Positions 1 to 64,000 are shown, numbered from the stretch's first letter. The stretch: DNA of 64,000 nucleotides from Candidatus Nomurabacteria bacterium (GCA_023898605.1 CP060230.1:131944-195943), one strand, 5' to 3'. The notes: generated by a model from the sequence alone, not told the origin. Numbers and translations are program-made.

Positions 1-564
1 GGTTGTAATTATTCCTGTTTTTTCTCGGGCAAGTCGGAGGTACACTGGTCTTTTTAGTTTTGCTATTTCTTCGGTAGCTTTTTCTGCTTCGATAGAGTCG
101 CATGGCGATACAACTATCATGTTTGGAAGTACTCTCATAAGAGATATGTCTTCTAGTGCTTGGTGCGTACCTCCGTCTGGTCCTACAGAAATCCCAGCGT
201 GACTTCCTACGATGCAAACCCCCCTGTCGTTGTAGCAAATAGTAGTTCTGATCTGCTCCCAGTTTCTTCCTGGACTGAACATCGCGTAGCTACTACAAAA
301 CGGATATTTACCCATAGCAGACATACCAGACGATACGGCTACGAGATTTTGTTCTGCTACTCCAATTTCTACAAATCTTTCTGGGAAACGTTCTTTGAAA
401 AGATGCATCTGTGTAGACTCTGTGAGGTCGGCACAAAGAGCAACTATGCTAGAATCTTTTTCTCCAGAACTAAGTAGTCCACGACCAAAACCTTTGCGAA
501 TTGGTTCCTGCTCGCAATCATCTCCTAATACTTTTGGATTTAGTTTTAGTTTTGGATTCAACAT
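1..564 (-). CDS. Transketolase, C-terminal (pyrimidine-binding/C-terminal domain) subunit; partial, runs off window start
   Basis: Reverse-strand translation starts MLNPKLKL at 564 and contains GISVGPDGGTHQALEDISLMRVLPNMIVVSPCD, the classic transketolase/DXS C-terminal half motif. The listed 160..477 + ORF is antisense to it. Confidence 0.85.
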   Translation of the reverse strand, partial: MLNPKLKLNPKVLGDDCEQEPIRKGFGRGLLSSGEKDSSIVALCADLTESTQMHLFKERFPERFVEIGVAEQNLVAVSSGMSAMGKYPFCSSYAMFSPGRNWEQIRTTICYNDRGVCIVGSHAGISVGPDGGTHQALEDISLMRVLPNMIVVSPCDSIEAEKATEEIAKLKRPVYLRLAREKTGIITT

Positions 565-581
565 TTGTTAGAAAATAGGTT

Positions 582-929
582 TTAGTTTTTAGAAGTTAGT
601 TTATTCAAAATTTTCATTATTTCCAATAAGATAGAGTCAATTTTATTATAATCTAAATTGGATGTTTCCGGTAGTTTTTTAGAGATTATTATTTGAGTTT
701 CTAGTTCTGCACCAGATGCAAATGCTATAAATAAAAATCTCTTAAACTCAGATTCACTGCCCCTCATTCTTCCTTCTGCAATATTTGAGGGTATTGAAAC
801 AGCAGCCCTTCTCATTTGTGAAATAAGACCAAATGATTCGTGTTCGGGAAATGCCCTTGTCAACTTATAAACTTCTTCAACTAACTCTATAGATTTTTGC
901 CAAACGATAAGCTCTTTGTAAGTTTTCAT
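582..929 (-). CDS. Four-helix-bundle protein (23S rRNA intervening-sequence protein family-like)
   Basis: 115 aa; pattern ...FP..E..GL.SQ.RRAAVSIPSNIAEG...S..EF..FL.IA.GS..ELETQ... is typical of the TIGR02436/PF05635 family. Confidence 0.6.
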   Translation of the reverse strand: MKTYKELIVWQKSIELVEEVYKLTRAFPEHESFGLISQMRRAAVSIPSNIAEGRMRGSESEFKRFLFIAFASGAELETQIIISKKLPETSNLDYNKIDSILLEIMKILNKLTSKN

Positions 930-980
930 TTGCTTTTGTCTTTCAAGTCCTAATTTCTAATTTACTAGTTGGCTAAATTT

Positions 981-1901
981 CTATTCATGTTCGCTTCTAA
1001 TTTGTCCTCCTAGAGTTCTTAGTTCTTTGAGGGCCATATCTGCTTCTTCTTTGTTTGGAGCCTTGCCGTGCCAAGTGTAATCTCTTTCGAATTCGTGCAC
1101 ACCTTTACCGGGAATAGTTCTTGCGATTATTACAGATGGTTTTTCAAAGACCGCTTTTGCTTTGTTTACTGCGTCTATTATTTCTTCTATATTGTGACCA
1201 TCTATTTCTTCTACATGCCAATTGAAAGATTCCCATTTTTTCTTGAGCGAATCTAGCGGCATGACATCTTCTGTGTAGCCATCTATCTGAATATTATTTC
1301 TGTCTACTATTGCGATCAAGTTATGTAGGCCTTCTTTTCCTGCAAGCATTATAGCTTCCCAGTTATTGCCCTCGTTTAGCTCTCCGTCACCAGTGAGACA
1401 ATAGAAATACTTATTACTCTTAACTCCATTGTCTATTCTGTCGGCGATTGCCATACCAGCTGCCTGTGACAGACCGCTTCCAAGTGGCCCAGAGCTTGTT
1501 TCTATCCACGGCATAAATTCTCTATGAGGATGTCCTTGGAGTCTAGAGCCTAGCTTACGGAGCGTTTTGAGCTCTTCTAGGGGCATATACCCAGCATGTG
1601 CCATTGTTGCATAATAAACTGGACATATGTGTCCATTTGAGAGGACCAATCTATCTCTCTCTTCCCAATCTGGGTTTTTGGGATCATGTTTTAGTATTTC
1701 AAAAAATAAAGCAGAAAATATATCTGCCATACCAAGAGGTCCAGCGGTGTGACCACTTCCTGCCTCGAGAAGCATTTCGATAGTTGAAACTCTTATATCG
1801 TTTGCTTTCTCTTCTATTTTTTTTATCCTCTCGTCAGTTAGTTCCATCCGTTTTATTATAACAGACTTTTTACAAATTCTACTTCGTTTTCTTTGTTCCA
1901 A
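981..1901 (-). CDS. Transketolase, N-terminal (TPP-binding) subunit
   Basis: GHTAGPLGMADIFSALFF, HPHREFMPWIETSSGPLGSGLSQAAGMA and GDGELNEGNNWEA motifs of the transketolase TPP-binding half. Confidence 0.9.
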   Translation of the reverse strand: MEQRKRSRICKKSVIIKRMELTDERIKKIEEKANDIRVSTIEMLLEAGSGHTAGPLGMADIFSALFFEILKHDPKNPDWEERDRLVLSNGHICPVYYATMAHAGYMPLEELKTLRKLGSRLQGHPHREFMPWIETSSGPLGSGLSQAAGMAIADRIDNGVKSNKYFYCLTGDGELNEGNNWEAIMLAGKEGLHNLIAIVDRNNIQIDGYTEDVMPLDSLKKKWESFNWHVEEIDGHNIEEIIDAVNKAKAVFEKPSVIIARTIPGKGVHEFERDYTWHGKAPNKEEADMALKELRTLGGQIRSEHE

Positions 1902-2527
1902 ATCGCAGAACCCATGACAAATCGGCTAACGCCAAATTCTTTTAGTTTTTCTATATTTTCTTCGCTTACTCCGCCGTCTACAGATATGGTTATATCTCTA
2001 TAAATGCTTTTTATTTCTGAAACAATATCGTATGTTTTTTCGCTAAATTTTTGTCCTTGTAGTCCTATTGTTTCTATACCCATCACCTGTACTCCATCTA
2101 TGAGAGGAACAGCTTTTTGTAGGATAGATAGATCTTTGTCATGCTCTAGGGCTAGAATCACCTCGATAGCTTCTCTTGTTTCTCTGTCTATAGATTCTAG
2201 AAATCCTAGTATTTCTTCTTCTTGTCCAACTTCGTAGTGAAGTATTATCCTCCTTCCACCCAATCCGCAAAATACACCAAAATATTGCCAAGAGTTTTTT
2301 GCCATTATATCTATTTCGTATTTCATTCTCTCTAGATAAGGAAAAGTTTCTTCCATTTCGAAAAGATAATCTAGGGCTATATTTTGATTAAACGGCCAAG
2401 ACGCCTCCCCTGCCAAAACACCATCTACGACGTCGACCTGAAAAGTATCGACAACATCGAGCATCTTTGAGACCTTGGAGTTTATTTCTTCTATACTATC
2501 TGGAATTATTGCAGGGATAATATTCAT
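1856..2527 (-). CDS. Ribulose-phosphate 3-epimerase-like TIM-barrel protein
   Basis: 223 aa; N-terminal IIPAIIPDS...VDTFQVDVVDGV and C-terminal ISVDGGVSEENIEKLKEFGVSRFVMGSAIW resemble Rpe (HVDVMDG...VDGG...GSAIF). Sits in a pentose-phosphate context (tkt, rpiB). Confidence 0.55.
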   Translation of the reverse strand: MNIIPAIIPDSIEEINSKVSKMLDVVDTFQVDVVDGVLAGEASWPFNQNIALDYLFEMEETFPYLERMKYEIDIMAKNSWQYFGVFCGLGGRRIILHYEVGQEEEILGFLESIDRETREAIEVILALEHDKDLSILQKAVPLIDGVQVMGIETIGLQGQKFSEKTYDIVSEIKSIYRDITISVDGGVSEENIEKLKEFGVSRFVMGSAIWNKENEVEFVKSLL

Positions 2528-2569
2528 TTTATTAGGTATTAGTGTTTAGATTATTAGAAAATAGGATTT

Positions 2570-3004
2570 TTAAAACTTTGAAATTCTTCTAGCGTGTCTT
2601 TCTTCACCCGAAAAAGGCGTTTCTAAAAAAGTTTTTATTATTTCTTCTAAGTAAGAATCTTCTACAAAACCACCTCCAATAGAAAGTACATTTGCATTGT
2701 TGTGTTTTCGTAGTAGTTTTACTATCTCTATGTTCCCTCCATAGAAAACACCAGCTCTAACACCACTATATCTATTGGAAACCATAGCTTCTCCTTGACC
2801 GCTTTTTCCAAATACAAATCCGAAACTTCCAGCATCTTTCGATACAGCATCGCCGACTTTTGAAACATAGTCTGGATAGTCGTCATCTTTGTCAAAAGAA
2901 AGAGCTCCGAGATCTTCTACGTCGTATCCAGAAGTAGATAGTATGTTTTTTACTTTTTCTTTTGTCTCAAAACCTGCATGGTCTGTTCCTAGATAAATTT
3001 TCAT
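2570..3004 (-). CDS. rpiB: Ribose-5-phosphate isomerase B
   Basis: MKIYLGTDHAGFETKEKV...DYPDY...LLRKHNNANVLSIGGGFV...FLETPFSGEERHARRISKF matches RpiB/LacAB. The ORF could start 15 nt further upstream (MNKNSMKIY, 3019). Confidence 0.85.
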   Translation of the reverse strand: MKIYLGTDHAGFETKEKVKNILSTSGYDVEDLGALSFDKDDDYPDYVSKVGDAVSKDAGSFGFVFGKSGQGEAMVSNRYSGVRAGVFYGGNIEIVKLLRKHNNANVLSIGGGFVEDSYLEEIIKTFLETPFSGEERHARRISKF

Positions 3005-3005
3005 A

Positions 3006-3308
3006 CTATTCTTGTTCATTTTCTTCTTTATTAAAAGGATGTATTGTTTTACTCATTTCTTTATATTGTCCTGTTCTAAAATATCTTTCATATTCCGAAG
3101 GAGTGACTTTGTCTACATCTTCAAAAGTGACGTCATCTACATAAGACTCTACTATAAATTTTTTTCCATCAGGCGTCTCACACTCTATAAGTGCATAATT
3201 TTCAGTATAGTCTACAGGTCCTATAGGTTTTTCTTTCTTAGAAAAATCCTGACCTCCAGCACTAGATTCTATACCCTTATTGAACATTTTACCTATACCA
3301 CTAAACAT
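3006..3308 (-). CDS. Hypothetical small acidic protein
   Basis: 100-aa ORF in an operon-like position between the YceI and rpiB genes; no recognisable motif. Confidence 0.4.
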   Translation of the reverse strand: MFSGIGKMFNKGIESSAGGQDFSKKEKPIGPVDYTENYALIECETPDGKKFIVESYVDDVTFEDVDKVTPSEYERYFRTGQYKEMSKTIHPFNKEENEQE

Positions 3309-3312
3309 AATA

Positions 3313-3909
3313 TTAATTTAGATTTATTGTTAATTCTACAACTTCATTTGCAAGAGTTTGGTTTATCCCAAAGTCTTTCATGTCTATATTGAAGTTGGAA
3401 GAAAATCCTTCGCCTGTAGTGGTAAATGGTACTGTTATTTCTTTTGTAACACCATGAACGGTTAGGTTTCCAGTTACGGTTGTATCTGTGTTACCTGTGA
3501 TCTTGAAAGTTGCTTCAGGATAAGTTGTCGTATCAAAGAATCGGTCTGATTTTAGATCAGTAGTAAGTAGGTCAATTCCTGTGTTTATACTGTTCACGTC
3601 CGCTACTATTTCTCCAGAGAAAACCATAGATTCATCTGTCGCAAAAGTACTAGTTACAGAATCTATCGTTCCTTTGTGTTCTTTTCCTGGACCGAATCCC
3701 ACAAAACTTATACTAGCGCTATATTGTCGTCCTCTTTGTGCTACTTGGTTATCTACTACATCCTCTTCTACGGTTAGAGTTGTTTCGTCTACTGCCTTGT
3801 TCCCTACTTCTGCAAAAGGAACTATGTTGTCTGGTTTTACTGAAAAAGCGAGATACGCACCTCCAACAAGGATTATTAGTAGAACTGCAATTGTTATCTT
3901 TTTTGTCAT
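3313..3909 (-). CDS. YceI-like (polyisoprenoid-binding) periplasmic protein
   Basis: N-terminal TM/signal, then ...TGNLTVHGVTKEITVPFTTTGEGF..., typical of the YceI family. Confidence 0.7.
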   Translation of the reverse strand: MTKKITIAVLLIILVGGAYLAFSVKPDNIVPFAEVGNKAVDETTLTVEEDVVDNQVAQRGRQYSASISFVGFGPGKEHKGTIDSVTSTFATDESMVFSGEIVADVNSINTGIDLLTTDLKSDRFFDTTTYPEATFKITGNTDTTVTGNLTVHGVTKEITVPFTTTGEGFSSNFNIDMKDFGINQTLANEVVELTINLN

Positions 3910-3910
3910 A

Positions 3911-4939
3911 TTAGTTTATCGTTTCTCCTGTTTTTATAGCGTGATCGACAAGGGTTGCTGTGTATCCCATCTCGTTATCATACCAACCCATCACTTTTAC
4001 AAGGTTTCCATCTACTACTCTTGTCATAGCTAGGTCTGCGATAGATGCATGTGTCCTACCTAGTATGTCACTAGACACAAGAGGTTCTTCTGTAACAGAG
4101 AATATTTTGGACCATCTGTCTGTGCCGGCAGCGTCTTTCAAGATCTGATTTATTTCTTCGGCACTGGTATCTCTTTTTGCCAAAAATGTTATGTCTACGA
4201 TTGATCCCGCTGGAACAGGAACTCTTGTAGATATGCCGTCAAACTTTCCAGTAAGTTCTGTAAATGCTTTTGTTACAGCGATAGCTGCACCAGTACTACT
4301 AGGGACTATGTTTTGTGCCGCAGCGCGACCTTCGCGCAAATCTTTTTTGCTAGGTCCATCAACAAGAGCTTGAGATGCAGTGTATCCATGAACGGTATTT
4401 AGTAGAGCTTTCTCTATACCAACTGTTTCGTGAAGTATAGCGATAAGTGGGCTAGATGCGTTTGTAGTACAAGAAGCGTTACTTGTGATATCACATGTTC
4501 CAAATCTGTCTTCGTTTACTCCAAGTAGGATTGTTTCAGATTTTTGTTCACCTTCTCCATCTTTTGAAGGTGCGCTTATCACAACCCTCTTTGCACCTTG
4601 GTCTAGGTGAAATTTTGATTTTTCGTATGAAGTAAATAGTCCAGTAGATTCTATTACGATATCTACATCCATTTCTCCCCACGGTAGACCCGCTGGTTCT
4701 TTGCTAGAGATAAATTTTACTTTTCTTCCATCTACGATTATATTTTCTCCATCATTTGTTACTTCATGTCCCCAAGTTCGGTAAACAGTGTCGTATTTTA
4801 GTAAGTAAGTTAGTGAATCTATCGATCCGAGGTCGTTTATAGCTACCACTTCTATCTCTGGTCTATCCCAAGACAATTTGAAGAATGCTCTACCTATTCG
4901 ACCGAATCCGTTTATTGCTACTTTGTATGTTTTTGACAT
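3911..4939 (-). CDS. gap: Glyceraldehyde-3-phosphate dehydrogenase (type I)
   Basis: INGFGRIGR NAD-binding motif and SNASCTTN active-site cysteine motif; 342 aa. Confidence 0.95.
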   Translation of the reverse strand: MSKTYKVAINGFGRIGRAFFKLSWDRPEIEVVAINDLGSIDSLTYLLKYDTVYRTWGHEVTNDGENIIVDGRKVKFISSKEPAGLPWGEMDVDIVIESTGLFTSYEKSKFHLDQGAKRVVISAPSKDGEGEQKSETILLGVNEDRFGTCDITSNASCTTNASSPLIAILHETVGIEKALLNTVHGYTASQALVDGPSKKDLREGRAAAQNIVPSSTGAAIAVTKAFTELTGKFDGISTRVPVPAGSIVDITFLAKRDTSAEEINQILKDAAGTDRWSKIFSVTEEPLVSSDILGRTHASIADLAMTRVVDGNLVKVMGWYDNEMGYTATLVDHAIKTGETIN

Positions 4940-5187
4940 TTTGGTTCTTTGTTACTTCTTATAAAGAGTCCTGTATATTGTAACAATAAAATCCCGTATA
5001 CAAAAACCTGTATTACGGGATTGATATTTTTCTGTTTTATTGTATTAATTTGGTTTGTATGAGTGCTTTTTCGTGGTAAAATCTTGCTGTATTTGTTGAT
5101 TGCAGTACTTTATTGAAAGTACGTATAACATACAAATTTTTGTAGCTTACTAGTCGAAAAGTTACGATAAAAATGAGTTATATTCAA

Positions 5188-5226
5188 TTTTACATTTAAG
5201 AACAAAAGGAAAAGCCCACCAAAACT
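5188..5226. repeat. Left arm of nested inverted repeats (outer 5188-5204 ttttacatttaagaaca; inner 5210-5226 aaaagcccaccaaaact)
   Basis: Perfect reverse complements at 5701-5717 (tgttcttaaatgtaaaa) and 5645-5661 (agttttggtgggctttt); seen directly in the sequence. Confidence 0.85.
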
Positions 5227-5256
5227 TTATATAGATTTGAAATTCTACAATATATT

Positions 5257-5643
5257 ATGCAAGAAAATAAAATCACAATCATCATAAATAAACCAATTGA
5301 AGAAGTCTTTGAATTTACAACAAATCCAAAAAATACTCATTTATGGATTCCTTCAATTGTTGAAGAAGTTGCAGAAGAATATCCTCCTCAAATTGGAACA
5401 AAATATAAAAACAGAGGAAATGATTCTGATTGGGATTTCTATAAAGTTGTAGAATTTCAAAATAACAAAATATTCACGCTTTCTGATTTAGAAGATAATT
5501 ATCATGTTAAATACACTTATCGTAAAATTGATGATAATCAAACAGAAATGGAATATTTTGAATGGATGGAAAACGGAGAATTAAATAATCCATTTACTGA
5601 GGATATAATTCAAAAATTAAAGTCAGTTATGGAATCCAATTAA
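5257..5643 (+). CDS. SRPBCC-fold (polyketide-cyclase/AHSA1-like) small protein
   Basis: 128 aa, the only plus-strand gene in a minus-strand block; ...KPIEEVFEFTTNPKNTHLWIPS... resembles SRPBCC N-termini. Enclosed by two nested perfect 17-bp inverted repeats. Confidence 0.5.
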   Translation: MQENKITIIINKPIEEVFEFTTNPKNTHLWIPSIVEEVAEEYPPQIGTKYKNRGNDSDWDFYKVVEFQNNKIFTLSDLEDNYHVKYTYRKIDDNQTEMEYFEWMENGELNNPFTEDIIQKLKSVMESN

Positions 5644-5644
5644 C

Positions 5645-5717
5645 AGTTTTGGTGGGCTTTTCTAATTATTGACTCCCTTTGGTCGATATTTAATAATATA
5701 TGTTCTTAAATGTAAAA
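5645..5717. repeat. Right arm of nested inverted repeats (inner 5645-5661, outer 5701-5717)
   Basis: Reverse complement of 5210-5226 and 5188-5204 respectively. Confidence 0.85.
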
Positions 5718-5719
5718 CT

Positions 5720-5860
5720 CTGAAATTTTCCTTCGGAACGTTGCACTCTGGCTCGGGGCTAACGCCCTCACTTAACACAGAATATGCGGTTTCGCTCGTG
5801 CCCCTGCTCGACTAATATTTGCCTCCGCTATCGTTACGGCAAACACCAGATATACTGAAA
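5720..5860. other. GC-rich (~52%) non-coding block, possible structured RNA of unknown class
   Basis: Compositional outlier in AT-rich DNA, with local hairpins (gggc-taac-gccc) and no ORF. No tRNA T-loop and no SRP or tmRNA signature recognised. Confidence 0.25.
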
Positions 5861-5862
5861 CG

Positions 5863-7356
5863 TTAAATTAATTCTTTCAATAATTCTTGTACAAGTGCTG
5901 GATTTGCACTACCAGCAGTTTCCTTCATAACTTTTCCTACAAGTGACATAAGAGCATTTTCCTTTCCACCCTTATATGTTTCTACAACATCTTGGTTTTC
6001 AGAAATTACTTTTTCTACAATAGCCTTGAGTGCTTCTGGATCATTTTTCTGTATAAGACCTTTTTCTTCTGCAAAAGTAGCTGGGTCTAGGTCACTTTTT
6101 GTCATTTCTATAAGTATGTCTTTTGTACTTCTAGAAGAAAGAGAGCCATCTTTGAACATCTTTATAAGAGAGGAGAAACTTTTATCGTTTGGTATTTTTG
6201 CTTCAGGATCTTTTGCCAAAGTACCGACAAGATCAGAAGTTATAAAGTTTGAAGCTGTTTTTATGAGCTCTTTGTCAGAATCAAAATCAGCTATAACTTT
6301 CTCGAAGAACTCTCCGAGACTTAGATTATTTATATAACTTTCTATATCTTCGTCTTTTATACCAAACTCGTTTCTATATCTATTTCTCTTTTCTTCTGGT
6401 AATTCTGGAAGATTTTTTTCTATTTCTTTTATATCGAAAAGAGTATGAAGTTTGAATTTGGGAATATCTGGTTCTGGGAAATATCTGTAATCAGACGCAT
6501 TTTCTTTGCTTCTTTGAGAGAAGGTTTTTCCTTTGTTTTCGTCCCAGCCACGAGTTTCCTGCCTTATTTCTCCATCTCTTAGCATTGTATGTAGCTCTTC
6601 CATTCTGTCGAATTCGTACAAAACTGCTCTTTCCATGCTCTTGAATGAGTTTAGATTTTTGACCTCTACTTTTGTACCTAGAACAGATTGGAATTTATCC
6701 AAATCTGTTCGGCCGATCAATCCTTCGGATTGATTTAGGCCTTCAAGTTCGAGTTTCTTTGAGCTAGTTATAGATATGTTTGCTTCAACTCTCATCTCGC
6801 CTTTTTCCATGTTTGCTTCAGATACACCCAAATACCACAGTAGTAGTTGTAGATCTCTTGCAAACTTTCCTGCTACTCTTATCGCCTCGTCTTTATCATC
6901 GAAGGTATGAGGTTCTGTAACTAGCTCCATAAGCGGCACGCCAGCCCTGTTTAGATCAACTAGAGTTTTTTCGTCACCATGTTTTGACGTACCTGTATCT
7001 TCTTCTAGGTGTATTCTTGTTATGTCGAAACCAGACAGGTGTCCTCCTGAAACTATAGGGTATTTGTACTGGCTTATCTGATAACCTTTTGGTATGTCTG
7101 GATAAAAATAGTTTTTTCTATCAAATTCAGTAAAGTCTGCAATATTTCCTCCTATTGCAAGACCAACCTTTATAACATTTTTTATCGCCTCTTCATTTGG
7201 AACAGGCAGAGTTCCTGGTTGAGCGCTACACACAGGACATATGTTTCTGTTGGGTTTTTGTTCATCTGGGTCATTCTTACAAGAACAAAACATCTTTGTT
7301 TTAGTAGAAAGTTCCGCGTGGACCTCTAGTCCAATTGTGTAATAAAATTTCTCCAT
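5863..7356 (-). CDS. gatB: Asp-tRNA(Asn)/Glu-tRNA(Gln) amidotransferase subunit B
   Basis: N-terminal YYTIGLEVHAELSTKTKMFCSC...CPVCSAQPGTLPV; 497 aa. Confidence 0.95.
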   Translation of the reverse strand: MEKFYYTIGLEVHAELSTKTKMFCSCKNDPDEQKPNRNICPVCSAQPGTLPVPNEEAIKNVIKVGLAIGGNIADFTEFDRKNYFYPDIPKGYQISQYKYPIVSGGHLSGFDITRIHLEEDTGTSKHGDEKTLVDLNRAGVPLMELVTEPHTFDDKDEAIRVAGKFARDLQLLLWYLGVSEANMEKGEMRVEANISITSSKKLELEGLNQSEGLIGRTDLDKFQSVLGTKVEVKNLNSFKSMERAVLYEFDRMEELHTMLRDGEIRQETRGWDENKGKTFSQRSKENASDYRYFPEPDIPKFKLHTLFDIKEIEKNLPELPEEKRNRYRNEFGIKDEDIESYINNLSLGEFFEKVIADFDSDKELIKTASNFITSDLVGTLAKDPEAKIPNDKSFSSLIKMFKDGSLSSRSTKDILIEMTKSDLDPATFAEEKGLIQKNDPEALKAIVEKVISENQDVVETYKGGKENALMSLVGKVMKETAGSANPALVQELLKELI

Positions 7357-7405
7357 AATTTATAAGGCTATCATAGCAAAAAACCTAGATTTTCTCCAGC
7401 GGGCC

Positions 7406-8341
7406 TTATACCTTATAAAGTAAGAAATTTATGATGTCCAAAGAGTCTATAAACCTACCCTCTTTTGTCGATCCTAGTATGACTGCTATGTATTCTTCTA
7501 GTGGACCTGTCTCAAAGGCTATTATCAAGTTGCCACCAGCAAGGTTTGTAAGTCCGGTTTTTGAGAAAAGTAGCGACGGATATTTTTCTGTTATGTAGTT
7601 TGTATTTTTGAAAACAAGGTTAGGCTTCCCTATTGGCCCAACTGATATTGTCGGCTGGCTTGTTTTGTATATATAGTCGCTTATTTTAATGAGAGAATAT
7701 TTTGCGAGTTTTACCATATCTAGAGCTGTAGAATATGCTCCTGGAAAAACCGAACTCTCATCTAGTCCAGTTTCGTTGAAAAATACCGTATGCTCCATGC
7801 CTATCTCTGCTGCTCTCTGATTCATGATAGCTACAAAAGACTCATCTTCTCCCAAATGATATTCTTCCGATGTCCTACGGAGTGCGTGAGCTATATCGTT
7901 AGAAGAAGTCACAAGAAGTAGCGATATCAAGTCTTCCTTCTTCCACAAGTCTCCAGCGACAAGTCCGTGATCATCCGGCATGGCTAGGTCTTCGTATGTT
8001 ATCTGAATAGGAGCTCCGTCTGGAATTATTTCGTCTGCGACTATCGCGGTCATAAGTTTCTGTAGAGAAGCAACTGGTCTTTTTTCTTCCTCATTTTTTG
8101 AATAAACGATACAGTCGTCACTTTTGTTGTATATAACAAAACTTTCTGCCAGAAGATTTAGTTCAGCTTCTTCTTTGCAATATTTTACCTCTACAGGGTC
8201 TTCTTTGTTTATGATTGTTAGTGGTGTACCGGTAAGATTACTTTTTGTGACATTTGCAACCACGGTCGAAACACCCAACACAAATATGATCAATATACAC
8301 ACCAAAAATATCTTGATGTTTTTTGGGTTATTATTCTCCAT
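7406..8341 (-). CDS. D-alanyl-D-alanine carboxypeptidase (PBP5/S11 family)
   Basis: SxxK (ASLQKLMTA), SxN (SSND) and KTG (SKTGLT) motifs; N-terminal TM anchor. Confidence 0.8.
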   Translation of the reverse strand: MENNNPKNIKIFLVCILIIFVLGVSTVVANVTKSNLTGTPLTIINKEDPVEVKYCKEEAELNLLAESFVIYNKSDDCIVYSKNEEEKRPVASLQKLMTAIVADEIIPDGAPIQITYEDLAMPDDHGLVAGDLWKKEDLISLLLVTSSNDIAHALRRTSEEYHLGEDESFVAIMNQRAAEIGMEHTVFFNETGLDESSVFPGAYSTALDMVKLAKYSLIKISDYIYKTSQPTISVGPIGKPNLVFKNTNYITEKYPSLLFSKTGLTNLAGGNLIIAFETGPLEEYIAVILGSTKEGRFIDSLDIINFLLYKV

Positions 8342-8909
8342 TTTCTTCTACCTCTTCTTCTAAATCTTCTTTTTCTTCGCTAGATTTTTCTAGTAGTATA
8401 TCGTTGATTTCTTGCCAGTTATCCATGCCTTTGGCGTCGCTTATTCCTATATAAGAAAGTAGATCAATAGATGGATAATATATAACTTTTCTAGAATCTT
8501 CTTCTGCGGTTCTTTTTTCTACCAACCCTCTTATCATAAGAGATCTCAGAATAAAAGTAGAATTTACTCCTCTTATATAATCTATCTCGCTTCTAGTTGC
8601 CCCATTTTTGTAGATGATTATAGATAGAGTTTCCAGTGCGCTTTTTGTCAGGTCTTTTTTGAGTTCTTCCCTTTCTTTTTCGGTAAACATATCGAAAATT
8701 TCTTTTTCAAGTCTTATCTCTATATATTCGTCGTTTTCTACAAGCAGTAGGCTGCCCTTGCCCTGATAAGATTCTTTTAGTGAATTTATAGCTTCTTGTA
8801 GTGAGCTAGCATCTAGTCCTAGTATTTTACCAGCCTCTTTTTTAGAAACTGATGTCCCTTTGAAAAAGAGTAGAGCTTCTAGTTTGTTTTGGTTTTCTTG
8901 ATTATTCAT
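8331..8909 (-). CDS. scpB: Segregation and condensation protein B
   Basis: LEALLFFKG...ILGLD wHTH N-terminus; directly follows scpA with overlap. Confidence 0.75.
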   Translation of the reverse strand: MNNQENQNKLEALLFFKGTSVSKKEAGKILGLDASSLQEAINSLKESYQGKGSLLLVENDEYIEIRLEKEIFDMFTEKEREELKKDLTKSALETLSIIIYKNGATRSEIDYIRGVNSTFILRSLMIRGLVEKRTAEEDSRKVIYYPSIDLLSYIGISDAKGMDNWQEINDILLEKSSEEKEDLEEEVEENGE

Positions 8910-9663
8910 ATACTTCTTCTTTTTGTTCTTCCAACTTTTCTATAGTCATGTCAGAATATTTGTCATCCTGGTTTACATCTAACAATCCTGATCTTACCAT
9001 CTCTAGAAGAGCTAGAAAAGAAACAATAGTGAATACTTTTGCTTCTTTTTCGTTCATGCCATTTGTTTCGTTTGAACAAAACTCTTTGAAAGATGTTTTG
9101 AATGATTCTTGTATTCTGTCAGAGATGCTTTCTATAACGTCTTCTATTTTTATAGCAACAGAAACTTCTACTCTAGAAAGAATTTCTTTTTCTGGCATCT
9201 TGGACAGAACTTCTCGCACAGATTCTTCTAGCACCTCTCGTCCTAGATTGTCTCCAGGAGAAAAGAAGCTAACTTCAGCCTTTCTTTCTTTGAGTGGATG
9301 TAGGCTAACTTCTTTTGTGTGATTCAAAAGTATTGGTAGTGCATCAGTTATGGTTTTGAAAAACAAAAGTCTTTTTTCTAGGTCTTTTATGTCACTTTCT
9401 TCTTCTGTTGAAATAGAAAGGTTTGGAAGTAAGCTTTTTGCCTTGATTAGTATCAGGGTTGCTGCAACACGTATAAAGCTCGTGACTTCGCCTATTTTGT
9501 CTTTGTTTTGTTCCAAAAACTTTATATAGTCTTCGGCAACTTCTTTGATAGAGATTTCGTTTATGAACAATTTTCTTTTCTGTATAAGCTCCAAAAGTAG
9601 CTCGAGTGGTCCCTCGAAAACTTGAGTTTTTACTACAAATTGGTTCTTGTTATTGTCCTCCAC
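8902..9663 (-). CDS. scpA: Segregation and condensation protein A
   Basis: FEGPLELLLELIQKRKLFINEISIKEVAEDYIKFL is the canonical ScpA N-terminus. Confidence 0.8.
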   Translation of the reverse strand: MEDNNKNQFVVKTQVFEGPLELLLELIQKRKLFINEISIKEVAEDYIKFLEQNKDKIGEVTSFIRVAATLILIKAKSLLPNLSISTEEESDIKDLEKRLLFFKTITDALPILLNHTKEVSLHPLKERKAEVSFFSPGDNLGREVLEESVREVLSKMPEKEILSRVEVSVAIKIEDVIESISDRIQESFKTSFKEFCSNETNGMNEKEAKVFTIVSFLALLEMVRSGLLDVNQDDKYSDMTIEKLEEQKEEVYE

Positions 9664-9666
9664 GAT

Positions 9667-11100
9667 TTATTTCTTGTCTTTCTTTAGCGATATTCCAAGT
9701 TCGTCTAGTTGTTTGTCAGAAACTTTTGAAGGAGACTGCATCATGAGATCTTTTCCTTCTCCGTTTTTTGGGAATGCTATAACTTCTCTTATGTTTGGTT
9801 CGTTTTCTAGGATCATTACAAGTCTATCGAATCCCCACGCAATTCCTCCATGTGGAGGACATCCTCCATCTAGTGCATCTAGCATGTGAGAGAAATCACT
9901 TTCTACTTCTTCCTTGTTGTAACCCATGATATCAAATACTTTTTCTAGGGCTTCTTTTTCGTGGTTTCTTATACTTCCTCCGCCTATTTCGTACCCGTTT
10001 AGGATTATGTCGTATTGTGAAGTTATTATTTCTCCTATATCTTTTTCGTTCATTAGTTTATCCATGTCTTCCGGTATCGGTCTAGAAAATGGGTTGTGTG
10101 TAAATGTCCAAGATCCTTTCATGTTTGCGTTGTCAGACTTGGCTGTTGATTCGAAAAATGGGAAATCTACAACCCACAAAAATGCCAAAAGGTTTGGATC
10201 GTTTTTGTCTTCTCTTATGTCTGGTCTATCGCTACCATATTTTTCCATAGCGTCTTTGTAAGACATTCTAGGGAAAGGTATTTGTTGTATTCTTTTTTCT
10301 GGATATATTTCTTTGACGATTTTTATGAGAAGTTCTTCGTTTAGATTCATAACGTCTTCCATTTCGACAAAACTCATTTCCATATCGAGTTGAGTAAACT
10401 CTGGTTGTCTGTCACCTCTTGTATCTTCGTCTCTCATACATTTTGCAAATTGGAAATATCTTTCCATTCCTCCAGCCATGAGAAGTTGTTTGTATTGCTG
10501 TGGTGATTGAGGTAAAGCGTAAAAGTTTCCAGGATAAAGTCTAGACGGTACAACATAGTCTCTTGCACCTTCTGGAGTAGACTTTGTTAGAATCGGTGTT
10601 TCTATCTCGACAAAGTTTTGTTGAGACAAGAAATTCCGTACAAGAGTTGTGATCTTGCTTCTGTTTCTTATGTTTTTTTGCAGCCTTTTTCTTCTTAGGT
10701 CTAGATATTTGTATTTTAGTCTCACTTCTTCACCTATTTCTAGTCCATCTGTATGTATATCAAAGTTTGGAGTGTGAGCTTTGTTTAGAACTTCGATGTT
10801 TAGTATTTCTAGTTCTATTGTTCCGTTTTCTTTCTCTGGTTGTTTGTTTCTCTCCGGTCTTTCGTTTACTTTTGCACCGATTCTAACTACCCACTCGTCT
10901 CTAAGTGATTGGCCAGCTTCCATCGCGTCTGATCCTGGCAGTATCACACCCTGGACGATACCTGAGAAGTCTCTTATTTCCAAGAAAATCATCTTTCCTT
11001 GATCGCGTCTTACGTCTACCCAGCCAGAAATACTGACCTCTTCTCCGACCTTATTTTGTAAGTCTTTTATGTATGTTCTCTCTTTCATATAGACTGCCAT
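9667..11100 (-). CDS. aspS: Aspartate--tRNA ligase (short form without GAD insertion, presumably non-discriminating)
   Basis: FYALPQSPQQYKQLLMAGGMERYFQFAKCMRDEDTRGDRQPEFTQLDMEMSF class-II motif 2; 477 aa. Confidence 0.9.
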   Translation of the reverse strand: MAVYMKERTYIKDLQNKVGEEVSISGWVDVRRDQGKMIFLEIRDFSGIVQGVILPGSDAMEAGQSLRDEWVVRIGAKVNERPERNKQPEKENGTIELEILNIEVLNKAHTPNFDIHTDGLEIGEEVRLKYKYLDLRRKRLQKNIRNRSKITTLVRNFLSQQNFVEIETPILTKSTPEGARDYVVPSRLYPGNFYALPQSPQQYKQLLMAGGMERYFQFAKCMRDEDTRGDRQPEFTQLDMEMSFVEMEDVMNLNEELLIKIVKEIYPEKRIQQIPFPRMSYKDAMEKYGSDRPDIREDKNDPNLLAFLWVVDFPFFESTAKSDNANMKGSWTFTHNPFSRPIPEDMDKLMNEKDIGEIITSQYDIILNGYEIGGGSIRNHEKEALEKVFDIMGYNKEEVESDFSHMLDALDGGCPPHGGIAWGFDRLVMILENEPNIREVIAFPKNGEGKDLMMQSPSKVSDKQLDELGISLKKDKK

Positions 11101-11148
11101 TATAACATTTTTATAGCTAAAAGGTAGCCCAGATTTTTGTAATAAAAA

Positions 11149-11180
11149 AGCCTTGAGTTTAAAATTCTAAACTCAAGGCT
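11149..11180. terminator. Intrinsic terminator hairpin (agccttgagttt-aaaattct-aaactcaaggct) with flanking A/T runs
   Basis: Perfect 12-bp stem; on the minus strand it is followed by a T-run, downstream of the 11193..12017 gene. Confidence 0.7.
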
Positions 11181-11192
11181 TTTGATCGTTTC

Positions 11193-12017
11193 TTACAATT
11201 TACGAGCAGACGAGATGCCGAGGTTACCAAGATGGCTGCCCTCCCAGTAGTATCTGATGTTGAGACCGTCCCTGTCGAAGCGACCGACGTCGACGCGGTC
11301 GCTGTATGTAGAAACGGAACTGGTCCTGACGTACTTGTTGGAGCGAAGCAGGTAGATGCCACGCACCTTGTAGTAGGCAGTGACAGCATAGCTGACTTCG
11401 ACGGCATTCGGAACGTATTCATCCTCGCTCAAGAGGTCTTGCTGCTCGCTCCACGTCTTGCTGAAAGAGTTCGGGACTGCTTCCTTCCTGATTGCGAGCC
11501 ACTCGCCAGCGGACACCTTATCCTCACGAGAGAACTTCTGCTTGTCCTCGGCGTACCACCCTTTGGTCTTGAAGGAGAACAGCTTGTTTTCGAGCTCCCG
11601 AACTTCGAGGAGGTTCATCTCCGTCGGCGGTTCCGCGATGAGCATATATCCGTTGGCACGAAGCCAGAGGATGGCCTCCATACCAGGCAGGGTGTCAGCG
11701 AAGTGTTCCAACTGCTCGTCGGTGTAGCTCACGCCGTAGGCGGTTGCCACTTCCTGGGCGCTGATGTAATCGTCGCCGAGAATGAGAAGTGCCAGTTCGT
11801 GACCTTCGGGGAAGCAGGTTTGTATCACCTCGCCGTTGTCTCCCAACTTGGGACAGCCCCGGCGCAGGTACTCGGCGAGATTTCGCCGTGCTACCGGGTT
11901 GTTGGTCGGATGTTGCCAGTGGGACCAATCAATGCCTTCCTTTTCGGTGAGACGAATGAGTTTTGCCATTGTTCCAAGGGTCCTGCTTGGATCTGGATTA
12001 AGATGCGATTTTGACAT
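11193..12017 (-). CDS. Hypothetical protein encoded on a ~55% GC island (foreign composition)
   Basis: 274-aa ORF (MSKSHLNPDPSRTLGT...). GC is much higher than the ~33% flanks and long ORFs open on both strands. An AT-rich promoter-like region lies upstream (12018-12127) and a terminator downstream. No family recognised. Confidence 0.5.
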   Translation of the reverse strand: MSKSHLNPDPSRTLGTMAKLIRLTEKEGIDWSHWQHPTNNPVARRNLAEYLRRGCPKLGDNGEVIQTCFPEGHELALLILGDDYISAQEVATAYGVSYTDEQLEHFADTLPGMEAILWLRANGYMLIAEPPTEMNLLEVRELENKLFSFKTKGWYAEDKQKFSREDKVSAGEWLAIRKEAVPNSFSKTWSEQQDLLSEDEYVPNAVEVSYAVTAYYKVRGIYLLRSNKYVRTSSVSTYSDRVDVGRFDRDGLNIRYYWEGSHLGNLGISSARKL

Positions 12018-12127
12018 CGGATGTTAATTTATAAGTGAACAAAAATAAAATCATGTTATTTTTAACACACAATTAAATTATTGTAAATATCTTAACAAAA
12101 AAGAAGAATTAGTAAGGTGGCATAAAA

Positions 12128-12167
12128 AAGGTAACACCAAACTACGATCGTAGTTTGGTGTTACCTT
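12128..12167. terminator. Perfect 40-nt palindromic hairpin (aaggtaacaccaaactacga|tcgtagtttggtgttacctt), trpS terminator
   Basis: Perfect palindrome 25 nt downstream of the trpS stop, followed on the minus strand by a T-run. Confidence 0.75.
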
Positions 12168-12191
12168 CTGTGGGTTTTAGTGTTTTGTGTT

Positions 12192-13139
12192 TTAGTCTAG
12201 TTTTACTCCTACTCTCTTTCTAACCTCTTCCATTTTTTGAGAAGCTATTTGTTTTGCTTTTTCGCCACCTTTTTTTAGTATTTCTAGAACTTCTTCTTTG
12301 TTATTCTCAAAATATTTCCTTCTTTCTCTCATCGGTGCAACGAAGTTTTCTATATCTTCAAAAAGTGCTTCTTTTAGGTCTTTATACTTCCCTTTCTTTT
12401 CTTCGTATAGATTTTTGAGATAATCTTCGTCTCTAAACAGTTTGTGTATAGCGTAAACATTTTCTGGAACCCCTTCTCCCGAGTCTGTAACTATCCCCAT
12501 AACAGCTTTCTTGATTTCTTCTGTTTCGGCAAAAAGCGGAATAGTGTTTTTGTAGCTTTTGCTCATTTTCTGACCATCTGTCCCTGGAACAGTTTGGACA
12601 CTTTCTACAATCATAGGTTCTGGTAGTTTAAATGTTTCTCCAAATATTCTATTGAATTTTTCTCCAGTGTCTCTTGTAATTTCTATGTGTTGTTTTTGGT
12701 CTTGTCCAACTGGAACTATTTCTGAGTCGTAAAGCAAAATATCAGAAGCCATAAGCATCGGGTAGTTAAATGTTCCTACAGATATCTCTTTGTTTTTTGC
12801 TTCAGCGTCTTTGAAAGCGTGTGCTCTCATGAGATAAGGCATAGTTGTCATGGTATCAAATATCCACGCAGCCTCTGTGTGCTCTGAAACGCTTGATTGT
12901 TGGAATATGACAGACTTTTCTGGATCAAGTCCTATTGCAAGATAATCCATCGCCAGATCTATTATGTTGGAATTCATCTCTTCTTTGTCTTGTATGAAGT
13001 TTAGAGCGTGATAGTCAGCAATCATAAAAAGACTTTCGTATTTTTCTTGATATTCGACAAATTGTCTCATTGCCCCAAAATAGTTTCCGATATGAGGTCT
13101 TCCTGTTGGTTTTACCCCAGATAAAAGTCTCTTTTTCAT
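12192..13139 (-). CDS. trpS: Tryptophan--tRNA ligase
   Basis: N-terminal SGVKPTGRPHIGNYFGA (HIGH) and KMSKS (QKMSKSYKN) motifs; 315 aa. Confidence 0.95.
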   Translation of the reverse strand: MKKRLLSGVKPTGRPHIGNYFGAMRQFVEYQEKYESLFMIADYHALNFIQDKEEMNSNIIDLAMDYLAIGLDPEKSVIFQQSSVSEHTEAAWIFDTMTTMPYLMRAHAFKDAEAKNKEISVGTFNYPMLMASDILLYDSEIVPVGQDQKQHIEITRDTGEKFNRIFGETFKLPEPMIVESVQTVPGTDGQKMSKSYKNTIPLFAETEEIKKAVMGIVTDSGEGVPENVYAIHKLFRDEDYLKNLYEEKKGKYKDLKEALFEDIENFVAPMRERRKYFENNKEEVLEILKKGGEKAKQIASQKMEEVRKRVGVKLD

Positions 13140-13220
13140 AAGAAAAATATAGCATAATTTGGGCCTCTTCGGTACTTTTTGATTTTCAACAGAATAGTCA
13201 CAGTTTTGTTCCAGATTATC

Positions 13221-13250
13221 TTGCGGTCCTCAATCTCTTTTGTGCTACAA
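13221..13250 (+). promoter_or_regulatory. Putative dnaB promoter with extended -10 (tgtgcTACAAT)
   Basis: TGnTACAAT at 13238-13250, about 10 nt upstream of the dnaB ATG, with a TTGCGG -35-like hexamer upstream. Divergent from trpS. Confidence 0.4.
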
Positions 13251-13258
13251 TCGAATTA

Positions 13259-14653
13259 ATGGCAAAAGATAGAGAAAACTATTATGCTATCCCACCTCAA
13301 GATCTCGATGCAGAGAGGGCTGTTATAGGTTCTATTCTGATAAGACCTGGTGCGATGAATGAACTAGTTACGAAAGTAACGCATTTCATGTTTTATCATG
13401 AGAAGCATCGCAATATATACAAGCTTATGCTTGAACTATACAACCAGGGAGAAGCTATCGACATAATCACACTCTCGTCCAAAGCAAAAGAAAAAAATAT
13501 AGATGAGAAGATTGGTGGATCTAGGTATCTAACAGAACTAACTAGAGAGGTTCCAAGTTCTGCCAATGTTCATCACTACGCTTCTATCGTAGAAAAAAAG
13601 CATATCCAAAGAAGACTCATAGAAGCAGCACAAGATATATCTACAATCGCATCAGAAAACGCTGCCGATGATATAGAAAATATCCTAAACAAAGCCGAGT
13701 CAAAAATATTTGAAATAACTCAAGGTGTAAACAAAAGCAAATACGTAACACTAAAAGAAGCCTTGCGAGAAACATGGGAAGAACTCGAGCACTTACATGA
13801 ACACAAAGACGAGCTTCGTGGTATTCCAACTGGCTTCAAAGAACTCGACAACATGCTCGCAGGTCTACAACGTTCTGACCTTGTTATCCTAGCCGCAAGA
13901 CCATCTGTCGGTAAGACTACCCTTGCCCTAGATATTGCACGACAAACTTCTATACACTTTGGTTCTGCTGTTGGAGTATTTTCTCTCGAGATGAGCGCCT
14001 CACAGCTAACACAGAGAATGCTTGCCGCGGAATCACAAGTTTCTGCTTGGAATCTTCGAACCGGTAACATATCTTCTGACAAAGATTTCCAGATTATAGG
14101 AGAAGCGCTAGATAGATTGGCCAAGGCAAAGATATATATAGACGACATGGCAGCGAACAATATAGTTTCGATGAGAAGTACAGCTAGAAGATGGAAGTCA
14201 GAACACGGACTAGATCTTATAATCGTTGACTACCTACAGCTTATGGCATCAACCAAAGACCACGATTCTATGGTTAACCAAGTTACAGAAATATCTAGAT
14301 CACTAAAACAACTCGCAAGAGAACTCAACGTTCCCGTTCTTGCCCTATCACAGCTTTCTCGTGCAGTTGAGTCTCGTGGCGGTAAACCTAGACTTTCTGA
14401 TCTTCGTGACTCTGGTTCTATCGAGCAGGATGCTGATGTCGTTATGTTCCTACACAGAGAAGACAAGTACAAAGATGAGTCAGAAAAAACAAATATCGTC
14501 CAAGTTCTAATCGAAAAGCACAGAAATGGTCCAACAGGTGTAGTAAATCTATTCTTCGACCAAAAGAAAACAACTTACTTGTCTATCGACAAAACTACAG
14601 ACGAAGCTATGTCTTATAGTTCTATTGCAGGACAAAGTTTAGATGATTTCTAA
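13259..14653 (+). CDS. dnaB: Replicative DNA helicase
   Basis: N-terminal PPQDLDAERAVIGSIL, Walker A ARPSVGKTTLALD, and family-wide similarity. Confidence 0.95.
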   Translation: MAKDRENYYAIPPQDLDAERAVIGSILIRPGAMNELVTKVTHFMFYHEKHRNIYKLMLELYNQGEAIDIITLSSKAKEKNIDEKIGGSRYLTELTREVPSSANVHHYASIVEKKHIQRRLIEAAQDISTIASENAADDIENILNKAESKIFEITQGVNKSKYVTLKEALRETWEELEHLHEHKDELRGIPTGFKELDNMLAGLQRSDLVILAARPSVGKTTLALDIARQTSIHFGSAVGVFSLEMSASQLTQRMLAAESQVSAWNLRTGNISSDKDFQIIGEALDRLAKAKIYIDDMAANNIVSMRSTARRWKSEHGLDLIIVDYLQLMASTKDHDSMVNQVTEISRSLKQLARELNVPVLALSQLSRAVESRGGKPRLSDLRDSGSIEQDADVVMFLHREDKYKDESEKTNIVQVLIEKHRNGPTGVVNLFFDQKKTTYLSIDKTTDEAMSYSSIAGQSLDDF

Positions 14654-14665
14654 AAAGATAAGTAT

Positions 14666-15274
14666 ATGAGTGAACTGGACGAGCTAACAGAGTTTTTCAA
14701 AAATTTTCCTGGTATTGGTGACAGACAAGCTAGGCGTTTTTCTTATTATTTTTCGAAACTCGGCAAAGCAACAAGAGAAAGGTTTATAGATAAGCTTTCT
14801 TCTGTCAGTGATATGGTTTCTGAGTGTAAGATGTGTCGTAGAGTTCATATGAAAAGTGGTGCCGAAGTTTGTGATATATGTAGCGATAGTACTAGAGAAA
14901 CCAGCCTTCTTTTGGTTTTGGAAAAAGATTCTGATTTCGAAAATATAAATATAACTCGAAAATATGACGGACTTTATTTTATACTTGGTGGCACTATACC
15001 TATTTCTCACAAAATTCCAACTTATATAAAGCTAGGAGATCTAGAAAAAAGAATAAAAGAAGGAATAGATTCTGGAGACTTGAAAGAAGTCATACTTGCC
15101 TTCTCCCTCAATCGTGATGGAGAAAATACAAGAGAATATGTAGAGGACTTTATAAGCCAAAAGTTCGGGAATGCTATAAAAATATCGAAGCTTGGAAGAG
15201 GCTTGTCGAGCGGTAGTGAAATAGAGTATTCTGACGGAGATACACTCGAATACGCACTAAAAGGAAGATCATAA
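14666..15274 (+). CDS. recR: Recombination protein RecR
   Basis: FPGIGDRQARRF helix-hairpin-helix, C4 zinc finger (CKMCRRVH...CDIC), Toprim C-terminus. Confidence 0.9.
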   Translation: MSELDELTEFFKNFPGIGDRQARRFSYYFSKLGKATRERFIDKLSSVSDMVSECKMCRRVHMKSGAEVCDICSDSTRETSLLLVLEKDSDFENINITRKYDGLYFILGGTIPISHKIPTYIKLGDLEKRIKEGIDSGDLKEVILAFSLNRDGENTREYVEDFISQKFGNAIKISKLGRGLSSGSEIEYSDGDTLEYALKGRS

Positions 15275-15280
15275 AAAACA

Positions 15281-15303
15281 AAAGCCGGATTTATCCGGCT
15301 TTG
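15281..15303. terminator. Bidirectional terminator hairpin (agccggat-tt-atccggct)
   Basis: 8-bp GC-rich stem with A-run and T-run flanks, between convergent recR and rplU. Confidence 0.65.
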
Positions 15304-15306
15304 TGT

Positions 15307-15657
15307 TTATTTGATTGAAACTATTTCTATTTTTGAGTTTGGTTGTCTGTGTCCGTTTTTCTTGTGGTAGTTACTCTTTGCTTTGTATTTTACAACTGTA
15401 ACTTTCTTTCCTCTACCGTTTTCTAGAAACTTTGCACTAACTTTCGCACCTTTGATATAAGGGTCTCCGATAGTTGTTGCTCCTTTGCCATCATCTACCA
15501 AAAGCACCTTGTCAAACACTACACTTTTACCTTCTTCTAGGTCGTCTCCAAGCTTTTCTATCACGATTATTTCTCCTGGTGAGACTTTGTATTGTTTGCC
15601 GCCTGCTTCGATAATAGCAAATTCTATGTCTTTATTTTTACCTTTCTTCTCAGTCAT
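15307..15657 (-). CDS. rplU: 50S ribosomal protein L21
   Basis: FAIIEAGGKQYKVSPGEII...KVTVVKYKAKSNYHKKNGHRQ matches bL21. Confidence 0.9.
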   Translation of the reverse strand: MTEKKGKNKDIEFAIIEAGGKQYKVSPGEIIVIEKLGDDLEEGKSVVFDKVLLVDDGKGATTIGDPYIKGAKVSAKFLENGRGKKVTVVKYKAKSNYHKKNGHRQPNSKIEIVSIK

Positions 15658-15751
15658 GGTTCCTAGATTCTAGCATAAAACTTTATTTTTGCAATGTTTT
15701 TTAGGCTATAATTAGCTTATACTATAAAGGCATTAGAAAAAGCCAATTTTT

Positions 15752-17137
15752 ATGGAAAATATATATTTATACAACACATTATCCAAGAAAAAAGAGACTT
15801 TGTCAAAGAAGTCCGGTGATACCATAACCATGTATAACTGTGGTCCTACGGTATATAACTTCCCTCACATAGGTAATCTTAGGGCATACATACTATCTGA
15901 CATCATAAGAAGAACTTATGAAATAAATGGCTTTTCTGTAAAACAAGTAATCAATATAACTGATATAGGACACCTCCAAAGTGATGGTGATGAAGGTGAA
16001 GACAAGATGACAAAAGCTCTAGAGAGAGAAGGTAAACCTTTTACTCTAGAAGCTATGAGAGAGGTTGCTGAATTCTACGCCGAGGCGTTCAAAAAAGATC
16101 TCAAAGATCTCAACATAGAAACTCCAGAATATATGCCTTTTGCAAGTGACAGCATAGATGAGTATATCGATATAATAAAAAAGATATATGACTCTTCTAA
16201 CGCCTATACCAACGAAGATGGCGTTTATTTCGATACAGCTTCTATAGAATCTTATGGAAAGCTTGGCGGGCTAACACCTAGTGAACAATCCGAAGAAAGA
16301 ATAAGTGGTGCCAACAAGAAAAACAGCGCAGACTTTGCACTATGGAAGTTTTCTAAAAACGATATTGGTTATGAATCTCCTTGGGGCAAAGGTTTTCCCG
16401 GCTGGCACATAGAATGTTCTGGGATGATCAGGAAGTTTTTGGGAGAAACTATCGATATACACACAGGAGGAATAGACCACATACCGGTTCACCATAACAA
16501 CGAGATTGCTCAGTCAGAAACAGCCAACCACAAAGAACTTGCTCATATATGGGTTCACGGGGCTTTTGTGACTATAAAAGACGAAAGGATCGCTAAGTCT
16601 TTGGGCAACATCATAACTCTAGAAGATATAAAAAAGTCTGGTATCAACCCACTTTCTTATAGGTTGTGGCTTATGAGTGCTACTTATCAGAAAGAAGTTT
16701 CATTTTCTTGGGAAGCACTACGGTCTGCGGATAAGGCTCTATCTAGATCTTATGAGGTATTTGATTCTTTGAGAGAAGATGGAGAGGTTGATGAAAAGAT
16801 TGTAGAAAAATACAAAAAAGAAGCTCTTTCTCTTATAAACGACAATCTAGACACTCCTTCTTTCATCGCTCTTTTCTGGGAAGTTATCAGGTCTCAGGAA
16901 ATTGAAGACGTAACAAAGAAAACACTAATTCTGTTTTTTGATCGTGTTTTGGGGCTAGGATTTTCTGATAGAACAGGCGAAGAAATACCAGAAGAAATAA
17001 ATGAGCTTGTTAGACAAAGAATAGAAGCTAGAGAAGCCAAAGACTACAGTAAAGGCGACGAGATAAGAGATAAGATAGAGTCTCTCGGCTATACAATCAA
17101 AGACACCGAAAACGGGACTATCGTCAAAAAGAAATAG
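15752..17137 (+). CDS. cysS: Cysteine--tRNA ligase
   Basis: YNCGPTVYNFPHIGNLRAY (HIGH), WGKGFPGWHIECS zinc site, KSLGN (KMSKS-like). Confidence 0.95.
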   Translation: MENIYLYNTLSKKKETLSKKSGDTITMYNCGPTVYNFPHIGNLRAYILSDIIRRTYEINGFSVKQVINITDIGHLQSDGDEGEDKMTKALEREGKPFTLEAMREVAEFYAEAFKKDLKDLNIETPEYMPFASDSIDEYIDIIKKIYDSSNAYTNEDGVYFDTASIESYGKLGGLTPSEQSEERISGANKKNSADFALWKFSKNDIGYESPWGKGFPGWHIECSGMIRKFLGETIDIHTGGIDHIPVHHNNEIAQSETANHKELAHIWVHGAFVTIKDERIAKSLGNIITLEDIKKSGINPLSYRLWLMSATYQKEVSFSWEALRSADKALSRSYEVFDSLREDGEVDEKIVEKYKKEALSLINDNLDTPSFIALFWEVIRSQEIEDVTKKTLILFFDRVLGLGFSDRTGEEIPEEINELVRQRIEAREAKDYSKGDEIRDKIESLGYTIKDTENGTIVKKK

Positions 17138-17138
17138 T

Positions 17139-18215
17139 TTAGATACCGGTTTTTTGTAACTCCTCGAGTAGTTTCTCTTGATGTTTTGAGAGTTTTTCTG
17201 GGATGTTTATTTTTACTACAACAAAGAAATCTCCTCTTCTGTCGCTTCCCTCTTCTCCAACTCCTTTGTTCTTTATTCTAAGTATATCGCCATGACTTGT
17301 CCCCTTTGGTATTTTGATAGTAACTTTTCCATCTAGTGTTTCTACACTAGCTTCACCGCCAAGTATTGCCATTGTTGGTACTATAGAGATGTTTGTATAA
17401 AGGTTTTGGCCATCTCTTTTTATATTGTCAGATTTTTCAACTCTTATTTTTATATAAAGGTCACCATTTATTCCACCCTTTATTCCATAGCCGCCACCTC
17501 TAACTCTTAGAGTTTCGCCGCTCTGTATTCCTTTTGGTATTTTGACTTTGAGGTTTTCTGTAACTTTTTCTATTCCTTTTCCAGAACAAGAAGAACATCG
17601 TTTTTCGTATGTTTCTCCTTTTCCATCGCAAGAGGCACATTTTTTGTTTGTTTTTATATGTCCAAGTATTGTTCTAACTTCTTCTACTACTGTGCCTTTT
17701 CCTCTACACGTTTTGCAAGATTCTTTCTTGGAAGATTTGTCATCACCTGAACCGTCACAGACTTCGCAGTTTTTTTCTCTTTTGTAAGATATTTCTTTTT
17801 CTGTTCCAAAAATAGAATCTTTGAAAGAAACACTTGTTTCTAAAACAACATCTTTACCTTTTCTTATCCTTGTACTTTCTCTACTAGCTCCTCCGCCAAA
17901 AAAGTCAGAAAATATGTCTCCTAGGTCAAATTCAAATGATCCACCTTGTCCCCCCTGGAAACCAGAGAAATCAAATCCTCCAAAACCTTGTCCTCCACCA
18001 AACCCTGGTCCAGCAGAGCCAAACTGGTCATACTGTGCCCTTTTCTGGTCATCAGAAAGAACCTGGTAGGCTTCGTTTGCCTCCTTGAACTTCTCTTCGC
18101 TACCACCCTGCTTGTCAGGGTGGTATTGATGAGCGAGTTTCCTAAACGCTTTTTTGATTTCATCTTTTGAAGCGTTTTTTTCAACTCCTAGTATTTTATA
18201 ATAATCTTTACTCAT
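17139..18215 (-). CDS. dnaJ: Chaperone DnaJ
   Basis: J-domain (DYYKILGV...HPDK), Gly/Phe-rich linker, four CxxCxGxG zinc-finger repeats. Confidence 0.95.
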
Positions 18216-18235
18216 ATTTTAATTTTGCTTGTCCT

Positions 18236-18249
18236 GCCAAAGCTTTGGC
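18236..18249. promoter_or_regulatory. Perfect 14-bp palindrome gccaaagctttggc in the dnaJ 5' region
   Basis: Perfect palindrome 21 nt upstream of the dnaJ start codon; candidate operator or RNA hairpin. Confidence 0.35.
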
Positions 18250-18338
18250 GAAAGTGAATAATAGTTTTTGGACATATTTATATTATTGACTTTTATAACA
18301 AATATGATATCATATTACATGAATTTAAATCAAAAAAA

Positions 18339-18530
18339 ATGGCTAAATATACTTTTGAACCAAAAGATTCAGAGAAGGAAACGTTTGAAGAATTTGGTAT
18401 TCCCGCTGAAGTAGTGGTTATTACCGAATATAACAAGTATGATGCTTGGAATCTTCTTTCTAAAAGGCTCAATAAAAAAGAAGGATTAATCAGAAAGCTT
18501 TTTAAACATACTCTTACCTCTTACTCGTAA
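18339..18530 (+). CDS. Hypothetical 63-aa protein, antisense-oriented between dnaJ and dnaK
   Basis: ORF preceded by TTGACT-N16-TATCAT-like promoter elements (18280-18310) and followed by a plus-strand intrinsic terminator (18544-18575 plus T-run). Confidence 0.3.
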   Translation: MAKYTFEPKDSEKETFEEFGIPAEVVVITEYNKYDAWNLLSKRLNKKEGLIRKLFKHTLTSYS

Positions 18531-18543
18531 AAAGACGTCAGAC

Positions 18544-18575
18544 CAGCCGCCCCATCGTGCGGCTGTTTTTATTTT
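18544..18575 (+). terminator. Intrinsic terminator (cagccgc-cccatcgt-gcggctg + tttttatttt)
   Basis: GC stem followed directly by a T-run on the plus strand. Confidence 0.6.
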
Positions 18576-18647
18576 CTCAACCCTTCAAATTATATCATTC
18601 TATCTCAAGAATTTTGTAATAGTCTTTGGACATTTTGGGTTAGGAAA

Positions 18648-20546
18648 TTATTCTTTTACCTCCGCGTCCTTTATATTTTCATCATTTTCTTGATTGTTTT
18701 CACTTGAGCCTTCAGGCGAACCAGCTTCGCTGGTTTTAGCCTTCTTAGTCATGACTTCATGAATCTTCTGCATTTCTACTGTCAGTTCATCTGTTGCTTT
18801 TTTGATATCATCGTGTGATCCGTCTGGAAGTTCTTTGACTTTCTTTAGGTTTTCTACTTTTTCTTCGATAGATTTCTTTACATCTTCTGGAATGTCATTC
18901 CCTGCATCTTTTATAGCTTTCTCAGCTGCAAACACTGTCATGTCTGCTGTGTTTCTTACTTCTGCAGCTTCTCTTTTCTTGTCATCTTCTTCTTTGTGTA
19001 GTTCTGCATCTTTCTTCATCTTTTCTATTTCTGCATCTGTTAGTCCTGAAGAAGCTTCTATTCTTATAGATTGTTCTTTACCAGAAGTCTTGTCTTTTGC
19101 TTTTACATTCAATATACCGTTTGCATCTATATCGAAAGATACTTCGATTTGTGGTACGCCTCTCGGTGCTGGCGGTATACCTTCTAGAACAAATCTTCCT
19201 AGTGATTTGTTGTCGTTTGCCATAGGTCTTTCACCTTGAACTATATGTATTTCAGTCGAAGTCTGATTGTCGGCTGCGGTAGAAAAGACTTGAGACTTTT
19301 GTGCTGGTATTGTTGTGTTTCTTTCTATTATTTTTGTTGCAACTCCACCAAGTGTTTCTATACCAAGTGATAGAGGGATAACGTCTAGAAGTAGAACATC
19401 TTTGACATCTCCTTGCAATACTCCACCCTGAACTGCTGCACCAAGTGCCACAACTTCATCTGGATTGATAGATCTATTTGGCTCTTTTCCAAAAAGTTCT
19501 TTTACCTTTTCTTGGATAAGTGGCATTCTTGTTTGTCCTCCAACTAGAATTACTTCGTTTATATCACTTATAGAAAACGGAGATGCTTCTAGAGCTTTTT
19601 TGGTTATATCGATAGATTTCTCAACATATTTTCTTGCTAGAGTTTCTAGAGTTGCTCTAGAAAGTGTCATAACAAGGTGTTTTGGCCCGTCTTGATCAGA
19701 AGTAATAAATGGAATATTTATTTCTGCTTGTAGTGTAGAAGATAGTTCATGTTTTGCTTTCTCAGCAGCTTCATCTAGTCTTTGTAGTGCTAGCGGATCT
19801 TTTCTTAGATCTACACCATTTTCTTTTTGGAATTGTTCTGCAATCCAGTTTATGATTTCTTGGTCTATGTCACGCCCTCCCATGTGAGAGTCTCCGTCTG
19901 TAGATTTCACTTCGATAGTGTCTTCTGAAACTTCTAGAACAGAAACGTCAAATGTTCCACCTCCAAAGTCAAACACAACAACTTTTTCGTCTTTTTTCTT
20001 GTTGAATCCATAAGCAAGCGCTGCAGCTGTAGGTTCGTTGATGATTCTTTTTACATCAAGGCCTGCGATTTTTCCCGCGTCTTTTGTTGCTTTTCTTTGT
20101 GCATCGTCAAAGTATGCTGGTACTGTGATAACCGCTTCTGTTATTTTTTCTCCCAACTTTTCTTCTACGTCGACTTTGATTTTTGCCAAGATCATCGCAG
20201 AAACTTCTTCTGGGGTGTAGAGTTCCCCGTTCATTGTCACTTTTACCCCACCGTTTTCTGCCTTTTCTATCTTGTAAGGCACTATGTTCTTTTCTTTTTC
20301 AACTACAGTATCATCAAATCTGTGACCCATAAGTCTCTTGATACCGTATATTGTGTTTTGAGGGTTTGTAACCGACTGTCTTTTTGCGAGTAGTCCAACT
20401 ATTCTGTCACCTTTTTTGTTTATAGCTACAACTGACGGTGTTGTTCTACCGCCTTCTGTGTTTTCTATTATTTTTGGCTGTCCACCTTCTATGATTGCAA
20501 CAGCTGAGTTTGTAGTTCCTAAGTCTATTCCTATTATCTTGCTCAT
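18648..20546 (-). CDS. dnaK: Chaperone DnaK (Hsp70)
   Basis: [29 protein letters not shown] motifs; 632 aa. Confidence 0.97.
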
Positions 20547-20574
20547 ATTTTCTTTGATTAATTAAACTTATAAA

Positions 20575-21123
20575 TTATTTCTTGTATTCATATACAGAAA
20601 CTTTTGCTGGTCTCAATATCTCATTTCCTCTCTTGTAACCTTTCTGTATTGTTTTTGATATTTTGTGATCGTCTTTTTCTTCTTTTGTTTCTTCGGTTTC
20701 TATTGCAACATGGATGTTTGGATCGAACTCTTTTCCTGTATCGTCGATTTCTTCCAACCCATAACCTTCCATAATACTTTTTATCTGGTTATAGATATAT
20801 TCGACTCCAACTCTCCAGTTTTGATCTACTTTTTCCCAAGCCAGTTTGTTCTTGAATGCCATTTCGAAACTATCTAGTGCCGGAAGGAAGTCTTCTAAAA
20901 TTCTAGATTTTATTATTTCTGTCGTTCTTCCTTTTCCGTCTTCGGACTCTCGTTTCAAATTGGCATATTCTGCTCGAGATCTTTGCCAACCATCTAGATA
21001 TTCTTGGCGCTCTTTTTTGGCTGTCTTTAGTTCCTCTTTTATTTTTTTGAGTTTGAGAGAATCGGTAGAACCTTCTTCTTCAAGCTCTATTTCTATGTCT
21101 TGATCTTCGTTTTTCTTTGTCAT
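20575..21123 (-). CDS. grpE: Nucleotide exchange factor GrpE
   Basis: Coiled-coil N-terminus, ...FDPNIHVAI...GYKRGNEILRPAKVSV C-terminal GrpE signature; lies upstream of dnaK. Confidence 0.9.
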   Translation of the reverse strand: MTKKNEDQDIEIELEEEGSTDSLKLKKIKEELKTAKKERQEYLDGWQRSRAEYANLKRESEDGKGRTTEIIKSRILEDFLPALDSFEMAFKNKLAWEKVDQNWRVGVEYIYNQIKSIMEGYGLEEIDDTGKEFDPNIHVAIETEETKEEKDDHKISKTIQKGYKRGNEILRPAKVSVYEYKK

Positions 21124-21184
21124 ACCAAATAAAAGCTTAATTTATAATTTACGGTGTTTATTTTACACAAACACACTACTTTTG

Positions 21185-21214
21185 ACAAGTTTTTTACGCT
21201 CGCAAAAAACTTGT
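21185..21214. promoter_or_regulatory. Palindromic operator candidate acaagtttttt-N8-aaaaaacttgt in the grpE / PaaX-like divergent promoter region
   Basis: 11-bp perfect inverted repeat with an 8-bp spacer, overlapping the TTGACA (21182-21187) of the regulator promoter and the predicted +1 region of the grpE promoter. Confidence 0.5.
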
Positions 21215-21219
21215 TTAAT

Positions 21220-21248
21220 ATTATATTTATATGATAATATTGTGTCAA
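21220..21248 (-). promoter_or_regulatory. Consensus sigma70-type promoter for the grpE-dnaK operon (TTGACA-17-TATAAT on minus strand)
   Basis: Reverse strand reads TTGACAcaatattatcatataaaTATAAT; perfect hexamers with a 17-nt spacer about 90 nt upstream of the grpE ATG. Confidence 0.55.
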
Positions 21249-21775
21249 TGGCCAAAGGACAGAAGATACAAGAGAAAATACTATCTCTTCTAAGCGGTAA
21301 AAACGCCGCCAAGCGAGACGATATACTAGATATGCTTAAAGAGTCTCAAGAAGAGGCTTACGCGCTTTCTAGGAGCCTAAAAAGCCTCAAAGAAAGTGGT
21401 TTAGTAGAAAGATATGACACAGAATATTCGTCTTTTTATAAAATCACTCCTTCTGGAAGAAACAAGCTTAGAAACATAAAACTTTCTTCAGAAAATAGCC
21501 TAGTCTCTACTTCTTGGGATGGGTTCTGGAGGATAGTTATGATAGATATTCCAGAAAGTAGGAAGAGTGAAAGAAACTCACTCCGATACCTCTTGAAGAA
21601 AGCTGGATTTGTAGCGCTCAAGAATTCTGTCTGGATTTCTCCCCTACCACTAGAACACCTGTTTATGAATATAAAAAAAGATATGGGTTTCGAAGATGAA
21701 ATGATAATAATCGTAACCCAATATCTAGATCCAACGTCCGAAGAAAAAGTTCTAAAAGAATTTATGATGGAATAA
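21248..21775 (+). CDS. PaaX-family-like transcriptional regulator
   Basis: N-terminal wHTH, then WDGFWRIVMIDIPESRKSERNSLRYLLKKAGFVALKNSVWISP, typical of PaaX/PaaX_C. Divergent from grpE; start taken at the internal Met of the 21182 ORF. Confidence 0.55.
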   Translation: MAKGQKIQEKILSLLSGKNAAKRDDILDMLKESQEEAYALSRSLKSLKESGLVERYDTEYSSFYKITPSGRNKLRNIKLSSENSLVSTSWDGFWRIVMIDIPESRKSERNSLRYLLKKAGFVALKNSVWISPLPLEHLFMNIKKDMGFEDEMIIIVTQYLDPTSEEKVLKEFMME

Positions 21776-21799
21776 AAAACTCCCCGATTGGGGAGTTTT
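21774..21799. terminator. Hairpin repeat copy A: aaaaaactccccgattggggagtttt
   Basis: 8-bp stem (aactcccc/ggggagtt) with A- and T-runs; bidirectional terminator between the regulator and the 21805..22389 gene. Identical 26-mer at 22454-22479. Confidence 0.7.
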
Positions 21800-21804
21800 G
21801 GAAA

Positions 21805-22389
21805 TTAGATTACTTTTATCTCTCGCATACCACTTCCGGCTCCAGGGCTGAAGGGAGGCTTTTCTTTAACCTCAATGCCTTTTAATGGAGAATGTCTGGC
21901 GCAGACATTGTAGCCATTGGTAAAAAGACTACTTGTCTTAGTGAGCATATAGTCATTGTCCATGAACTCACCTGTTTGGAACTTCCGAATTCCGGTCATG
22001 AGAAGATACTCCGTAAGATTTGCAAACAAGATATCTTCTGAAGGTGATTCGTAATTCCTCCCAATGTGTATGTCATCTGGAAACCAGTTACCTACAGAAA
22101 GTAGTCCGTACGGACCTTTTGGTCTTTTTTGTTCTTTTTCTTCGTCGATTTGATCAAACCTCCAGGGCAAAGAGCTCTTGACTCCCCACTTTTTTTCATA
22201 GAAAGCCAAAATTTCTTTAGGACTGAATTTTCTGGTATTGTAGCAAAAGCTACAAAAACCTTTTACTTCTGGTATGTCTTCAACCGGAATATTGATTTTC
22301 AGATTGAAGACTCCTCTGTAAAACTTTTCCACCATATCGATAGAATCGTAATATTTACAGACTTTCAAAGTAGTTTGTGCTTCGAACAT
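21805..22389 (-). CDS. Hypothetical protein (Cys-containing, CSFCYN motif)
   Basis: 194-aa ORF bracketed on both sides by the identical 26-nt hairpin; no family recognised. Confidence 0.5.
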   Translation of the reverse strand: MFEAQTTLKVCKYYDSIDMVEKFYRGVFNLKINIPVEDIPEVKGFCSFCYNTRKFSPKEILAFYEKKWGVKSSLPWRFDQIDEEKEQKRPKGPYGLLSVGNWFPDDIHIGRNYESPSEDILFANLTEYLLMTGIRKFQTGEFMDNDYMLTKTSSLFTNGYNVCARHSPLKGIEVKEKPPFSPGAGSGMREIKVI

Positions 22390-22453
22390 AGTTTTTTCTT
22401 TTTATGGTACAAATATAGCTATGATTTTTATAACATAAAACTAGTAATATATC

Positions 22454-22479
22454 AAAAAACTCCCCGATTGGGGAGTTTT
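22454..22479. terminator. Hairpin repeat copy B: aaaaaactccccgattggggagtttt
   Basis: Identical to copy A; serves as the rpsI terminator. Confidence 0.7.
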
Positions 22480-22484
22480 TCTTT

Positions 22485-22895
22485 TTATCTTTTTGACCAC
22501 TGTGCGCTCTTTCTCGCTTTCTTGAGACCGAATTTTCTTCTTTCTTTTGCACGAGCGTCTCTTTTTAGAAATCCTAGTTTCTTTAGAGGGCTTCTTAGAG
22601 TTTCGTTGTTTTCGCTTAGAGCTCTAGATATACCATGTCTTACAGCTTCTGCTTGTGAGTGTATACCTCCTCCTATAACTTTTACACTAACTCCTAGCTT
22701 ATCTAGTCCAGATTCCTTGATAGGACTTTCTACTATTTGTTGCAGTGATGCTGTTGGGAAGTATTCTGCTAGAGTTTTTCCGTTTATTGAAAATGCTGAA
22801 GCTGATCCAAAAGAGATTCTAACTCTTGCAGTAGATGTTTTTCTTCTCCCTATTTTTTCTACGTATTTCTTAGTCTTTTCCATAATATTATTCAA
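22485..22895 (-). CDS. rpsI: 30S ribosomal protein S9
   Basis: GRRKTSTARV...GGGIHSQAEAVRHGISRAL...C-terminal KKARKSAQWSKR. Confidence 0.9.
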   Translation of the reverse strand: MNNIMEKTKKYVEKIGRRKTSTARVRISFGSASAFSINGKTLAEYFPTASLQQIVESPIKESGLDKLGVSVKVIGGGIHSQAEAVRHGISRALSENNETLRSPLKKLGFLKRDARAKERRKFGLKKARKSAQWSKR

Positions 22896-23229
22896 CGATT
22901 AGATTCTTGATTATCTTGCTTCTAAGTTTATTTTTTGGAAGCATACCGTAAACTGCAGTTTTGAAGATCTCTTCGTAACCTTTGCTTTCGATAACTTTTG
23001 CCATCTTTGTTTCTTTCAAACCTCCTGGATAACCAGAGTATCTTTTGTATAGTTTGTTTTCTAGCTTTGCTTCATCGATCAAAACCTCTTTTGAGTTTAT
23101 GATTCTTACAGTTCTATCTGCGATTTCGTTCTTTACGAAGTCAGGAGTATTTTTTCCCATTAGAAAAGTAGCAGCTTCTGTAGCTATTCTTCCTAGTTTC
23201 TTGTTTTTTGCATCTATTGTGTGTTCCAT
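22888..23229 (-). CDS. rplM: 50S ribosomal protein L13
   Basis: LGRIATEAATFLMGKN...YKRYSGYPGG...VYGMLPKN pattern of uL13; directly upstream of rpsI. Confidence 0.85.
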   Translation of the reverse strand: MEHTIDAKNKKLGRIATEAATFLMGKNTPDFVKNEIADRTVRIINSKEVLIDEAKLENKLYKRYSGYPGGLKETKMAKVIESKGYEEIFKTAVYGMLPKNKLRSKIIKNLIVE

Positions 23230-23233
23230 ATAT

Positions 23234-23590
23234 CTAATCTACAAATTCTATTACAGCCATTTTGCTTCCATCACTTTTTCTTGGAGGAAGTTTTGTTATT
23301 CTTGTATATCCACCAGCTCTTTCTTGGTTCTTTGGTGCGATTTCTGTAAATAGCTTCTTTATAACTTCTTTGTCGTTTCCAACTCTTTCTGCTACTAGTC
23401 TTCTGTTGGCTACTGTATCTTTTTTGGAAATTGTTACTAGAGGCTCAACATGCTTTCTCAATTCTTTTGCTTTTGCTTCTGTAGTTCTGATCTTGTCTTT
23501 TAGTATTACAGAACGAACAAGAGAGCGAAGAAGTGATTTTCTCGGTCCTGCTTTTCTTCCAAATTTTCTATTTTTATCTCCGTGTTTCAT
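23234..23590 (-). CDS. rplQ: 50S ribosomal protein L17
   Basis: MKHGDKNRKFGRKAGPRKSLLRSL...TTEAKAKELRKHVEPLVT matches bL17; follows rpoA. Confidence 0.9.
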   Translation of the reverse strand: MKHGDKNRKFGRKAGPRKSLLRSLVRSVILKDKIRTTEAKAKELRKHVEPLVTISKKDTVANRRLVAERVGNDKEVIKKLFTEIAPKNQERAGGYTRITKLPPRKSDGSKMAVIEFVD

Positions 23591-23614
23591 AACAATTTCT
23601 GATTAAATGTACCT

Positions 23615-24580
23615 CTATTCTAGAGAAGCACCGTAACTTTTTAGCACATCTTTGATGTCTTGTACACCCTTGTCTCCTAGGCCTTCAACTTCTAGTAGAT
23701 CTGCTTCTTTTTTTCTTATAAGACCTCCTATTGTTCTGATTCCAGAGTTTGTAAGAGCGTTTATAACCCTTTGAGGGAGGTCTAGGCTCTCGACTCTAGT
23801 CTTCATAACATCTGTCATGTCTTCTTCTGATTCAGGAGTTTCTTCTTCTACATTTTTGTCTTCTTTTGCTTCTAGAATGCTTTGTACAGCACTATCAAAT
23901 CCGATTACAGCTTGTAGTTGTCTTATCATGATCTCGATAGATTTTTCTAGAACTTCTTTTGGACTTATAGATCCATCAGTTTCTATCTTGATTCTTAGTC
24001 TGTTGTAGTTTGTTTTGTCTCCGACACGCATGTCTTCAACTTCGTAGCTAGCTCTTCTTATAGGAGTAAATATAGCGTCTACTGCTATAGTTCCTATTTC
24101 TACTTTTTCTTTTTGTAGTTGATCTTTTGAAACAAAACCGATTCCTTTTTGTACTTTTATTTCTATATTCAAAACTTTACCTTTTTCTGTTATTTCACAG
24201 ATCTCTATTTCTGGGTTTAGTACTTCTACTTGACCTGTAGTTTCTATGTCTTTTGCAGTAACAGTTTTTGCACCTGTTGCTTTTAGAGTAACTACTTGTG
24301 GTTCATCTGTAAGAAGCTTGAATCTAACCTTTCTAAGAGCAAGTATAAGAGTAACAACGTCTTCTTTTACGCCGTCCATTGTAGAAAATTCGTGGTCAAC
24401 ACCATCGATTTTGATAGATGTTATAGAAGAACCAGTTAGAGAAGAAAGGATTATTCTTCTTAGTGAGTTACCAAGTGTGTGGCCGTATCCTGGATACAGG
24501 TTTTCAATTTCGAAAACACCACTTGTTTGGTCTTCTTTTATTATTTTTGGTTTTGTTGGTAGGATGATGGACTCTAGCAT
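23615..24580 (-). CDS. rpoA: DNA-directed RNA polymerase subunit alpha
   Basis: N-terminal dimerisation domain (GYGHTLGNSLRRILLSS) and C-terminal alphaCTD (LDLPQRVINALTNSGIRTIGGL). Confidence 0.95.
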   Translation of the reverse strand: MLESIILPTKPKIIKEDQTSGVFEIENLYPGYGHTLGNSLRRIILSSLTGSSITSIKIDGVDHEFSTMDGVKEDVVTLILALRKVRFKLLTDEPQVVTLKATGAKTVTAKDIETTGQVEVLNPEIEICEITEKGKVLNIEIKVQKGIGFVSKDQLQKEKVEIGTIAVDAIFTPIRRASYEVEDMRVGDKTNYNRLRIKIETDGSISPKEVLEKSIEIMIRQLQAVIGFDSAVQSILEAKEDKNVEEETPESEEDMTDVMKTRVESLDLPQRVINALTNSGIRTIGGLIRKKEADLLEVEGLGDKGVQDIKDVLKSYGASLE

Positions 24581-24628
24581 ATAGTTTTTTGTTTATAAAA
24601 ATGGTTAATAAAATTATTAATAAAAATT

Positions 24629-25228
24629 TTATCTGCTATAAAACTCAAACACAGCATTCCAGTCAAAGACATCGTCTACTGTAGTTGGGCTCGATACCAC
24701 TTTGCCCTCTCCTTTGGCTGCATCGAAGTTTAGCCAAGAAGGTGACATGTAATCTTTCAATTTTTTATCTAGTGTGTTGAATATCGGCTTTGCCTTACTT
24801 CCCTCTTTGATAGATATTACGTCTCCGCTTTTAACACTAAATGAAGGTATTGTTACTTTTCTTCCGTTTACAGAAATGTGACCGTGAGAAACCATTTGTC
24901 TTGCAAATCTTCTGCTGTTTGCTAGACCCATTCTGTATACAACGTTGTCTAGTCTAGATTCTAGTTCAAGAGAAAGCTTTTCGTGAGGAGTTTTTGAAGC
25001 AGTAGCTTTCTTAACATAATTACCAAATTGCTTCTCTGTTATACCGTAAGTAAATCTAATCTTTTGCTTTTCTTTTAGTTGTTGTCCGTAAATAGAAAGT
25101 TTAGCTGGTTTTTTTCTTGTACCTACACTTCTTCTTGATTCAGAAAGTGCAAATTTCTGTGTTTGACATTTGTCATACACAGCGTTTCCAAGTCTTTTAC
25201 AGATTTTGTATTTTTGTACTGGTTTCAT
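24629..25228 (-). CDS. rpsD: 30S ribosomal protein S4
   Basis: S4 domain ...[33 protein letters not shown]. Confidence 0.95.
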
Positions 25229-25233
25229 AATGT

Positions 25234-25662
25234 TTATACTCTTCTAGCCTTCTTAGCTCTTACTCCATTGTGTGGTACAGGAGTCTCGTCCTTGATACCT
25301 GTTAGGTCAAAACCTTTTGCAAGAAAAGCTCTTGCTAGAGGTTCTCTACCTGAACCAACACCTCTTATAACTACATCTACGTCTTTTAGTCCTGCCATTT
25401 CTGCTTTTTCTGCTAGAGTTTCTCCAACCTTTGATGCTGCATAAGGAGTACCTTTTCTAGCGCCCTTAAATCCAAGTGATCCTGAAGAAGACCAAAAGAA
25501 AGAGTTACCGTTCTTGTCTGTAAGAACAGCTTTTGTGTTATTGAAAGTAGCCTCTATGTGTAGAGTTCCTGAAGTCAGCTTCTTTTTAGAAGGTGCAGTA
25601 TTTTTTGCTCCTGCCTTTGCGCTACTTCCTCCTTGTTTTTTTACAATTCTCTTTTTTCCCAT
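25234..25662 (-). CDS. rpsK: 30S ribosomal protein S11
   Basis: ...[17 protein letters not shown]...[14 protein letters not shown]... uS11 signature. Confidence 0.95.
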
Positions 25663-25680
25663 AATATATCTATCTTAGTA

Positions 25681-26061
25681 TTAAGTCTTCTCAACTTTTC
25701 TTCTACCACTACTCATAGTCTTTCTAACGTTTCCTCTTCTTGTTCTTGAGTTAGTCTTTGTTCTTTGTCCTCTTCCAGGAAGCGCTTTTTGGTGTCTTGT
25801 ACCTCTGTATGACTTGATATCTTTTAGTCTCTTGATGTTTGCAGAAATTTGTCTTTTTAGATTACCTTCTATGTTTAGCTCTTCTACTATTCTTCTTATT
25901 TCGTTTTCTTCTTTTTCAGAAAGTTCAGTAGGTTTTTTGTTTGGATCTACTTTTGCTTCTGAAAGAACTTTTTCGGCAGTTTTCATACCAACGCCATAAA
26001 GCGTAGTAAGGCCGTACGATAATTTCTTGTTATCTGGAATTGTTATACCTAATATTCTCAT
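25681..26061 (-). CDS. rpsM: 30S ribosomal protein S13
   Basis: MRILGITIPDNKKLSYGLTTLYGVG... uS13 N-terminus. Confidence 0.95.
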   Translation of the reverse strand: MRILGITIPDNKKLSYGLTTLYGVGMKTAEKVLSEAKVDPNKKPTELSEKEENEIRRIVEELNIEGNLKRQISANIKRLKDIKSYRGTRHQKALPGRGQRTKTNSRTRRGNVRKTMSSGRRKVEKT

Positions 26062-26066
26062 ATGTT

Positions 26067-26177
26067 TTATTGTTTCTGCTTATGTCTAGGGTTATCACAC
26101 AAAACTCTTAGTCTTCCTTTGCGTCGGACTATTTTACATTTGTTACATATTTTTTTTACTGCTGATTTTACTTTCAT
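26067..26177 (-). CDS. rpmJ: 50S ribosomal protein L36
   Basis: Not in the ORF track (36 aa). Minus-strand translation [36 protein letters not shown] matches bL36 and lies between infA and rpsM as expected. Confidence 0.85.
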
Positions 26178-26187
26178 AATTTTGTGT

Positions 26188-26406
26188 TTAACCTCTTCTA
26201 GTTATTCTTGCTTTTCCACCATACTCATCCAATAGCAATTCTACCCTGTCGCCGACAAGGACCTTGATCCTGTGTAGCCTCATTTTTCCGGATAGATACG
26301 CTATTATTTCTTGTTCGGTGTCACTTAGCCTAACCCGAAACATCGCATTTGGCAATGCTTCAGTAACGAAACCAGAAACGGTTTGATTTGAATCCTTTTT
26401 ATCCAT
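26188..26406 (-). CDS. infA: Translation initiation factor IF-1
   Basis: [72 protein letters not shown]; start taken at the internal Met of the longer listed ORF. Confidence 0.9.
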
Positions 26407-26456
26407 CAATGTATGTAGCGAGATTCTAGCAAAAACAGTAAAAAAGGTCAAGTGTT

Positions 26457-27767
26457 TTAAGGGATTTTTATCTCTATATCCACCTTTTCGCTCTTTTGAG
26501 GTATTTTCCTCTTCCAAAATGGGGTTATTTTGACATCTACTCCAGAGTTCTGATCTAGAGAAAGTATTGTATTTTCAGCCTCTTTTCGAGATTTGCCTAG
26601 AACATCTTTTCTTATTAGGAGTGTGTCCTGAACATAAACTATATTGGCAAGACCGCTTATTGTGAAGTATCCTTCGTTCTCTGCTACTTGCCAGGCTCCA
26701 GATTTTTCGGCCAATATCTCATAACTTATTACGTCTTCTGACGCTGTTATATTTTTGGCCAAAATTTTCTTGTCTACTATTGGGACACTTATGCTTCCCT
26801 CGATTGATATAGATTTTTTAGCAGAATCTGATTCGAAAGAAATGTCCTCTTTTTTGCTATAAGTAATAGTTTGTTTTTCATCGATTACTATATAGTCTTC
26901 TGGTATTTCACTAGACACTCTCCCTTCAAGTTTGCTTTTGAGTGAAGATACTAGTTCTTGATAAATTGCGTCCTCTTCTGCATCTGTCATGAAATACACT
27001 TCTCCACTGTATCCTCCAGTCATAGGAGTTTTGCTTCTAGCATAAAAATGATCATATTTATCACTACTTATAAGTCCTGGTAGTGTAAAATCCGTTAGTC
27101 CTATGTTGTAGTCCATTCCTTCCATTTCGGCAAAAACTTCAACTTCGATTGATCCTGGAACGGTTTCTCCGCTTACTGTTTTTTTACCGGGAACAGTTAT
27201 AGGGTCTTCTATCATGTAGATCTTTCCTTCTGGTGTTTCAAATCTTGTTGTTGCTATCAGTTTTTGTGGAGATGTTGAATAATCATTGTAAACAATTATA
27301 GTTCCACTTGCCTTTGCGTTTCTTTCTTCTTTGCTTTCATAACTAACTTCTTGTGACACTGAATCATCGACAACTATATAGTTTAGATATCCAGAATTGT
27401 CTTCTGAGTTACTGTTTATCCTAAAATCAGTCAAAGTAACCTCTTCTGTTTTTGGCGTTATGGTTATAGATGCTTTGCTTGGGCTCAGGAATAAAACAGC
27501 TCCTATTACTCCAAAGAACAAAATAAGCAAACTATAGTTTCTAGTCCTTCTTTTTCTGGTTTCTTCTTTTAGAGGTTTATATTTTGGTCTTTTTGTTTTG
27601 TATATTTCGTCTGATCTGTCTGCATTTACAAAAACCCTTCTCGTATCATGAGAAATTTCTTCTTCTACCATGTCTTCTATTGTTTCTCTGCCCATATCCT
27701 CTCTTTTTATTTCTGGTTGGGTTGGGTTTTCTTGGTTGTTAAAAACAATGTCTTCTATTTTCTTCAT
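26457..27767 (-). CDS. Hypothetical membrane-anchored protein (single TM after ~85-aa cytoplasmic N-terminus, large extracytoplasmic domain)
   Basis: 436 aa; hydrophobic segment NYSLLILFFGVIGAVLFL; no recognisable catalytic motif. Confidence 0.45.
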   Translation of the reverse strand: MKKIEDIVFNNQENPTQPEIKREDMGRETIEDMVEEEISHDTRRVFVNADRSDEIYKTKRPKYKPLKEETRKRRTRNYSLLILFFGVIGAVLFLSPSKASITITPKTEEVTLTDFRINSNSEDNSGYLNYIVVDDSVSQEVSYESKEERNAKASGTIIVYNDYSTSPQKLIATTRFETPEGKIYMIEDPITVPGKKTVSGETVPGSIEVEVFAEMEGMDYNIGLTDFTLPGLISSDKYDHFYARSKTPMTGGYSGEVYFMTDAEEDAIYQELVSSLKSKLEGRVSSEIPEDYIVIDEKQTITYSKKEDISFESDSAKKSISIEGSISVPIVDKKILAKNITASEDVISYEILAEKSGAWQVAENEGYFTISGLANIVYVQDTLLIRKDVLGKSRKEAENTILSLDQNSGVDVKITPFWKRKIPQKSEKVDIEIKIP

Positions 27768-27789
27768 AAAATCAAATGGGGTAACTTAC

Positions 27790-28971
27790 TTATCTATTAT
27801 AGTTTATTAAATAAATTAAACAAATCGCAAGTGAGGCGTCCAAACTTTTCTGCCCATTCATATCAAAAAACTGACTTAGGTATTTAGAATCAAAAGAATT
27901 GATTTTTTTGATTGACGGATTGTTTCCTATAAATGCCGGTTCTTTTTGTATGAGGTTTTTGAATATAGAAAGCATGTCTTTTCTAGCGAATAGATATATA
28001 TTGCTAGGTACGTATCCAGCTATCGCTATGTCGTGGAGTGCTCTTGTGAGATCTTTCTCCCAAGAATCTTCTACTTCTTTTATTTCTGCTAGAAACTTAT
28101 TTTTTTCTTCTTCACTTATTGAACCCTCTTCTATCATTTTGATAGTTTGGAATATTTGTTCATCTTTTCTGTTGTCTGTTCTTAGTTTACTCAAAAAAGC
28201 TTCTCCTCCGATTGGAAATGTTGCAGAAGCACTTATAGAATCATCTGTGACGATAGATATTTCTGTTAGTTCAGCTCCTATGTCACAAGTAAGGTAATTA
28301 TTGTCGTTTTCGTTTATGACACTTATAGCTTTGTAGTTAGAAAAACCAGTACTGTGAAATATCTGATTGTGTCTACCTGTTGCGCTTCGTATAGAGTTGG
28401 TTATTGTGTCGACAATGCTTTTTGGGGATACACTAAAATATAACTTCAAAACTATCGAAGAAACTTCTTTTCCTATTGGGTTTTCTACGTTGTATCCGTT
28501 TGCAAGAATCTTCAGTATTTTTCTTTCTAGAATAATACTTTCTGAGCCAAATTCTTTGTACTTATCTTTGTAGAACTTCTCTACTTTTTCAGCTTCTTGT
28601 TCTATTGTGTTTTGGATTAGTTTTTTTGTAACCAAAAACTTTTTTGGTTTTTCTATTCTTATATCTTTTACTTGTGAGGCGTACCAAGGAGGTGAAAGAA
28701 AGACATGGATATCCTTGACCGAGCTAGAGACAGCCTTGTTCCCGGTGTTTAGTCTTTTGATTGTTTTGTCTAACTCTTCTAGAAATCTTTCAAAACTTAT
28801 ATCGTTTGTTAGACTTATTCTTTCTCTATGAGAATATTCAAATTTTGGTTTTACTGCAGATGAAGTGTCTTCCGGAGTTATACCTACACCCATTGCAACT
28901 GAACCAGACCCAATATCAAAAAAAGTGTACTTATCGAAAGTAACTTCTTTTTTATTCCCCTTCTTTTGCAT
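27790..28971 (-). CDS. Actin-fold ATPase (FtsA/PilM-like superfamily) protein
   Basis: N-terminal FFDIGSGSVAMGV phosphate-1-like motif and later TCDIGAELTEISIV phosphate-2-like motif; 393 aa. Exact family uncertain. Confidence 0.4.
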   Translation of the reverse strand: MQKKGNKKEVTFDKYTFFDIGSGSVAMGVGITPEDTSSAVKPKFEYSHRERISLTNDISFERFLEELDKTIKRLNTGNKAVSSSVKDIHVFLSPPWYASQVKDIRIEKPKKFLVTKKLIQNTIEQEAEKVEKFYKDKYKEFGSESIILERKILKILANGYNVENPIGKEVSSIVLKLYFSVSPKSIVDTITNSIRSATGRHNQIFHSTGFSNYKAISVINENDNNYLTCDIGAELTEISIVTDDSISASATFPIGGEAFLSKLRTDNRKDEQIFQTIKMIEEGSISEEEKNKFLAEIKEVEDSWEKDLTRALHDIAIAGYVPSNIYLFARKDMLSIFKNLIQKEPAFIGNNPSIKKINSFDSKYLSQFFDMNGQKSLDASLAICLIYLINYNR

Positions 28972-29032
28972 AAAACAATTATACCAATCAAAGGCTTGTT
29001 TTTACAAATCAAAATACCCCTTTCGGGGTATT

Positions 29033-29464
29033 TTATCTTTTCCACTTTTTTCCTACTCTGATTCTGTTTAGCTCTTTTTCGATCAATGCTTCAAATCTAG
29101 CGCTATCTACATCTAGAGTGTGAAGAGATTCTTCTTTTATTTGCTTAGCTCTCTCATAGGCCGCCTCAGCTCTTTCTACGTCTATCATGTGTCCAAGTTC
29201 AGATCTTTCTGCAAGTATTATAACCTTACTATCTTCTCTAACCTCTAGAACACCCCTAGAAACAGAAAGACCTACGGGCTCTTTTTCTCCAGTTTTTTTG
29301 ACAATTATTTCTCCAGTTTTTAGTGTGGTTATAAGCGGTATGTGTTTTGGCAGTACTGTTATTTCTCCCGCACCAGTTTTCATATTGATACTCAAAACAT
29401 CGTCACTTTCATAAACAAGTGCTTCAGGACTGATTATTTTTAGTTTTAGAGTATTTTGCGCCAT
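29033..29464 (-). CDS. atpC: ATP synthase F1 epsilon subunit
   Basis: LKLKIISPEALVYESDDV...ITVLPKHIPLIT... epsilon N-terminal beta-sandwich; end of the atp operon. Confidence 0.85.
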   Translation of the reverse strand: MAQNTLKLKIISPEALVYESDDVLSINMKTGAGEITVLPKHIPLITTLKTGEIIVKKTGEKEPVGLSVSRGVLEVREDSKVIILAERSELGHMIDVERAEAAYERAKQIKEESLHTLDVDSARFEALIEKELNRIRVGKKWKR

Positions 29465-29465
29465 T

Positions 29466-30848
<1,383 letters not shown>

Positions 30849-30859
30849 CTAATAAATTT

Positions 30860-31750
30860 CTAACTTGTAATTCCTATTGACCCTCCTATAATTTCCGATA
30901 TTTCTTTGGTTATTCCGGCTTGTCTTTCTCTGTTGTAATAAACCGTAAGTTCTTTGACTATGCCACTTGCACTATCACTCGCGTTTTTCATGGCTGCCAT
31001 TCTCGAAGTGTGTTCTGCGGCGACTGATTCTAGAAATGCGTGATACAGCGCTTGCTCTAGTAATTGTTCGAGGATACTTCCTAGAACTTCTTCGCTGTCT
31101 GGCTCGAAGAGATAGTTTAGGAATTTTTTTGTATCATCTTTTTCTTCTTCACTGCTCAATATATCTCTATAAATTTTTTCTTTTACTGGAAGAACCTGCA
31201 TCAAAAATGGTTTGTATGATGAGATAGACTTGTATTCGGTAAACAAAAGTTTGACCGAACGATACTTTTTAGTAAGAAATTCTTTTGTTATAAGATCTCT
31301 TACTACAGCAAAATCTTCAGCCGTACTTTTTTCATTTAGATCTATAAAACTTCCTAGTATTTCTATACCGTTTCTTCTGGCTGCTTTTTCAGATTGCTTT
31401 CCTATGGTTACAGCTGTTATATCTGCGCCAGAAGATTTTTTGTAGTTAGAAAGTGCTTTGGAAATGTTTACATTATAAGATCCACAAAGTCCCTTGTTTG
31501 AAGATATGACAACCAAAAGGACTTTGTTTGTTCCAGATACATCACTCATAAGAGTATGTCTTACGTTTCTTTCTTTTGATATGTGATGAAGTAGCTCAAG
31601 CGCGTATTTAGAATAAGGCTTACCCAAAACGGCTCTCTCGCTCGCTTTCTTCATTTTGGCAACAGAAATCATCTCCATAGTTTTTGTAACTTTACCTATG
31701 TTTTTTACTGAAGTTATTTTCTGTTTTATTAACCTTATTTGATTAGACAT
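30860..31750 (-). CDS. atpG: ATP synthase F1 gamma subunit
   Basis: Gamma-family N- and C-terminal helices (...ITKEISEIIGG...), in operon position. Confidence 0.85.
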   Translation of the reverse strand: MSNQIRLIKQKITSVKNIGKVTKTMEMISVAKMKKASERAVLGKPYSKYALELLHHISKERNVRHTLMSDVSGTNKVLLVVISSNKGLCGSYNVNISKALSNYKKSSGADITAVTIGKQSEKAARRNGIEILGSFIDLNEKSTAEDFAVVRDLITKEFLTKKYRSVKLLFTEYKSISSYKPFLMQVLPVKEKIYRDILSSEEEKDDTKKFLNYLFEPDSEEVLGSILEQLLEQALYHAFLESVAAEHTSRMAAMKNASDSASGIVKELTVYYNRERQAGITKEISEIIGGSIGITS

Positions 31751-31754
31751 ATTT

Positions 31755-33239
31755 TTATGCTGATATTTTGAACTCTTCTAGAGCTGAAACTAGTTTTTGT
31801 TTTATTTCATCATTCCAGTCTTTTTGTATTTCTTTTAGCAAATCGCTAAACCTATTTTCCATAAAAGAAGATAGTTCAGATTCTTTCTTTTTTACATCTT
31901 CTACTTTTACTTCGTCGAAGTAACCTTCATTCATAGCAAAGATTGATACAACTTGTAGAGGAGTTTTTATCGGAGAATATTCGTTTTGCTTTAGCATTTC
32001 TGTGATTCTTTTTCCTCTTTCTATTGTTTTCTTTGTTTCTGGATCTAGATCAGAATCAAACTGCGCGAAGCTTTCTAGTTCTCGGTATTGTGCCATTGTA
32101 AGCTTGAGTGTACCGGCATTTTTCTTCATAGATTTTATTTGTGCAGATCCTCCAACACGAGAAACAGAAAGTCCTGGGTTTATAGCAGGTCTGACACCTT
32201 TGTAGAATAGGTTTGTTTCTAGAAAGATTTGTCCATCTGTGATTGATATAACGTTTGTTGGAATATATCCAGAAACATCTCCTGCTTGAGTTTCGATTAT
32301 AGGAAGAGCCGTGATTGATCCGCCCCCGTATTTTTCGTCTATTCTACAGGCTCTTTCTAGTAGTCTTGAGTGTAGGTAGAAAACATCTCCAGGGAACGCC
32401 TCTCTTCCTGGTGGTCTTCTAAGAAGTAGAGATATCTCTCTGTAAGCAATAGCATGTTTTGTCAGGTCATCATAGATTATAAGAACGTCTTTTCCTTGTC
32501 CCATAAAATACTCTGCGATAGCAACACCTGTATAAGGAGCGAGGTATAAGTTGGATGGACTTTCTCCAGCTGAAGCAGATACAACAACTGTGTAATCAAG
32601 AGCACCTCTTTCTTCTAGGTCGGCAACTATTTTTGAAACTTTTGAGTTTTTCTGTCCTATGGATACGTAGATACAGATAACATCTTGTCCTTTTTGGTTG
32701 ATTATAGTGTCTAGAGCAATTGTTGTTTTACCAGTTTGTCTATCACCGATTATAAGTTCTCTTTGACCTCTTCCTACTGGGATCATGGAATCTATAGCCT
32801 TGATACCAGTTGAGAGTGGTTGGTCTACCGGCTTTCTCTCTATAACACCAGGAGCAATTCTTTCGATAAGAACTTCTTTAGTTCTTTGTATACTTCCCTT
32901 GCCGTCTATTTCTTCTCCGAGAGCGTTTAGAACTCTACCCAAAACGCCATCTCCAACACTTAGAGAAAGTATTTTTCCTGTTCTTTTTGCTCTGTTTCCT
33001 TCTTTGATTCCATTGCCTTCACCTAGGATAATCGCACCTATGTAGTCTTCTTCTAGGTTTAGAGCTATACCTTTTTCTCCAGATTCAAACTCTATGATTT
33101 CTGATGCCATACAGTCTGGAAGTCCAGATATCTTTGCGATTCCATCTCGCACACTAACAACTTCGCCAAACTCGTTCTCAGAAATTTGAGGTTCGAAGTT
33201 TTCTATTTTTTGTTTTATTTTGTTTATAAATGTATCCAT
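31755..33239 (-). CDS. atpA: ATP synthase F1 alpha subunit
   Basis: GDRQTGKT Walker A; 494 aa. Confidence 0.97.
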
Positions 33240-33241
33240 AA

Positions 33242-33622
33242 TTATACTCTCAGAATTTCCTCTTCTAATTTTCTAATATTTGTTTTTATACTTGCGTCGT
33301 ACAATTTACCTTTGTTTTCTAGTATGAATCCTCCTATGAGTTCGTTTTCTTCTATTATTTCAGTCTCTTTTGGATCGATATCATACTTTTGTAGAATCTT
33401 TTTTATAGTCTCGTCTCCAAACTTGTGCGAGGTGTATAGTTTTATTTTGTTTTTCTTTTTTTCTTTTTCATCTATCTTGTATATTTCTTCTAGTACCTTT
33501 GGGATTATTTTGAATAGATTATTTTTCTTCAAAACAGAAAAAAGCTTGTCCAAAAAATTATCGAAGTCTTTCGAATCTCTTTCTTTGTATATATAAGATG
33601 CGAGTTTTTTTGAACTTATCAT
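33242..33622 (-). CDS. atpH: ATP synthase F1 delta subunit (short, 126 aa)
   Basis: Operon position between atpF and atpA; C-terminal ...[26 protein letters not shown] resembles delta/OSCP C-terminus. Shorter than typical (~180 aa). Confidence 0.55.
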
Positions 33623-33627
33623 GATAT

Positions 33628-34122
33628 TTATATCTTTTTGAGCATTTCTTCTGTATATTTTTCAGCCTTTTCTTGACTAACTTCTACACTCGAAACACTT
33701 TCTATACCTCCCACCAGGGTTTCCAAGAAGTTTTTCTTGAGCTCACCAAGTACTTTTTCTTTTTCTTGCTTGATAGACTCTTTTCCTTCTTCTATTATTT
33801 TTTCTCTACTTTTTTCTCCTTCTATCTTGTTTTTTGCTACGATTTCTTCGCCTCTTGTTTCGGCACTCTTAAGTATCTCACCAACTTTTTGGTTTGCTTC
33901 TTTTAGTATTGCTGACTTTTCGTTCTCTGCTTCAAGCATAAGAGACTTACTTTTTTCAGCGTCTTCTAGACCTTCTTCTATCTTTTGTTTTCTTTCATCT
34001 ATCACAGATGTGATTTTTTTGAGAAAGAATCTTTTTATAAGATAGAAAACTATCAAGAAGTTTATGAGGTTTGCTAGGGCTACCTGCCAGTCAAAACCTA
34101 TTTTTTGAAGAATATCAAGCAT
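33628..34122 (-). CDS. atpF: ATP synthase Fo subunit b
   Basis: Single N-terminal TM then a long charged coiled-coil (E/K-rich), in operon position. Confidence 0.7.
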   Translation of the reverse strand: MLDILQKIGFDWQVALANLINFLIVFYLIKRFFLKKITSVIDERKQKIEEGLEDAEKSKSLMLEAENEKSAILKEANQKVGEILKSAETRGEEIVAKNKIEGEKSREKIIEEGKESIKQEKEKVLGELKKNFLETLVGGIESVSSVEVSQEKAEKYTEEMLKKI

Positions 34123-34140
34123 AACTTTTTATTTTGTTTC

Positions 34141-34365
34141 TTATAGCAAGAAGAATACAACCATAGCGTAAATAGCTGTAGACTCAGCTAGCGCAACACC
34201 GATGATCATCTTTGAGAAGATAGAACCTGTTTGTTCAGGGTTTCTTCCGATAGCTTCTAGTGCTTTACCAATAAGGTAACCTTCACCGATAGCAGAACCG
34301 AACATAGAAAGAGTTGCCATACCCTTGGCGATAACTCTTGCTGTTTCAAAATCCATGTTTTCCAT
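34141..34365 (-). CDS. atpE: ATP synthase Fo subunit c
   Basis: 74-aa two-helix proteolipid with GRNPE loop and conserved carboxylate helix (ALAESTAIY). Confidence 0.85.
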   Translation of the reverse strand: MENMDFETARVIAKGMATLSMFGSAIGEGYLIGKALEAIGRNPEQTGSIFSKMIIGVALAESTAIYAMVVFFLL

Positions 34366-34400
34366 ATATTTTTTATATTAAAATTAATAATTCTTATAAT

Positions 34401-35186
34401 TTAACTCTGCGACTCGTCTTCTTTGACTGACAACATATAGTATGCCGTCACCAAAGATCCGAAAACCAGAGCTTGTATTACTCCTACGAGCAGGTTCATC
34501 GAGAGCCATACACTAGGTAGTACGTACGCAAGAGAGCCCACGATAATTATCATGAGCACCTCTCCCGCATACATATTTCCAAACAAACGAAGTGAAAGCG
34601 AAAAAACCTTTGCAAGTTCTCCTACTATATCTAGTAGTCCTATAAAGAAGTCTATAAGCGCCATCATTCCGCTTTTTATTCCACCTTTGAAACCCTTTAC
34701 AAGGTCACTTATTTTAACGAACTTATTTATATGTCCCCATAGACCCCACTCTTTTATACTTACAAACTGCAGAACTAGAACTGATCCAAACGCCAAAACA
34801 AAAGTCGTATTGAAATCTGCTGTTGGGGTTCTAAATATAGATAGTCCATCGTAAGTGATACTTGTAAGACCTGGTATAAGTCCTATAAGATTAGAAATAC
34901 CAACAAAAACTAAAATAGAAAAAACAATAGCAAAAACTTTTTTAGATCTTTCTTTGTTTCCTGTTATTTGATCGATAAGATCTATAACTCCTTCGTATAG
35001 CATCTCTACTCCTACTTGGATACTTGTCGGCTTTGTTTTGAATTTCTTCATGACTGTTTTATAAAAAACAATCATTAGAATTATCATAAAGACTATAAAA
35101 AGAGTTGAGTTAGCTACTCTGAAACCACTTATTTCAAAAATAGTTTCTGGACCTATCGGCGATATCTCTCTCTCAATTCCAAGCAT
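34401..35186 (-). CDS. atpB: ATP synthase Fo subunit a
   Basis: LSLRLFGNMYAGEVLM motif with the essential Arg; polytopic. Confidence 0.85.
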   Translation of the reverse strand: MLGIEREISPIGPETIFEISGFRVANSTLFIVFMIILMIVFYKTVMKKFKTKPTSIQVGVEMLYEGVIDLIDQITGNKERSKKVFAIVFSILVFVGISNLIGLIPGLTSITYDGLSIFRTPTADFNTTFVLAFGSVLVLQFVSIKEWGLWGHINKFVKISDLVKGFKGGIKSGMMALIDFFIGLLDIVGELAKVFSLSLRLFGNMYAGEVLMIIIVGSLAYVLPSVWLSMNLLVGVIQALVFGSLVTAYYMLSVKEDESQS

Positions 35187-35191
35187 AAAAA

Positions 35192-35542
35192 TTATTTACT
35201 ATTAGATATTTCTGACTCAACTTTTTCTAACTCCCTAGAAAGCCTTTTGTATTCCATGTAGACCATAAACCAAGAAGAAACAAAAGCAATAAAAAGAACT
35301 ATTATTTTCATCCAAGGACTTGTCCCTAGATATTCGTCTAGTTCTCGGCCTATTATTGCTCCAAGAACTGCTGGTATGCCAAATATAAGGGCTATCTTGA
35401 GCCCTAGTAAAAATATTTTGTTAGTTATTTTATCTCTCCTTTTCTTGAGATCTTGGATGTTTTCTTCGTTCATATAAAAAGGCAAAGAGACCCCTCTCTG
35501 GAATCTCGCCACTATTGTACTTGAAAGGAATATTTTTGGCAA
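35192..35542 (-). CDS. AtpZ/AtpI-like small membrane protein (ATP synthase protein I family)
   Basis: Two-TM small protein directly upstream of atpB; possible shorter start at the internal Met (MNEENIQ..., 35473). Confidence 0.45.
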   Translation of the reverse strand: MPKIFLSSTIVARFQRGVSLPFYMNEENIQDLKKRRDKITNKIFLLGLKIALIFGIPAVLGAIIGRELDEYLGTSPWMKIIVLFIAFVSSWFMVYMEYKRLSRELEKVESEISNSK

Positions 35543-35665
35543 ATAAAAAACCGCCTATTTATACGGTCTTTTTTGCTTTTTTATTATCTTTTTGAAATCT
35601 CTGGAAAGAACATGCTTTGTGCTTTTTTCTCATCCTGACACACATAATAAATCTTGTAAATAAAA

Positions 35666-35690
35666 ACCCCCGCGAACGCGAGGGTTTTTT
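35666..35690. terminator. Terminator hairpin aaaaaCCCCCGCGaaCGCGAGGGtttttt
   Basis: GC stem with A-run and T-run, immediately after the ABC transporter stop (35695). Confidence 0.65.
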
Positions 35691-35694
35691 GGGG

Positions 35695-37497
35695 TCAAAC
35701 AATTTCAGGATTTGTTTGGAGTTGCCACATCCTACTGTAAGTTTCAGATTGTTCTAGTAGTGTATCGTGATCGCCGCTTTCAACAACGCTTCCGTTATCC
35801 ATAAGAACAATTTCATCTAAAACCGCTACAGTAGAAAGTCTGTGTGCAACAACAATCATTGTTTTACCCATAAAACAACTAGTTATGGCATCCTGGATGT
35901 ACTTTTCTGTTTCTGCATCAAGTGCAGAAGTTGGTTCATCCATTATTACAACAGGCGCATCTTTTAGTATTGCACACGCTATTGCCAATCTTTGCCTTTC
36001 TCCTCCAGAAAGCTTGATGCCACGTTCTCCGACAATGGTTTCGAAACCTTTTGGAAGTTTTTCCCAGATAAAGTTACAAGACGCTTTTTCTGCAGCTTCC
36101 TGTAGTTCTTCGTCCGTTGCACTTAGCTTTCCCATTTTGAGTATTCTCTTTATGGTCCAAGATGGAAAATGTGGATCTTGAGGAACATAAGAAATCCAGC
36201 TTCTGATTCTGTTCTTTTCTATAGAACTTATATCTTGACCGGATATACTTATACTGCCTTGACTCTTTTCGTAAAGCCGGAGGATTAATTTTACAAGAGT
36301 GGATTTGCCACTGCCTGTATGACCTACCAGCCCATAACGTCTTCCCTCCTGAAAAACAAAAGAGAATTGATGCAAGGCCTTTCCTCCTCCCGGATAAGAA
36401 AAATCAACATCTTGGCAAGAAACAGAAAATCTTCTCGAGATTTCGTTTTGAAGAATAGAAGTATTTTCAACTTCTTCTTCATCCAAAAGTAGAGAGAGTT
36501 CGTATGCATCTGCCATAGAAATTCTAATCCTGTTTAGACTTCTACCAAGCGAATACATATAATTTGCCAAAGATGCAATAAATGATTGAACTAGTGCTAT
36601 GGTTCCGATTGTTTCGATGCCACCAGATACTCTAGTCAAAACACTCATCATTACAAAGATTTCTAAAAAAACCACAAGTGCTGATTGGATTGCCCACTGG
36701 AAATTACTAACTCGCCACGAAAGAAGTCTTTTTTCATGTTCATCTTTGGTAAGATTTTTGAAGTCTACCAAGACATTTCCAACGATGCTAAATGCTCTCA
36801 ATGTAAAAACTGAAAGGAATATATCTGATATACTCCCAGTCGTTACAGAGTCAGCAGTTGACTCCGAAAGATCATATTTTAGTCTAAACTTCAAAATAAG
36901 TACTGTTACAACGACAAATACTAAAACCCAAGATGAAACAAAGATTCCTAAATATGGAAGTTTGATCCATATGTAAGTGGCAAGTCCTATAACAAACAAG
37001 CATGCTCGTAAAATAACGAAAACAAACTCATCTATTACCGCTTCTGAGTTATGGGAGAATCTTTTTGACTTGGCGACTAGTTTTCCGGAAGAATTACTAG
37101 TAAAAAAATCAGATGATTTTCCTAATAATTTTTCCATCGCGTAGTCACGAAGACCTTTGATGATATTAGATTCACTTTTGGTCAAAAAGTAGTCTCCTGA
37201 CCTATTGAGAATCCATCCCAAAACTAAGGCATAAATAATAAATGAAAAGTGCATCCAGATTTTTGGATCTGGCGCACTGTCAAAAATTATTTTCCACTGC
37301 ATAGGTCGAAAGAATAATTCGATAGATACAGCAGAAAGATACAAACAGATTGTCACTACTAGGGCCAATCTGTTTTGGAAGAAGGTGTTTTTCCAGTGTT
37401 TCCAAACATTGGTAAAAACTTTGGCTTTTTCTTGTTTTTCCATAAGTAATTGTTTTGATTTATATTTAGTTTTTAAGGTTCTTTTTTCGCTAAACAA
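35695..37497 (-). CDS. ABC transporter, fused permease/ATP-binding protein (exporter type)
   Basis: Six-TM N-terminal domain; Walker A GHTGSGKST, ABC signature LSGGERQR, Walker B VIMDEPTSALD. Confidence 0.9.
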   Translation of the reverse strand: MFSEKRTLKTKYKSKQLLMEKQEKAKVFTNVWKHWKNTFFQNRLALVVTICLYLSAVSIELFFRPMQWKIIFDSAPDPKIWMHFSFIIYALVLGWILNRSGDYFLTKSESNIIKGLRDYAMEKLLGKSSDFFTSNSSGKLVAKSKRFSHNSEAVIDEFVFVILRACLFVIGLATYIWIKLPYLGIFVSSWVLVFVVVTVLILKFRLKYDLSESTADSVTTGSISDIFLSVFTLRAFSIVGNVLVDFKNLTKDEHEKRLLSWRVSNFQWAIQSALVVFLEIFVMMSVLTRVSGGIETIGTIALVQSFIASLANYMYSLGRSLNRIRISMADAYELSLLLDEEEVENTSILQNEISRRFSVSCQDVDFSYPGGGKALHQFSFVFQEGRRYGLVGHTGSGKSTLVKLILRLYEKSQGSISISGQDISSIEKNRIRSWISYVPQDPHFPSWTIKRILKMGKLSATDEELQEAAEKASCNFIWEKLPKGFETIVGERGIKLSGGERQRLAIACAILKDAPVVIMDEPTSALDAETEKYIQDAITSCFMGKTMIVVAHRLSTVAVLDEIVLMDNGSVVESGDHDTLLEQSETYSRMWQLQTNPEIV

Positions 37498-37529
37498 AAG
37501 TCCTAGCTTTGTGTTCAGCTAGGACTTTT
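37496..37529. terminator. Terminator hairpin aaaagtcctagct-ttgtgttc-agctaggactttt
   Basis: Perfect 13-bp stem. Confidence 0.65.
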
Positions 37530-37753
37530 CAAACGATTTAAATTAGGAGTTTAAAAATTCTTCAGCTTAACACAATAAGGAAGCTTTACTTCTTTTGTAG
37601 AGACAAAAACCAGGCATGAAATTCCCCAGTGATTTGTTCTATTTACTTTTGTGTTATCTGAATTCATAACTCTAAAATAATAGCATTATTGCAAGAAAAG
37701 TCAATACGAAAAAACCCCCGCAGTATTTTACGAGGATTTTTGTAGTTTTCTAT

Positions 37754-38158
37754 TTATTCAGTGGTTACTCCGTCAAACTCAGCTTCGTTTGCCATTGCTT
37801 CTTCCCTGGTAATCCTCTCTATGCCGTCTTTGTGATGAGCTGGAGAATATATGGTGTATAGTTTTAGATCGACAGATCCTGTGTTTACAACATTGTGCTC
37901 CGCGCCAGATGGCACTATTATTGCATCTCCGTCCTCTACATCATATTCATTGCCGTCTATTAGAACCTTTCCGGTTCCCGCTTCGAATCTGAAGAATTGA
38001 TCGTTTTCTTCGTGAACTTCCATACCGATCTCTTCTCCAGGCTTTAGACTCATGAGTACGAGTTGTGAATGCTTGCCGGTGTATAGCACCTTTCTAAAGC
38101 TAGAGTTATCTTCTGTTAGATTTTCTATTTTTCCAAAATATCCTTTCATATGATTCAA
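37754..38158 (-). CDS. Cupin-domain protein
   Basis: 134 aa; ...GMEVHEENDQFFRFEAGTGKVLIDGNEYDVEDGDAIIVPSGAEHNV... is a cupin_2 two-motif pattern. Confidence 0.7.
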   Translation of the reverse strand: MNHMKGYFGKIENLTEDNSSFRKVLYTGKHSQLVLMSLKPGEEIGMEVHEENDQFFRFEAGTGKVLIDGNEYDVEDGDAIIVPSGAEHNVVNTGSVDLKLYTIYSPAHHKDGIERITREEAMANEAEFDGVTTE

Positions 38159-38251
38159 TTATAACATACGAGTTTACACAAAAACAAACTAAATCTTGAC
38201 CAGAGAATAAGTATGTTGTACAATCTTTCCCAAAACTAAAACCCTCGAACT

Positions 38252-38512
38252 ATGTTCTTTATTGACATCACAAATGAGACTCTCTGGGAGAAGATCAAAA
38301 GGATCACCAAAGAAGTCTTTCCTTTTTCCGGAGAAGACATTCTCATAACCGAAGAAAGAGAAGGCCACCTCGGCTTCAGTCTTTCTATGGCTATAGAGCC
38401 AGAAAAAGAACGCTGGCGTAATTGTATCTACCACATCACAGAAAGTGGTGAGATAATTATGGAAGAAAAGGAAGGCAAAATGGAAAAAGTCCAGGTTAGC
38501 TTCTGCTACTGA
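38252..38512 (+). CDS. Hypothetical 86-aa protein
   Basis: Plus-strand ORF followed by its own intrinsic terminator (38519-38549: taccaccc-tttgc-gggtggta + T-run). Confidence 0.4.
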   Translation: MFFIDITNETLWEKIKRITKEVFPFSGEDILITEEREGHLGFSLSMAIEPEKERWRNCIYHITESGEIIMEEKEGKMEKVQVSFCY

Positions 38513-38549
38513 AAAAACATACCACCCTTTGCGGGTGGTATTTTATTTT

Positions 38550-38981
38550 CTACAAACTACAAACTTGTGCACATCGGAGAGTGCATATCTCGGCATCTGG
38601 ATCATTCCTACAATCACTAGCGCATTCATCAAATACTCCACCTATTTCTGTACATATTTCTTGCGACACACCCAAGCATTCACTAAACTCTTCATCCCAG
38701 GCACCGCCCGCGTTTTGACAAGACTCACCTTTCCCACTTTCTGGTATATCATCTCCTACTATTTCTTCTTTTTCTATAGGACAGGCTGCAAACTCACAGT
38801 TTGGTCCGACTCTACCGACGGCAGTCCCGTCTGGACAAATCTTTGCCTCAAGAGTACAAGAAACTTCTTCTGGTTCTGGCGCAAAAACTCTAGGTTTGCC
38901 TATATTGAAAGCGGCCATGATTACACCTATAAGAACTAGAAGTAGTATAACTATAAATATTTGTAAAATTGTATTTTTCAT
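38550..38981 (-). CDS. Cysteine-rich secreted/membrane-anchored small protein (14 Cys in 143 aa)
   Basis: N-terminal TM/signal (ILQIFIVILLLVLIGVIMAAF), then an acidic Cys-rich region (CxxGxxxGxxGPNC, CPxxxE, CxNAGG, ECLG...C...C...C). GC higher than flanks. Confidence 0.5.
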   Translation of the reverse strand: MKNTILQIFIVILLLVLIGVIMAAFNIGKPRVFAPEPEEVSCTLEAKICPDGTAVGRVGPNCEFAACPIEKEEIVGDDIPESGKGESCQNAGGAWDEEFSECLGVSQEICTEIGGVFDECASDCRNDPDAEICTLRCAQVCSL

Positions 38982-38985
38982 ATTT

Positions 38986-39381
38986 TTATTTATTCAAAAT
39001 AGTAATCGACACTTGTAATACTGTTGCAAAAGAAACCCAGAGTAGATAAGGAATGTTCATATACGTAACCCACTTGACATAAGGATATACAGCTACCAAC
39101 GCCCAAATCAAAGTTATAAGAACTAGAAATATATCTATCATCGCAAGAGTATTGTTTTGGAGGCGAAATTGTATAGGACTAAACGCGAAGTTGAAGACAA
39201 GATTCAGTATAAATGGCAGAACTACAACAAGCGGTATTTTTTTCTCAAAAAACATAAAAAATACTTTTGTAAAAGAAATAGCGATAAGTATATAAAGAAC
39301 TGACCACACAGGTCCAAACAAATAACTTGGCGGTGCCCAAGACGGCTTTACTAGAGTTTGATACCAATCAAATGTTTTCAT
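38986..39381 (-). CDS. TspO/MBR family (tryptophan-rich sensory protein)
   Basis: WYQTLVKPSWAPPSYLFGPVWSVLYILIAISF... is the canonical TspO N-terminal motif; 5 TM, 131 aa. Confidence 0.7.
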   Translation of the reverse strand: MKTFDWYQTLVKPSWAPPSYLFGPVWSVLYILIAISFTKVFFMFFEKKIPLVVVLPFILNLVFNFAFSPIQFRLQNNTLAMIDIFLVLITLIWALVAVYPYVKWVTYMNIPYLLWVSFATVLQVSITILNK

Positions 39382-39448
39382 GTATATATTTTACCAAAAT
39401 AAAAACACGCACCCAAACGGGCACGTGTGCAGACTTTTTAGAAAACGA

Positions 39449-39745
39449 CTAAGAAGTGGCTATTTTAGTCAGCATCTCAGGAAGATTTTCCAGAAAATTT
39501 TCCACGCTGGGAAAAATATTTCTTTTGGTCCGAGGTTCGCCGTATCGACTGAGGCTAATGCTTCCGTCGATATTTACTGCCACAAGTCCTATGTACTTAT
39601 CACTGGTCCTGATTGTAACAGTGGTACCGATTCCACTGTAGAAAGATGGCTCATTGAAAGATATATCTTTTCCAAGTTCTTCCATGATCTTAGGCAAGAT
39701 TTGATCAACTATCTTTCCTTGCTCTATTTGATTGAGGTTTCCCAT
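39449..39745 (-). CDS. Hypothetical 98-aa protein
   Basis: More protein-like composition than the overlapping plus-strand ORF 39380..39799. Confidence 0.35.
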   Translation of the reverse strand: MGNLNQIEQGKIVDQILPKIMEELGKDISFNEPSFYSGIGTTVTIRTSDKYIGLVAVNIDGSISLSRYGEPRTKRNIFPSVENFLENLPEMLTKIATS

Positions 39746-39846
39746 AAGTTGTACGTTTTTTCAAAAAATACATTATTTAACCCCATGTGTCAAATATAGA
39801 AATTTGCAAAGTATACATATTTTGTCTAGTATGAACTCAAAAGAAA

Positions 39847-40299
39847 TTGCACATGAACAAACAATTGTTACTCCTAGAAGCCAGGGCAAGAGACCCTGAT
39901 TTTGATTTTAAGGTTGTTTATAGGAAAAGAGGCTCATTGTCTTTGTTTAATCTAGAGATAAGAGAAACAAACGTTTCTTTTTATTATCTGATGGACAAAG
40001 AAAGAAACTGGATTATTCATCCAGAGGCAACTTATAGACCTCAAAAAACTTATACGATAATCGTGAAAGAATATGGGGTCAAAAAAGTAAGCCAGATCGG
40101 AGAATATTCACCTGAAAAAGTTTTGAGGTTTTGGAAAGATTTGAGGTTGGTCGCTAGCGACTTTACCCTTTTGATCAAAACCATGGGATTTCATCAGGTT
40201 TCCAGAGAAACGGCAGCAAAAATCCTTTTTTTGAAAAAGAGAAAAAAAAGGTTGAAAAAAATTGCCAAGAGAATAAACAATCTTCTACCGCCATGGTAA
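39847..40299 (+). CDS. Hypothetical 150-aa basic protein
   Basis: ORF followed by an intrinsic terminator at 40304-40329 (ccgcccc-cacaa-ggggcgg + ttttt). Confidence 0.4.
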   Translation: MHMNKQLLLLEARARDPDFDFKVVYRKRGSLSLFNLEIRETNVSFYYLMDKERNWIIHPEATYRPQKTYTIIVKEYGVKKVSQIGEYSPEKVLRFWKDLRLVASDFTLLIKTMGFHQVSRETAAKILFLKKRKKRLKKIAKRINNLLPPW

Positions 40300-40325
40300 C
40301 CACCCGCCCCCACAAGGGGCGGTTT

Positions 40326-40838
40326 TTATATTTCTAGTATAGATTTTATTTTATCAATATTGTATTGATCTTCTTTTTTAATCCTAACCAATTTTATATT
40401 TGCACTTTCTAAAATCTTTTCTACAACAAAGTCCCTTTCTTTTCTGTCTTCTCTTTCATGAGATTTATCATCAAGTTCTATTGCAACAAGTGGGGTTATG
40501 TATTCTTTATCACAAATCAAAAAATCAACTGATTTTCTCTGTATGTGAGAAAGCGCAGCACTCCAATTTTGACCTTTTATTTTGTGGTCTAAAAATGAAG
40601 AAAGATGTACTTGAGGAAAGATATAATATTTATTACCAAATTCTTGAATCAATAGATTAAATAGTTCTGCCTCACTTTTCGTTATAAGAAACTTCTTCTT
40701 TGAATATTTGTAAATTGGTTTTTTATCTTTTAAAACTTCTTCTTTGTTTCCAGATATTATTTTCCAAATTATCGGAAAAATGGTTACCAATAAAGTACCG
40801 ACAATAATTGTAATAAATATTTTTATTAATCCTTGCAT
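40326..40838 (-). CDS. DUF2726-like (PD-(D/E)xK nuclease-related) protein with N-terminal TM
   Basis: ...SVDFLICDKEYITPLVAIELDDKSHEREDRKERDFVVEKILESANIKLVRIK... matches the DUF2726 core (DFxICD...P..AIELD..SH...R..RD..v...l...G..l.R). Confidence 0.55.
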   Translation of the reverse strand: MQGLIKIFITIIVGTLLVTIFPIIWKIISGNKEEVLKDKKPIYKYSKKKFLITKSEAELFNLLIQEFGNKYYIFPQVHLSSFLDHKIKGQNWSAALSHIQRKSVDFLICDKEYITPLVAIELDDKSHEREDRKERDFVVEKILESANIKLVRIKKEDQYNIDKIKSILEI

Positions 40839-40842
40839 TTCA

Positions 40843-41169
40843 TTAATCTAAATCTTCCAAAGAGTAAATATCGTAAGCCATTTCCTCATACGGATGAACT
40901 TTCTTAACTTCTTCTACAACCTTTTTTATAATTTCTCTTGAAACAATTACTTCTATTCTTTCTTCTTGTACCTCTTCTAGAACTTCAGCTTTTCCAATTG
41001 CTGGATTTGACTCTTTATTTCCTCTAAATCTACCAGTGCCAATAGAAGAAAATGAACAAAAATCATAATTTCCTATAATTCCAGCACCAAGTTCACCTAA
41101 CACTTTTCTTATACCGTCAGAAGAGTTTATGGGAGAAAATATTACAAGTTTTACATTTTTTGAAAGCAT
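40843..41169 (-). CDS. Small alpha/beta protein resembling the NIF3/YqfO C-terminal region (HPYEE-AYD motif)
   Basis: 108 aa ending ...VHPYEEMAYDIYSLE. Family assignment tentative; a CutA-like fold is an alternative. Confidence 0.3.
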   Translation of the reverse strand: MLSKNVKLVIFSPINSSDGIRKVLGELGAGIIGNYDFCSFSSIGTGRFRGNKESNPAIGKAEVLEEVQEERIEVIVSREIIKKVVEEVKKVHPYEEMAYDIYSLEDLD

Positions 41170-41170
41170 T

Positions 41171-41593
41171 TTAATTCCAATTCATCAAGATAATGCCAAA
41201 AATTATAAACATGCTTAACTGATAACCTGCTTGAATCATAAATCTGGAACGCATTATTTTACTAGAATCATTAGTCCACATAGCGCATCCGGCTATAGTC
41301 GGCATAACAAAACCAGCCCAGATCCAAAGTGATCTAGATAGACCTGTTACTGATTGTGTATCGTTTATCAGGTGTGATAATACAAGTACTTGGAATAAAA
41401 CTAGAACAAACTGAATAATATACTGAGGCATAGCCTTTTTCTGCATTTCTTTTCTTCTTGATTCATCCATTTCTGATACGCCAACTATTCTCATCCAGGT
41501 TTTTCCAAAAAGTGGCCCATACCATACTGAGCCCACAACCATTGCGATTACACCACACACTATTATTGCTAAATAATTTATAGATGTTTCCAT
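41171..41593 (-). CDS. DUF1761-like integral membrane protein
   Basis: 140 aa, 4 TM; GSVWYGPLFGKTW motif typical of DUF1761. Confidence 0.4.
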   Translation of the reverse strand: METSINYLAIIVCGVIAMVVGSVWYGPLFGKTWMRIVGVSEMDESRRKEMQKKAMPQYIIQFVLVLFQVLVLSHLINDTQSVTGLSRSLWIWAGFVMPTIAGCAMWTNDSSKIMRSRFMIQAGYQLSMFIIFGIILMNWN

Positions 41594-41674
41594 AAAAAAA
41601 TTGATTACTTTTAATTATTTAAATTATATCATTTTGTAAAATAAAAAGTCTCCTACTAGAGAAGACCTGTGTTT

Positions 41675-41847
41675 TACTGCGAGTTACGAGGCCCGCCATT
41701 TTGATTGGAAGTTTTTTGCTTTGTGGATGGATAACCATAAGGAATGCTTTTGGTACCTTTGATGCCTTTTGCTGCAAAAAGAAACATCAGGATAAACACA
41801 ATTGCAAACAAAATTAATCCAATAGTAATTAATAATGTAATATCCAT
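41675..41847 (-). CDS. Hypothetical 57-aa small membrane protein
   Basis: Own translation (not in the ORF track): MDITLLITIGLILFAIVFILMFLFAAKGIKGTKSIPYGYPSTKQKTSNQNGGPRNSQ; one TM. Confidence 0.25.
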
Positions 41848-41869
41848 GTGCGTTAATTTTATTCAAAGA

Positions 41870-42490
41870 AATGAACGGCCATGCTTACGCACGGCCGTCT
41901 CTGTGGCGGGGTTGCTTAACCCTCAATCTCCCCCGCTTTAAATTCATGACCATGGAAGGGAAATCCCTCCCATGATCGTGAACCTTATGAATAAACCAAC
42001 AAATAATTTATACACACTATAAATCATTTCTTATAAAAAGTCAAAACTGGCCGTCCACGAAGAACGACCAGCCACCTATGAAAACAAACACTACTTGGAC
42101 GAATTACCCCAGGAACTGAGCACGTAAACGTCATTCATGGACCCAGTATCCTGAGACAAAACAACCAAACCAATGGTTAAAAGGTGCCCGGTCCCCCGAC
42201 CGGGCATAGGTGACAGACTTGTTAATAGAATAACAAGACATAGTCACCCGCAAGAACTTTAGTTAGATGTTTTCTAAGATCTATCTATATAAACTGTACT
42301 AGTTATTTGAGAAAATGGCAAGTTTTTGAGCTACCTTAAAAAGCTTGACAAAAAATACGGGATTCGCACCTGGGTTATGCCTTATCAAAAGGGTGGCAAT
42401 GAGAAAGACCCGCGTGAGCGGGCATATATGGGACACATTCCTGATACCTAACGTATCAAGAAAAGGAACCATAAAAAATCGAAAGAAACA
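41870..42490. other. ~620-nt ORF-free region with multiple GC-rich hairpins (candidate structured ncRNA(s), class unknown)
   Basis: No ORF of 60 aa or more on either strand. Hairpins: acggcc-N12-ggccgt (41873-41896); gcgggg/ccccgc with alternative inner gggtt/aaccc pairing (41905-41938); catggaaggga-aat-tccctcccatg (41950-41975); gcccggtc-cccc-gaccgggc (42187-42206); GNRA-type cccgc-gtga-gcggg (42409-42422). Confidence 0.3.
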
Positions 42491-42516
42491 AGCCCGAACG
42501 GATTCCGTTCGGGCTT
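42491..42516. terminator. Terminator hairpin agcccgaacgga-t-tccgttcgggct for the 42515..42961 gene
   Basis: Near-perfect 12-bp stem overlapping the gene's stop codon, followed on the minus strand by a T-run. Confidence 0.6.
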
Positions 42517-42961
42517 AAATTTTAAGCTGACCTACTTTTACACCAGATTGGCTGAAGTATATGCGAACCTTTTTAATATCTTTTTCTACTGCATCTATGT
42601 ATTTTTCGTTTGGTAAGATGAATTTGAAAATTTTGAACTTCTGCTCAACATTTTGAAGTCTTTTTTCTATATTATCTTTCCTGATCAATATATTTCTGAG
42701 TTCAATATTGATATTTGAAAAAAGATAGAAAAAGATAATCTCTCTTACAAAGAAAAACATAGACATAAAAGAAAGAGTTGTCAGTACTGACTTATTTGCT
42801 TTTTCACCTGATGCAAGTGAAATAAAAATCAGAAGGAAACCAGAGGTAAGAAATATCATTATTCCAGTTACAAATTTTGAAACGTCTTTCTTGGCTTCGT
42901 TTGTTTTGAGTTCATCAACAATCTGATGTCCTCTGTCTGAGTATTTGGTTTTGAGGGTCAT
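42515..42961 (-). CDS. Hypothetical membrane protein (2 TM)
   Basis: 148-aa ORF with its own terminator; no family recognised. Confidence 0.4.
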   Translation of the reverse strand: MTLKTKYSDRGHQIVDELKTNEAKKDVSKFVTGIMIFLTSGFLLIFISLASGEKANKSVLTTLSFMSMFFFVREIIFFYLFSNINIELRNILIRKDNIEKRLQNVEQKFKIFKFILPNEKYIDAVEKDIKKVRIYFSQSGVKVGQLKI

Positions 42962-43052
42962 GATAAAGTGCTTTGTTTATTAAAACAATATAAAAATAAG
43001 GCTCTTTTGTCAAACCAAACAAAAATGCCCGGCACAAAGCCAGGCAAATGTT

Positions 43053-43409
43053 TTAATCTACATAACATAGATTGAGTCTATCCATGTTGAGATAGAGACC
43101 TTTCACAAAGTCGTACTTCTCCATGAGCTCATCAAGTGGTTTTTGATACTTACTCCATTGGAAGAAGTAGAAAAACAGTCTTTTGATCAAAGCACTGGAA
43201 ACCTCGTGATTGAGAAGGAATCTTCTCTTGTCGATTTCTTGAGCGATTCTGTCGATAGACTTAACATGACCCCAACATACAAGATTCCAGAAGGCTGTTT
43301 CTTTTTTAGAGATCTTACTGTTTTTCATATATTCGTGAATATCTGCCTCTATTACAGAGAACTTTTCCACGCCACTTGCTGTCCCGACAGTATTTCCTAT
43401 TGTTTTCAT
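43053..43409 (-). CDS. Hypothetical 118-aa protein
   Basis: ORF with protein-like composition; no motif recognised. Confidence 0.35.
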   Translation of the reverse strand: MKTIGNTVGTASGVEKFSVIEADIHEYMKNSKISKKETAFWNLVCWGHVKSIDRIAQEIDKRRFLLNHEVSSALIKRLFFYFFQWSKYQKPLDELMEKYDFVKGLYLNMDRLNLCYVD

Positions 43410-43455
43410 TGGTTGAACGATTTATTTACTCGAACAATACAAAAAGATATACCTT

Positions 43456-44283
43456 TTGTCAAACTTGTTTTATTGTGCTATTGTCTCTCTGAAAGAACAA
43501 AAAAATATGGAAATACTAGTTTTTTGCCTGCTATTTGCAGCGCATCACTACGCATCTTTGTCGATGCAAACCCTGTTTCTTCACCGCTATTCTGCCCACG
43601 GACAGTTTAGTATGGAGCGCAGGACGGAAAAAGTCTTCTTTGCCCTGACCTGGATTTTCCAAGGTTCTAGTTATCTCTCGGCACATGCTTATGGAATCAT
43701 GCACCGCATGCACCACGAGTATGCCGACACAGAACTGGATCCTCACTCACCGAGATTTGTCCGCTATGGTCCGATAGGACTGATGGCGAGAACCTGGAAG
43801 TTCTACAATGGAATATCTTCGGGAAAGATAAAGATTGAGAAAAGGTTTTTGGAAAGATATCTTCCGAAATGGTATAAGTTCGACAGATTTGCTTCTCACT
43901 GGGCGACGAGAGTGTCGTGGATAGGGATTTATGCCCTACTCTACTATGCTATTCTCGGATCTTGGTGGACGATGTGGTTTATGTGGCCGCTTTTCATAAT
44001 CACTATTTTTATGGGACCGACACACGGACTCATAATCAACTACTTCAACCACAAGGTTGGGAGTAAGAAATTTAGTATGAAAAACGACTCTACCAACATA
44101 CCTATAAGTTCGGTCATGCTAGGAGAGAATTATCACAACAACCACCACAAGCATCCATGGAGTCCAGACTTCAGTCTAGGAGAAGGAAGCGATCCTGGGT
44201 ACAGCCTTATGCTGATTCTTGACTATTACAAGGTAATACGTCTAAGACCCGACATCGACACAAATCACGCCAGTAGCTACTAA
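43456..44283 (+). CDS. Membrane fatty-acid desaturase (acyl-lipid/acyl-CoA desaturase family)
   Basis: Three histidine boxes: HRYSAH, HRMHHEYADTELDPHSP, NYHNNHHKHPW. The start may be the internal Met at 43507. Confidence 0.85.
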   Translation: MSNLFYCAIVSLKEQKNMEILVFCLLFAAHHYASLSMQTLFLHRYSAHGQFSMERRTEKVFFALTWIFQGSSYLSAHAYGIMHRMHHEYADTELDPHSPRFVRYGPIGLMARTWKFYNGISSGKIKIEKRFLERYLPKWYKFDRFASHWATRVSWIGIYALLYYAILGSWWTMWFMWPLFIITIFMGPTHGLIINYFNHKVGSKKFSMKNDSTNIPISSVMLGENYHNNHHKHPWSPDFSLGEGSDPGYSLMLILDYYKVIRLRPDIDTNHASSY

Positions 44284-44336
44284 ACTACTGGCTTTTTTTA
44301 TTTAAAATAAAAAGACGCCCGAAGACGCCTTATAAG

Positions 44337-44534
44337 TTATGCGGCTTGTCCTCCACGGATAAGCCTCATTGGTTGGTAAGACCTTTTTTGATCTGGTGTT
44401 TCCTCCTGTATAGGAGTTTGTATAACAAGTTCTTTTTTTCGGTTTTTATAATCCCGAATGATCTTGTTTACAACAAAAACCGCAACACACAAAAGGATCA
44501 AACTTCCCAGAAAAAAATCTGTATTGTATTCCAC
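44337..44534 (-). CDS. Hypothetical 65-aa single-TM protein
   Basis: Short ORF with a hydrophobic N-terminus. Confidence 0.25.
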   Translation of the reverse strand: MEYNTDFFLGSLILLCVAVFVVNKIIRDYKNRKKELVIQTPIQEETPDQKRSYQPMRLIRGGQAA

Positions 44535-44590
44535 TTTAATTTACATTTTTCGTACAAATAATAACATACGAAATAAAGTGTAGTCAATTT

Positions 44591-44636
44591 TTATAGTGTG
44601 GGCGACATAAGAATCGAACTTATGACCTCTGTCTTA
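44591..44636 (-). repeat. 46-bp exact duplicate of the 3' half of tRNA-Ile (T-arm + acceptor 3' strand + anticodon-stem 3' strand)
   Basis: ttatagtgtgggcgacataagaatcgaacttatgacctctgtctta is identical to 44662-44707; the copies are 25 bp apart. Confidence 0.8.
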
Positions 44637-44669
44637 CTGTGCCCCGTATCAAACCAATAAATTATAGTG

Positions 44670-44742
44670 TGGGCGACATAAGAATCGAACTTATGACCTC
44701 TGTCTTATCAGGACAGCGTTCTACCACTGAACTAGTCGCCCA
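44670..44742 (-). tRNA. tRNA-Ile (anticodon GAU)
   Basis: Reverse complement folds as GGGCGAC-TA-GTTCAGTGGTAGAAC-GC-TGTCC/CTGATAA/GGACA..., T-arm GTTCGATTC, acceptor GTCGCCC + A. The anticodon loop CTGATAA gives GAT. No encoded CCA. Confidence 0.85.
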
Positions 44743-44901
44743 TAAGGTTATTGGTTGTGATATTGATGGGGTCAGGACCCCTCGTAATAAATTGCTTTGT
44801 GCGGGGCAGATAGTCGCCCACTCAAAAGCAGTATGAAAGAATATAACAATTTTCCGATTTATTTGCAATTATAGAAAGAAGGGCTATTATGATCATGGTT
44901 T

Positions 44902-45624
44902 ATGAAAGACAATCTAAAACAAGAAATTGCGTGGCTTTTACGTGATAAATACAACGGAATAGTTGGAGAAGAGTTCGAACAAGACACAAAAAGACTAGAG
45001 AAAGGTGAACCTCTGGCCTACGTTATAGGTTGGGTACCGTTTTCTGGTACCCAAATATATCTTGACTCCAAGCCCCTTATTCCTAGGCCTGAAACTGAAT
45101 TTCTAGTAGAAACTATTTCAAAAAACATACCTCAAGAAAAATCTTCAGTTCTGGACTTATGTGCTGGATCTGGTTGTATAGGTATAGCTCTCGCAAAAAA
45201 GTTTCCATCTACAAACATAGACTTTGCCGAAATTGATGAAAATCATCACAAAACAATACAAAAAAACCTAAAAGAAAACCAAATACAAAACAAAACAAAT
45301 ATATTTGGTGGAAATCTATTTGAAAATATAGACAAGAAGTATGACATCATAGTCACAAATCCACCGTACATAGATAGTAGTCTAGACAGAGTTCCAGATT
45401 CTGTACTAAACTACGAACCACACATCGCACTCTTTGGAGGTAAACAAGGCATGGAAATAATAGAAAAAATACTAAACGAGTACAAAAACTATCTAAACGA
45501 TGGAGGGATACTATACCTAGAGCATGAACCAGAACAAACAGAAATCATATCTCGGTTTTCTGGTTTTGAGAAAACTATCAAAGACCAGTTCGATGTAGAT
45601 AGATTTTCTATTTTTAGAAAGTAG
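44902..45624 (+). CDS. prmC: Release-factor glutamine methyltransferase (PrmC/HemK)
   Basis: SAM-binding VLDLCAGSGCIGIALA and catalytic NPPY motif; convergent with prfA. Confidence 0.85.
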   Translation: MKDNLKQEIAWLLRDKYNGIVGEEFEQDTKRLEKGEPLAYVIGWVPFSGTQIYLDSKPLIPRPETEFLVETISKNIPQEKSSVLDLCAGSGCIGIALAKKFPSTNIDFAEIDENHHKTIQKNLKENQIQNKTNIFGGNLFENIDKKYDIIVTNPPYIDSSLDRVPDSVLNYEPHIALFGGKQGMEIIEKILNEYKNYLNDGGILYLEHEPEQTEIISRFSGFEKTIKDQFDVDRFSIFRK

Positions 45625-45625
45625 A

Positions 45626-46636
45626 TTATTCCTCGTCTTCGTCTCCTACTTCACCGCTTTGTATGGCATCTAGGATTTTGTCTATGTTTCCAGACATGAT
45701 ACTTGGCAAGTTTGACCAAGATTGTTTTATTCTGTGATCAGTAACTCTGTCTTGTGGGAAGTTATATGTACGGATTTTCTCGCTTCTGTCCCCTGTTCCG
45801 ATTTGAGCTTTTCTCTCTCCAGCATATTTTTTTGCTTCTTCTTCCTCTTTTAGTTGTTCTAGTTTAGAAATCAAGATAGACATAGCTCTTTCTCTGTTCT
45901 TGAGCTGGCTTCTCTCTGCAGTAGATCGAACATCTATACCAGTGGGTTTGTGGATTATACGTACAGCAGTTTCAACTTTGTTGACGTTTTGTCCACCAGC
46001 ACCACCAGACTTTGAATACTCCATTTCCAAGTCTGAGGGATTTATTTCTATTTTTGTTTTTTTCCTTATCGGCAAGATTGCAACAGTAACTGTCGAAGTA
46101 TGCACTCTACCGTTTTTTTCTGTTTCTGGAATTCTCTGAACTCTGTGTACGCCAGTTTCAAATCGTAGATTTTTATAAATATCTTTTCCTCTCATTTCAA
46201 ACACAACTTCCTTGTACCCACCAACTTCACTCTGTGATTCATCAACCTTGGAATAGTTCCAACCTACTTTTTCTGCATAACTTGTATACATAGCGGCTAG
46301 CTCTGCTGCAAAAAGAGACGCCTCATCTCCACCCGCACCAGCTCTTATTTCCATGATTATCTCGTTTGGAAAAGCTTCTTCTTCTTTCTCACTTTTCCAT
46401 ATTTCTTCAATCTGATTTTTTATAGAATCTATTTGTGTGTTTAGATTGCCCTTTTCTTCATCAACCATGTCTTTCATGTCTTCGTTTTGAGAAAGCAAAA
46501 CATCGAGCTCAGTAAAAGCTCGAGTTAATCTCTCATATTCACTAGCCAAAAACGCTGTTTTTGGATTTTCTTTTGCTTCCTCTATGTTGAAATTTTCGTT
46601 TTCCATAAAAATAGACAAGGAGCATTGCCTAAACAA
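45626..46636 (-). CDS. prfA: Peptide chain release factor 1
   Basis: GGQ motif ([17 protein letters not shown]) and RF1-type tripeptide region ([21 protein letters not shown]). Confidence 0.93.
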
Positions 46637-46654
46637 TGCTCCTAGAAAAGGTAT

Positions 46655-46918
46655 TTATTTTTTTGCAGATTCTGCTTGCTTTTGGAGTTTCTTGAATCTT
46701 TCTACTCTACCAGCTGTGTCGAGAACCTTCTCGTTTCCTGTATAGAATGGGTGAGAAGAGCTTGAGATTTCTACTTTGTATAGAGGATATTCTTTTCCAT
46801 CACCTTTGTACTTACCTGTTTCTTCTGTCTTTATACTAGACATGATCAAATACTGCTCAGAGTTTCCTGAGTCCTCAAAAATCACGTATCTAGCGTCTGG
46901 ATGTATATCTTTTTTCAT
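46655..46918 (-). CDS. rpmE: 50S ribosomal protein L31 (type B, no zinc-binding cysteines)
   Basis: [14 protein letters not shown]...[25 protein letters not shown] matches bL31; no CxxC pairs. Confidence 0.85.
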
Positions 46919-46963
46919 ACTGGGCTTTATGCTATCACAGTTTTATGAACCTTTCAAGGGCTA

Positions 46964-48361
46964 TTAGATTCCCTCGATTATATCGATATTGGCCTGTATA
47001 GCAGCTGCTTTTGCCATAACCTGATTACCGTAAAATGTGTTTGGAGGACTTTTTGTGTCGCAAACTCGGCCAGAATAATATCTACAAGCAGCGTTTCTCT
47101 CGGCTGTATAGGTCTGAGCTCCAGCGCCTAGGTCTTGCAAATACATAGAAGTAGCAGTTATGGCGTGATAAGGAATCCATGGGTCAGCAACAGCAGCTCC
47201 TACAGAAGCGGCTATTCTGTTCTCAAAGATTTTCCATGTAGAAGGTATAAACTGTGATGGCCCCATAGCACCACCGTACCCTACTCCTCCTATAGGACAA
47301 GAAACTGGTGTGTTATAAGGATCTCTACCGGTTTTAGCTGTTATGTCCAAGAAAGGTGTAACGTCTCTGGTTGGCTTCATAACGTTTGCAAATGGTGTTC
47401 CTGTGTTTTTACCAACTCCAGAACCAGTTACAGGGTCTTTTAGATAACAAGAACCGATATTTGCTCCGTATGCTGATTCCTGTTCAAGTATCGCAAGCAC
47501 AAGAGCTGGTCTAACGCCTGTTGTTTTAGAAGCAAGATTTGCATAGTCTAGGGCATCTCCAAACGGTATCGCAGCAGTGTCACGAAGTGAGAATAGCGCA
47601 GCACGAAGTTGTGCAGCTCTAGCTTGTCTCTCTGAAAGGATTTTCTGATATTCTGATTCTTTGTTTTTACTTATAGAAAGAAGTTTTTGTTTTTCTGATT
47701 CACTCAACTCTATCTGTTTCTTGGACTGTTCTAGTTCATACTTGGCATCTAGTTCAGCGTTTTGTTTTTCTTGTAGACTTTTCTTTTCTATTTCTGTTTT
47801 GCTTTTTACGTTTTGTAGATTGTCTAGAGAATCCTTGAGAGCGACTCTTATACTCGCATAAGAATCGTTGTCTGAATAATACTCAGAAAGAGACTCGTCA
47901 CCCAAAATTATGTGTAGAATTGTCGTATCTTTGTATTCGTTTGTTTTGCGAAGTAGTTCTGCAATAGAAGACTCCTCTCTTCTTATTTCTTCTTCTAGAG
48001 AAACTATAGTCGAGTTTTTCTGAGATATGTCTTTGGATATATTGTTTATAGCGATAGTTTTTGCTTTTACTTCTGCTTTTGCTTTCTCGATTTTGGAAGT
48101 TAGGACATTGATTTCACCTGTTATGCTTCCAGATTCTTTTTTCTGTGTAGAAAGAGTATTTTCCCATTCAGCAATTTCTTTCAAAAGAGCGTTGTATTCT
48201 GCTTCTAGTTTTGCTCTTTCGGCTTCTTGGGTTGATGTAGCTTTGACATGATTTGTTATGTCAAAAATATTTGGCAAAACCAAAGAGGCAAGGATCATGA
48301 TTCCCGCCACTTTTGGAATGAATTTTATAGAATTGTGAAGATTACTCTTCATTTTCGACAT
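46964..48361 (-). CDS. Coiled-coil protein with C-terminal lytic-transglycosylase (SLT/lysozyme-like) domain
   Basis: N-terminal TM, ~250 aa of heptad-like E/K/L-rich sequence, then ...LVLAILEQESAYGANIG... (catalytic E-S motif of SLT domains). Confidence 0.6.
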   Translation of the reverse strand: MSKMKSNLHNSIKFIPKVAGIMILASLVLPNIFDITNHVKATSTQEAERAKLEAEYNALLKEIAEWENTLSTQKKESGSITGEINVLTSKIEKAKAEVKAKTIAINNISKDISQKNSTIVSLEEEIRREESSIAELLRKTNEYKDTTILHIILGDESLSEYYSDNDSYASIRVALKDSLDNLQNVKSKTEIEKKSLQEKQNAELDAKYELEQSKKQIELSESEKQKLLSISKNKESEYQKILSERQARAAQLRAALFSLRDTAAIPFGDALDYANLASKTTGVRPALVLAILEQESAYGANIGSCYLKDPVTGSGVGKNTGTPFANVMKPTRDVTPFLDITAKTGRDPYNTPVSCPIGGVGYGGAMGPSQFIPSTWKIFENRIAASVGAAVADPWIPYHAITATSMYLQDLGAGAQTYTAERNAACRYYSGRVCDTKSPPNTFYGNQVMAKAAAIQANIDIIEGI

Positions 48362-48974
48362 CTTGTTTACCTTTAGATTCTACCTCAATCTGTGATAAAT
48401 CGACATCTGTACTAGTCTCTTCTGATTCTTCTTCTTGTTTCGAAATTGAGGCGATTATATCCTCGTCACTGTGCATATGAGACACACCTTTTGGAAGCTT
48501 TATATCGCCTACGCTTATGTGTGAATCTACACTAGCTAGTGAAGATATATCTACCATTATCTCATGTGGAAGATCTTTTGGAAGACCTGATATGTTCATA
48601 TCGTGCATAACCTTTACCAAAACTCCTTCTCCAGCCCTTACTGCAGGAGAAACTCCTTCAAATTCAAGAGGAATAGAAACCTCGATAGGTTTATTCATAT
48701 CTACTACCAAAAAATCGACGTGTGCTGGTGTATTTCTAACTGGATCAAACTGAACATCATGTATTAGAACATCTAGTTCTTTTCCGCCGTCATTTAGCTT
48801 TATAGTTGTGGATTCTCCAGCTTCAGCAAAAATCTTGTTGAATTCAGTCTGTTTTACTGAAATACTCTTTGTTTCTTTGCCTTGACCATAATAAATAGCT
48901 GGAATATATCCTTGTTTTAGAAGAGCATCTCTCTTCTCATTTGTTCTTTCTTTTGCTTCTATTGTTACTGTCAT
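48342..48974 (-). CDS. rplY: 50S ribosomal protein L25 / general stress protein Ctc
   Basis: ...GYIPAIYYGQGKE...VQFDPVRNTPAHVDFL... bL25 beta-barrel plus an acidic C-terminal extension. Confidence 0.85.
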   Translation of the reverse strand: MTVTIEAKERTNEKRDALLKQGYIPAIYYGQGKETKSISVKQTEFNKIFAEAGESTTIKLNDGGKELDVLIHDVQFDPVRNTPAHVDFLVVDMNKPIEVSIPLEFEGVSPAVRAGEGVLVKVMHDMNISGLPKDLPHEIMVDISSLASVDSHISVGDIKLPKGVSHMHSDEDIIASISKQEEESEETSTDVDLSQIEVESKGKQDVENEE

Positions 48975-49015
48975 ATGGGGCTATTATACCCGAAAAACCC
49001 CTTATGGTCAAAGAC

Positions 49016-50764
49016 TCAAGAAGAGTGGGCGTTTGTCACTCCAAAAGTCATATGATCCTTGAAAAACTCCATATTTGTTCTGACTTTTTTGTTTGGATTG
49101 AATATATTTTGTGGATCAAATATATCTTTTGTTTCTTCGAAAAGATTGATGACTTCTCTGTCGTACATCATAGATAGATACGGTGTTCTAACGATACCGT
49201 CGTTGTGCTCTGCCGTTATAGATCCTCCGTATGACAAAACGAGTTTATAAACCTTGTCAGAAAGTTCCAAAACCACATCTTTGAGCGTTGGATCTTTTGG
49301 ATCTACAAGAGGAATTATGTGGAAATTTCCGTTTTCAGCGTGGCCTGCGATTGTGTAAACAAGATTTGGATAAGCCGCAACGAGCTCATTGACCTTGGGC
49401 AAGAATTCAGAGAGATATTCTGACCTAACAATAACATCGTCGATAAACGGAGCAGTTTTTTTACCCGCAACGTGCTTTCTTAGGAGTGCGAAGCTATCAC
49501 GTCTCATCTGCCAGTACTTTTCTGCTTCACGAGAAGACTTGGTAACTCTAACTCTTAGGTTTAGATCCTTGATTACTTCTTTTGCTGCTCGAGCTTTTTT
49601 GTCTATTTCTTTTTCATCTTTGCCGGCATATTCAGAAAGAATGATAAGTTTTGGAACACCGCCAAAGAGTGTCATCAAAACTTCTGGCAAGAATTCTAGA
49701 CCGAACTTGAGTGTAGAAAAGAATCCCTTGTTTTTTACAAAATCTTTGAAGAACTTAACTGCCAACCAAAAAGTTTTGTCATCATAAGACTCGATACTTA
49801 TAGGCCCTGTCGCTAGAAGTCTGTCTACAATCTCACCTATATTGTTGAAATCTTTCAAGAATACAACCATTAGTTTTGATTTTGGAATAGCGTCTACAAG
49901 ATAAAACTTGATCTTCGTAACAGCACAAAGTGTGCCCTGTGATCCAACAACAAGCTTACATAGATCGAAAACGTCTTCCATCTCGTCGCCACTTTCTGAT
50001 TTTGTAAGTACATTCCACAAGTAATATCCTGCAGAGTTTTTTGTGACGTTTGGCTTGGCAGCGGCTATAGTTATCTCGTTTGATTTGATAAGTTCATACA
50101 TTCTTTTGTATATTTCACCCTCTGCTGTTTGTTCTGTGATTTTTTTGTAAAGCTCTCTTCTTGTTATAGGTTTTATTGTATATATATTTCCATCACGCAA
50201 AACAACTTCAAGCTCTGCTACATAGTCTTCTGTTTTTCCATAGCGAAGTGTAAGTTCTCCACCAGAGTTATTTCCAACCATACCACCAAGAGCGTTGAGA
50301 GACTTGGAGGCTGTGTAGCATGGGAGAAGTAGTCCCTTGTCTTTTGCTAGAGGTTCAAAATCTCGATAATAAACACCTGGGTCAACAACTGTATATCCTG
50401 TGACTTTCACTTCTTGTGAGCATGGAAAAACAGGTAGGATTTTTATAGGTTTTTTTAGTTTTTCTATAACATGAACTTTGTTCATGAATCTTGTTGTGTC
50501 CAAAACAAAAGATTCCCCCAATGGTCCACCAGACATACATGTTCCAGCGGCTCTCATCGTTATATTGATCTTCTGATCATGAGGAAGATTTCTATTTTGA
50601 TCATTTATCCATTTTGTGAGGTTCGATACGTCTTCGCTATCTTTTGGAAAAAGAACTATTTGGGGTTTGATAGAAAATATACTTGCATCATGACTGTATT
50701 TCTCCAATGTTTCATCTGAATTTTCTATGTCACCTTTCCAAAACTTTTTTATTTCTTGAATCAT
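49016..50764 (-). CDS. FAD-linked oxidase (PCMH-type FAD-binding + C-terminal oxidase domain; GlcD/D-lactate dehydrogenase-like)
   Basis: LEKYSHDASIFSIKPQIVLFPKDSEDVSNLTKWIN...RAAGTCMSGGPLGESFVLDTTRF; C-terminal ...HAENGNFHII.... The start is set at the internal Met (MIQEIKK); the longest ORF (to 50875) would overlap the RT gene by 65 nt. Confidence 0.75.
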   Translation of the reverse strand: MIQEIKKFWKGDIENSDETLEKYSHDASIFSIKPQIVLFPKDSEDVSNLTKWINDQNRNLPHDQKINITMRAAGTCMSGGPLGESFVLDTTRFMNKVHVIEKLKKPIKILPVFPCSQEVKVTGYTVVDPGVYYRDFEPLAKDKGLLLPCYTASKSLNALGGMVGNNSGGELTLRYGKTEDYVAELEVVLRDGNIYTIKPITRRELYKKITEQTAEGEIYKRMYELIKSNEITIAAAKPNVTKNSAGYYLWNVLTKSESGDEMEDVFDLCKLVVGSQGTLCAVTKIKFYLVDAIPKSKLMVVFLKDFNNIGEIVDRLLATGPISIESYDDKTFWLAVKFFKDFVKNKGFFSTLKFGLEFLPEVLMTLFGGVPKLIILSEYAGKDEKEIDKKARAAKEVIKDLNLRVRVTKSSREAEKYWQMRRDSFALLRKHVAGKKTAPFIDDVIVRSEYLSEFLPKVNELVAAYPNLVYTIAGHAENGNFHIIPLVDPKDPTLKDVVLELSDKVYKLVLSYGGSITAEHNDGIVRTPYLSMMYDREVINLFEETKDIFDPQNIFNPNKKVRTNMEFFKDHMTFGVTNAHSS

Positions 50765-50800
50765 AAAATGAATTATATCATGCAAATTTTCTAAAATAAA

Positions 50801-50821
50801 AAGCTGGTTTTTACCCAGCTT
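50801..50821 (-). terminator. Intrinsic terminator at the RT gene end (aagctgg-gtaaaaa-ccagctt followed by TTTATTTT on the minus strand)
   Basis: 7-bp stem whose loop contains the RT stop codon; T-run at 50786-50798. Confidence 0.55.
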
Positions 50822-51809
50822 TGTTGTGAAAACTTTCTCGAAAGATTTCATAATTTTCGACAATCCAATCGTCATCTTTTGTCCAACTATCCACGTTTTT
50901 TGGCACCAGCTTTTTGAATATAGCCATCATGCCGTTGATTTCAGGAAAGTTAGATGGGTCATTCAACCTACCGTTTTCATCCAAACCATAAAGGGCTACG
51001 TGAAGTAATCCTTTTATTTTGGCTCGATAATCACGTGGCAAGAAAAGTTCTCCTTTTGAAACGGTATTTCTGATACCAATTCCATTAATGCTCGCGCCGT
51101 GGTTTTTTGTTAGATCAATTACTTTTGTTTTCCTTTCGGAAATCGTAAATCCCTGATTTCTAACAAAACCAAGTATTGCTTTTCTTTTTCTTTTGCCAAA
51201 TGGCTCTGGTGAAGAGAAGATCAAGTCGTCTCCCATCCTAGAGTATCTGGCATTATATTTATGCGCCAATAAAGCAAGATATATATCGAGCTTATAATGA
51301 GCATATATATTGAAAAGCCAAGGAGAAACAGGAAGCCCCTCTGCAAGAGTCATGTTCGGATCAGTACAATACAAAATCATAGATATAGTCCAATCGATTA
51401 CTGGATTAATCCCATTAATTTGGCAAAATATTTCAACGTAAATACTTGCTTCAATAAGATCCATACTATGATATGCAGACTTTAGATCTGTAACAAACCA
51501 GTGTCTAGGGTAAAACTTTCTGTTTTCTTTGTGATGCTGAAGGGCGGCAATGGGTGGAGTACTGATTCCCTTTATCCACTGATATGCATAAGGAAGATTC
51601 TTTTTATTGTAAACCGGGCTCAATACTTCTTTCATGATATCGTGCATGATTCGAAGAGTTTCGTTTGGTTTACATATAACCCTAACTTTTCTTTTACCAG
51701 AAGAAGAATATGTGACTATTTCTTCTGTTTTATAACCTGGTAAAGGACTTTTGTTTTGTAGTAAAAAATGATCGGTTGGAAAATCAATTGATAATTGTTT
51801 TTCCGACAT
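50811..51809 (-). CDS. Retron-type reverse transcriptase
   Basis: RT motifs close to retron Ec86: A FVTDLKSAYHSM (cf. NIDLEDFFPSL); B GLPVSPWLFNIYAHYKLD (cf. GAPSSPKLANLICSKLD); C YSRMGDDLIFS (cf. YTRYADDLTLS); D FTISERKTKVI (cf. LVINSKKTCIS); thumb ASINGIGI (cf. KVTGLVIS). 332 aa, no extra domains. Confidence 0.8.
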   Translation of the reverse strand: MSEKQLSIDFPTDHFLLQNKSPLPGYKTEEIVTYSSSGKRKVRVICKPNETLRIMHDIMKEVLSPVYNKKNLPYAYQWIKGISTPPIAALQHHKENRKFYPRHWFVTDLKSAYHSMDLIEASIYVEIFCQINGINPVIDWTISMILYCTDPNMTLAEGLPVSPWLFNIYAHYKLDIYLALLAHKYNARYSRMGDDLIFSSPEPFGKRKRKAILGFVRNQGFTISERKTKVIDLTKNHGASINGIGIRNTVSKGELFLPRDYRAKIKGLLHVALYGLDENGRLNDPSNFPEINGMMAIFKKLVPKNVDSWTKDDDWIVENYEIFRESFHNKAG

Positions 51810-51835
51810 TGTTAATTTTCTATTTATTTGACATC

Positions 51836-51864
51836 TTTATATAAAAAAATAATGTTCATGTCAA
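51836..51864 (-). promoter_or_regulatory. Putative RT-proximal promoter TTGACA-17-TATAAA (minus strand)
   Basis: Reverse strand reads TTGACAtgaacattatttttttaTATAAA about 30 nt upstream of the RT ATG. Confidence 0.4.
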
Positions 51865-51871
51865 TTTATAA

Positions 51872-51898
51872 AAAAGTCCGTGCATTGCACGGACTTTG
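51872..51898 (-). terminator. Hairpin gtccgtgc-att-gcacggac with flanking A/T runs between the putative ncRNA and the RT gene (terminator/attenuator)
   Basis: Perfect 8-bp stem; the minus strand is followed by TTTTTAT. Confidence 0.5.
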
Positions 51899-51899
51899 A

Positions 51900-52195
51900 A
51901 TGAGTTGTGGTACCCTTGTAGAAAATTTTAGATTAGTTTTGTTTGCTTTGTTTTGTTTTTTTGGCTTTAGGCGAAAAAACTCATCAGATTTCGTCTTTCG
52001 TCATAAAATCACGTTAAAGACTAATCTTTGTGAATTGTCATTGCAAATCTCATTTCTAAGATTTACTACTCTGGACATCGATCCAGATATTTTGATTGAT
52101 TGGCTTTAGCCAAAAAAACAAAACTACCTATGATTTAATCTCCCTTCAAAATATACAAAACTATTACTAAAAGATTCAAGGTACCACGTCACCGA
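51900..52195 (-). ncRNA. Candidate retron msr/msd non-coding RNA
   Basis: Upstream of and co-directional with the RT. 8-bp inverted repeats gtggtacc (51907-51914) and ggtaccac (52180-52187) are positioned like retron a2/a1. A perfect 16-bp long-range inverted repeat (51950-51965 gttttgtttttttggc with 52109-52124 gccaaaaaaacaaaac) encloses a ~140-nt hairpin-rich segment. ORF-free. Confidence 0.4.
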
Positions 52196-52230
52196 GATTC
52201 GCCTCTGGTGAAAATATCTTTTTCATATTG

Positions 52231-52259
52231 ATTGTAATTATAAATAAAAATATTTGCAA
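52231..52259 (-). promoter_or_regulatory. Putative promoter for the ncRNA/RT unit: TTGCAA-17-TACAAT (minus strand)
   Basis: Reverse strand reads TTGCAAatatttttatttataatTACAAT, about 35 nt upstream of the a1 repeat. Confidence 0.4.
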
Positions 52260-52279
52260 ATATTTTTTCCACTTTTATC

Positions 52280-54043
52280 CTACTCCAAAATTGCCTTTAT
52301 TCTCCTGACTCCAGCAGACGATGCTTCTTCTTTTTTTATCTTGAAGACCTTGGGCGTCCCATCGGAATTGGCCCCTAGTTCACCAGTGTTTTCTACGTGA
52401 GGTCCACCACAAAACTCTATGCTATATGGATTTCCATTTTCGTCTTCTATAAAGTAGACCGATACTATATCTGGATATTTCGCGCCAAACTCCATTTCTG
52501 CGCCAAGTTTTTCTGCTTCCTCTTTTGGCATTTCTCTTTTTATAACCTTGTATTTCTTCTGTATTGCTTCATTCACCAATCTTTCTACCTCTTTCTTTTC
52601 TTCGTCTGTCATCTTGCGATCAAACGCAAAGTCCATCCTTAGTCTATCTTCTGTTATGTTTGAACCTTTTTGTTTTACCTCATGCCCCAACACTTCCTGA
52701 AGTGCTTTTAGTAGGAGGTGGTGAGCAGTGTGAAGCTTTATGGTTTGTGGTTCATGGTTTACTAGACCGCCCTTAAACATACCAGCCGAAGAACTTTGCG
52801 AAAGATCTTTGTGTTCTTTCATTTTGTTTTCGAAATCTGTCATATCTACAGACACACCTTTTTCTTTTGCGAGTTCAAGTGTCATTTCGATAGGAAAACC
52901 GTATGTTGTAAAAAGAGTAAATGGATCTGTTCCCTTCTCAAACTCTTTTAGTCCAGCCGATAGAGTTTCTCTAAACTTTGTTTCTTCTTTTTGTATAACT
53001 TCTTTTATTTTTACAAGGTCTATATTCTCGTATATATCACCGTATAGATGAACAAATTCTTCTACTATTTCCAGAAGCGCTCCTTCTCTCATGCCAATCT
53101 TTTCGCTTATCCTAACAGCTCTTCTTATAAGTCTTCTTAGTATGTACCCTCGTTCATTGTTAGATGGTAGAACTCCATCAGATATAAGAAACATCGCAGT
53201 TCTAGCATGGTCGGCTATTATCCTTTTTGAAGAAAGGTCGTCAACACTTGTCATAGACTCTATCTTTTCAAAAACTTTTTCAAACAAGTCTGTATCATAA
53301 ACACTTCTTTTGTTTTGTACGGTTGCAAGAAGTCTCTCGAATCCCATACCAGTATCTATACCCAGAGTTTCTGACTTTGTAAGTTTTGCTTCACCTTTGT
53401 CTAGTTTTTCTCTAGAACCGTCGCACATATACTCGTTGAAAACGATATTCCAAACTTCCACATCTTCACCAGCTGCGTTTTTACAATATATTTCTGTTGT
53501 CGGTCCACATGGTCCACTATCTCCAGTTGGTCCCCAGAAAACATCTTCTCCATCTTCTCTTATGTCTTTGATTCCAAGTTCAAGCCATATATCGTGCGAC
53601 TCGGTATCTTTTGGAACAAAGTCATTGCCACGGAAGTAAGTAACATAAGAAATCTCTAAACCAAGCTCTTTTGTGATAAAGTCATGTGCGTAGACTATAG
53701 CTTCGCGTCTTCCATAACCACCCTTGGGCGAGGCAGACTCGCTGGGCCTATAGCCAAAAGAAAAGTTTCCGAGCATTTCGAAGAAAGTAAGGTGTGTAGA
53801 GTCTCCTACTTCTTCTATATCGCCTGTTCTTACGCATTTTTGGATACTAACTACGTTTTTTGACCCGAAGTCTTTGGTAGCGTCGTCTGGATGACTATAA
53901 TAGAGCTTGAATTGTTGCATCCCGGCTGTTGTAAACAAAACAGTAGGATCAGCCTCTGGGACTAGAGAAGAAGACGGTATCCTCTTGTGACCCTTGCTGA
54001 AAAAGTATGCCAAGAACTTCTGTCTTATGTCGCTTGAATTCAT
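52280..54043 (-). CDS. alaS: Alanine--tRNA ligase (catalytic + tRNA-binding + editing domains; lacks C-Ala domain)
   Basis: N-terminal FLAYFFSKGHKRIPSSSLVP...PTVLFTTAGMQQFK; editing HxxxH (HTAHHLL) and CGGPHV motifs; ends after ...SAGVRRIKAILE at 587 aa. Confidence 0.9.
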   Translation of the reverse strand: MNSSDIRQKFLAYFFSKGHKRIPSSSLVPEADPTVLFTTAGMQQFKLYYSHPDDATKDFGSKNVVSIQKCVRTGDIEEVGDSTHLTFFEMLGNFSFGYRPSESASPKGGYGRREAIVYAHDFITKELGLEISYVTYFRGNDFVPKDTESHDIWLELGIKDIREDGEDVFWGPTGDSGPCGPTTEIYCKNAAGEDVEVWNIVFNEYMCDGSREKLDKGEAKLTKSETLGIDTGMGFERLLATVQNKRSVYDTDLFEKVFEKIESMTSVDDLSSKRIIADHARTAMFLISDGVLPSNNERGYILRRLIRRAVRISEKIGMREGALLEIVEEFVHLYGDIYENIDLVKIKEVIQKEETKFRETLSAGLKEFEKGTDPFTLFTTYGFPIEMTLELAKEKGVSVDMTDFENKMKEHKDLSQSSSAGMFKGGLVNHEPQTIKLHTAHHLLLKALQEVLGHEVKQKGSNITEDRLRMDFAFDRKMTDEEKKEVERLVNEAIQKKYKVIKREMPKEEAEKLGAEMEFGAKYPDIVSVYFIEDENGNPYSIEFCGGPHVENTGELGANSDGTPKVFKIKKEEASSAGVRRIKAILE

Positions 54044-54106
54044 GTGACTAAAATATAGCGTATTTTGGCAAAATAAAAAAGCACCCCTATGAGGGGGCTT
54101 GTTAAG

Positions 54107-54514
54107 TTATTCCAAAGATCGCATTGGTTTAGAGAATCTTTTTCTGTTGAGAGATTTCTCCACAACTCTTGAAAGCTCTGTGTTCGATAGTCTCAACATC
54201 TCTTCCACATCTTTCCGATTCTCATCCTTGATTATCATCCCCCTACGACGAAGAATTTCTTCCCAATACCGGATCTTTATACGAGACCCGCTACTTAACC
54301 TCGTGAGCACGTTGTAATCAGGATTGAAAATTTGATTGATTCTCTTCCTTCTCCATCTTTCTATCAAACCAACTGAATCAGGATCTACATTCTGAAGAAG
54401 TCGACCTCCGTCTTCTCCTATGAACCTCGTTTTTGCAAGGATGGGAGTAACACGTGAGAGAAGATGAACGTGCCATAAGAATAAGACACATTCCAAAGGT
54501 TTATTAGTTATCAT
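54107..54514 (-). CDS. Hypothetical protein with HuH-like (LWHVHLL) motif; possible degenerate Y1/IS200-RayT-like transposase remnant
   Basis: 135 aa, Arg-rich; HVHLL near the N-terminus resembles the HuH motif of IS200/RayT transposases, but the rest aligns poorly. Composition differs from neighbours. Confidence 0.25.
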   Translation of the reverse strand: MITNKPLECVLFLWHVHLLSRVTPILAKTRFIGEDGGRLLQNVDPDSVGLIERWRRKRINQIFNPDYNVLTRLSSGSRIKIRYWEEILRRRGMIIKDENRKDVEEMLRLSNTELSRVVEKSLNRKRFSKPMRSLE

Positions 54515-54557
54515 ACGGTACTAGTTTTTCCTCATACTAGCACAAAGAATAGAGATT

Positions 54558-54977
54558 CTAAAGTGCGATAAGTATAGCTCCGCCTAGAACCAAAAGTGCT
54601 CCTATAACAGACTTTATAGTAAGGGTTTCTCCCAAGAAAAGTGCTGCAAATATGATAGCAAAAACAACAGAGGTTCTGTCTAGTGCAACAACAGGAGAAA
54701 CGCTCCCATCTCTGATCGCGATAAAATAAAAGAGCCATGACAATGCTCCAGCTATACCAGACAGGAGTATAAAAACCCAAGTTCTAGACAATCCAAATAT
54801 GTCTCCTATCATATTTATTTTTCCAGTAAACAAAACCACCCCCACAAGAAAAAGCGCCATAACAACAGCTCTTACAGCAGTAGCAAGAGTTGTATCTACA
54901 TCTTTTAGACCAATTTTTGCAAATATAGAAACAAGAGCAGCAAAGACGGCAGAAAGTATCGCATAGACTACCCACAT
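54558..54977 (-). CDS. EamA/DMT-superfamily small transporter (4 TM)
   Basis: 139-aa, four-helix hydrophobic protein with the EamA-like pattern (...ALFLGETLT...LVLGGAILIA). Confidence 0.65.
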   Translation of the reverse strand: MWVVYAILSAVFAALVSIFAKIGLKDVDTTLATAVRAVVMALFLVGVVLFTGKINMIGDIFGLSRTWVFILLSGIAGALSWLFYFIAIRDGSVSPVVALDRTSVVFAIIFAALFLGETLTIKSVIGALLVLGGAILIAL

Positions 54978-54981
54978 AAAA

Positions 54982-55464
54982 TCATTCTTGATTATCTATT
55001 TTTTCTTTTTTCTTGTATCTTTTTGACCTACGTACGATTTCTTCCAAGAACCAAAGTGCGATAAATATAAATAGTGTGAGTATTGTTCCCAAAAATGCCA
55101 AGTAGAAAAGTCCAAATCCAGAAGCAACTCCTATAGCAGCGGCAACCCATATACTAGAAGCAGTTGTTACTCCGACAACATGATCGCCTTTGACGAGTAT
55201 TAGTCCAGCTCCGAGAAATCCTATACCAGCAACGACTTGGCTCGCCACACGGAGATAGTCTCCATCAAAAAACTGACCGTACTTACCGATTATTGTTTCA
55301 GATATGATTATGAAAAGTGCTGCTCCCATAGAAACAAGAGAATACGTTCTCATGCCAGCTGTCTTGTGAGCATAGAGTCTCTCTGTACCAACAGCGATAC
55401 CACAGACAAGTGCTACGGCCAATCTCATAAAAATATCTATTTCACCTAAAGCAAAGTTTTCCAT
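54982..55464 (-). CDS. MgtC/SapB family membrane protein
   Basis: RLAVALVCGIAVGTERLYAHKTAGMRTYSLVSMGAALF...GIGFLGAGLI...TTASSIWVAAAIG matches the MgtC core. Confidence 0.8.
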   Translation of the reverse strand: MENFALGEIDIFMRLAVALVCGIAVGTERLYAHKTAGMRTYSLVSMGAALFIIISETIIGKYGQFFDGDYLRVASQVVAGIGFLGAGLILVKGDHVVGVTTASSIWVAAAIGVASGFGLFYLAFLGTILTLFIFIALWFLEEIVRRSKRYKKKEKIDNQE

Positions 55465-55480
55465 ATAGATATTTTATAAA

Positions 55481-56626
55481 TTAAACAGAAATTATTCCAC
55501 CACCTTTGCACACATTTTTTTCATACACCACCATGGACTGTCCACTAGATAGTAGTGGCCTTTCAACGTCGAGCGTGAAAATTGTAGATTTATCACTTTC
55601 TTTTTTAGACAAACATTTTGCTTTGTAAATCTTGCCATGATAACGAAACTCTACATCATACTTTTCTCCGACAGAAAATCCACCAGAAAGTTCGTTGCAA
55701 GCTTTGACCAAAACTAGTTTTCTTTCGTCCATCTTTTCAAGACCATAAGAAGACAAGTCTTCAAATATAGTTCCGCTTCCCCATTTTACTTTTGGATAAG
55801 GTGAGACTGTTATTGTGTTTTTTTCTATATTTTTATCTACAACATATAAAGGTGAGGAGTTTGGAGAAGGTTTGTCTAGAGTAAATCCATGTCTTTCTCC
55901 CATCGTATAAAATATCGCTCCGTCATGAGAGCCGATTTTGTTTCCTTCTGTGTCTAGAACATCTCCACTAGAAGCCTCTACAAATCTAGATAGAAAATCT
56001 TTCATATCTATCTCTCCCAAGAAGCAAACACCCTGACTATCTTTTTTCTTTGCAGTATGTAGTCCTATTTTTTCTGCGATTTTTCGAACTTTAGTTTTTT
56101 TTATGCCACCTATTGGAAAAATTATATCTTTTAGTTTGTCTTGGCTTATCTTCCACAAGAAATAGGACTGATCTTTTGCTTTGTCGAGTCCTCTTATTAG
56201 TTTTTCGTTCTTTATATCGGCATAGTGACCAGTAGCTACCATCGCACCGTTTGATTTTGCAAAATCATAAAAAACACCAAACTTAACTTCTTCGTTACAC
56301 AAAACATCTGGATTTGGAGTAAGTCCTAACTTGTATCCTTCGATCATCACCTCTCCTACTTTTTGTTTGTATGCCTCTTCTGCGTCAAACTCTAAAAACG
56401 GTACACCTAGTCTTGCACATACGCGCATAGCATCTCGTCTATCATCCTTCCAAGAACAAGAAATAAAATCTGGATGCCAAGTACGGATAAAAACGCCGGT
56501 TACGTCATAACCAGCTTTTTGTAGTAGATATAGAGAAACAGACGAGTCTACTCCACCAGAAACACCAATAAAAACTTTTTTGCCTACTGTTTCTTTATTG
56601 CTTTTTTTCGTTAATAATTTTTTCAT
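55481..56626 (-). CDS. mnmA: tRNA-specific 2-thiouridylase
   Basis: PP-loop VFIGVSGGVDSSVS, catalytic cysteines and family-wide similarity; 381 aa. Confidence 0.9.
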   Translation of the reverse strand: MKKLLTKKSNKETVGKKVFIGVSGGVDSSVSLYLLQKAGYDVTGVFIRTWHPDFISCSWKDDRRDAMRVCARLGVPFLEFDAEEAYKQKVGEVMIEGYKLGLTPNPDVLCNEEVKFGVFYDFAKSNGAMVATGHYADIKNEKLIRGLDKAKDQSYFLWKISQDKLKDIIFPIGGIKKTKVRKIAEKIGLHTAKKKDSQGVCFLGEIDMKDFLSRFVEASSGDVLDTEGNKIGSHDGAIFYTMGERHGFTLDKPSPNSSPLYVVDKNIEKNTITVSPYPKVKWGSGTIFEDLSSYGLEKMDERKLVLVKACNELSGGFSVGEKYDVEFRYHGKIYKAKCLSKKESDKSTIFTLDVERPLLSSGQSMVVYEKNVCKGGGIISV

Positions 56627-57149
56627 AAAGTTCTGCTAGAACCCTAGCATCAGAAAGTGCAGTATGTGCCTTTTTGTTATTTATACCATAGTGTTCACAC
56701 AAAGACCTGAGTGAATATCGCAAGTCATCCTTGTGGTGAAGCTTGGCAAAAGCAACAGAAATAGAGTCTATCCTAGGATAGTGCATAAGAGAAGTAATTC
56801 CTGTTTTTTTGAAAGCCTTGTCTATAAATGCCGCATCAAAAGAAAGGTTGTGAGTTACCATAATCGCATCTTTTGTTTTATCGACAAATATTTTCATAGC
56901 TGTTTCGAGGTCATGTGCAAAAAGCCAGTCAGCCTCGTTGTAACCGTTTATTCTCAAACTTTGTGGATCTGCATCTTGTATTCTTTCTGGTTTGATCTTG
57001 ATCTCTACTTCTTCTAGAACTTCGAGCTTTATATCGTCACCATCCCAAGACTGTTTTGCCAAAACTATACCTATTTCAATAAGCTCGTGTTTGTCAAAAT
57101 CGAGACCAGTAGTTTCTGTATCTATAAATGCCAAATTGTGTTTTTTCAT
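56595..57149 (-). CDS. DEDDh 3'-5' exonuclease (DnaQ/epsilon-like)
   Basis: Exo I FIDTETTGLD, Exo II VTHNLSFDAAF, Exo III HTALSDARVLAELY. Confidence 0.8.
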   Translation of the reverse strand: MKKHNLAFIDTETTGLDFDKHELIEIGIVLAKQSWDGDDIKLEVLEEVEIKIKPERIQDADPQSLRINGYNEADWLFAHDLETAMKIFVDKTKDAIMVTHNLSFDAAFIDKAFKKTGITSLMHYPRIDSISVAFAKLHHKDDLRYSLRSLCEHYGINNKKAHTALSDARVLAELYEKIINEKKQ

Positions 57150-57158
57150 AACTATTTT

Positions 57159-58112
57159 CTAAAGATAAAGGTCTTTGTTACGCTTGTGCTCTTCAAAGTC
57201 CTTGCCGTAGTGTATATTACCATCTTTGTCGTGCAAGTAGTAAAGATACGGAGATTCTACTGGGAAAAGAGCTGCTTCTATCGATTCTAATCCGGGATTT
57301 GTTATAGGAGACGGCGGAAGACCCCTGTTCTCGTATGTATTCCACGGTTCATCTATATCTAGGTCAGACAAGGTCAAGCTATCACTTCCCTTGCCATGAT
57401 AAACCAAGAAAGGCGCGTCGACTTGAAGTGCCATACCGATTCTTATCCTTTTCCAGAGTATGCCAGAGACAATTGGTCTTTCTTCTCCAAAATTTGTTTC
57501 TAGCTCTATGATGGACGCCATTGTTAGGATTTCGTTTTCTGTTTTGTCTCCAAGTATTTCTGGAGTAAACAAATCTTTTGTTTTCTTGTCGAAGTTTTCC
57601 AACATAACTTCCAATATATCTTCTTCGTTAGATTCTGGATCTACAAAATATGTGTCTGGAAAAAGTCTTCCTTCATAACTTTGTGAAATAGAAAAGAAAT
57701 TTTCTTTGTCAAAGTTTGGAAGAGATTTTTCAAATGCTTCTCCTATTTCGATAAAAGTATCACCCTCTTTGATAACAACCTTGGTTGAGTTTCTTTGTAG
57801 AAGATTATGACTTATATAGTAAGAGAGTTTTATTGTGTTCAGTGGCTGATTTATAGTGTAACTACCAGATTGTATAGACTTTTCTTTGCCAAAAATTTTC
57901 AGGAATACTAGAAAAACATACTTTTCTCTTATAACACCTATTTCTTCCAGGTCTTGTCCAACACTATACAGACTCTCGCCACTTTCTATAGAAAATTCTT
58001 TTGGATAATCAAAAAAATCTTTTGGCATACAAACCAAGAAGAGAAAAGCTATAACAGAAAGTAGTAGAAAAGAAGCAAAAACCTTTTTCTTGTGCGTAAG
58101 AATAAATTTCAT
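57159..58112 (-). CDS. mltG: Endolytic murein transglycosylase MltG (YceG family)
   Basis: N-terminal TM; ...YEGRLFPDTYFV... and ...GLPPSPITNPGLESIEAALFPVESPYLYYL... conserved MltG blocks. Confidence 0.8.
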   Translation of the reverse strand: MKFILTHKKKVFASFLLLSVIAFLFLVCMPKDFFDYPKEFSIESGESLYSVGQDLEEIGVIREKYVFLVFLKIFGKEKSIQSGSYTINQPLNTIKLSYYISHNLLQRNSTKVVIKEGDTFIEIGEAFEKSLPNFDKENFFSISQSYEGRLFPDTYFVDPESNEEDILEVMLENFDKKTKDLFTPEILGDKTENEILTMASIIELETNFGEERPIVSGILWKRIRIGMALQVDAPFLVYHGKGSDSLTLSDLDIDEPWNTYENRGLPPSPITNPGLESIEAALFPVESPYLYYLHDKDGNIHYGKDFEEHKRNKDLYL

Positions 58113-58114
58113 AT

Positions 58115-59368
58115 TTATATAGGTAGGTTAGCAGGAGGAGCAGATTTTTGTGACTCTATCCTATCGACAGTTGGAGTTGCAGCGACTCTACCCGGTATAT
58201 GGAATATAGTTGCAAGTTCTTCTGTTGTTAGAACAAATGGAGTTCTGTGTGCAGGATGATAGAAATATGCTCTTTGCTTGTAAAGTTCAAGCATAATTGT
58301 TTTTTTAAGAGATGCACCCTTTCCAGAAAAGTCTTGCCAAGGATAATCAAAAGTTGTAAAATTTGACGGTTTAAAACCATTTAAAGATTCTGAGTTGTAT
58401 TGTCTAACAACACTTGTGAGAGCTGGTATAACACTTGGATCAAACTTATCCTTAGCGGTGATATATAGGATTCTCATACCAGTATCAAATCCGGGTTTGT
58501 CGGCTGCTCTTTCTAGAGCGTTTATGATATTTTCTTCACCTTTTGTTAGTTTGAATTCGCTTCTTGCAGCCTCTCCTTCTCCTATCTTTCTAACACCCTT
58601 GCTCAAGAGTTCGTTCTTTAGTCTCTCGGTTTCTTTTTGCCATTTTTGTTTTGCGAGATATCCATCTTTGGTTGAATCTTTCTTATCTTTGTCGAATCTT
58701 TCCCAGTTAGACGGTCTTACCAGAATCTGAAACCATAATTGTTCACCTTCTTTTAGTGAACCGAAAAATTCAATCATAGGAGTTATCGGGTCTATCTTTT
58801 CCTCTTCTTCTAGGCTTCCTGTAGCTCTATCGAGACCGTAATCTACGTATGTTTTTATCGGATAGGCATCGTTTTTTGTAAGAGTAAATTCTGTACCTAT
58901 CATGCTCCATTCACCATTTTTATCATGAGGAGGAACTGCATAAGCATAATCTTCTCGTTCGAAAATCTCTACATTTGGATACTGAGCATACATCTGACTT
59001 TCTATAAGTCTTTTGAATTTTCTCTCTGTTCTTATAAAGAATCTGACTTTCCCTTCTATCGAAACGATCTCTAGAGAAAACCATGCTGGCACATTTCCGA
59101 GCCAGTATCTTTGGTACCAAGTACCGACGCCCCCAGACTGATAAAGCGCTGTTGTAAAAAATATTTCCATGGCCTGAGGAGATTTACTAACCTCTCTTGG
59201 GATAACAAGTTCTAGAAGAACCCAATCGATTTTTGAAATGTATTCTGTTCTGATATATCTAATCCATAAAAACCATGCGAACAAAAGTAGAGGAATAGTA
59301 AGCCAAAGCCAATAAAACCTTCCGGCTAAGGCAAAGAAATCAGATGTTAGTGATCCGAAAAATTCCAT
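58115..59368 (-). CDS. Hypothetical protein with N-terminal TM (417 aa)
   Basis: Long ORF co-directional with mltG; no family recognised. Confidence 0.45.
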   Translation of the reverse strand: MEFFGSLTSDFFALAGRFYWLWLTIPLLLFAWFLWIRYIRTEYISKIDWVLLELVIPREVSKSPQAMEIFFTTALYQSGGVGTWYQRYWLGNVPAWFSLEIVSIEGKVRFFIRTERKFKRLIESQMYAQYPNVEIFEREDYAYAVPPHDKNGEWSMIGTEFTLTKNDAYPIKTYVDYGLDRATGSLEEEEKIDPITPMIEFFGSLKEGEQLWFQILVRPSNWERFDKDKKDSTKDGYLAKQKWQKETERLKNELLSKGVRKIGEGEAARSEFKLTKGEENIINALERAADKPGFDTGMRILYITAKDKFDPSVIPALTSVVRQYNSESLNGFKPSNFTTFDYPWQDFSGKGASLKKTIMLELYKQRAYFYHPAHRTPFVLTTEELATIFHIPGRVAATPTVDRIESQKSAPPANLPI

Positions 59369-59392
59369 ATATATAAAATTATATCACAGAGA

Positions 59393-59962
59393 TTAGTACT
59401 TTACAGGCAAAACGTAAGTGAGTAGTGGATCTTCGTCTGCAACCTGTTGATGAGTGAAAAGTATGTATCCTTCTTTCTCACCACCTGCACCAGTAAATGT
59501 AAGGTTCGCTTCAAAATATACCGGACCTGCTGTCATCCAGTCTGTAGTTGTGTTCATTATTGCAGGACTACTTATCTTGTTTCCTGTTTCTAGGTCATAG
59601 AGTTCTGCTACGCCAACATTGGCCTCAAACGCACCCCAACCACAACCGTCAGTGTTTCCCTCTATAAGAAGTGGCGAAGTTATAGTTTCTCCTTCTGCCA
59701 GATCTTTGAGATAAAATCCGCAAGTACTTGTAGCTTCTGGATATTCTCCAGCGTTTTCTGATGTACTTTTAGAAGAACCTATTTCTTCTATTCTTTTTTC
59801 TGTCTCGTTTGTTATTGCTCCGATTGAGTCTTGATCATATATATCATCTACAACCAAAGAGCCATCTTGGAAAAACCCGATAGCTAAAAATACCAAAACA
59901 AAACCGACTATTATAAGAATGATGTTTATAAAACCGGATTGTTTGTTTGTATTAGATTGCAT
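59393..59962 (-). CDS. Hypothetical secreted/membrane-anchored protein (189 aa)
   Basis: N-terminal TM then an acidic/Gly-rich domain; no motif recognised. Confidence 0.4.
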   Translation of the reverse strand: MQSNTNKQSGFINIILIIVGFVLVFLAIGFFQDGSLVVDDIYDQDSIGAITNETEKRIEEIGSSKSTSENAGEYPEATSTCGFYLKDLAEGETITSPLLIEGNTDGCGWGAFEANVGVAELYDLETGNKISSPAIMNTTTDWMTAGPVYFEANLTFTGAGGEKEGYILFTHQQVADEDPLLTYVLPVKY

Positions 59963-60977
59963 GATATAGACCGTTTTTGTCTTTCTTGAAGTATTTTGAG
60001 TTTTGTAGATTTACAAGAATAGTGTTTCTTTTTAGATATCTTTCTTTTAGAACTTTTTCTACAACTTCTTCCTTTGTCATAGGACCTTCTTTTACAAGAA
60101 TTTCTTTTATAACTTCTCTAACTATTCCTGGTTTGTATCCCCAATCAGAAATGCTGTACATACCTCTACCAATCAAAACAAATCTATCGTCTTTGATAAG
60201 TTCGTTGTGACATGTAGCTGTGTGACATTTCTTTCCGAAGTCTTTTTGGATAGCTTTTGCTACTTCTGTGAAGTGCATAGGTGAACCATTCTTTCTCATA
60301 GTAAGGTATGCGTAGTCCTTGATACCTCTAACTTTGATACCTGAAGAATCAGATTTGCCCCATTCTCCTAGTGGGTTTGCTTTTACTTTCTTAGAGAGAG
60401 TTAGCCATCTTTTTGCTATTTCTTCTTTCTTGTATTCTTCTCTTATGTCTTGTAGAGATTCGATAAATCTTTTTACGACGTCGTTTTCAGTTAGAAGTTC
60501 TGCGTCGTCTAGAGATGCATATAGTCCTTTTAGTGCTGTGTGGATCTTTTCAGAAAGCCCTTTGTCGATAGTCCATCTTGATCTTAGGTGATCATCTTCT
60601 TTGAATTTGTGGAATCTGTCCTCAAGAACTAGATAGAAGTGTATATGATTTTGAACTACAGGATCTTTGGATATGTGGTTTAGTAGATCTTCTTCAGCCA
60701 CAACTAGACCCATGTCTTTTACTATTCTATGAAGTTCTTCGAAAATACCGTCGAACTCTTTCATTTCTCCACTTTTTCTTATTGAGTTGATAGCGGCATT
60801 CTCTATTTGTCTTACTCTTTCTCTTGTAATGCCGTATTTTTGACCTATAGATTCGAGAGTTCTTCTGTCTCCGTCTTCTAGGCCATATCTAGCAACAATA
60901 ACGTCATAACTCCTGTTTTTTAGGGGTGAAATGATCTTTTTTGTTACTTGCTTTGGTTTAAAACTGATAACTGACAT
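59952..60977 (-). CDS. DNA-binding protein: N-terminal sigma-70 region-4-like HTH plus C-terminal HARE-HTH-like motif
   Basis: LESIGQKYGITRERVRQIENAA (region-4-like); C-terminal ...GSPMHFTEVAKAIQ...RFVLIGRGMYSISDW resembles the HARE-HTH (G-PMH-..I....F...GRG.Y.L..W) pattern. Confidence 0.4.
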   Translation of the reverse strand: MSVISFKPKQVTKKIISPLKNRSYDVIVARYGLEDGDRRTLESIGQKYGITRERVRQIENAAINSIRKSGEMKEFDGIFEELHRIVKDMGLVVAEEDLLNHISKDPVVQNHIHFYLVLEDRFHKFKEDDHLRSRWTIDKGLSEKIHTALKGLYASLDDAELLTENDVVKRFIESLQDIREEYKKEEIAKRWLTLSKKVKANPLGEWGKSDSSGIKVRGIKDYAYLTMRKNGSPMHFTEVAKAIQKDFGKKCHTATCHNELIKDDRFVLIGRGMYSISDWGYKPGIVREVIKEILVKEGPMTKEEVVEKVLKERYLKRNTILVNLQNSKYFKKDKNGLYHAI

Positions 60978-61050
60978 AGGGCTATATATGCTTGATTAAA
61001 TTTGTATTCTGAAATATTACACTATTTTCAGAATAAGTCAAATATATATA

Positions 61051-61078
61051 AAACCCCGCCGAGGATACGGCGGGGGTT
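61051..61078. terminator. Hairpin repeat copy 1: aaaaCCCCGCCGaggataCGGCGGGGgtt
   Basis: 8-bp GC stem with loop aggata; a near-identical copy sits at 61601-61635. Confidence 0.65.
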
Positions 61079-61108
61079 ATGTGCTAGTTAACATTTTTAT
61101 ACAAAGAT

Positions 61109-61546
61109 TTATTGATCTTCCGTGGATAAATAACAGAAGCTGATTAAGCTGTAAGAAAAATATACAAAAGAAAAAGTAAAGAACCTTGCTTCGATTAACT
61201 TCTGATTATGATCAGAAGGAATTTTTTCTTTTTGCAAAAAACAAAAACCAATTTTTTGAGAAGAAACCTTACCGGCATTTTGATACAAAGCTAATCCAAA
61301 AAGTCCAAAAGCATAAACTCCTGCGTCTTGAAATATAGGAAAAAGTGAGTACACACTCCCGTCAGGATTATATCCACCCCAAATAGAGTAAATATTTCCT
61401 CCAACTTTCCACGTATAACAAAAAACAAGGATAATTAAAACTTTTTCTAATTGACTATAATCTGACATAAAACCAGGAAAAAAATCTTTAGACAAATGAT
61501 ATGTTAACAATGTAGTAATAAAACTCAGAAAAAAGTTTTGATTCAT
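61109..61546 (-). CDS. Hypothetical membrane protein (145 aa)
   Basis: ORF bracketed by two near-identical hairpins; Trp/Tyr/Phe-rich, several TM segments. Confidence 0.4.
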   Translation of the reverse strand: MNQNFFLSFITTLLTYHLSKDFFPGFMSDYSQLEKVLIILVFCYTWKVGGNIYSIWGGYNPDGSVYSLFPIFQDAGVYAFGLFGLALYQNAGKVSSQKIGFCFLQKEKIPSDHNQKLIEARFFTFSFVYFSYSLISFCYLSTEDQ

Positions 61547-61600
61547 TTACAAAGTTTTTTTTGACATTATAACAACTTTATAGTTTTGTCAATATAAAAC

Positions 61601-61635
61601 CCCGCAGAGGATACGGCGGGGGTTTATGGCTTAGA
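61601..61635. terminator. Hairpin repeat copy 2: aaaaCCCCGCAGaggataCGGCGGGGGttt (rseP terminator)
   Basis: One mismatch relative to copy 1; 33 of 35 flanking nt are shared. Confidence 0.65.
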
Positions 61636-62713
61636 GGGCGATTATGTCCTTGATACTTATGAAAACCATGAGAAGTATGAGGATCAAGAATCCTATAGTA
61701 TTGACCCACTGGAATATCTTGGGTGGTATTCTTTTCTTGGTTATAGACTCGATTATAACGAATAGTAGTCTTCCTCCATCTAGTGCTGGAAATGGTATCA
61801 AGTTTAGTATCACGAGGTTGATAGATATAAGTGCTGTGAAAAATAGGATGTAAGAGAATCCTAGAGAACTGGCCTCGCTTAGAACAGGAACAATACCGAT
61901 AGGTCCAGATATTGTAGAAAGATCTGTTCCACCGCTAAATATTCCTACGAAACCTTTCCATATTTCTCTAGTTAGTTCGATAGATCTACCAAATCCTTTG
62001 TAGAAAGATTCGAAGAATCCATACTTAACAAACTCAAACATACTCATTCCAACTCCTATAACATAAGAAGAGTTATCTTCTCTATATTCTGGAATCACAG
62101 AAAACGAAAGTTCTTGTCCTCCCCTTTCTACTGCCAGAAGAATTGGCTTACCAGAAGAGTCTTTGACCGAAGACTGAAACTCACCGACAGTTGGTGTTTC
62201 TATAACAGTGTCTTCTATTGTTAGACTTTTTACAACGTCACCAGAAAGTATTCCCGATGTGTATGCTGGAGAGTCAGGAGAAACTTCTGTTATGAGTAGT
62301 GAAGCATCGACAGAAGAAGATTCAGATCCATAAGAATAAACTCCGATCATAAATGTAAAAGATAGAAGTATCCAAGCCACGATGAAGTTCATAAACACTC
62401 CGGCTAGAAGTGTCGCAGCTTGTGCATACTTGGGCGCTTTTGAGAAACTTCCAACATCTTCTTTTGTATCGCGTTTTTCTCCCCCATCTTCTTCTATATA
62501 ATTTTCTCCAAATATTTTTACAAAACCTCCAAACGGTATGTAGTTCAGTGTATAAACTGTCTCTCCGCGCCTGAAAAGTGTCACAGCTCTCGGTGGAAAT
62601 CCGATACCAAACTCGTCTACTCGTATTTTGAAAAACTTAGCAACGATAAGATGCCCAAACTCGTGGACCAAAATCAAGAAGAATAGTACAACGATAAGTA
62701 GTAAAACTCCCAT
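61631..62713 (-). CDS. rseP: Site-2 protease RseP (M50 zinc metalloprotease with PDZ domain)
   Basis: HEFGHLIVAKFF (HExxH), PDZ segment, LNLIPFPALDGGRL motif. Confidence 0.9.
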   Translation of the reverse strand: MGVLLLIVVLFFLILVHEFGHLIVAKFFKIRVDEFGIGFPPRAVTLFRRGETVYTLNYIPFGGFVKIFGENYIEEDGGEKRDTKEDVGSFSKAPKYAQAATLLAGVFMNFIVAWILLSFTFMIGVYSYGSESSSVDASLLITEVSPDSPAYTSGILSGDVVKSLTIEDTVIETPTVGEFQSSVKDSSGKPILLAVERGGQELSFSVIPEYREDNSSYVIGVGMSMFEFVKYGFFESFYKGFGRSIELTREIWKGFVGIFSGGTDLSTISGPIGIVPVLSEASSLGFSYILFFTALISINLVILNLIPFPALDGGRLLFVIIESITKKRIPPKIFQWVNTIGFLILILLMVFISIKDIIAL

Positions 62714-62715
62714 GA

Positions 62716-63270
62716 CTAACCATTCATTATGTCGTTCTTTTTCTTATCAAAAATTCCTTCTAGTCCAGAATTTCCAGCGTCTACAGATTTTTGGATATTT
62801 TCTTTTGCTCTTTCCCAATCATCTTCTGTCATCGTTTTGTCTTTTTTCATACTGTCTATTTCGCTTATAGCTTTTTCGCGAACTTTTCTGATTGAGATTC
62901 TAGCTTCTTCTAGTCTTCCACCTAGGATTTTTACAAGCTTTTCTTTTCCTTCTGTTGTAACTTGTGGAAATATAACTCTCAATCCTTCGTCATCTACAGA
63001 TGTAGAAAGTCCGAGATCAGAAGAAACGATAGATTTTTCTATTTCTTTTATAAGAGTTTTGTCCCAAGGAGAGATTCTCAGTGTTTTACTATCTTCTATC
63101 GATATAGACGCCACATTCTTTACTGGTGTACGTGCTCCATAAGAGTTTACAGAAATACCGTCTAGGATTTGTGGGCTAGCTTTTCCAGTGTGCACAGCAC
63201 TGTACTCTTTGGAAAGCCAAGCTTCTACTTCTTTTAATTCATTATCAAATTGTTTTATATCAAATGCCAT
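62716..63270 (-). CDS. frr: Ribosome recycling factor
   Basis: Frr family similarity across its length (...KASPQILDGISV...RISIRKVREKA...); start taken at the internal Met MAFDIKQ. Confidence 0.88.
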   Translation of the reverse strand: MAFDIKQFDNELKEVEAWLSKEYSAVHTGKASPQILDGISVNSYGARTPVKNVASISIEDSKTLRISPWDKTLIKEIEKSIVSSDLGLSTSVDDEGLRVIFPQVTTEGKEKLVKILGGRLEEARISIRKVREKAISEIDSMKKDKTMTEDDWERAKENIQKSVDAGNSGLEGIFDKKKNDIMNG

Positions 63271-63324
63271 ATACAAAAATGTACACTTTTTAGAGAACCT
63301 CGGCAAGGTGTTAGTAAAAATTTT

Positions 63325-63963
63325 CTATTCAATAGAAAGCGAAAGCATTTCTATAAGGTGCTTTCTAGAAGAAAGTCCTTTTTTGAGCATCTTACTTGTT
63401 TCAAAAAGTGTTTTTAGATTATCTTCTCGTGGATTTGTCTCGATTATTTCTTTGTAAATATCTTCCATTATGTTTTCTAGTGTGTCTATATCTTCTTCGT
63501 ATTTTGTAAGCAAATCAATTCTTTCTTTTGGAGAAAGTTTCAGAAAAGAATCTACGATTCTAGAATTTCTTTCTTTTTCGAAAACTGGGAGGCATATCAT
63601 TCTAGACTGAAGTGTTTCCGATATATAGTCTTTGTTTTTTGTCTGAAGTATCACGATACTGTGACCTTCTAGCTCTTCTACAACTTTTAAAAGCACGTCT
63701 TGTGATTCTCTTTTCATCTTGGAGAAACAAAGTAGTCCAACCTTTTTGTAATCTAGATTTATTGGTTTGAGTAAAAGCCAGTTTTTGAAGTTGATCGCGT
63801 CTTCTAGGAGAATCTCTTCTTTTTCAAATATAAGAAAATCTTGTGAGAGATCTTTTATAAGACCACTTTCAGAAAGAGATTTTTTTGTATATTCGATAGC
63901 GCTGTCTTTGGATCCAGTCAGTATAATTTTGTTGAAGTTTTTTAAAACGTTTTTTAGATCCAT
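63325..63963 (-). CDS. DNA polymerase III delta-prime-like (clamp-loader AAA+-like, degenerate) protein
   Basis: ...QDVLLKVVEELEGHSIVILQTKNKDYISETLQSRMICLPV resembles the QNALLKTLEEPP...FIL.T....LL.TI.SRC block of HolB/HolA-like clamp-loader subunits. Confidence 0.4.
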   Translation of the reverse strand: MDLKNVLKNFNKIILTGSKDSAIEYTKKSLSESGLIKDLSQDFLIFEKEEILLEDAINFKNWLLLKPINLDYKKVGLLCFSKMKRESQDVLLKVVEELEGHSIVILQTKNKDYISETLQSRMICLPVFEKERNSRIVDSFLKLSPKERIDLLTKYEEDIDTLENIMEDIYKEIIETNPREDNLKTLFETSKMLKKGLSSRKHLIEMLSLSIE

Positions 63964-64000
63964 TTTATTTTTTAGAGATTATCGCTCTCTTGTATTCGTC

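What the first reader, a model, noticed from the sequence alone, without database searches (positions are those of the whole stretch)
51900..52195. Leader region carries both a1/a2-like repeats and a perfect 16-bp long-range inverted repeat (msd stem or MITE-like TIR)
51950-51965 (gttttgtttttttggc) and 52109-52124 (gccaaaaaaacaaaac) are perfect reverse complements, each adjacent to the small palindrome ggctttagcc/ggctttaggc. They enclose about 140 nt containing further hairpins (ctgga-catcgat-tccag). This could be the long msd stem of a retron ncRNA. Alternatively it could be a ~175-bp miniature inverted-repeat element that landed in the leader. The two readings predict different things: one a single structured RNA, the other additional copies elsewhere in the genome.
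Basis: seen in the sequence. Interest (0 to 1): 0.6.

Follow-up and report, generated by a model that had tools for sequence, protein, structure and literature searches.

The report
Closing stem of a retron-like RNA
The perfect inverted repeat is the stem that clamps shut a conserved, roughly 330-base structured RNA partnered with a divergent retron-type reverse transcriptase in a candidate-phyla-radiation bacterium; it is neither a transposon end nor the retron's DNA-coding hairpin.

Summary
The 17-bp perfect inverted repeat (51950-51966 / 52108-52124) is real and well beyond chance: the longest repeat in 300 shuffles was 14. It is neither an msd stem nor a MITE. It is the innermost segment (P3) of an end-closing helix stack in a ~330-nt minus-strand RNA. 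That RNA lies between a sigma-70-like promoter (52259-52231) and an intrinsic terminator (51897-51873), just upstream of a divergent retron-clade reverse transcriptase (50811-51809).

The same RNA sits at the same syntenic place (alaS-RNA-RT-FAD oxidase) in four distinct relatives whose RT is about 50% identical. There the equivalent helix is 7-8 bp with compensatory changes. It encloses the same conserved hairpins (HpA with loop U-CGAU-G, and HpB) plus a more variable long hairpin, an msr-like/msd-like layout. A second RT clade (38% identity) carries the homologous RNA downstream of the RT, again closed by a covarying helix.

No other copy exists in the window or in 158 related loci, and there is no target-site duplication. 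Best reading: an a1/a2-type closing duplex of a new retron-like ncRNA specific to the candidate phyla radiation, with its own promoter and terminator. This copy has no effector gene. The priming G and cDNA synthesis are untested.

The parts
52231..52259 (-). Sigma-70-like promoter of the ncRNA (TTGCAA-17-TACAAT). The predicted start of the RNA is near 52224.
   Evidence: 9/12 match. Relatives have TTGAC(N17)TAxxxT at the same place after the alaS stop (read by eye).
52193..52203 (-). 5' leader segment GGCGAAuCUC followed by G. It is a candidate partner (PK5) of 51970-51982.
   Evidence: duplex -13.3 kcal/mol, and 6.6% of shuffled leaders do as well. Relatives show analogous complementarity, with one compensatory change in L003.
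52178..52187 (-). P1 5' arm (GUGGUACCUU), the outermost closing helix.
   Evidence: MFE. It is conserved as GUAC(U/C)C / G(A/G)GUAC in relatives, with one compensatory pair.
52155..52172 (-). 5' arms of two further closing helices (UUUUAG and UAGUUUUGU).
   Evidence: MFE (I2/I8).
52108..52124 (-). P3 5' arm (GUUUUGUUUUUUUGGCU). This is one arm of the perfect 17-bp inverted repeat.
52070..52087 (-). Hairpin HpA with conserved loop U-CGAU-G. The stem covaries: CUGGA/UCCAG here, CCAAA/UUUGG and CCAGA/UCUGG in relatives.
   Evidence: CM R1 hits 52020-52111 at 17.4 bits.
52043..52066 (-). Hairpin HpB (10 bp, GAAA loop). Its U-G pairs exist only on the minus strand.
52030..52038 (-). Conserved junction ACAAUUCAC (ACAAUCUCAC in relatives; AUGUAUCUA / GUACUCAC in the second clade).
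51977..52036 (-). Long imperfect hairpin, the msd-like and most variable part. Its core is 51986-52028.
   Evidence: MFE; per-segment conservation.
51970..51982 (-). GAG....UUCGCC, a candidate partner (PK3) of the 5' leader. It lies 3 nt 5' of the P3 3' arm.
51950..51966 (-). P3 3' arm (AGCCAAAAAAACAAAAC), the other arm of the inverted repeat.
51907..51942 (-). 3' arms of the outer closing helices (ACAAAACUA, CUAAAA, AGGGUACCAC).
51900..51906 (-). Conserved AACUCAU between the closing helix and the terminator.
51867..51897 (-). Intrinsic terminator (AAAGUCCGUGCA/UGCACGGACUUU followed by U-run) that ends the ncRNA.
   Evidence: I7; terminator part of the Leu_leader model. A covarying terminator sits at the same place in relatives.
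51836..51864 (-). Separate promoter-like site for the RT (TTGACA-17-TATAAA).
   Evidence: Read by eye. TTGAC boxes lie at the same place in L001, L003, L006 and L007.
50811..51809 (-). Retron-clade reverse transcriptase, 332 aa. The catalytic D and DD are present and the YxDD box reads MGDD.

Best explanation
The inverted repeat is the innermost, 17-bp segment (P3) of the helix stack that pairs the 5' part of a ~330-nt minus-strand non-coding RNA with its 3' part. The full stack is P1 10 bp, then 6 bp, 9 bp and P3 17 bp.

The RNA is a separate transcription unit with its own promoter and intrinsic terminator. It lies next to a divergent retron-clade reverse transcriptase.

P3 encloses 141 nt. 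These contain two conserved short hairpins (HpA, HpB) that are presumably the RT's recognition elements, equivalent to msr. They also contain one long, faster-evolving hairpin that is presumably the template, equivalent to msd.

By position P3 corresponds to the a1/a2 duplex of a canonical retron. It brings the G-containing inner end of the 5' arm (..UGGCU) next to the 3' end of the template, so the RT can start cDNA synthesis there.

Shown: the helix, its conservation and covariation, its strand, the linkage to the RT, and the absence of other copies.

Inferred: that the RT binds HpA/HpB, that the long hairpin is reverse-transcribed, and that P3 serves as the priming duplex.
For: Helix: perfect 17 bp, pair probabilities 0.94-1.0, longest shuffled repeat 14. 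Fold z = -8.2.

Strand: promoter and terminator lie on the minus strand. U-G pairs in HpA and HpB exist only on that strand. MFE is -102.7 on the minus strand against -90 on the plus strand.

Orthology: four distinct relatives (L001, L003, L006, L007; RT 49-54% identical) have alaS-[RNA]-RT-...-FAD oxidase-L25 exactly as in the window. AlaRS is 60% and the FAD oxidase 73% identical. Their RNAs are also strongly structured (z = -6.2).

Helix in relatives: RNAalifold places a helix (AUCGGC/GCUGAU and variants) at the position of P3, with compensatory pairs, around the same HpA and HpB.

Second clade: RTs P0012-P0015 carry the homologous core (HpA, HpB, junction) downstream of the RT. A GC-rich closing helix with two compensatory pairs encloses it. 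The closing helix is therefore kept while its sequence differs completely in three lineages.

msr/msd-like split: HpA plus HpB are 76% identical among relatives. The long-hairpin region is 60% identical, and 47% in the second clade.

RT: best solved relatives are retron Ec83, Ec86 and Ec78 (E 1e-22 to 1e-17), against DRT2 at 5e-8. All the best PADLOC matches are retron RT models. The H of NAXXH and the G of VTG are invariant (definition from PMC7736814).
Against: No transcript or cDNA data exist.

The RNA departs from canonical retrons. A predicted terminator and a second promoter separate it from the RT, and in the second clade it lies 3' of the RT.

No G is invariant immediately after the 5' arm of the closing helix.

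The RT scores far below the curated cut-offs of retron families (62.5 against 235 bits) and is equidistant from all PADLOC retron types. Its YxDD box is MGDD/LGDD.

The window has no effector gene.

A competing 5'-leader/internal pairing (PK5/PK3) could be the real priming duplex.

Only five distinct sequences of the close clade exist. The covariance model built from the relatives finds the window only marginally (17.4 bits, E 0.16).
Confidence: 0.7

Rival explanations
1. Pseudoknot variant. The true a2/a1 priming duplex is the pairing between the 5' leader (GGCGAA.CUC-G, 52203-52193) and the segment just 5' of the P3 3' arm (GAG....UUCGCC, 51982-51970). P3 and the outer helices are then only a structural clamp that forms a pseudoknot with it.
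For: Complementarity sits at equivalent positions with unrelated sequences. Relatives have (U)AUGCUGUUA-G / UAACAGCAU(A); the window has GGCGAA/UUCGCC. In L003 a G-to-U change is matched by C-to-A. L155 of the second clade has a perfect 9-bp GCAAAGUUG/CAACUUUGC. A G follows the leader segment in four of five close-clade RNAs. In the second clade the most variable hairpin directly precedes the candidate a1, and a conserved hairpin follows it.
Against: Shuffle tests are only marginal: 0.05-0.13 in the close clade, 0.30 in L152, and no support in L154 and L158. The two partners sit at opposite ends of a helix stack of about 40 bp, so both structures can coexist only if the stack bends sharply. 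Part of the partner (GAG) is used in the base of the long hairpin in the MFE.
Confidence: 0.25
2. The outer GGTACC repeat is a1/a2 and the 17-bp repeat is the long stem of the msd, so the arms and everything between them are reverse-transcribed.
For: The outer repeat does pair the two ends of the RNA, and retron msd regions form long stems (PMC7736814).
Against: The stem is topped by a 141-nt multi-branched region, not by a hairpin loop. That region holds the most conserved elements of the RNA, whereas msd is normally the variable part. The stretch between the GGTACC arm and the P3 arm, which would have to be msr, is the least conserved segment (39% identity). It mostly pairs with the 3' tail rather than forming hairpins of its own. 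No conserved G follows the GGTACC arm. The second clade has one closing helix and no such outer/inner split.
Confidence: 0.08
3. DRT2-like rolling-circle template. P3 is the basal stem that delimits a 141-nt template loop. Repeated copying would give concatemeric cDNA whose plus-strand sense carries a stop-free, never-ending reading frame. This would explain why RT plus RNA can stand alone without an effector gene.
For: The enclosed length is exactly 141 nt (47 codons). The plus-strand frame of the 69-codon ORF 51900-52109 stays open across the circular junction. Enclosed lengths in relatives are 141, 141, 147 and 143, and L003 and L007 are also circularly stop-free on the antisense strand. 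A 30-nt direct repeat flanks the loop (D2), recalling the ACA-1/ACA-2 repeats of DRT2 (PMC11100668). The window, L155-L158 and others have no effector gene.
Against: Each stop-free frame is expected by chance at 6-17%. L001 fails, L006 passes only with shifted boundaries, and all four second-clade RNAs fail. The open frames are not the same frame relative to the conserved TCGAT in the window and L003 (my reading). The direct repeat is spaced 139 nt apart, not a multiple of 3, and contains TAG. The RT is retron-like, not UG2/DRT2 (25.6 against 390 bits). No junction promoter is evident.
Confidence: 0.05
4. A miniature inverted-repeat transposable element of about 175 bp that landed upstream of the RT.
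For: Perfect terminal-looking 17-bp inverted repeats about 140 bp apart, with AT-rich arms.
Against: There is a single copy in 64 kb, and none in 158 related loci, viral contigs or plasmids. There is no target-site duplication. The interior is orthologous to RNA sequence present in relatives that have only a short helix at this place. The arms are embedded in further nested helices outside them.
Confidence: 0.02
5. A cis-acting leader or attenuator that only regulates RT expression, or a housekeeping small RNA unrelated to the RT.
For: The RNA ends in a terminator just upstream of the RT, and its neighbours are housekeeping genes.
Against: The homologous RNA lies downstream of the RT in the second clade, so it cannot be a 5' leader there. 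It travels with the RT in two unrelated gene contexts: alaS/FAD oxidase, and class I aaRS/TatD. No Rfam family matches it.
Confidence: 0.05

Closest known systems
Canonical retron msr-msd ncRNA with its RT (e.g. Retron-Eco1/Ec86)
   Same: The RT belongs to the retron clade and is about 330 aa. A structured RNA lies beside it on the same strand. The ends of the functional domain are paired by an inverted repeat. Inside are short conserved hairpins followed by one long, more variable hairpin.
   Different: The RNA has its own promoter and terminator and is not in one cassette with the RT. In a sister clade it lies 3' of the RT. The closing duplex is extended by about 25 more base pairs and a side hairpin. 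No invariant branching G is evident. The RT is equidistant from all 13 described types and has MGDD/LGDD instead of YxDD. The element sits in a fixed syntenic chromosomal site among housekeeping genes rather than in a defence island.
Type IV retrons (RT plus 2-TM effector, e.g. Retron-Eco6/Ec48)
   Same: Close relatives L003, L006 and L007/L008 encode a ~117-aa protein with two predicted membrane helices immediately after the RT.
   Different: The window has no such gene: only 46 nt separate the RT stop from the FAD oxidase start. The RT does not score preferentially with any type-specific model. The membrane protein has no PADLOC match.
DRT2 ncRNA (Klebsiella pneumoniae; PMC11100668)
   Same: An RT plus a ~280-330-nt multi-hairpin ncRNA as a possibly self-sufficient pair. 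A region is bounded by a basal stem with short direct repeats at its two ends. In the window the antisense frame is open around the circle.
   Different: The RT family differs (retron-like, not UG2). The open frame is not conserved across relatives. The repeat spacing is not a multiple of three.
MITEs
   Same: Perfect inverted repeats about 140 bp apart in AT-rich DNA.
   Different: Single copy, no target-site duplication, and the interior is an orthologous, covarying RNA.

Membership tests
Retron (RT + msr-msd ncRNA) | RT belongs to the retron clade of prokaryotic RTs | tested here: met
   A profile of 11 homologues hits retron Ec83, Ec86, Ec78 and Ec67 at E 1e-22 to 1e-17 over the whole RT. 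DRT2 scores 5e-8 and group II RT 2e-6. The 25 best PADLOC matches are all retron RT models. The scores are low, however: 62.5 bits against the cut-off of 235 for NF038233.
Retron (RT + msr-msd ncRNA) | NAXXH motif in region X (H most conserved) and VTG in RT7 (G most conserved) (PMC7736814) | tested here: inconclusive
   H93 and G243 are invariant in 11 homologues. The motifs read AALQH / SIEDH and ING / VNG, so N and T are not kept.
Retron (RT + msr-msd ncRNA) | Adjacent ncRNA on the RT strand whose terminal inverted repeats pair, enclosing 1-3 short hairpins and one long stem-loop | tested here: met
   P1-P3 close the RNA; HpA and HpB are followed by a long hairpin. Compensatory changes occur in P3, HpA, HpB and the second clade's closing helix.
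Retron (RT + msr-msd ncRNA) | Conserved branching G at the 3' end of a2 | tested here: inconclusive
   The inner end of the closing 5' arm is G-rich (GGCU, GGC, GGGU) but no single G is invariant. The alternative leader segment is followed by G in 4 of 5 close-clade RNAs.
Retron (RT + msr-msd ncRNA) | ncRNA and RT form one contiguous transcriptional cassette, ncRNA first | tested here: not met
   A predicted intrinsic terminator plus a new TTGACA promoter lies between the RNA and the RT in the window and in four relatives. The RNA is downstream of the RT in the second clade. These are predictions from sequence only.
Retron (RT + msr-msd ncRNA) | Production of branched msDNA | not testable with these tools
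   This needs nucleic-acid analysis of cells that express the RNA and the RT.
Retron (RT + msr-msd ncRNA) | Associated effector gene (tripartite system) | tested here: not met
   In the window the RT stop at 50811 is followed after 46 nt by the FAD oxidase start at 50764. Relatives carry a 2-TM ORF and/or a 214-223-aa ORF with no Pfam or PADLOC match.
Described retron types I-XIII | RT scores clearly best with one type-specific model | tested here: not met
   The window RT scores 67 bits (III-A), 59.6 (I-B), 58.4 (II-A) and 57 (XII). More distant family members score about 100 bits with II-A, VI, XI and XII alike.
MITE | Multiple dispersed copies | tested here: not met
   One copy in the 64-kb window. 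None in 158 related loci, in viral contigs or in plasmids. The rest of the genome was not available.
MITE | Terminal inverted repeats flanked by a target-site duplication that bound an insertion absent from orthologous sites | tested here: not met
   The flanks are gcttt| and |tacct. The interior is present and conserved at the orthologous site of four relatives.
DRT2 | UG2-type RT | tested here: not met
   NF041746 scores 25.6 bits against a cut-off of 390, over the palm domain only. The PDB DRT2 match is E 5e-8 over 87 residues.
DRT2 | Template loop whose concatemer carries a conserved stop-free frame on the cDNA sense | tested here: inconclusive
   The feature is present in the window, L003 and L007, and absent in L001, L006 (exact ends) and the second clade. 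Chance expectation is 6-17% each, and the frames are not homologous.
Any Rfam family | Match at or near the gathering score | tested here: not met
   There are no relevant matches for the window region or for six related loci. The only match is the terminator part of Leu_leader at 25 bits, against a gathering score of 50.

The most novel reading that the evidence does not exclude
RT and RNA form a self-sufficient two-part system whose reverse-transcribed product is itself the active agent, as in DRT2 or DRT9, rather than a sensor for a protein toxin. P3 would act as the basal stem that delimits the template: a 141-nt loop that is circularly stop-free on the cDNA sense. This would explain why the pair is kept intact, at a fixed chromosomal site among housekeeping genes, in genomes such as this one that have no effector gene.
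Probability: 0.1. Interest if true: 0.85.

Novelty: new variant of a known kind. Interest (0 to 1): 0.55.

Why it matters
Retrons are described mostly from Proteobacteria, as mobile tripartite defence cassettes. In the candidate phyla radiation about 80% of known RTs are reported to be DGR RTs (PMC8632793). I found no paper describing retron-like RT/RNA pairs in these bacteria.

This locus shows a retron-clade RT with a large RNA partner that is its own gene. The RNA can sit on either side of the RT. It has been inherited vertically between alaS and a FAD oxidase across lineages whose housekeeping proteins are only 60-73% identical. In several genomes it persists without any effector.

That combination questions whether all retron-like RTs are toxin-antitoxin-style defence modules. 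It also provides a compact, well-delimited RNA (promoter, closing helix, two recognition hairpins, template hairpin, terminator) that could be tested directly in a heterologous host and perhaps used as a new editing scaffold.

Tried and rejected
- Rfam at permissive thresholds, on the region and on six related loci: nothing relevant.
- nhmmer with the relatives' alignment: it found only the relatives, not even the window. The window RNA is too diverged for sequence-only detection.
- A covariance model of HpA plus HpB built from four relatives: it finds the right place in the window only marginally (17.4 bits, E 0.16) and misses the second clade.
- MAFFT alignments that include the window put several stems out of register. 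Helices were therefore assigned by hand, and I did not run the count of structure pairs on them.
- Leader/internal pseudoknot: it was tested with duplex energies against 1000 shuffles and is only suggestive.
- Never-ending-ORF test: see the DRT2-like rival.
- The plus-strand 69-codon ORF 51900-52109 as a real gene: rejected, because no peptide is conserved in relatives.
- More distant RT relatives (25-39% identity; Saccharibacteria, Parcubacteria and others): they do not carry this RNA but a different upstream motif, so they could not be used for covariation.
- Scans of viral contigs, phages and plasmids for the repeat, the RNA or the RT: no useful match.
- A genome-wide search for further copies was not possible.

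Full report
OBSERVATION. The plus strand reads gttttgtttttttggct at 51950-51966 and agccaaaaaaacaaaac at 52108-52124. These are perfect reverse complements over 17 nt, with 141 nt between them (I1). The small palindromes ggctttaggc and ggctttagcc, the internal hairpin tctgga-catcga-tccaga (52070-52087) and the outer GGTACC-containing repeat are all present. In 300 dinucleotide-preserving shuffles of 51866-52262 the longest perfect inverted repeat averaged 8.9 and never exceeded 14. The 17-mer with up to two mismatches occurs nowhere else in the 64-kb window, where 0.07 matches are expected.

SETTING. All genes here are on the minus strand. In order they are an AlaRS gene (52280-54043), a 470-nt gap, a 332-aa ORF (50811-51809) with an RVT_1 domain, a FAD-linked oxidase whose true start is 50764, and ribosomal protein L25. 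The database twin of the RT is annotated from Candidatus Nomurabacteria.

The RT is of the retron kind. A profile of 11 homologues matches solved retron RTs Ec83, Ec86, Ec78 and Ec67 at E 1e-22 to 1e-17 over its whole length, against 5e-8 for DRT2 and 2e-6 for a group II RT. All of the best PADLOC matches are retron RT models. It fits no described type preferentially and lies far below NCBIfam cut-offs. The catalytic aspartates are intact. The H of NAXXH and the G of VTG are invariant. The YxDD box is MGDD in the window, LGDD in close relatives and YLDD in distant ones.

THE RNA. The minus strand of 51866-52200 folds to -102.7 kcal/mol, z = -8.2. The plus strand gives -90. Reading 5' to 3' on the minus strand, the elements are:
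- a TTGCAA-17-TACAAT promoter-like site (52259-52231);
- a leader;
- four nested long-range helices: P1 GUGGUACCUU/AGGGUACCAC, then 6 bp, then 9 bp, then the 17-bp P3;
- inside P3, hairpin HpA (loop U-CGAU-G);
- hairpin HpB (10 bp, GAAA loop, with U-G pairs that exist only on this strand);
- a junction, ACAAUUCAC;
- one long imperfect hairpin of about 60 nt.

After the 3' arms comes AACUCAU, then a 12-bp hairpin with a U-run (51897-51873). One search did not list this hairpin, but (I7), 5 and 10 all show it. Next is a new TTGACA-17-TATAAA site (51864-51836, by eye), and finally the RT start at 51809. Every P3 pair has probability 0.94-1.0 in the ensemble.

RELATIVES. RT homologues of 49-54% identity exist on five kinds of contig. 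L001, L003-5, L006/L072 and L007/L008 give four distinct sequences. All have alaS-gap-RT, and where the contig is long enough the FAD oxidase and L25 follow. AlaRS is 60% and the oxidase 73% identical to the window's. The element has therefore sat at this site throughout the divergence of these lineages.

The gaps hold the same RNA: promoter, leader, GUAC helix, a variable hairpin and an AU-rich helix. They also hold a 7-8-bp helix (AUCGGC/GCUGAU and variants) exactly where the window has P3, then HpA, HpB, ACAAUCUCAC, one or two hairpins, the 3' arms, GAACUCAU, a terminator, a TTGAC promoter and the RT. RNAalifold on the four relatives recovers P1, the P3 equivalent, HpA, HpB and the terminator, with 14 pairs showing compensatory changes. 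L001 folds with z = -6.2. HpA covaries between the window (CUGGA/UCCAG) and the relatives (CCAAA/UUUGG, CCAGA/UCUGG, and an extended stem UUG/UAA against UCA/UGA). The loop stays UCGAUG throughout.

A covariance model of HpA plus HpB from the relatives picks out 52020-52111 in the window, but only at 17.4 bits, E 0.16 in 115 kb. Sequence-only nhmmer does not find the window.

A SECOND CLADE. A profile search added RTs of 38% identity, P0012-P0015. Their loci (L152, L154-L158) have the RT immediately after a class I aminoacyl-tRNA synthetase gene, with a 350-490-nt gap after the RT. That gap holds a strongly structured RNA (z = -6.8) with recognisably the same core:
- an A-rich lead-in;
- HpA with loop AAU(C/U)CA(U/C)G;
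- HpB;
- a junction, AUGUAUCUA/GUACUCAC;
- a variable hairpin;
- a conserved hairpin.

All of this is enclosed by a GC-rich closing helix with two compensatory pairs and followed by a terminator.

Three conclusions follow. The RNA goes with the RT in two unrelated gene contexts and on either side of it. It is therefore not a 5' leader of the RT, nor a housekeeping RNA that happens to be there. And a core-enclosing helix is a constant of the family while its sequence is free: 17 bp AU-rich in the window, 7-8 bp mixed in the close relatives, and about 8-12 bp GC-rich in the second clade.

WHAT THE REPEAT IS. By position it is the duplex that closes the functional core. Among relatives HpA plus HpB are the best-conserved internal part (76%). 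The long-hairpin region is less conserved: 60%, and 47% in the second clade. This is the pattern expected for RT-recognition (msr-like) elements against a template (msd-like) element. It is also the layout that Mestre et al. give for retron RNAs: ends hybridised, one to three short hairpins, one long stem-loop (PMC7736814).

I therefore read P3 as the a1/a2-type duplex. This step is inference; no cDNA has been seen.

The 'loop' would be a 141-nt multi-branched region containing the most conserved elements. The presumed msr would be the least conserved stretch (39%) and is mostly paired with the 3' tail.

The MITE reading does not fit either. There is no second copy in the window, 158 related loci, viral contigs or plasmids. 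There is no target-site duplication. The interior is orthologous RNA.

OPEN POINT 1: WHERE PRIMING WOULD OCCUR. A leader segment and the segment just 5' of the P3 3' arm are complementary in the window (GGCGAA.CUC / GAG....UUCGCC). At the equivalent places in the relatives the pairing is (U)AUGCUGUUA / UAACAGCAU(A), with one compensatory change in L003 and a G following the leader segment. L155 of the second clade has a perfect 9-bp counterpart.

Against shuffled leaders the support is marginal: 0.05-0.13 in the close clade and 0.01 for L155. It is 0.30 for L152 and absent in L154 and L158. This could be the real priming duplex, making a pseudoknot with P1-P3. It could also be an alternative conformation, or chance.

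OPEN POINT 2: NO EFFECTOR. In the window only 46 nt separate the RT from the oxidase gene. L003, L006 and L007/L008 have a ~117-aa two-helix membrane protein after the RT, a type IV-like layout. L001 and L003 have a 214-223-aa protein without any family match. L155-L158 and most distant relatives have housekeeping neighbours such as SmpB, GreA and MiaA.

Because RT-plus-RNA pairs that need no protein effector are known (DRT2), I tested that idea. The P3-enclosed loop is 141 nt. The plus-strand frame of ORF 51900-52109 remains open around the circle. L003 and L007 behave likewise, and enclosed lengths are 141, 141, 147 and 143. However, each such frame is expected by chance at 6-17%. L001, L006 (exact ends) and the whole second clade fail. 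The frames are not homologous. The flanking 30-nt direct repeat is spaced 139 nt apart and carries a TAG. I keep this as a low-probability reading.

COMPARISON AND NOVELTY. The closest known thing is a canonical retron. The differences are:
- an RNA with its own promoter and terminator;
- variable placement relative to the RT;
- a much extended closing helix;
- no clear branching G;
- an RT equidistant from all described types, with a non-canonical YxDD box;
- vertical inheritance at a housekeeping locus;
- repeated absence of an effector.

I found no description of such elements in candidate-phyla-radiation bacteria. I rate it a new variant of a known kind. The repeat itself is an ordinary RNA helix; the interest lies in the system it belongs to.

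Noticed in passing
window 50764-50811: The window's RT is followed after 46 nt by the FAD oxidase gene, so there is no effector ORF. Syntenic relatives carry a ~117-aa two-transmembrane protein and/or a 214-223-aa protein of unknown family between the RT and the oxidase (L003 5081-5437 and 5488-6159; L001 5108-5752).
   Followed up: partly
window 51234-51236 (RT residue 192): The YxDD box of the RT reads MGDD (codon ATG). The otherwise identical database protein P0001 has L at this residue. Close relatives have LGDD and distant ones YLDD. The tyrosine is thus lost in the whole close clade while both aspartates are kept.
   Followed up: partly
L152 2860-3225, L154 3978-4345, L155 1734-2240, L158 2621-3015: In a sister RT clade (38% identity) the homologous structured RNA lies downstream of the RT, between the RT stop and a TatD gene. 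It has a promoter-like site right after the RT stop and its own terminator.
   Followed up: yes
L009, L010, L013, L075, L077, L088, L096-L098, L106, L109 and others, mostly 60-85 nt upstream of the RT start: More distant RT relatives from the candidate phyla radiation (25-39% identity) share a different conserved element, (G)AACCUCAGCGG - about 35 nt with a C-rich 3' part - CCGCUGA. In L009, L010 and L088 it occurs twice, about 250-340 nt apart. It is probably part of a different RNA partner.
   Followed up: partly
window 51951-51980 and 52090-52119: A 30-nt direct repeat (83% identical, spacing 139 nt) overlaps the two P3 arms and the small GGCUAAAGCC / GCCUAAAGCC motifs. P3 could therefore compete with two local hairpins. 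This may reflect how the unusually long P3 arose.
   Followed up: partly
window 51900-52109 (+): A 69-codon ORF lies antisense to the RNA. The 141-nt P3-enclosed part of it is stop-free when circularised. The peptide is not conserved in relatives.
   Followed up: yes
window 52198-52212: A small hairpin, TTCGCCTCTGGTGAA, was flagged as terminator-like on the plus strand. It overlaps the leader segment that may pair with 51970-51975. No plus-strand gene ends there.
   Followed up: no
window 44669-44741 (-): tRNA-Ile (GAT) is the only Rfam or ARAGORN RNA gene detected in the 64-kb window.
   Followed up: no
L007 1975-2130 / L008 2758-2915: In this relative about 190 nt are inserted between the RNA's terminator and the RT promoter. 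These extra bases are absent from the other close relatives.
   Followed up: no
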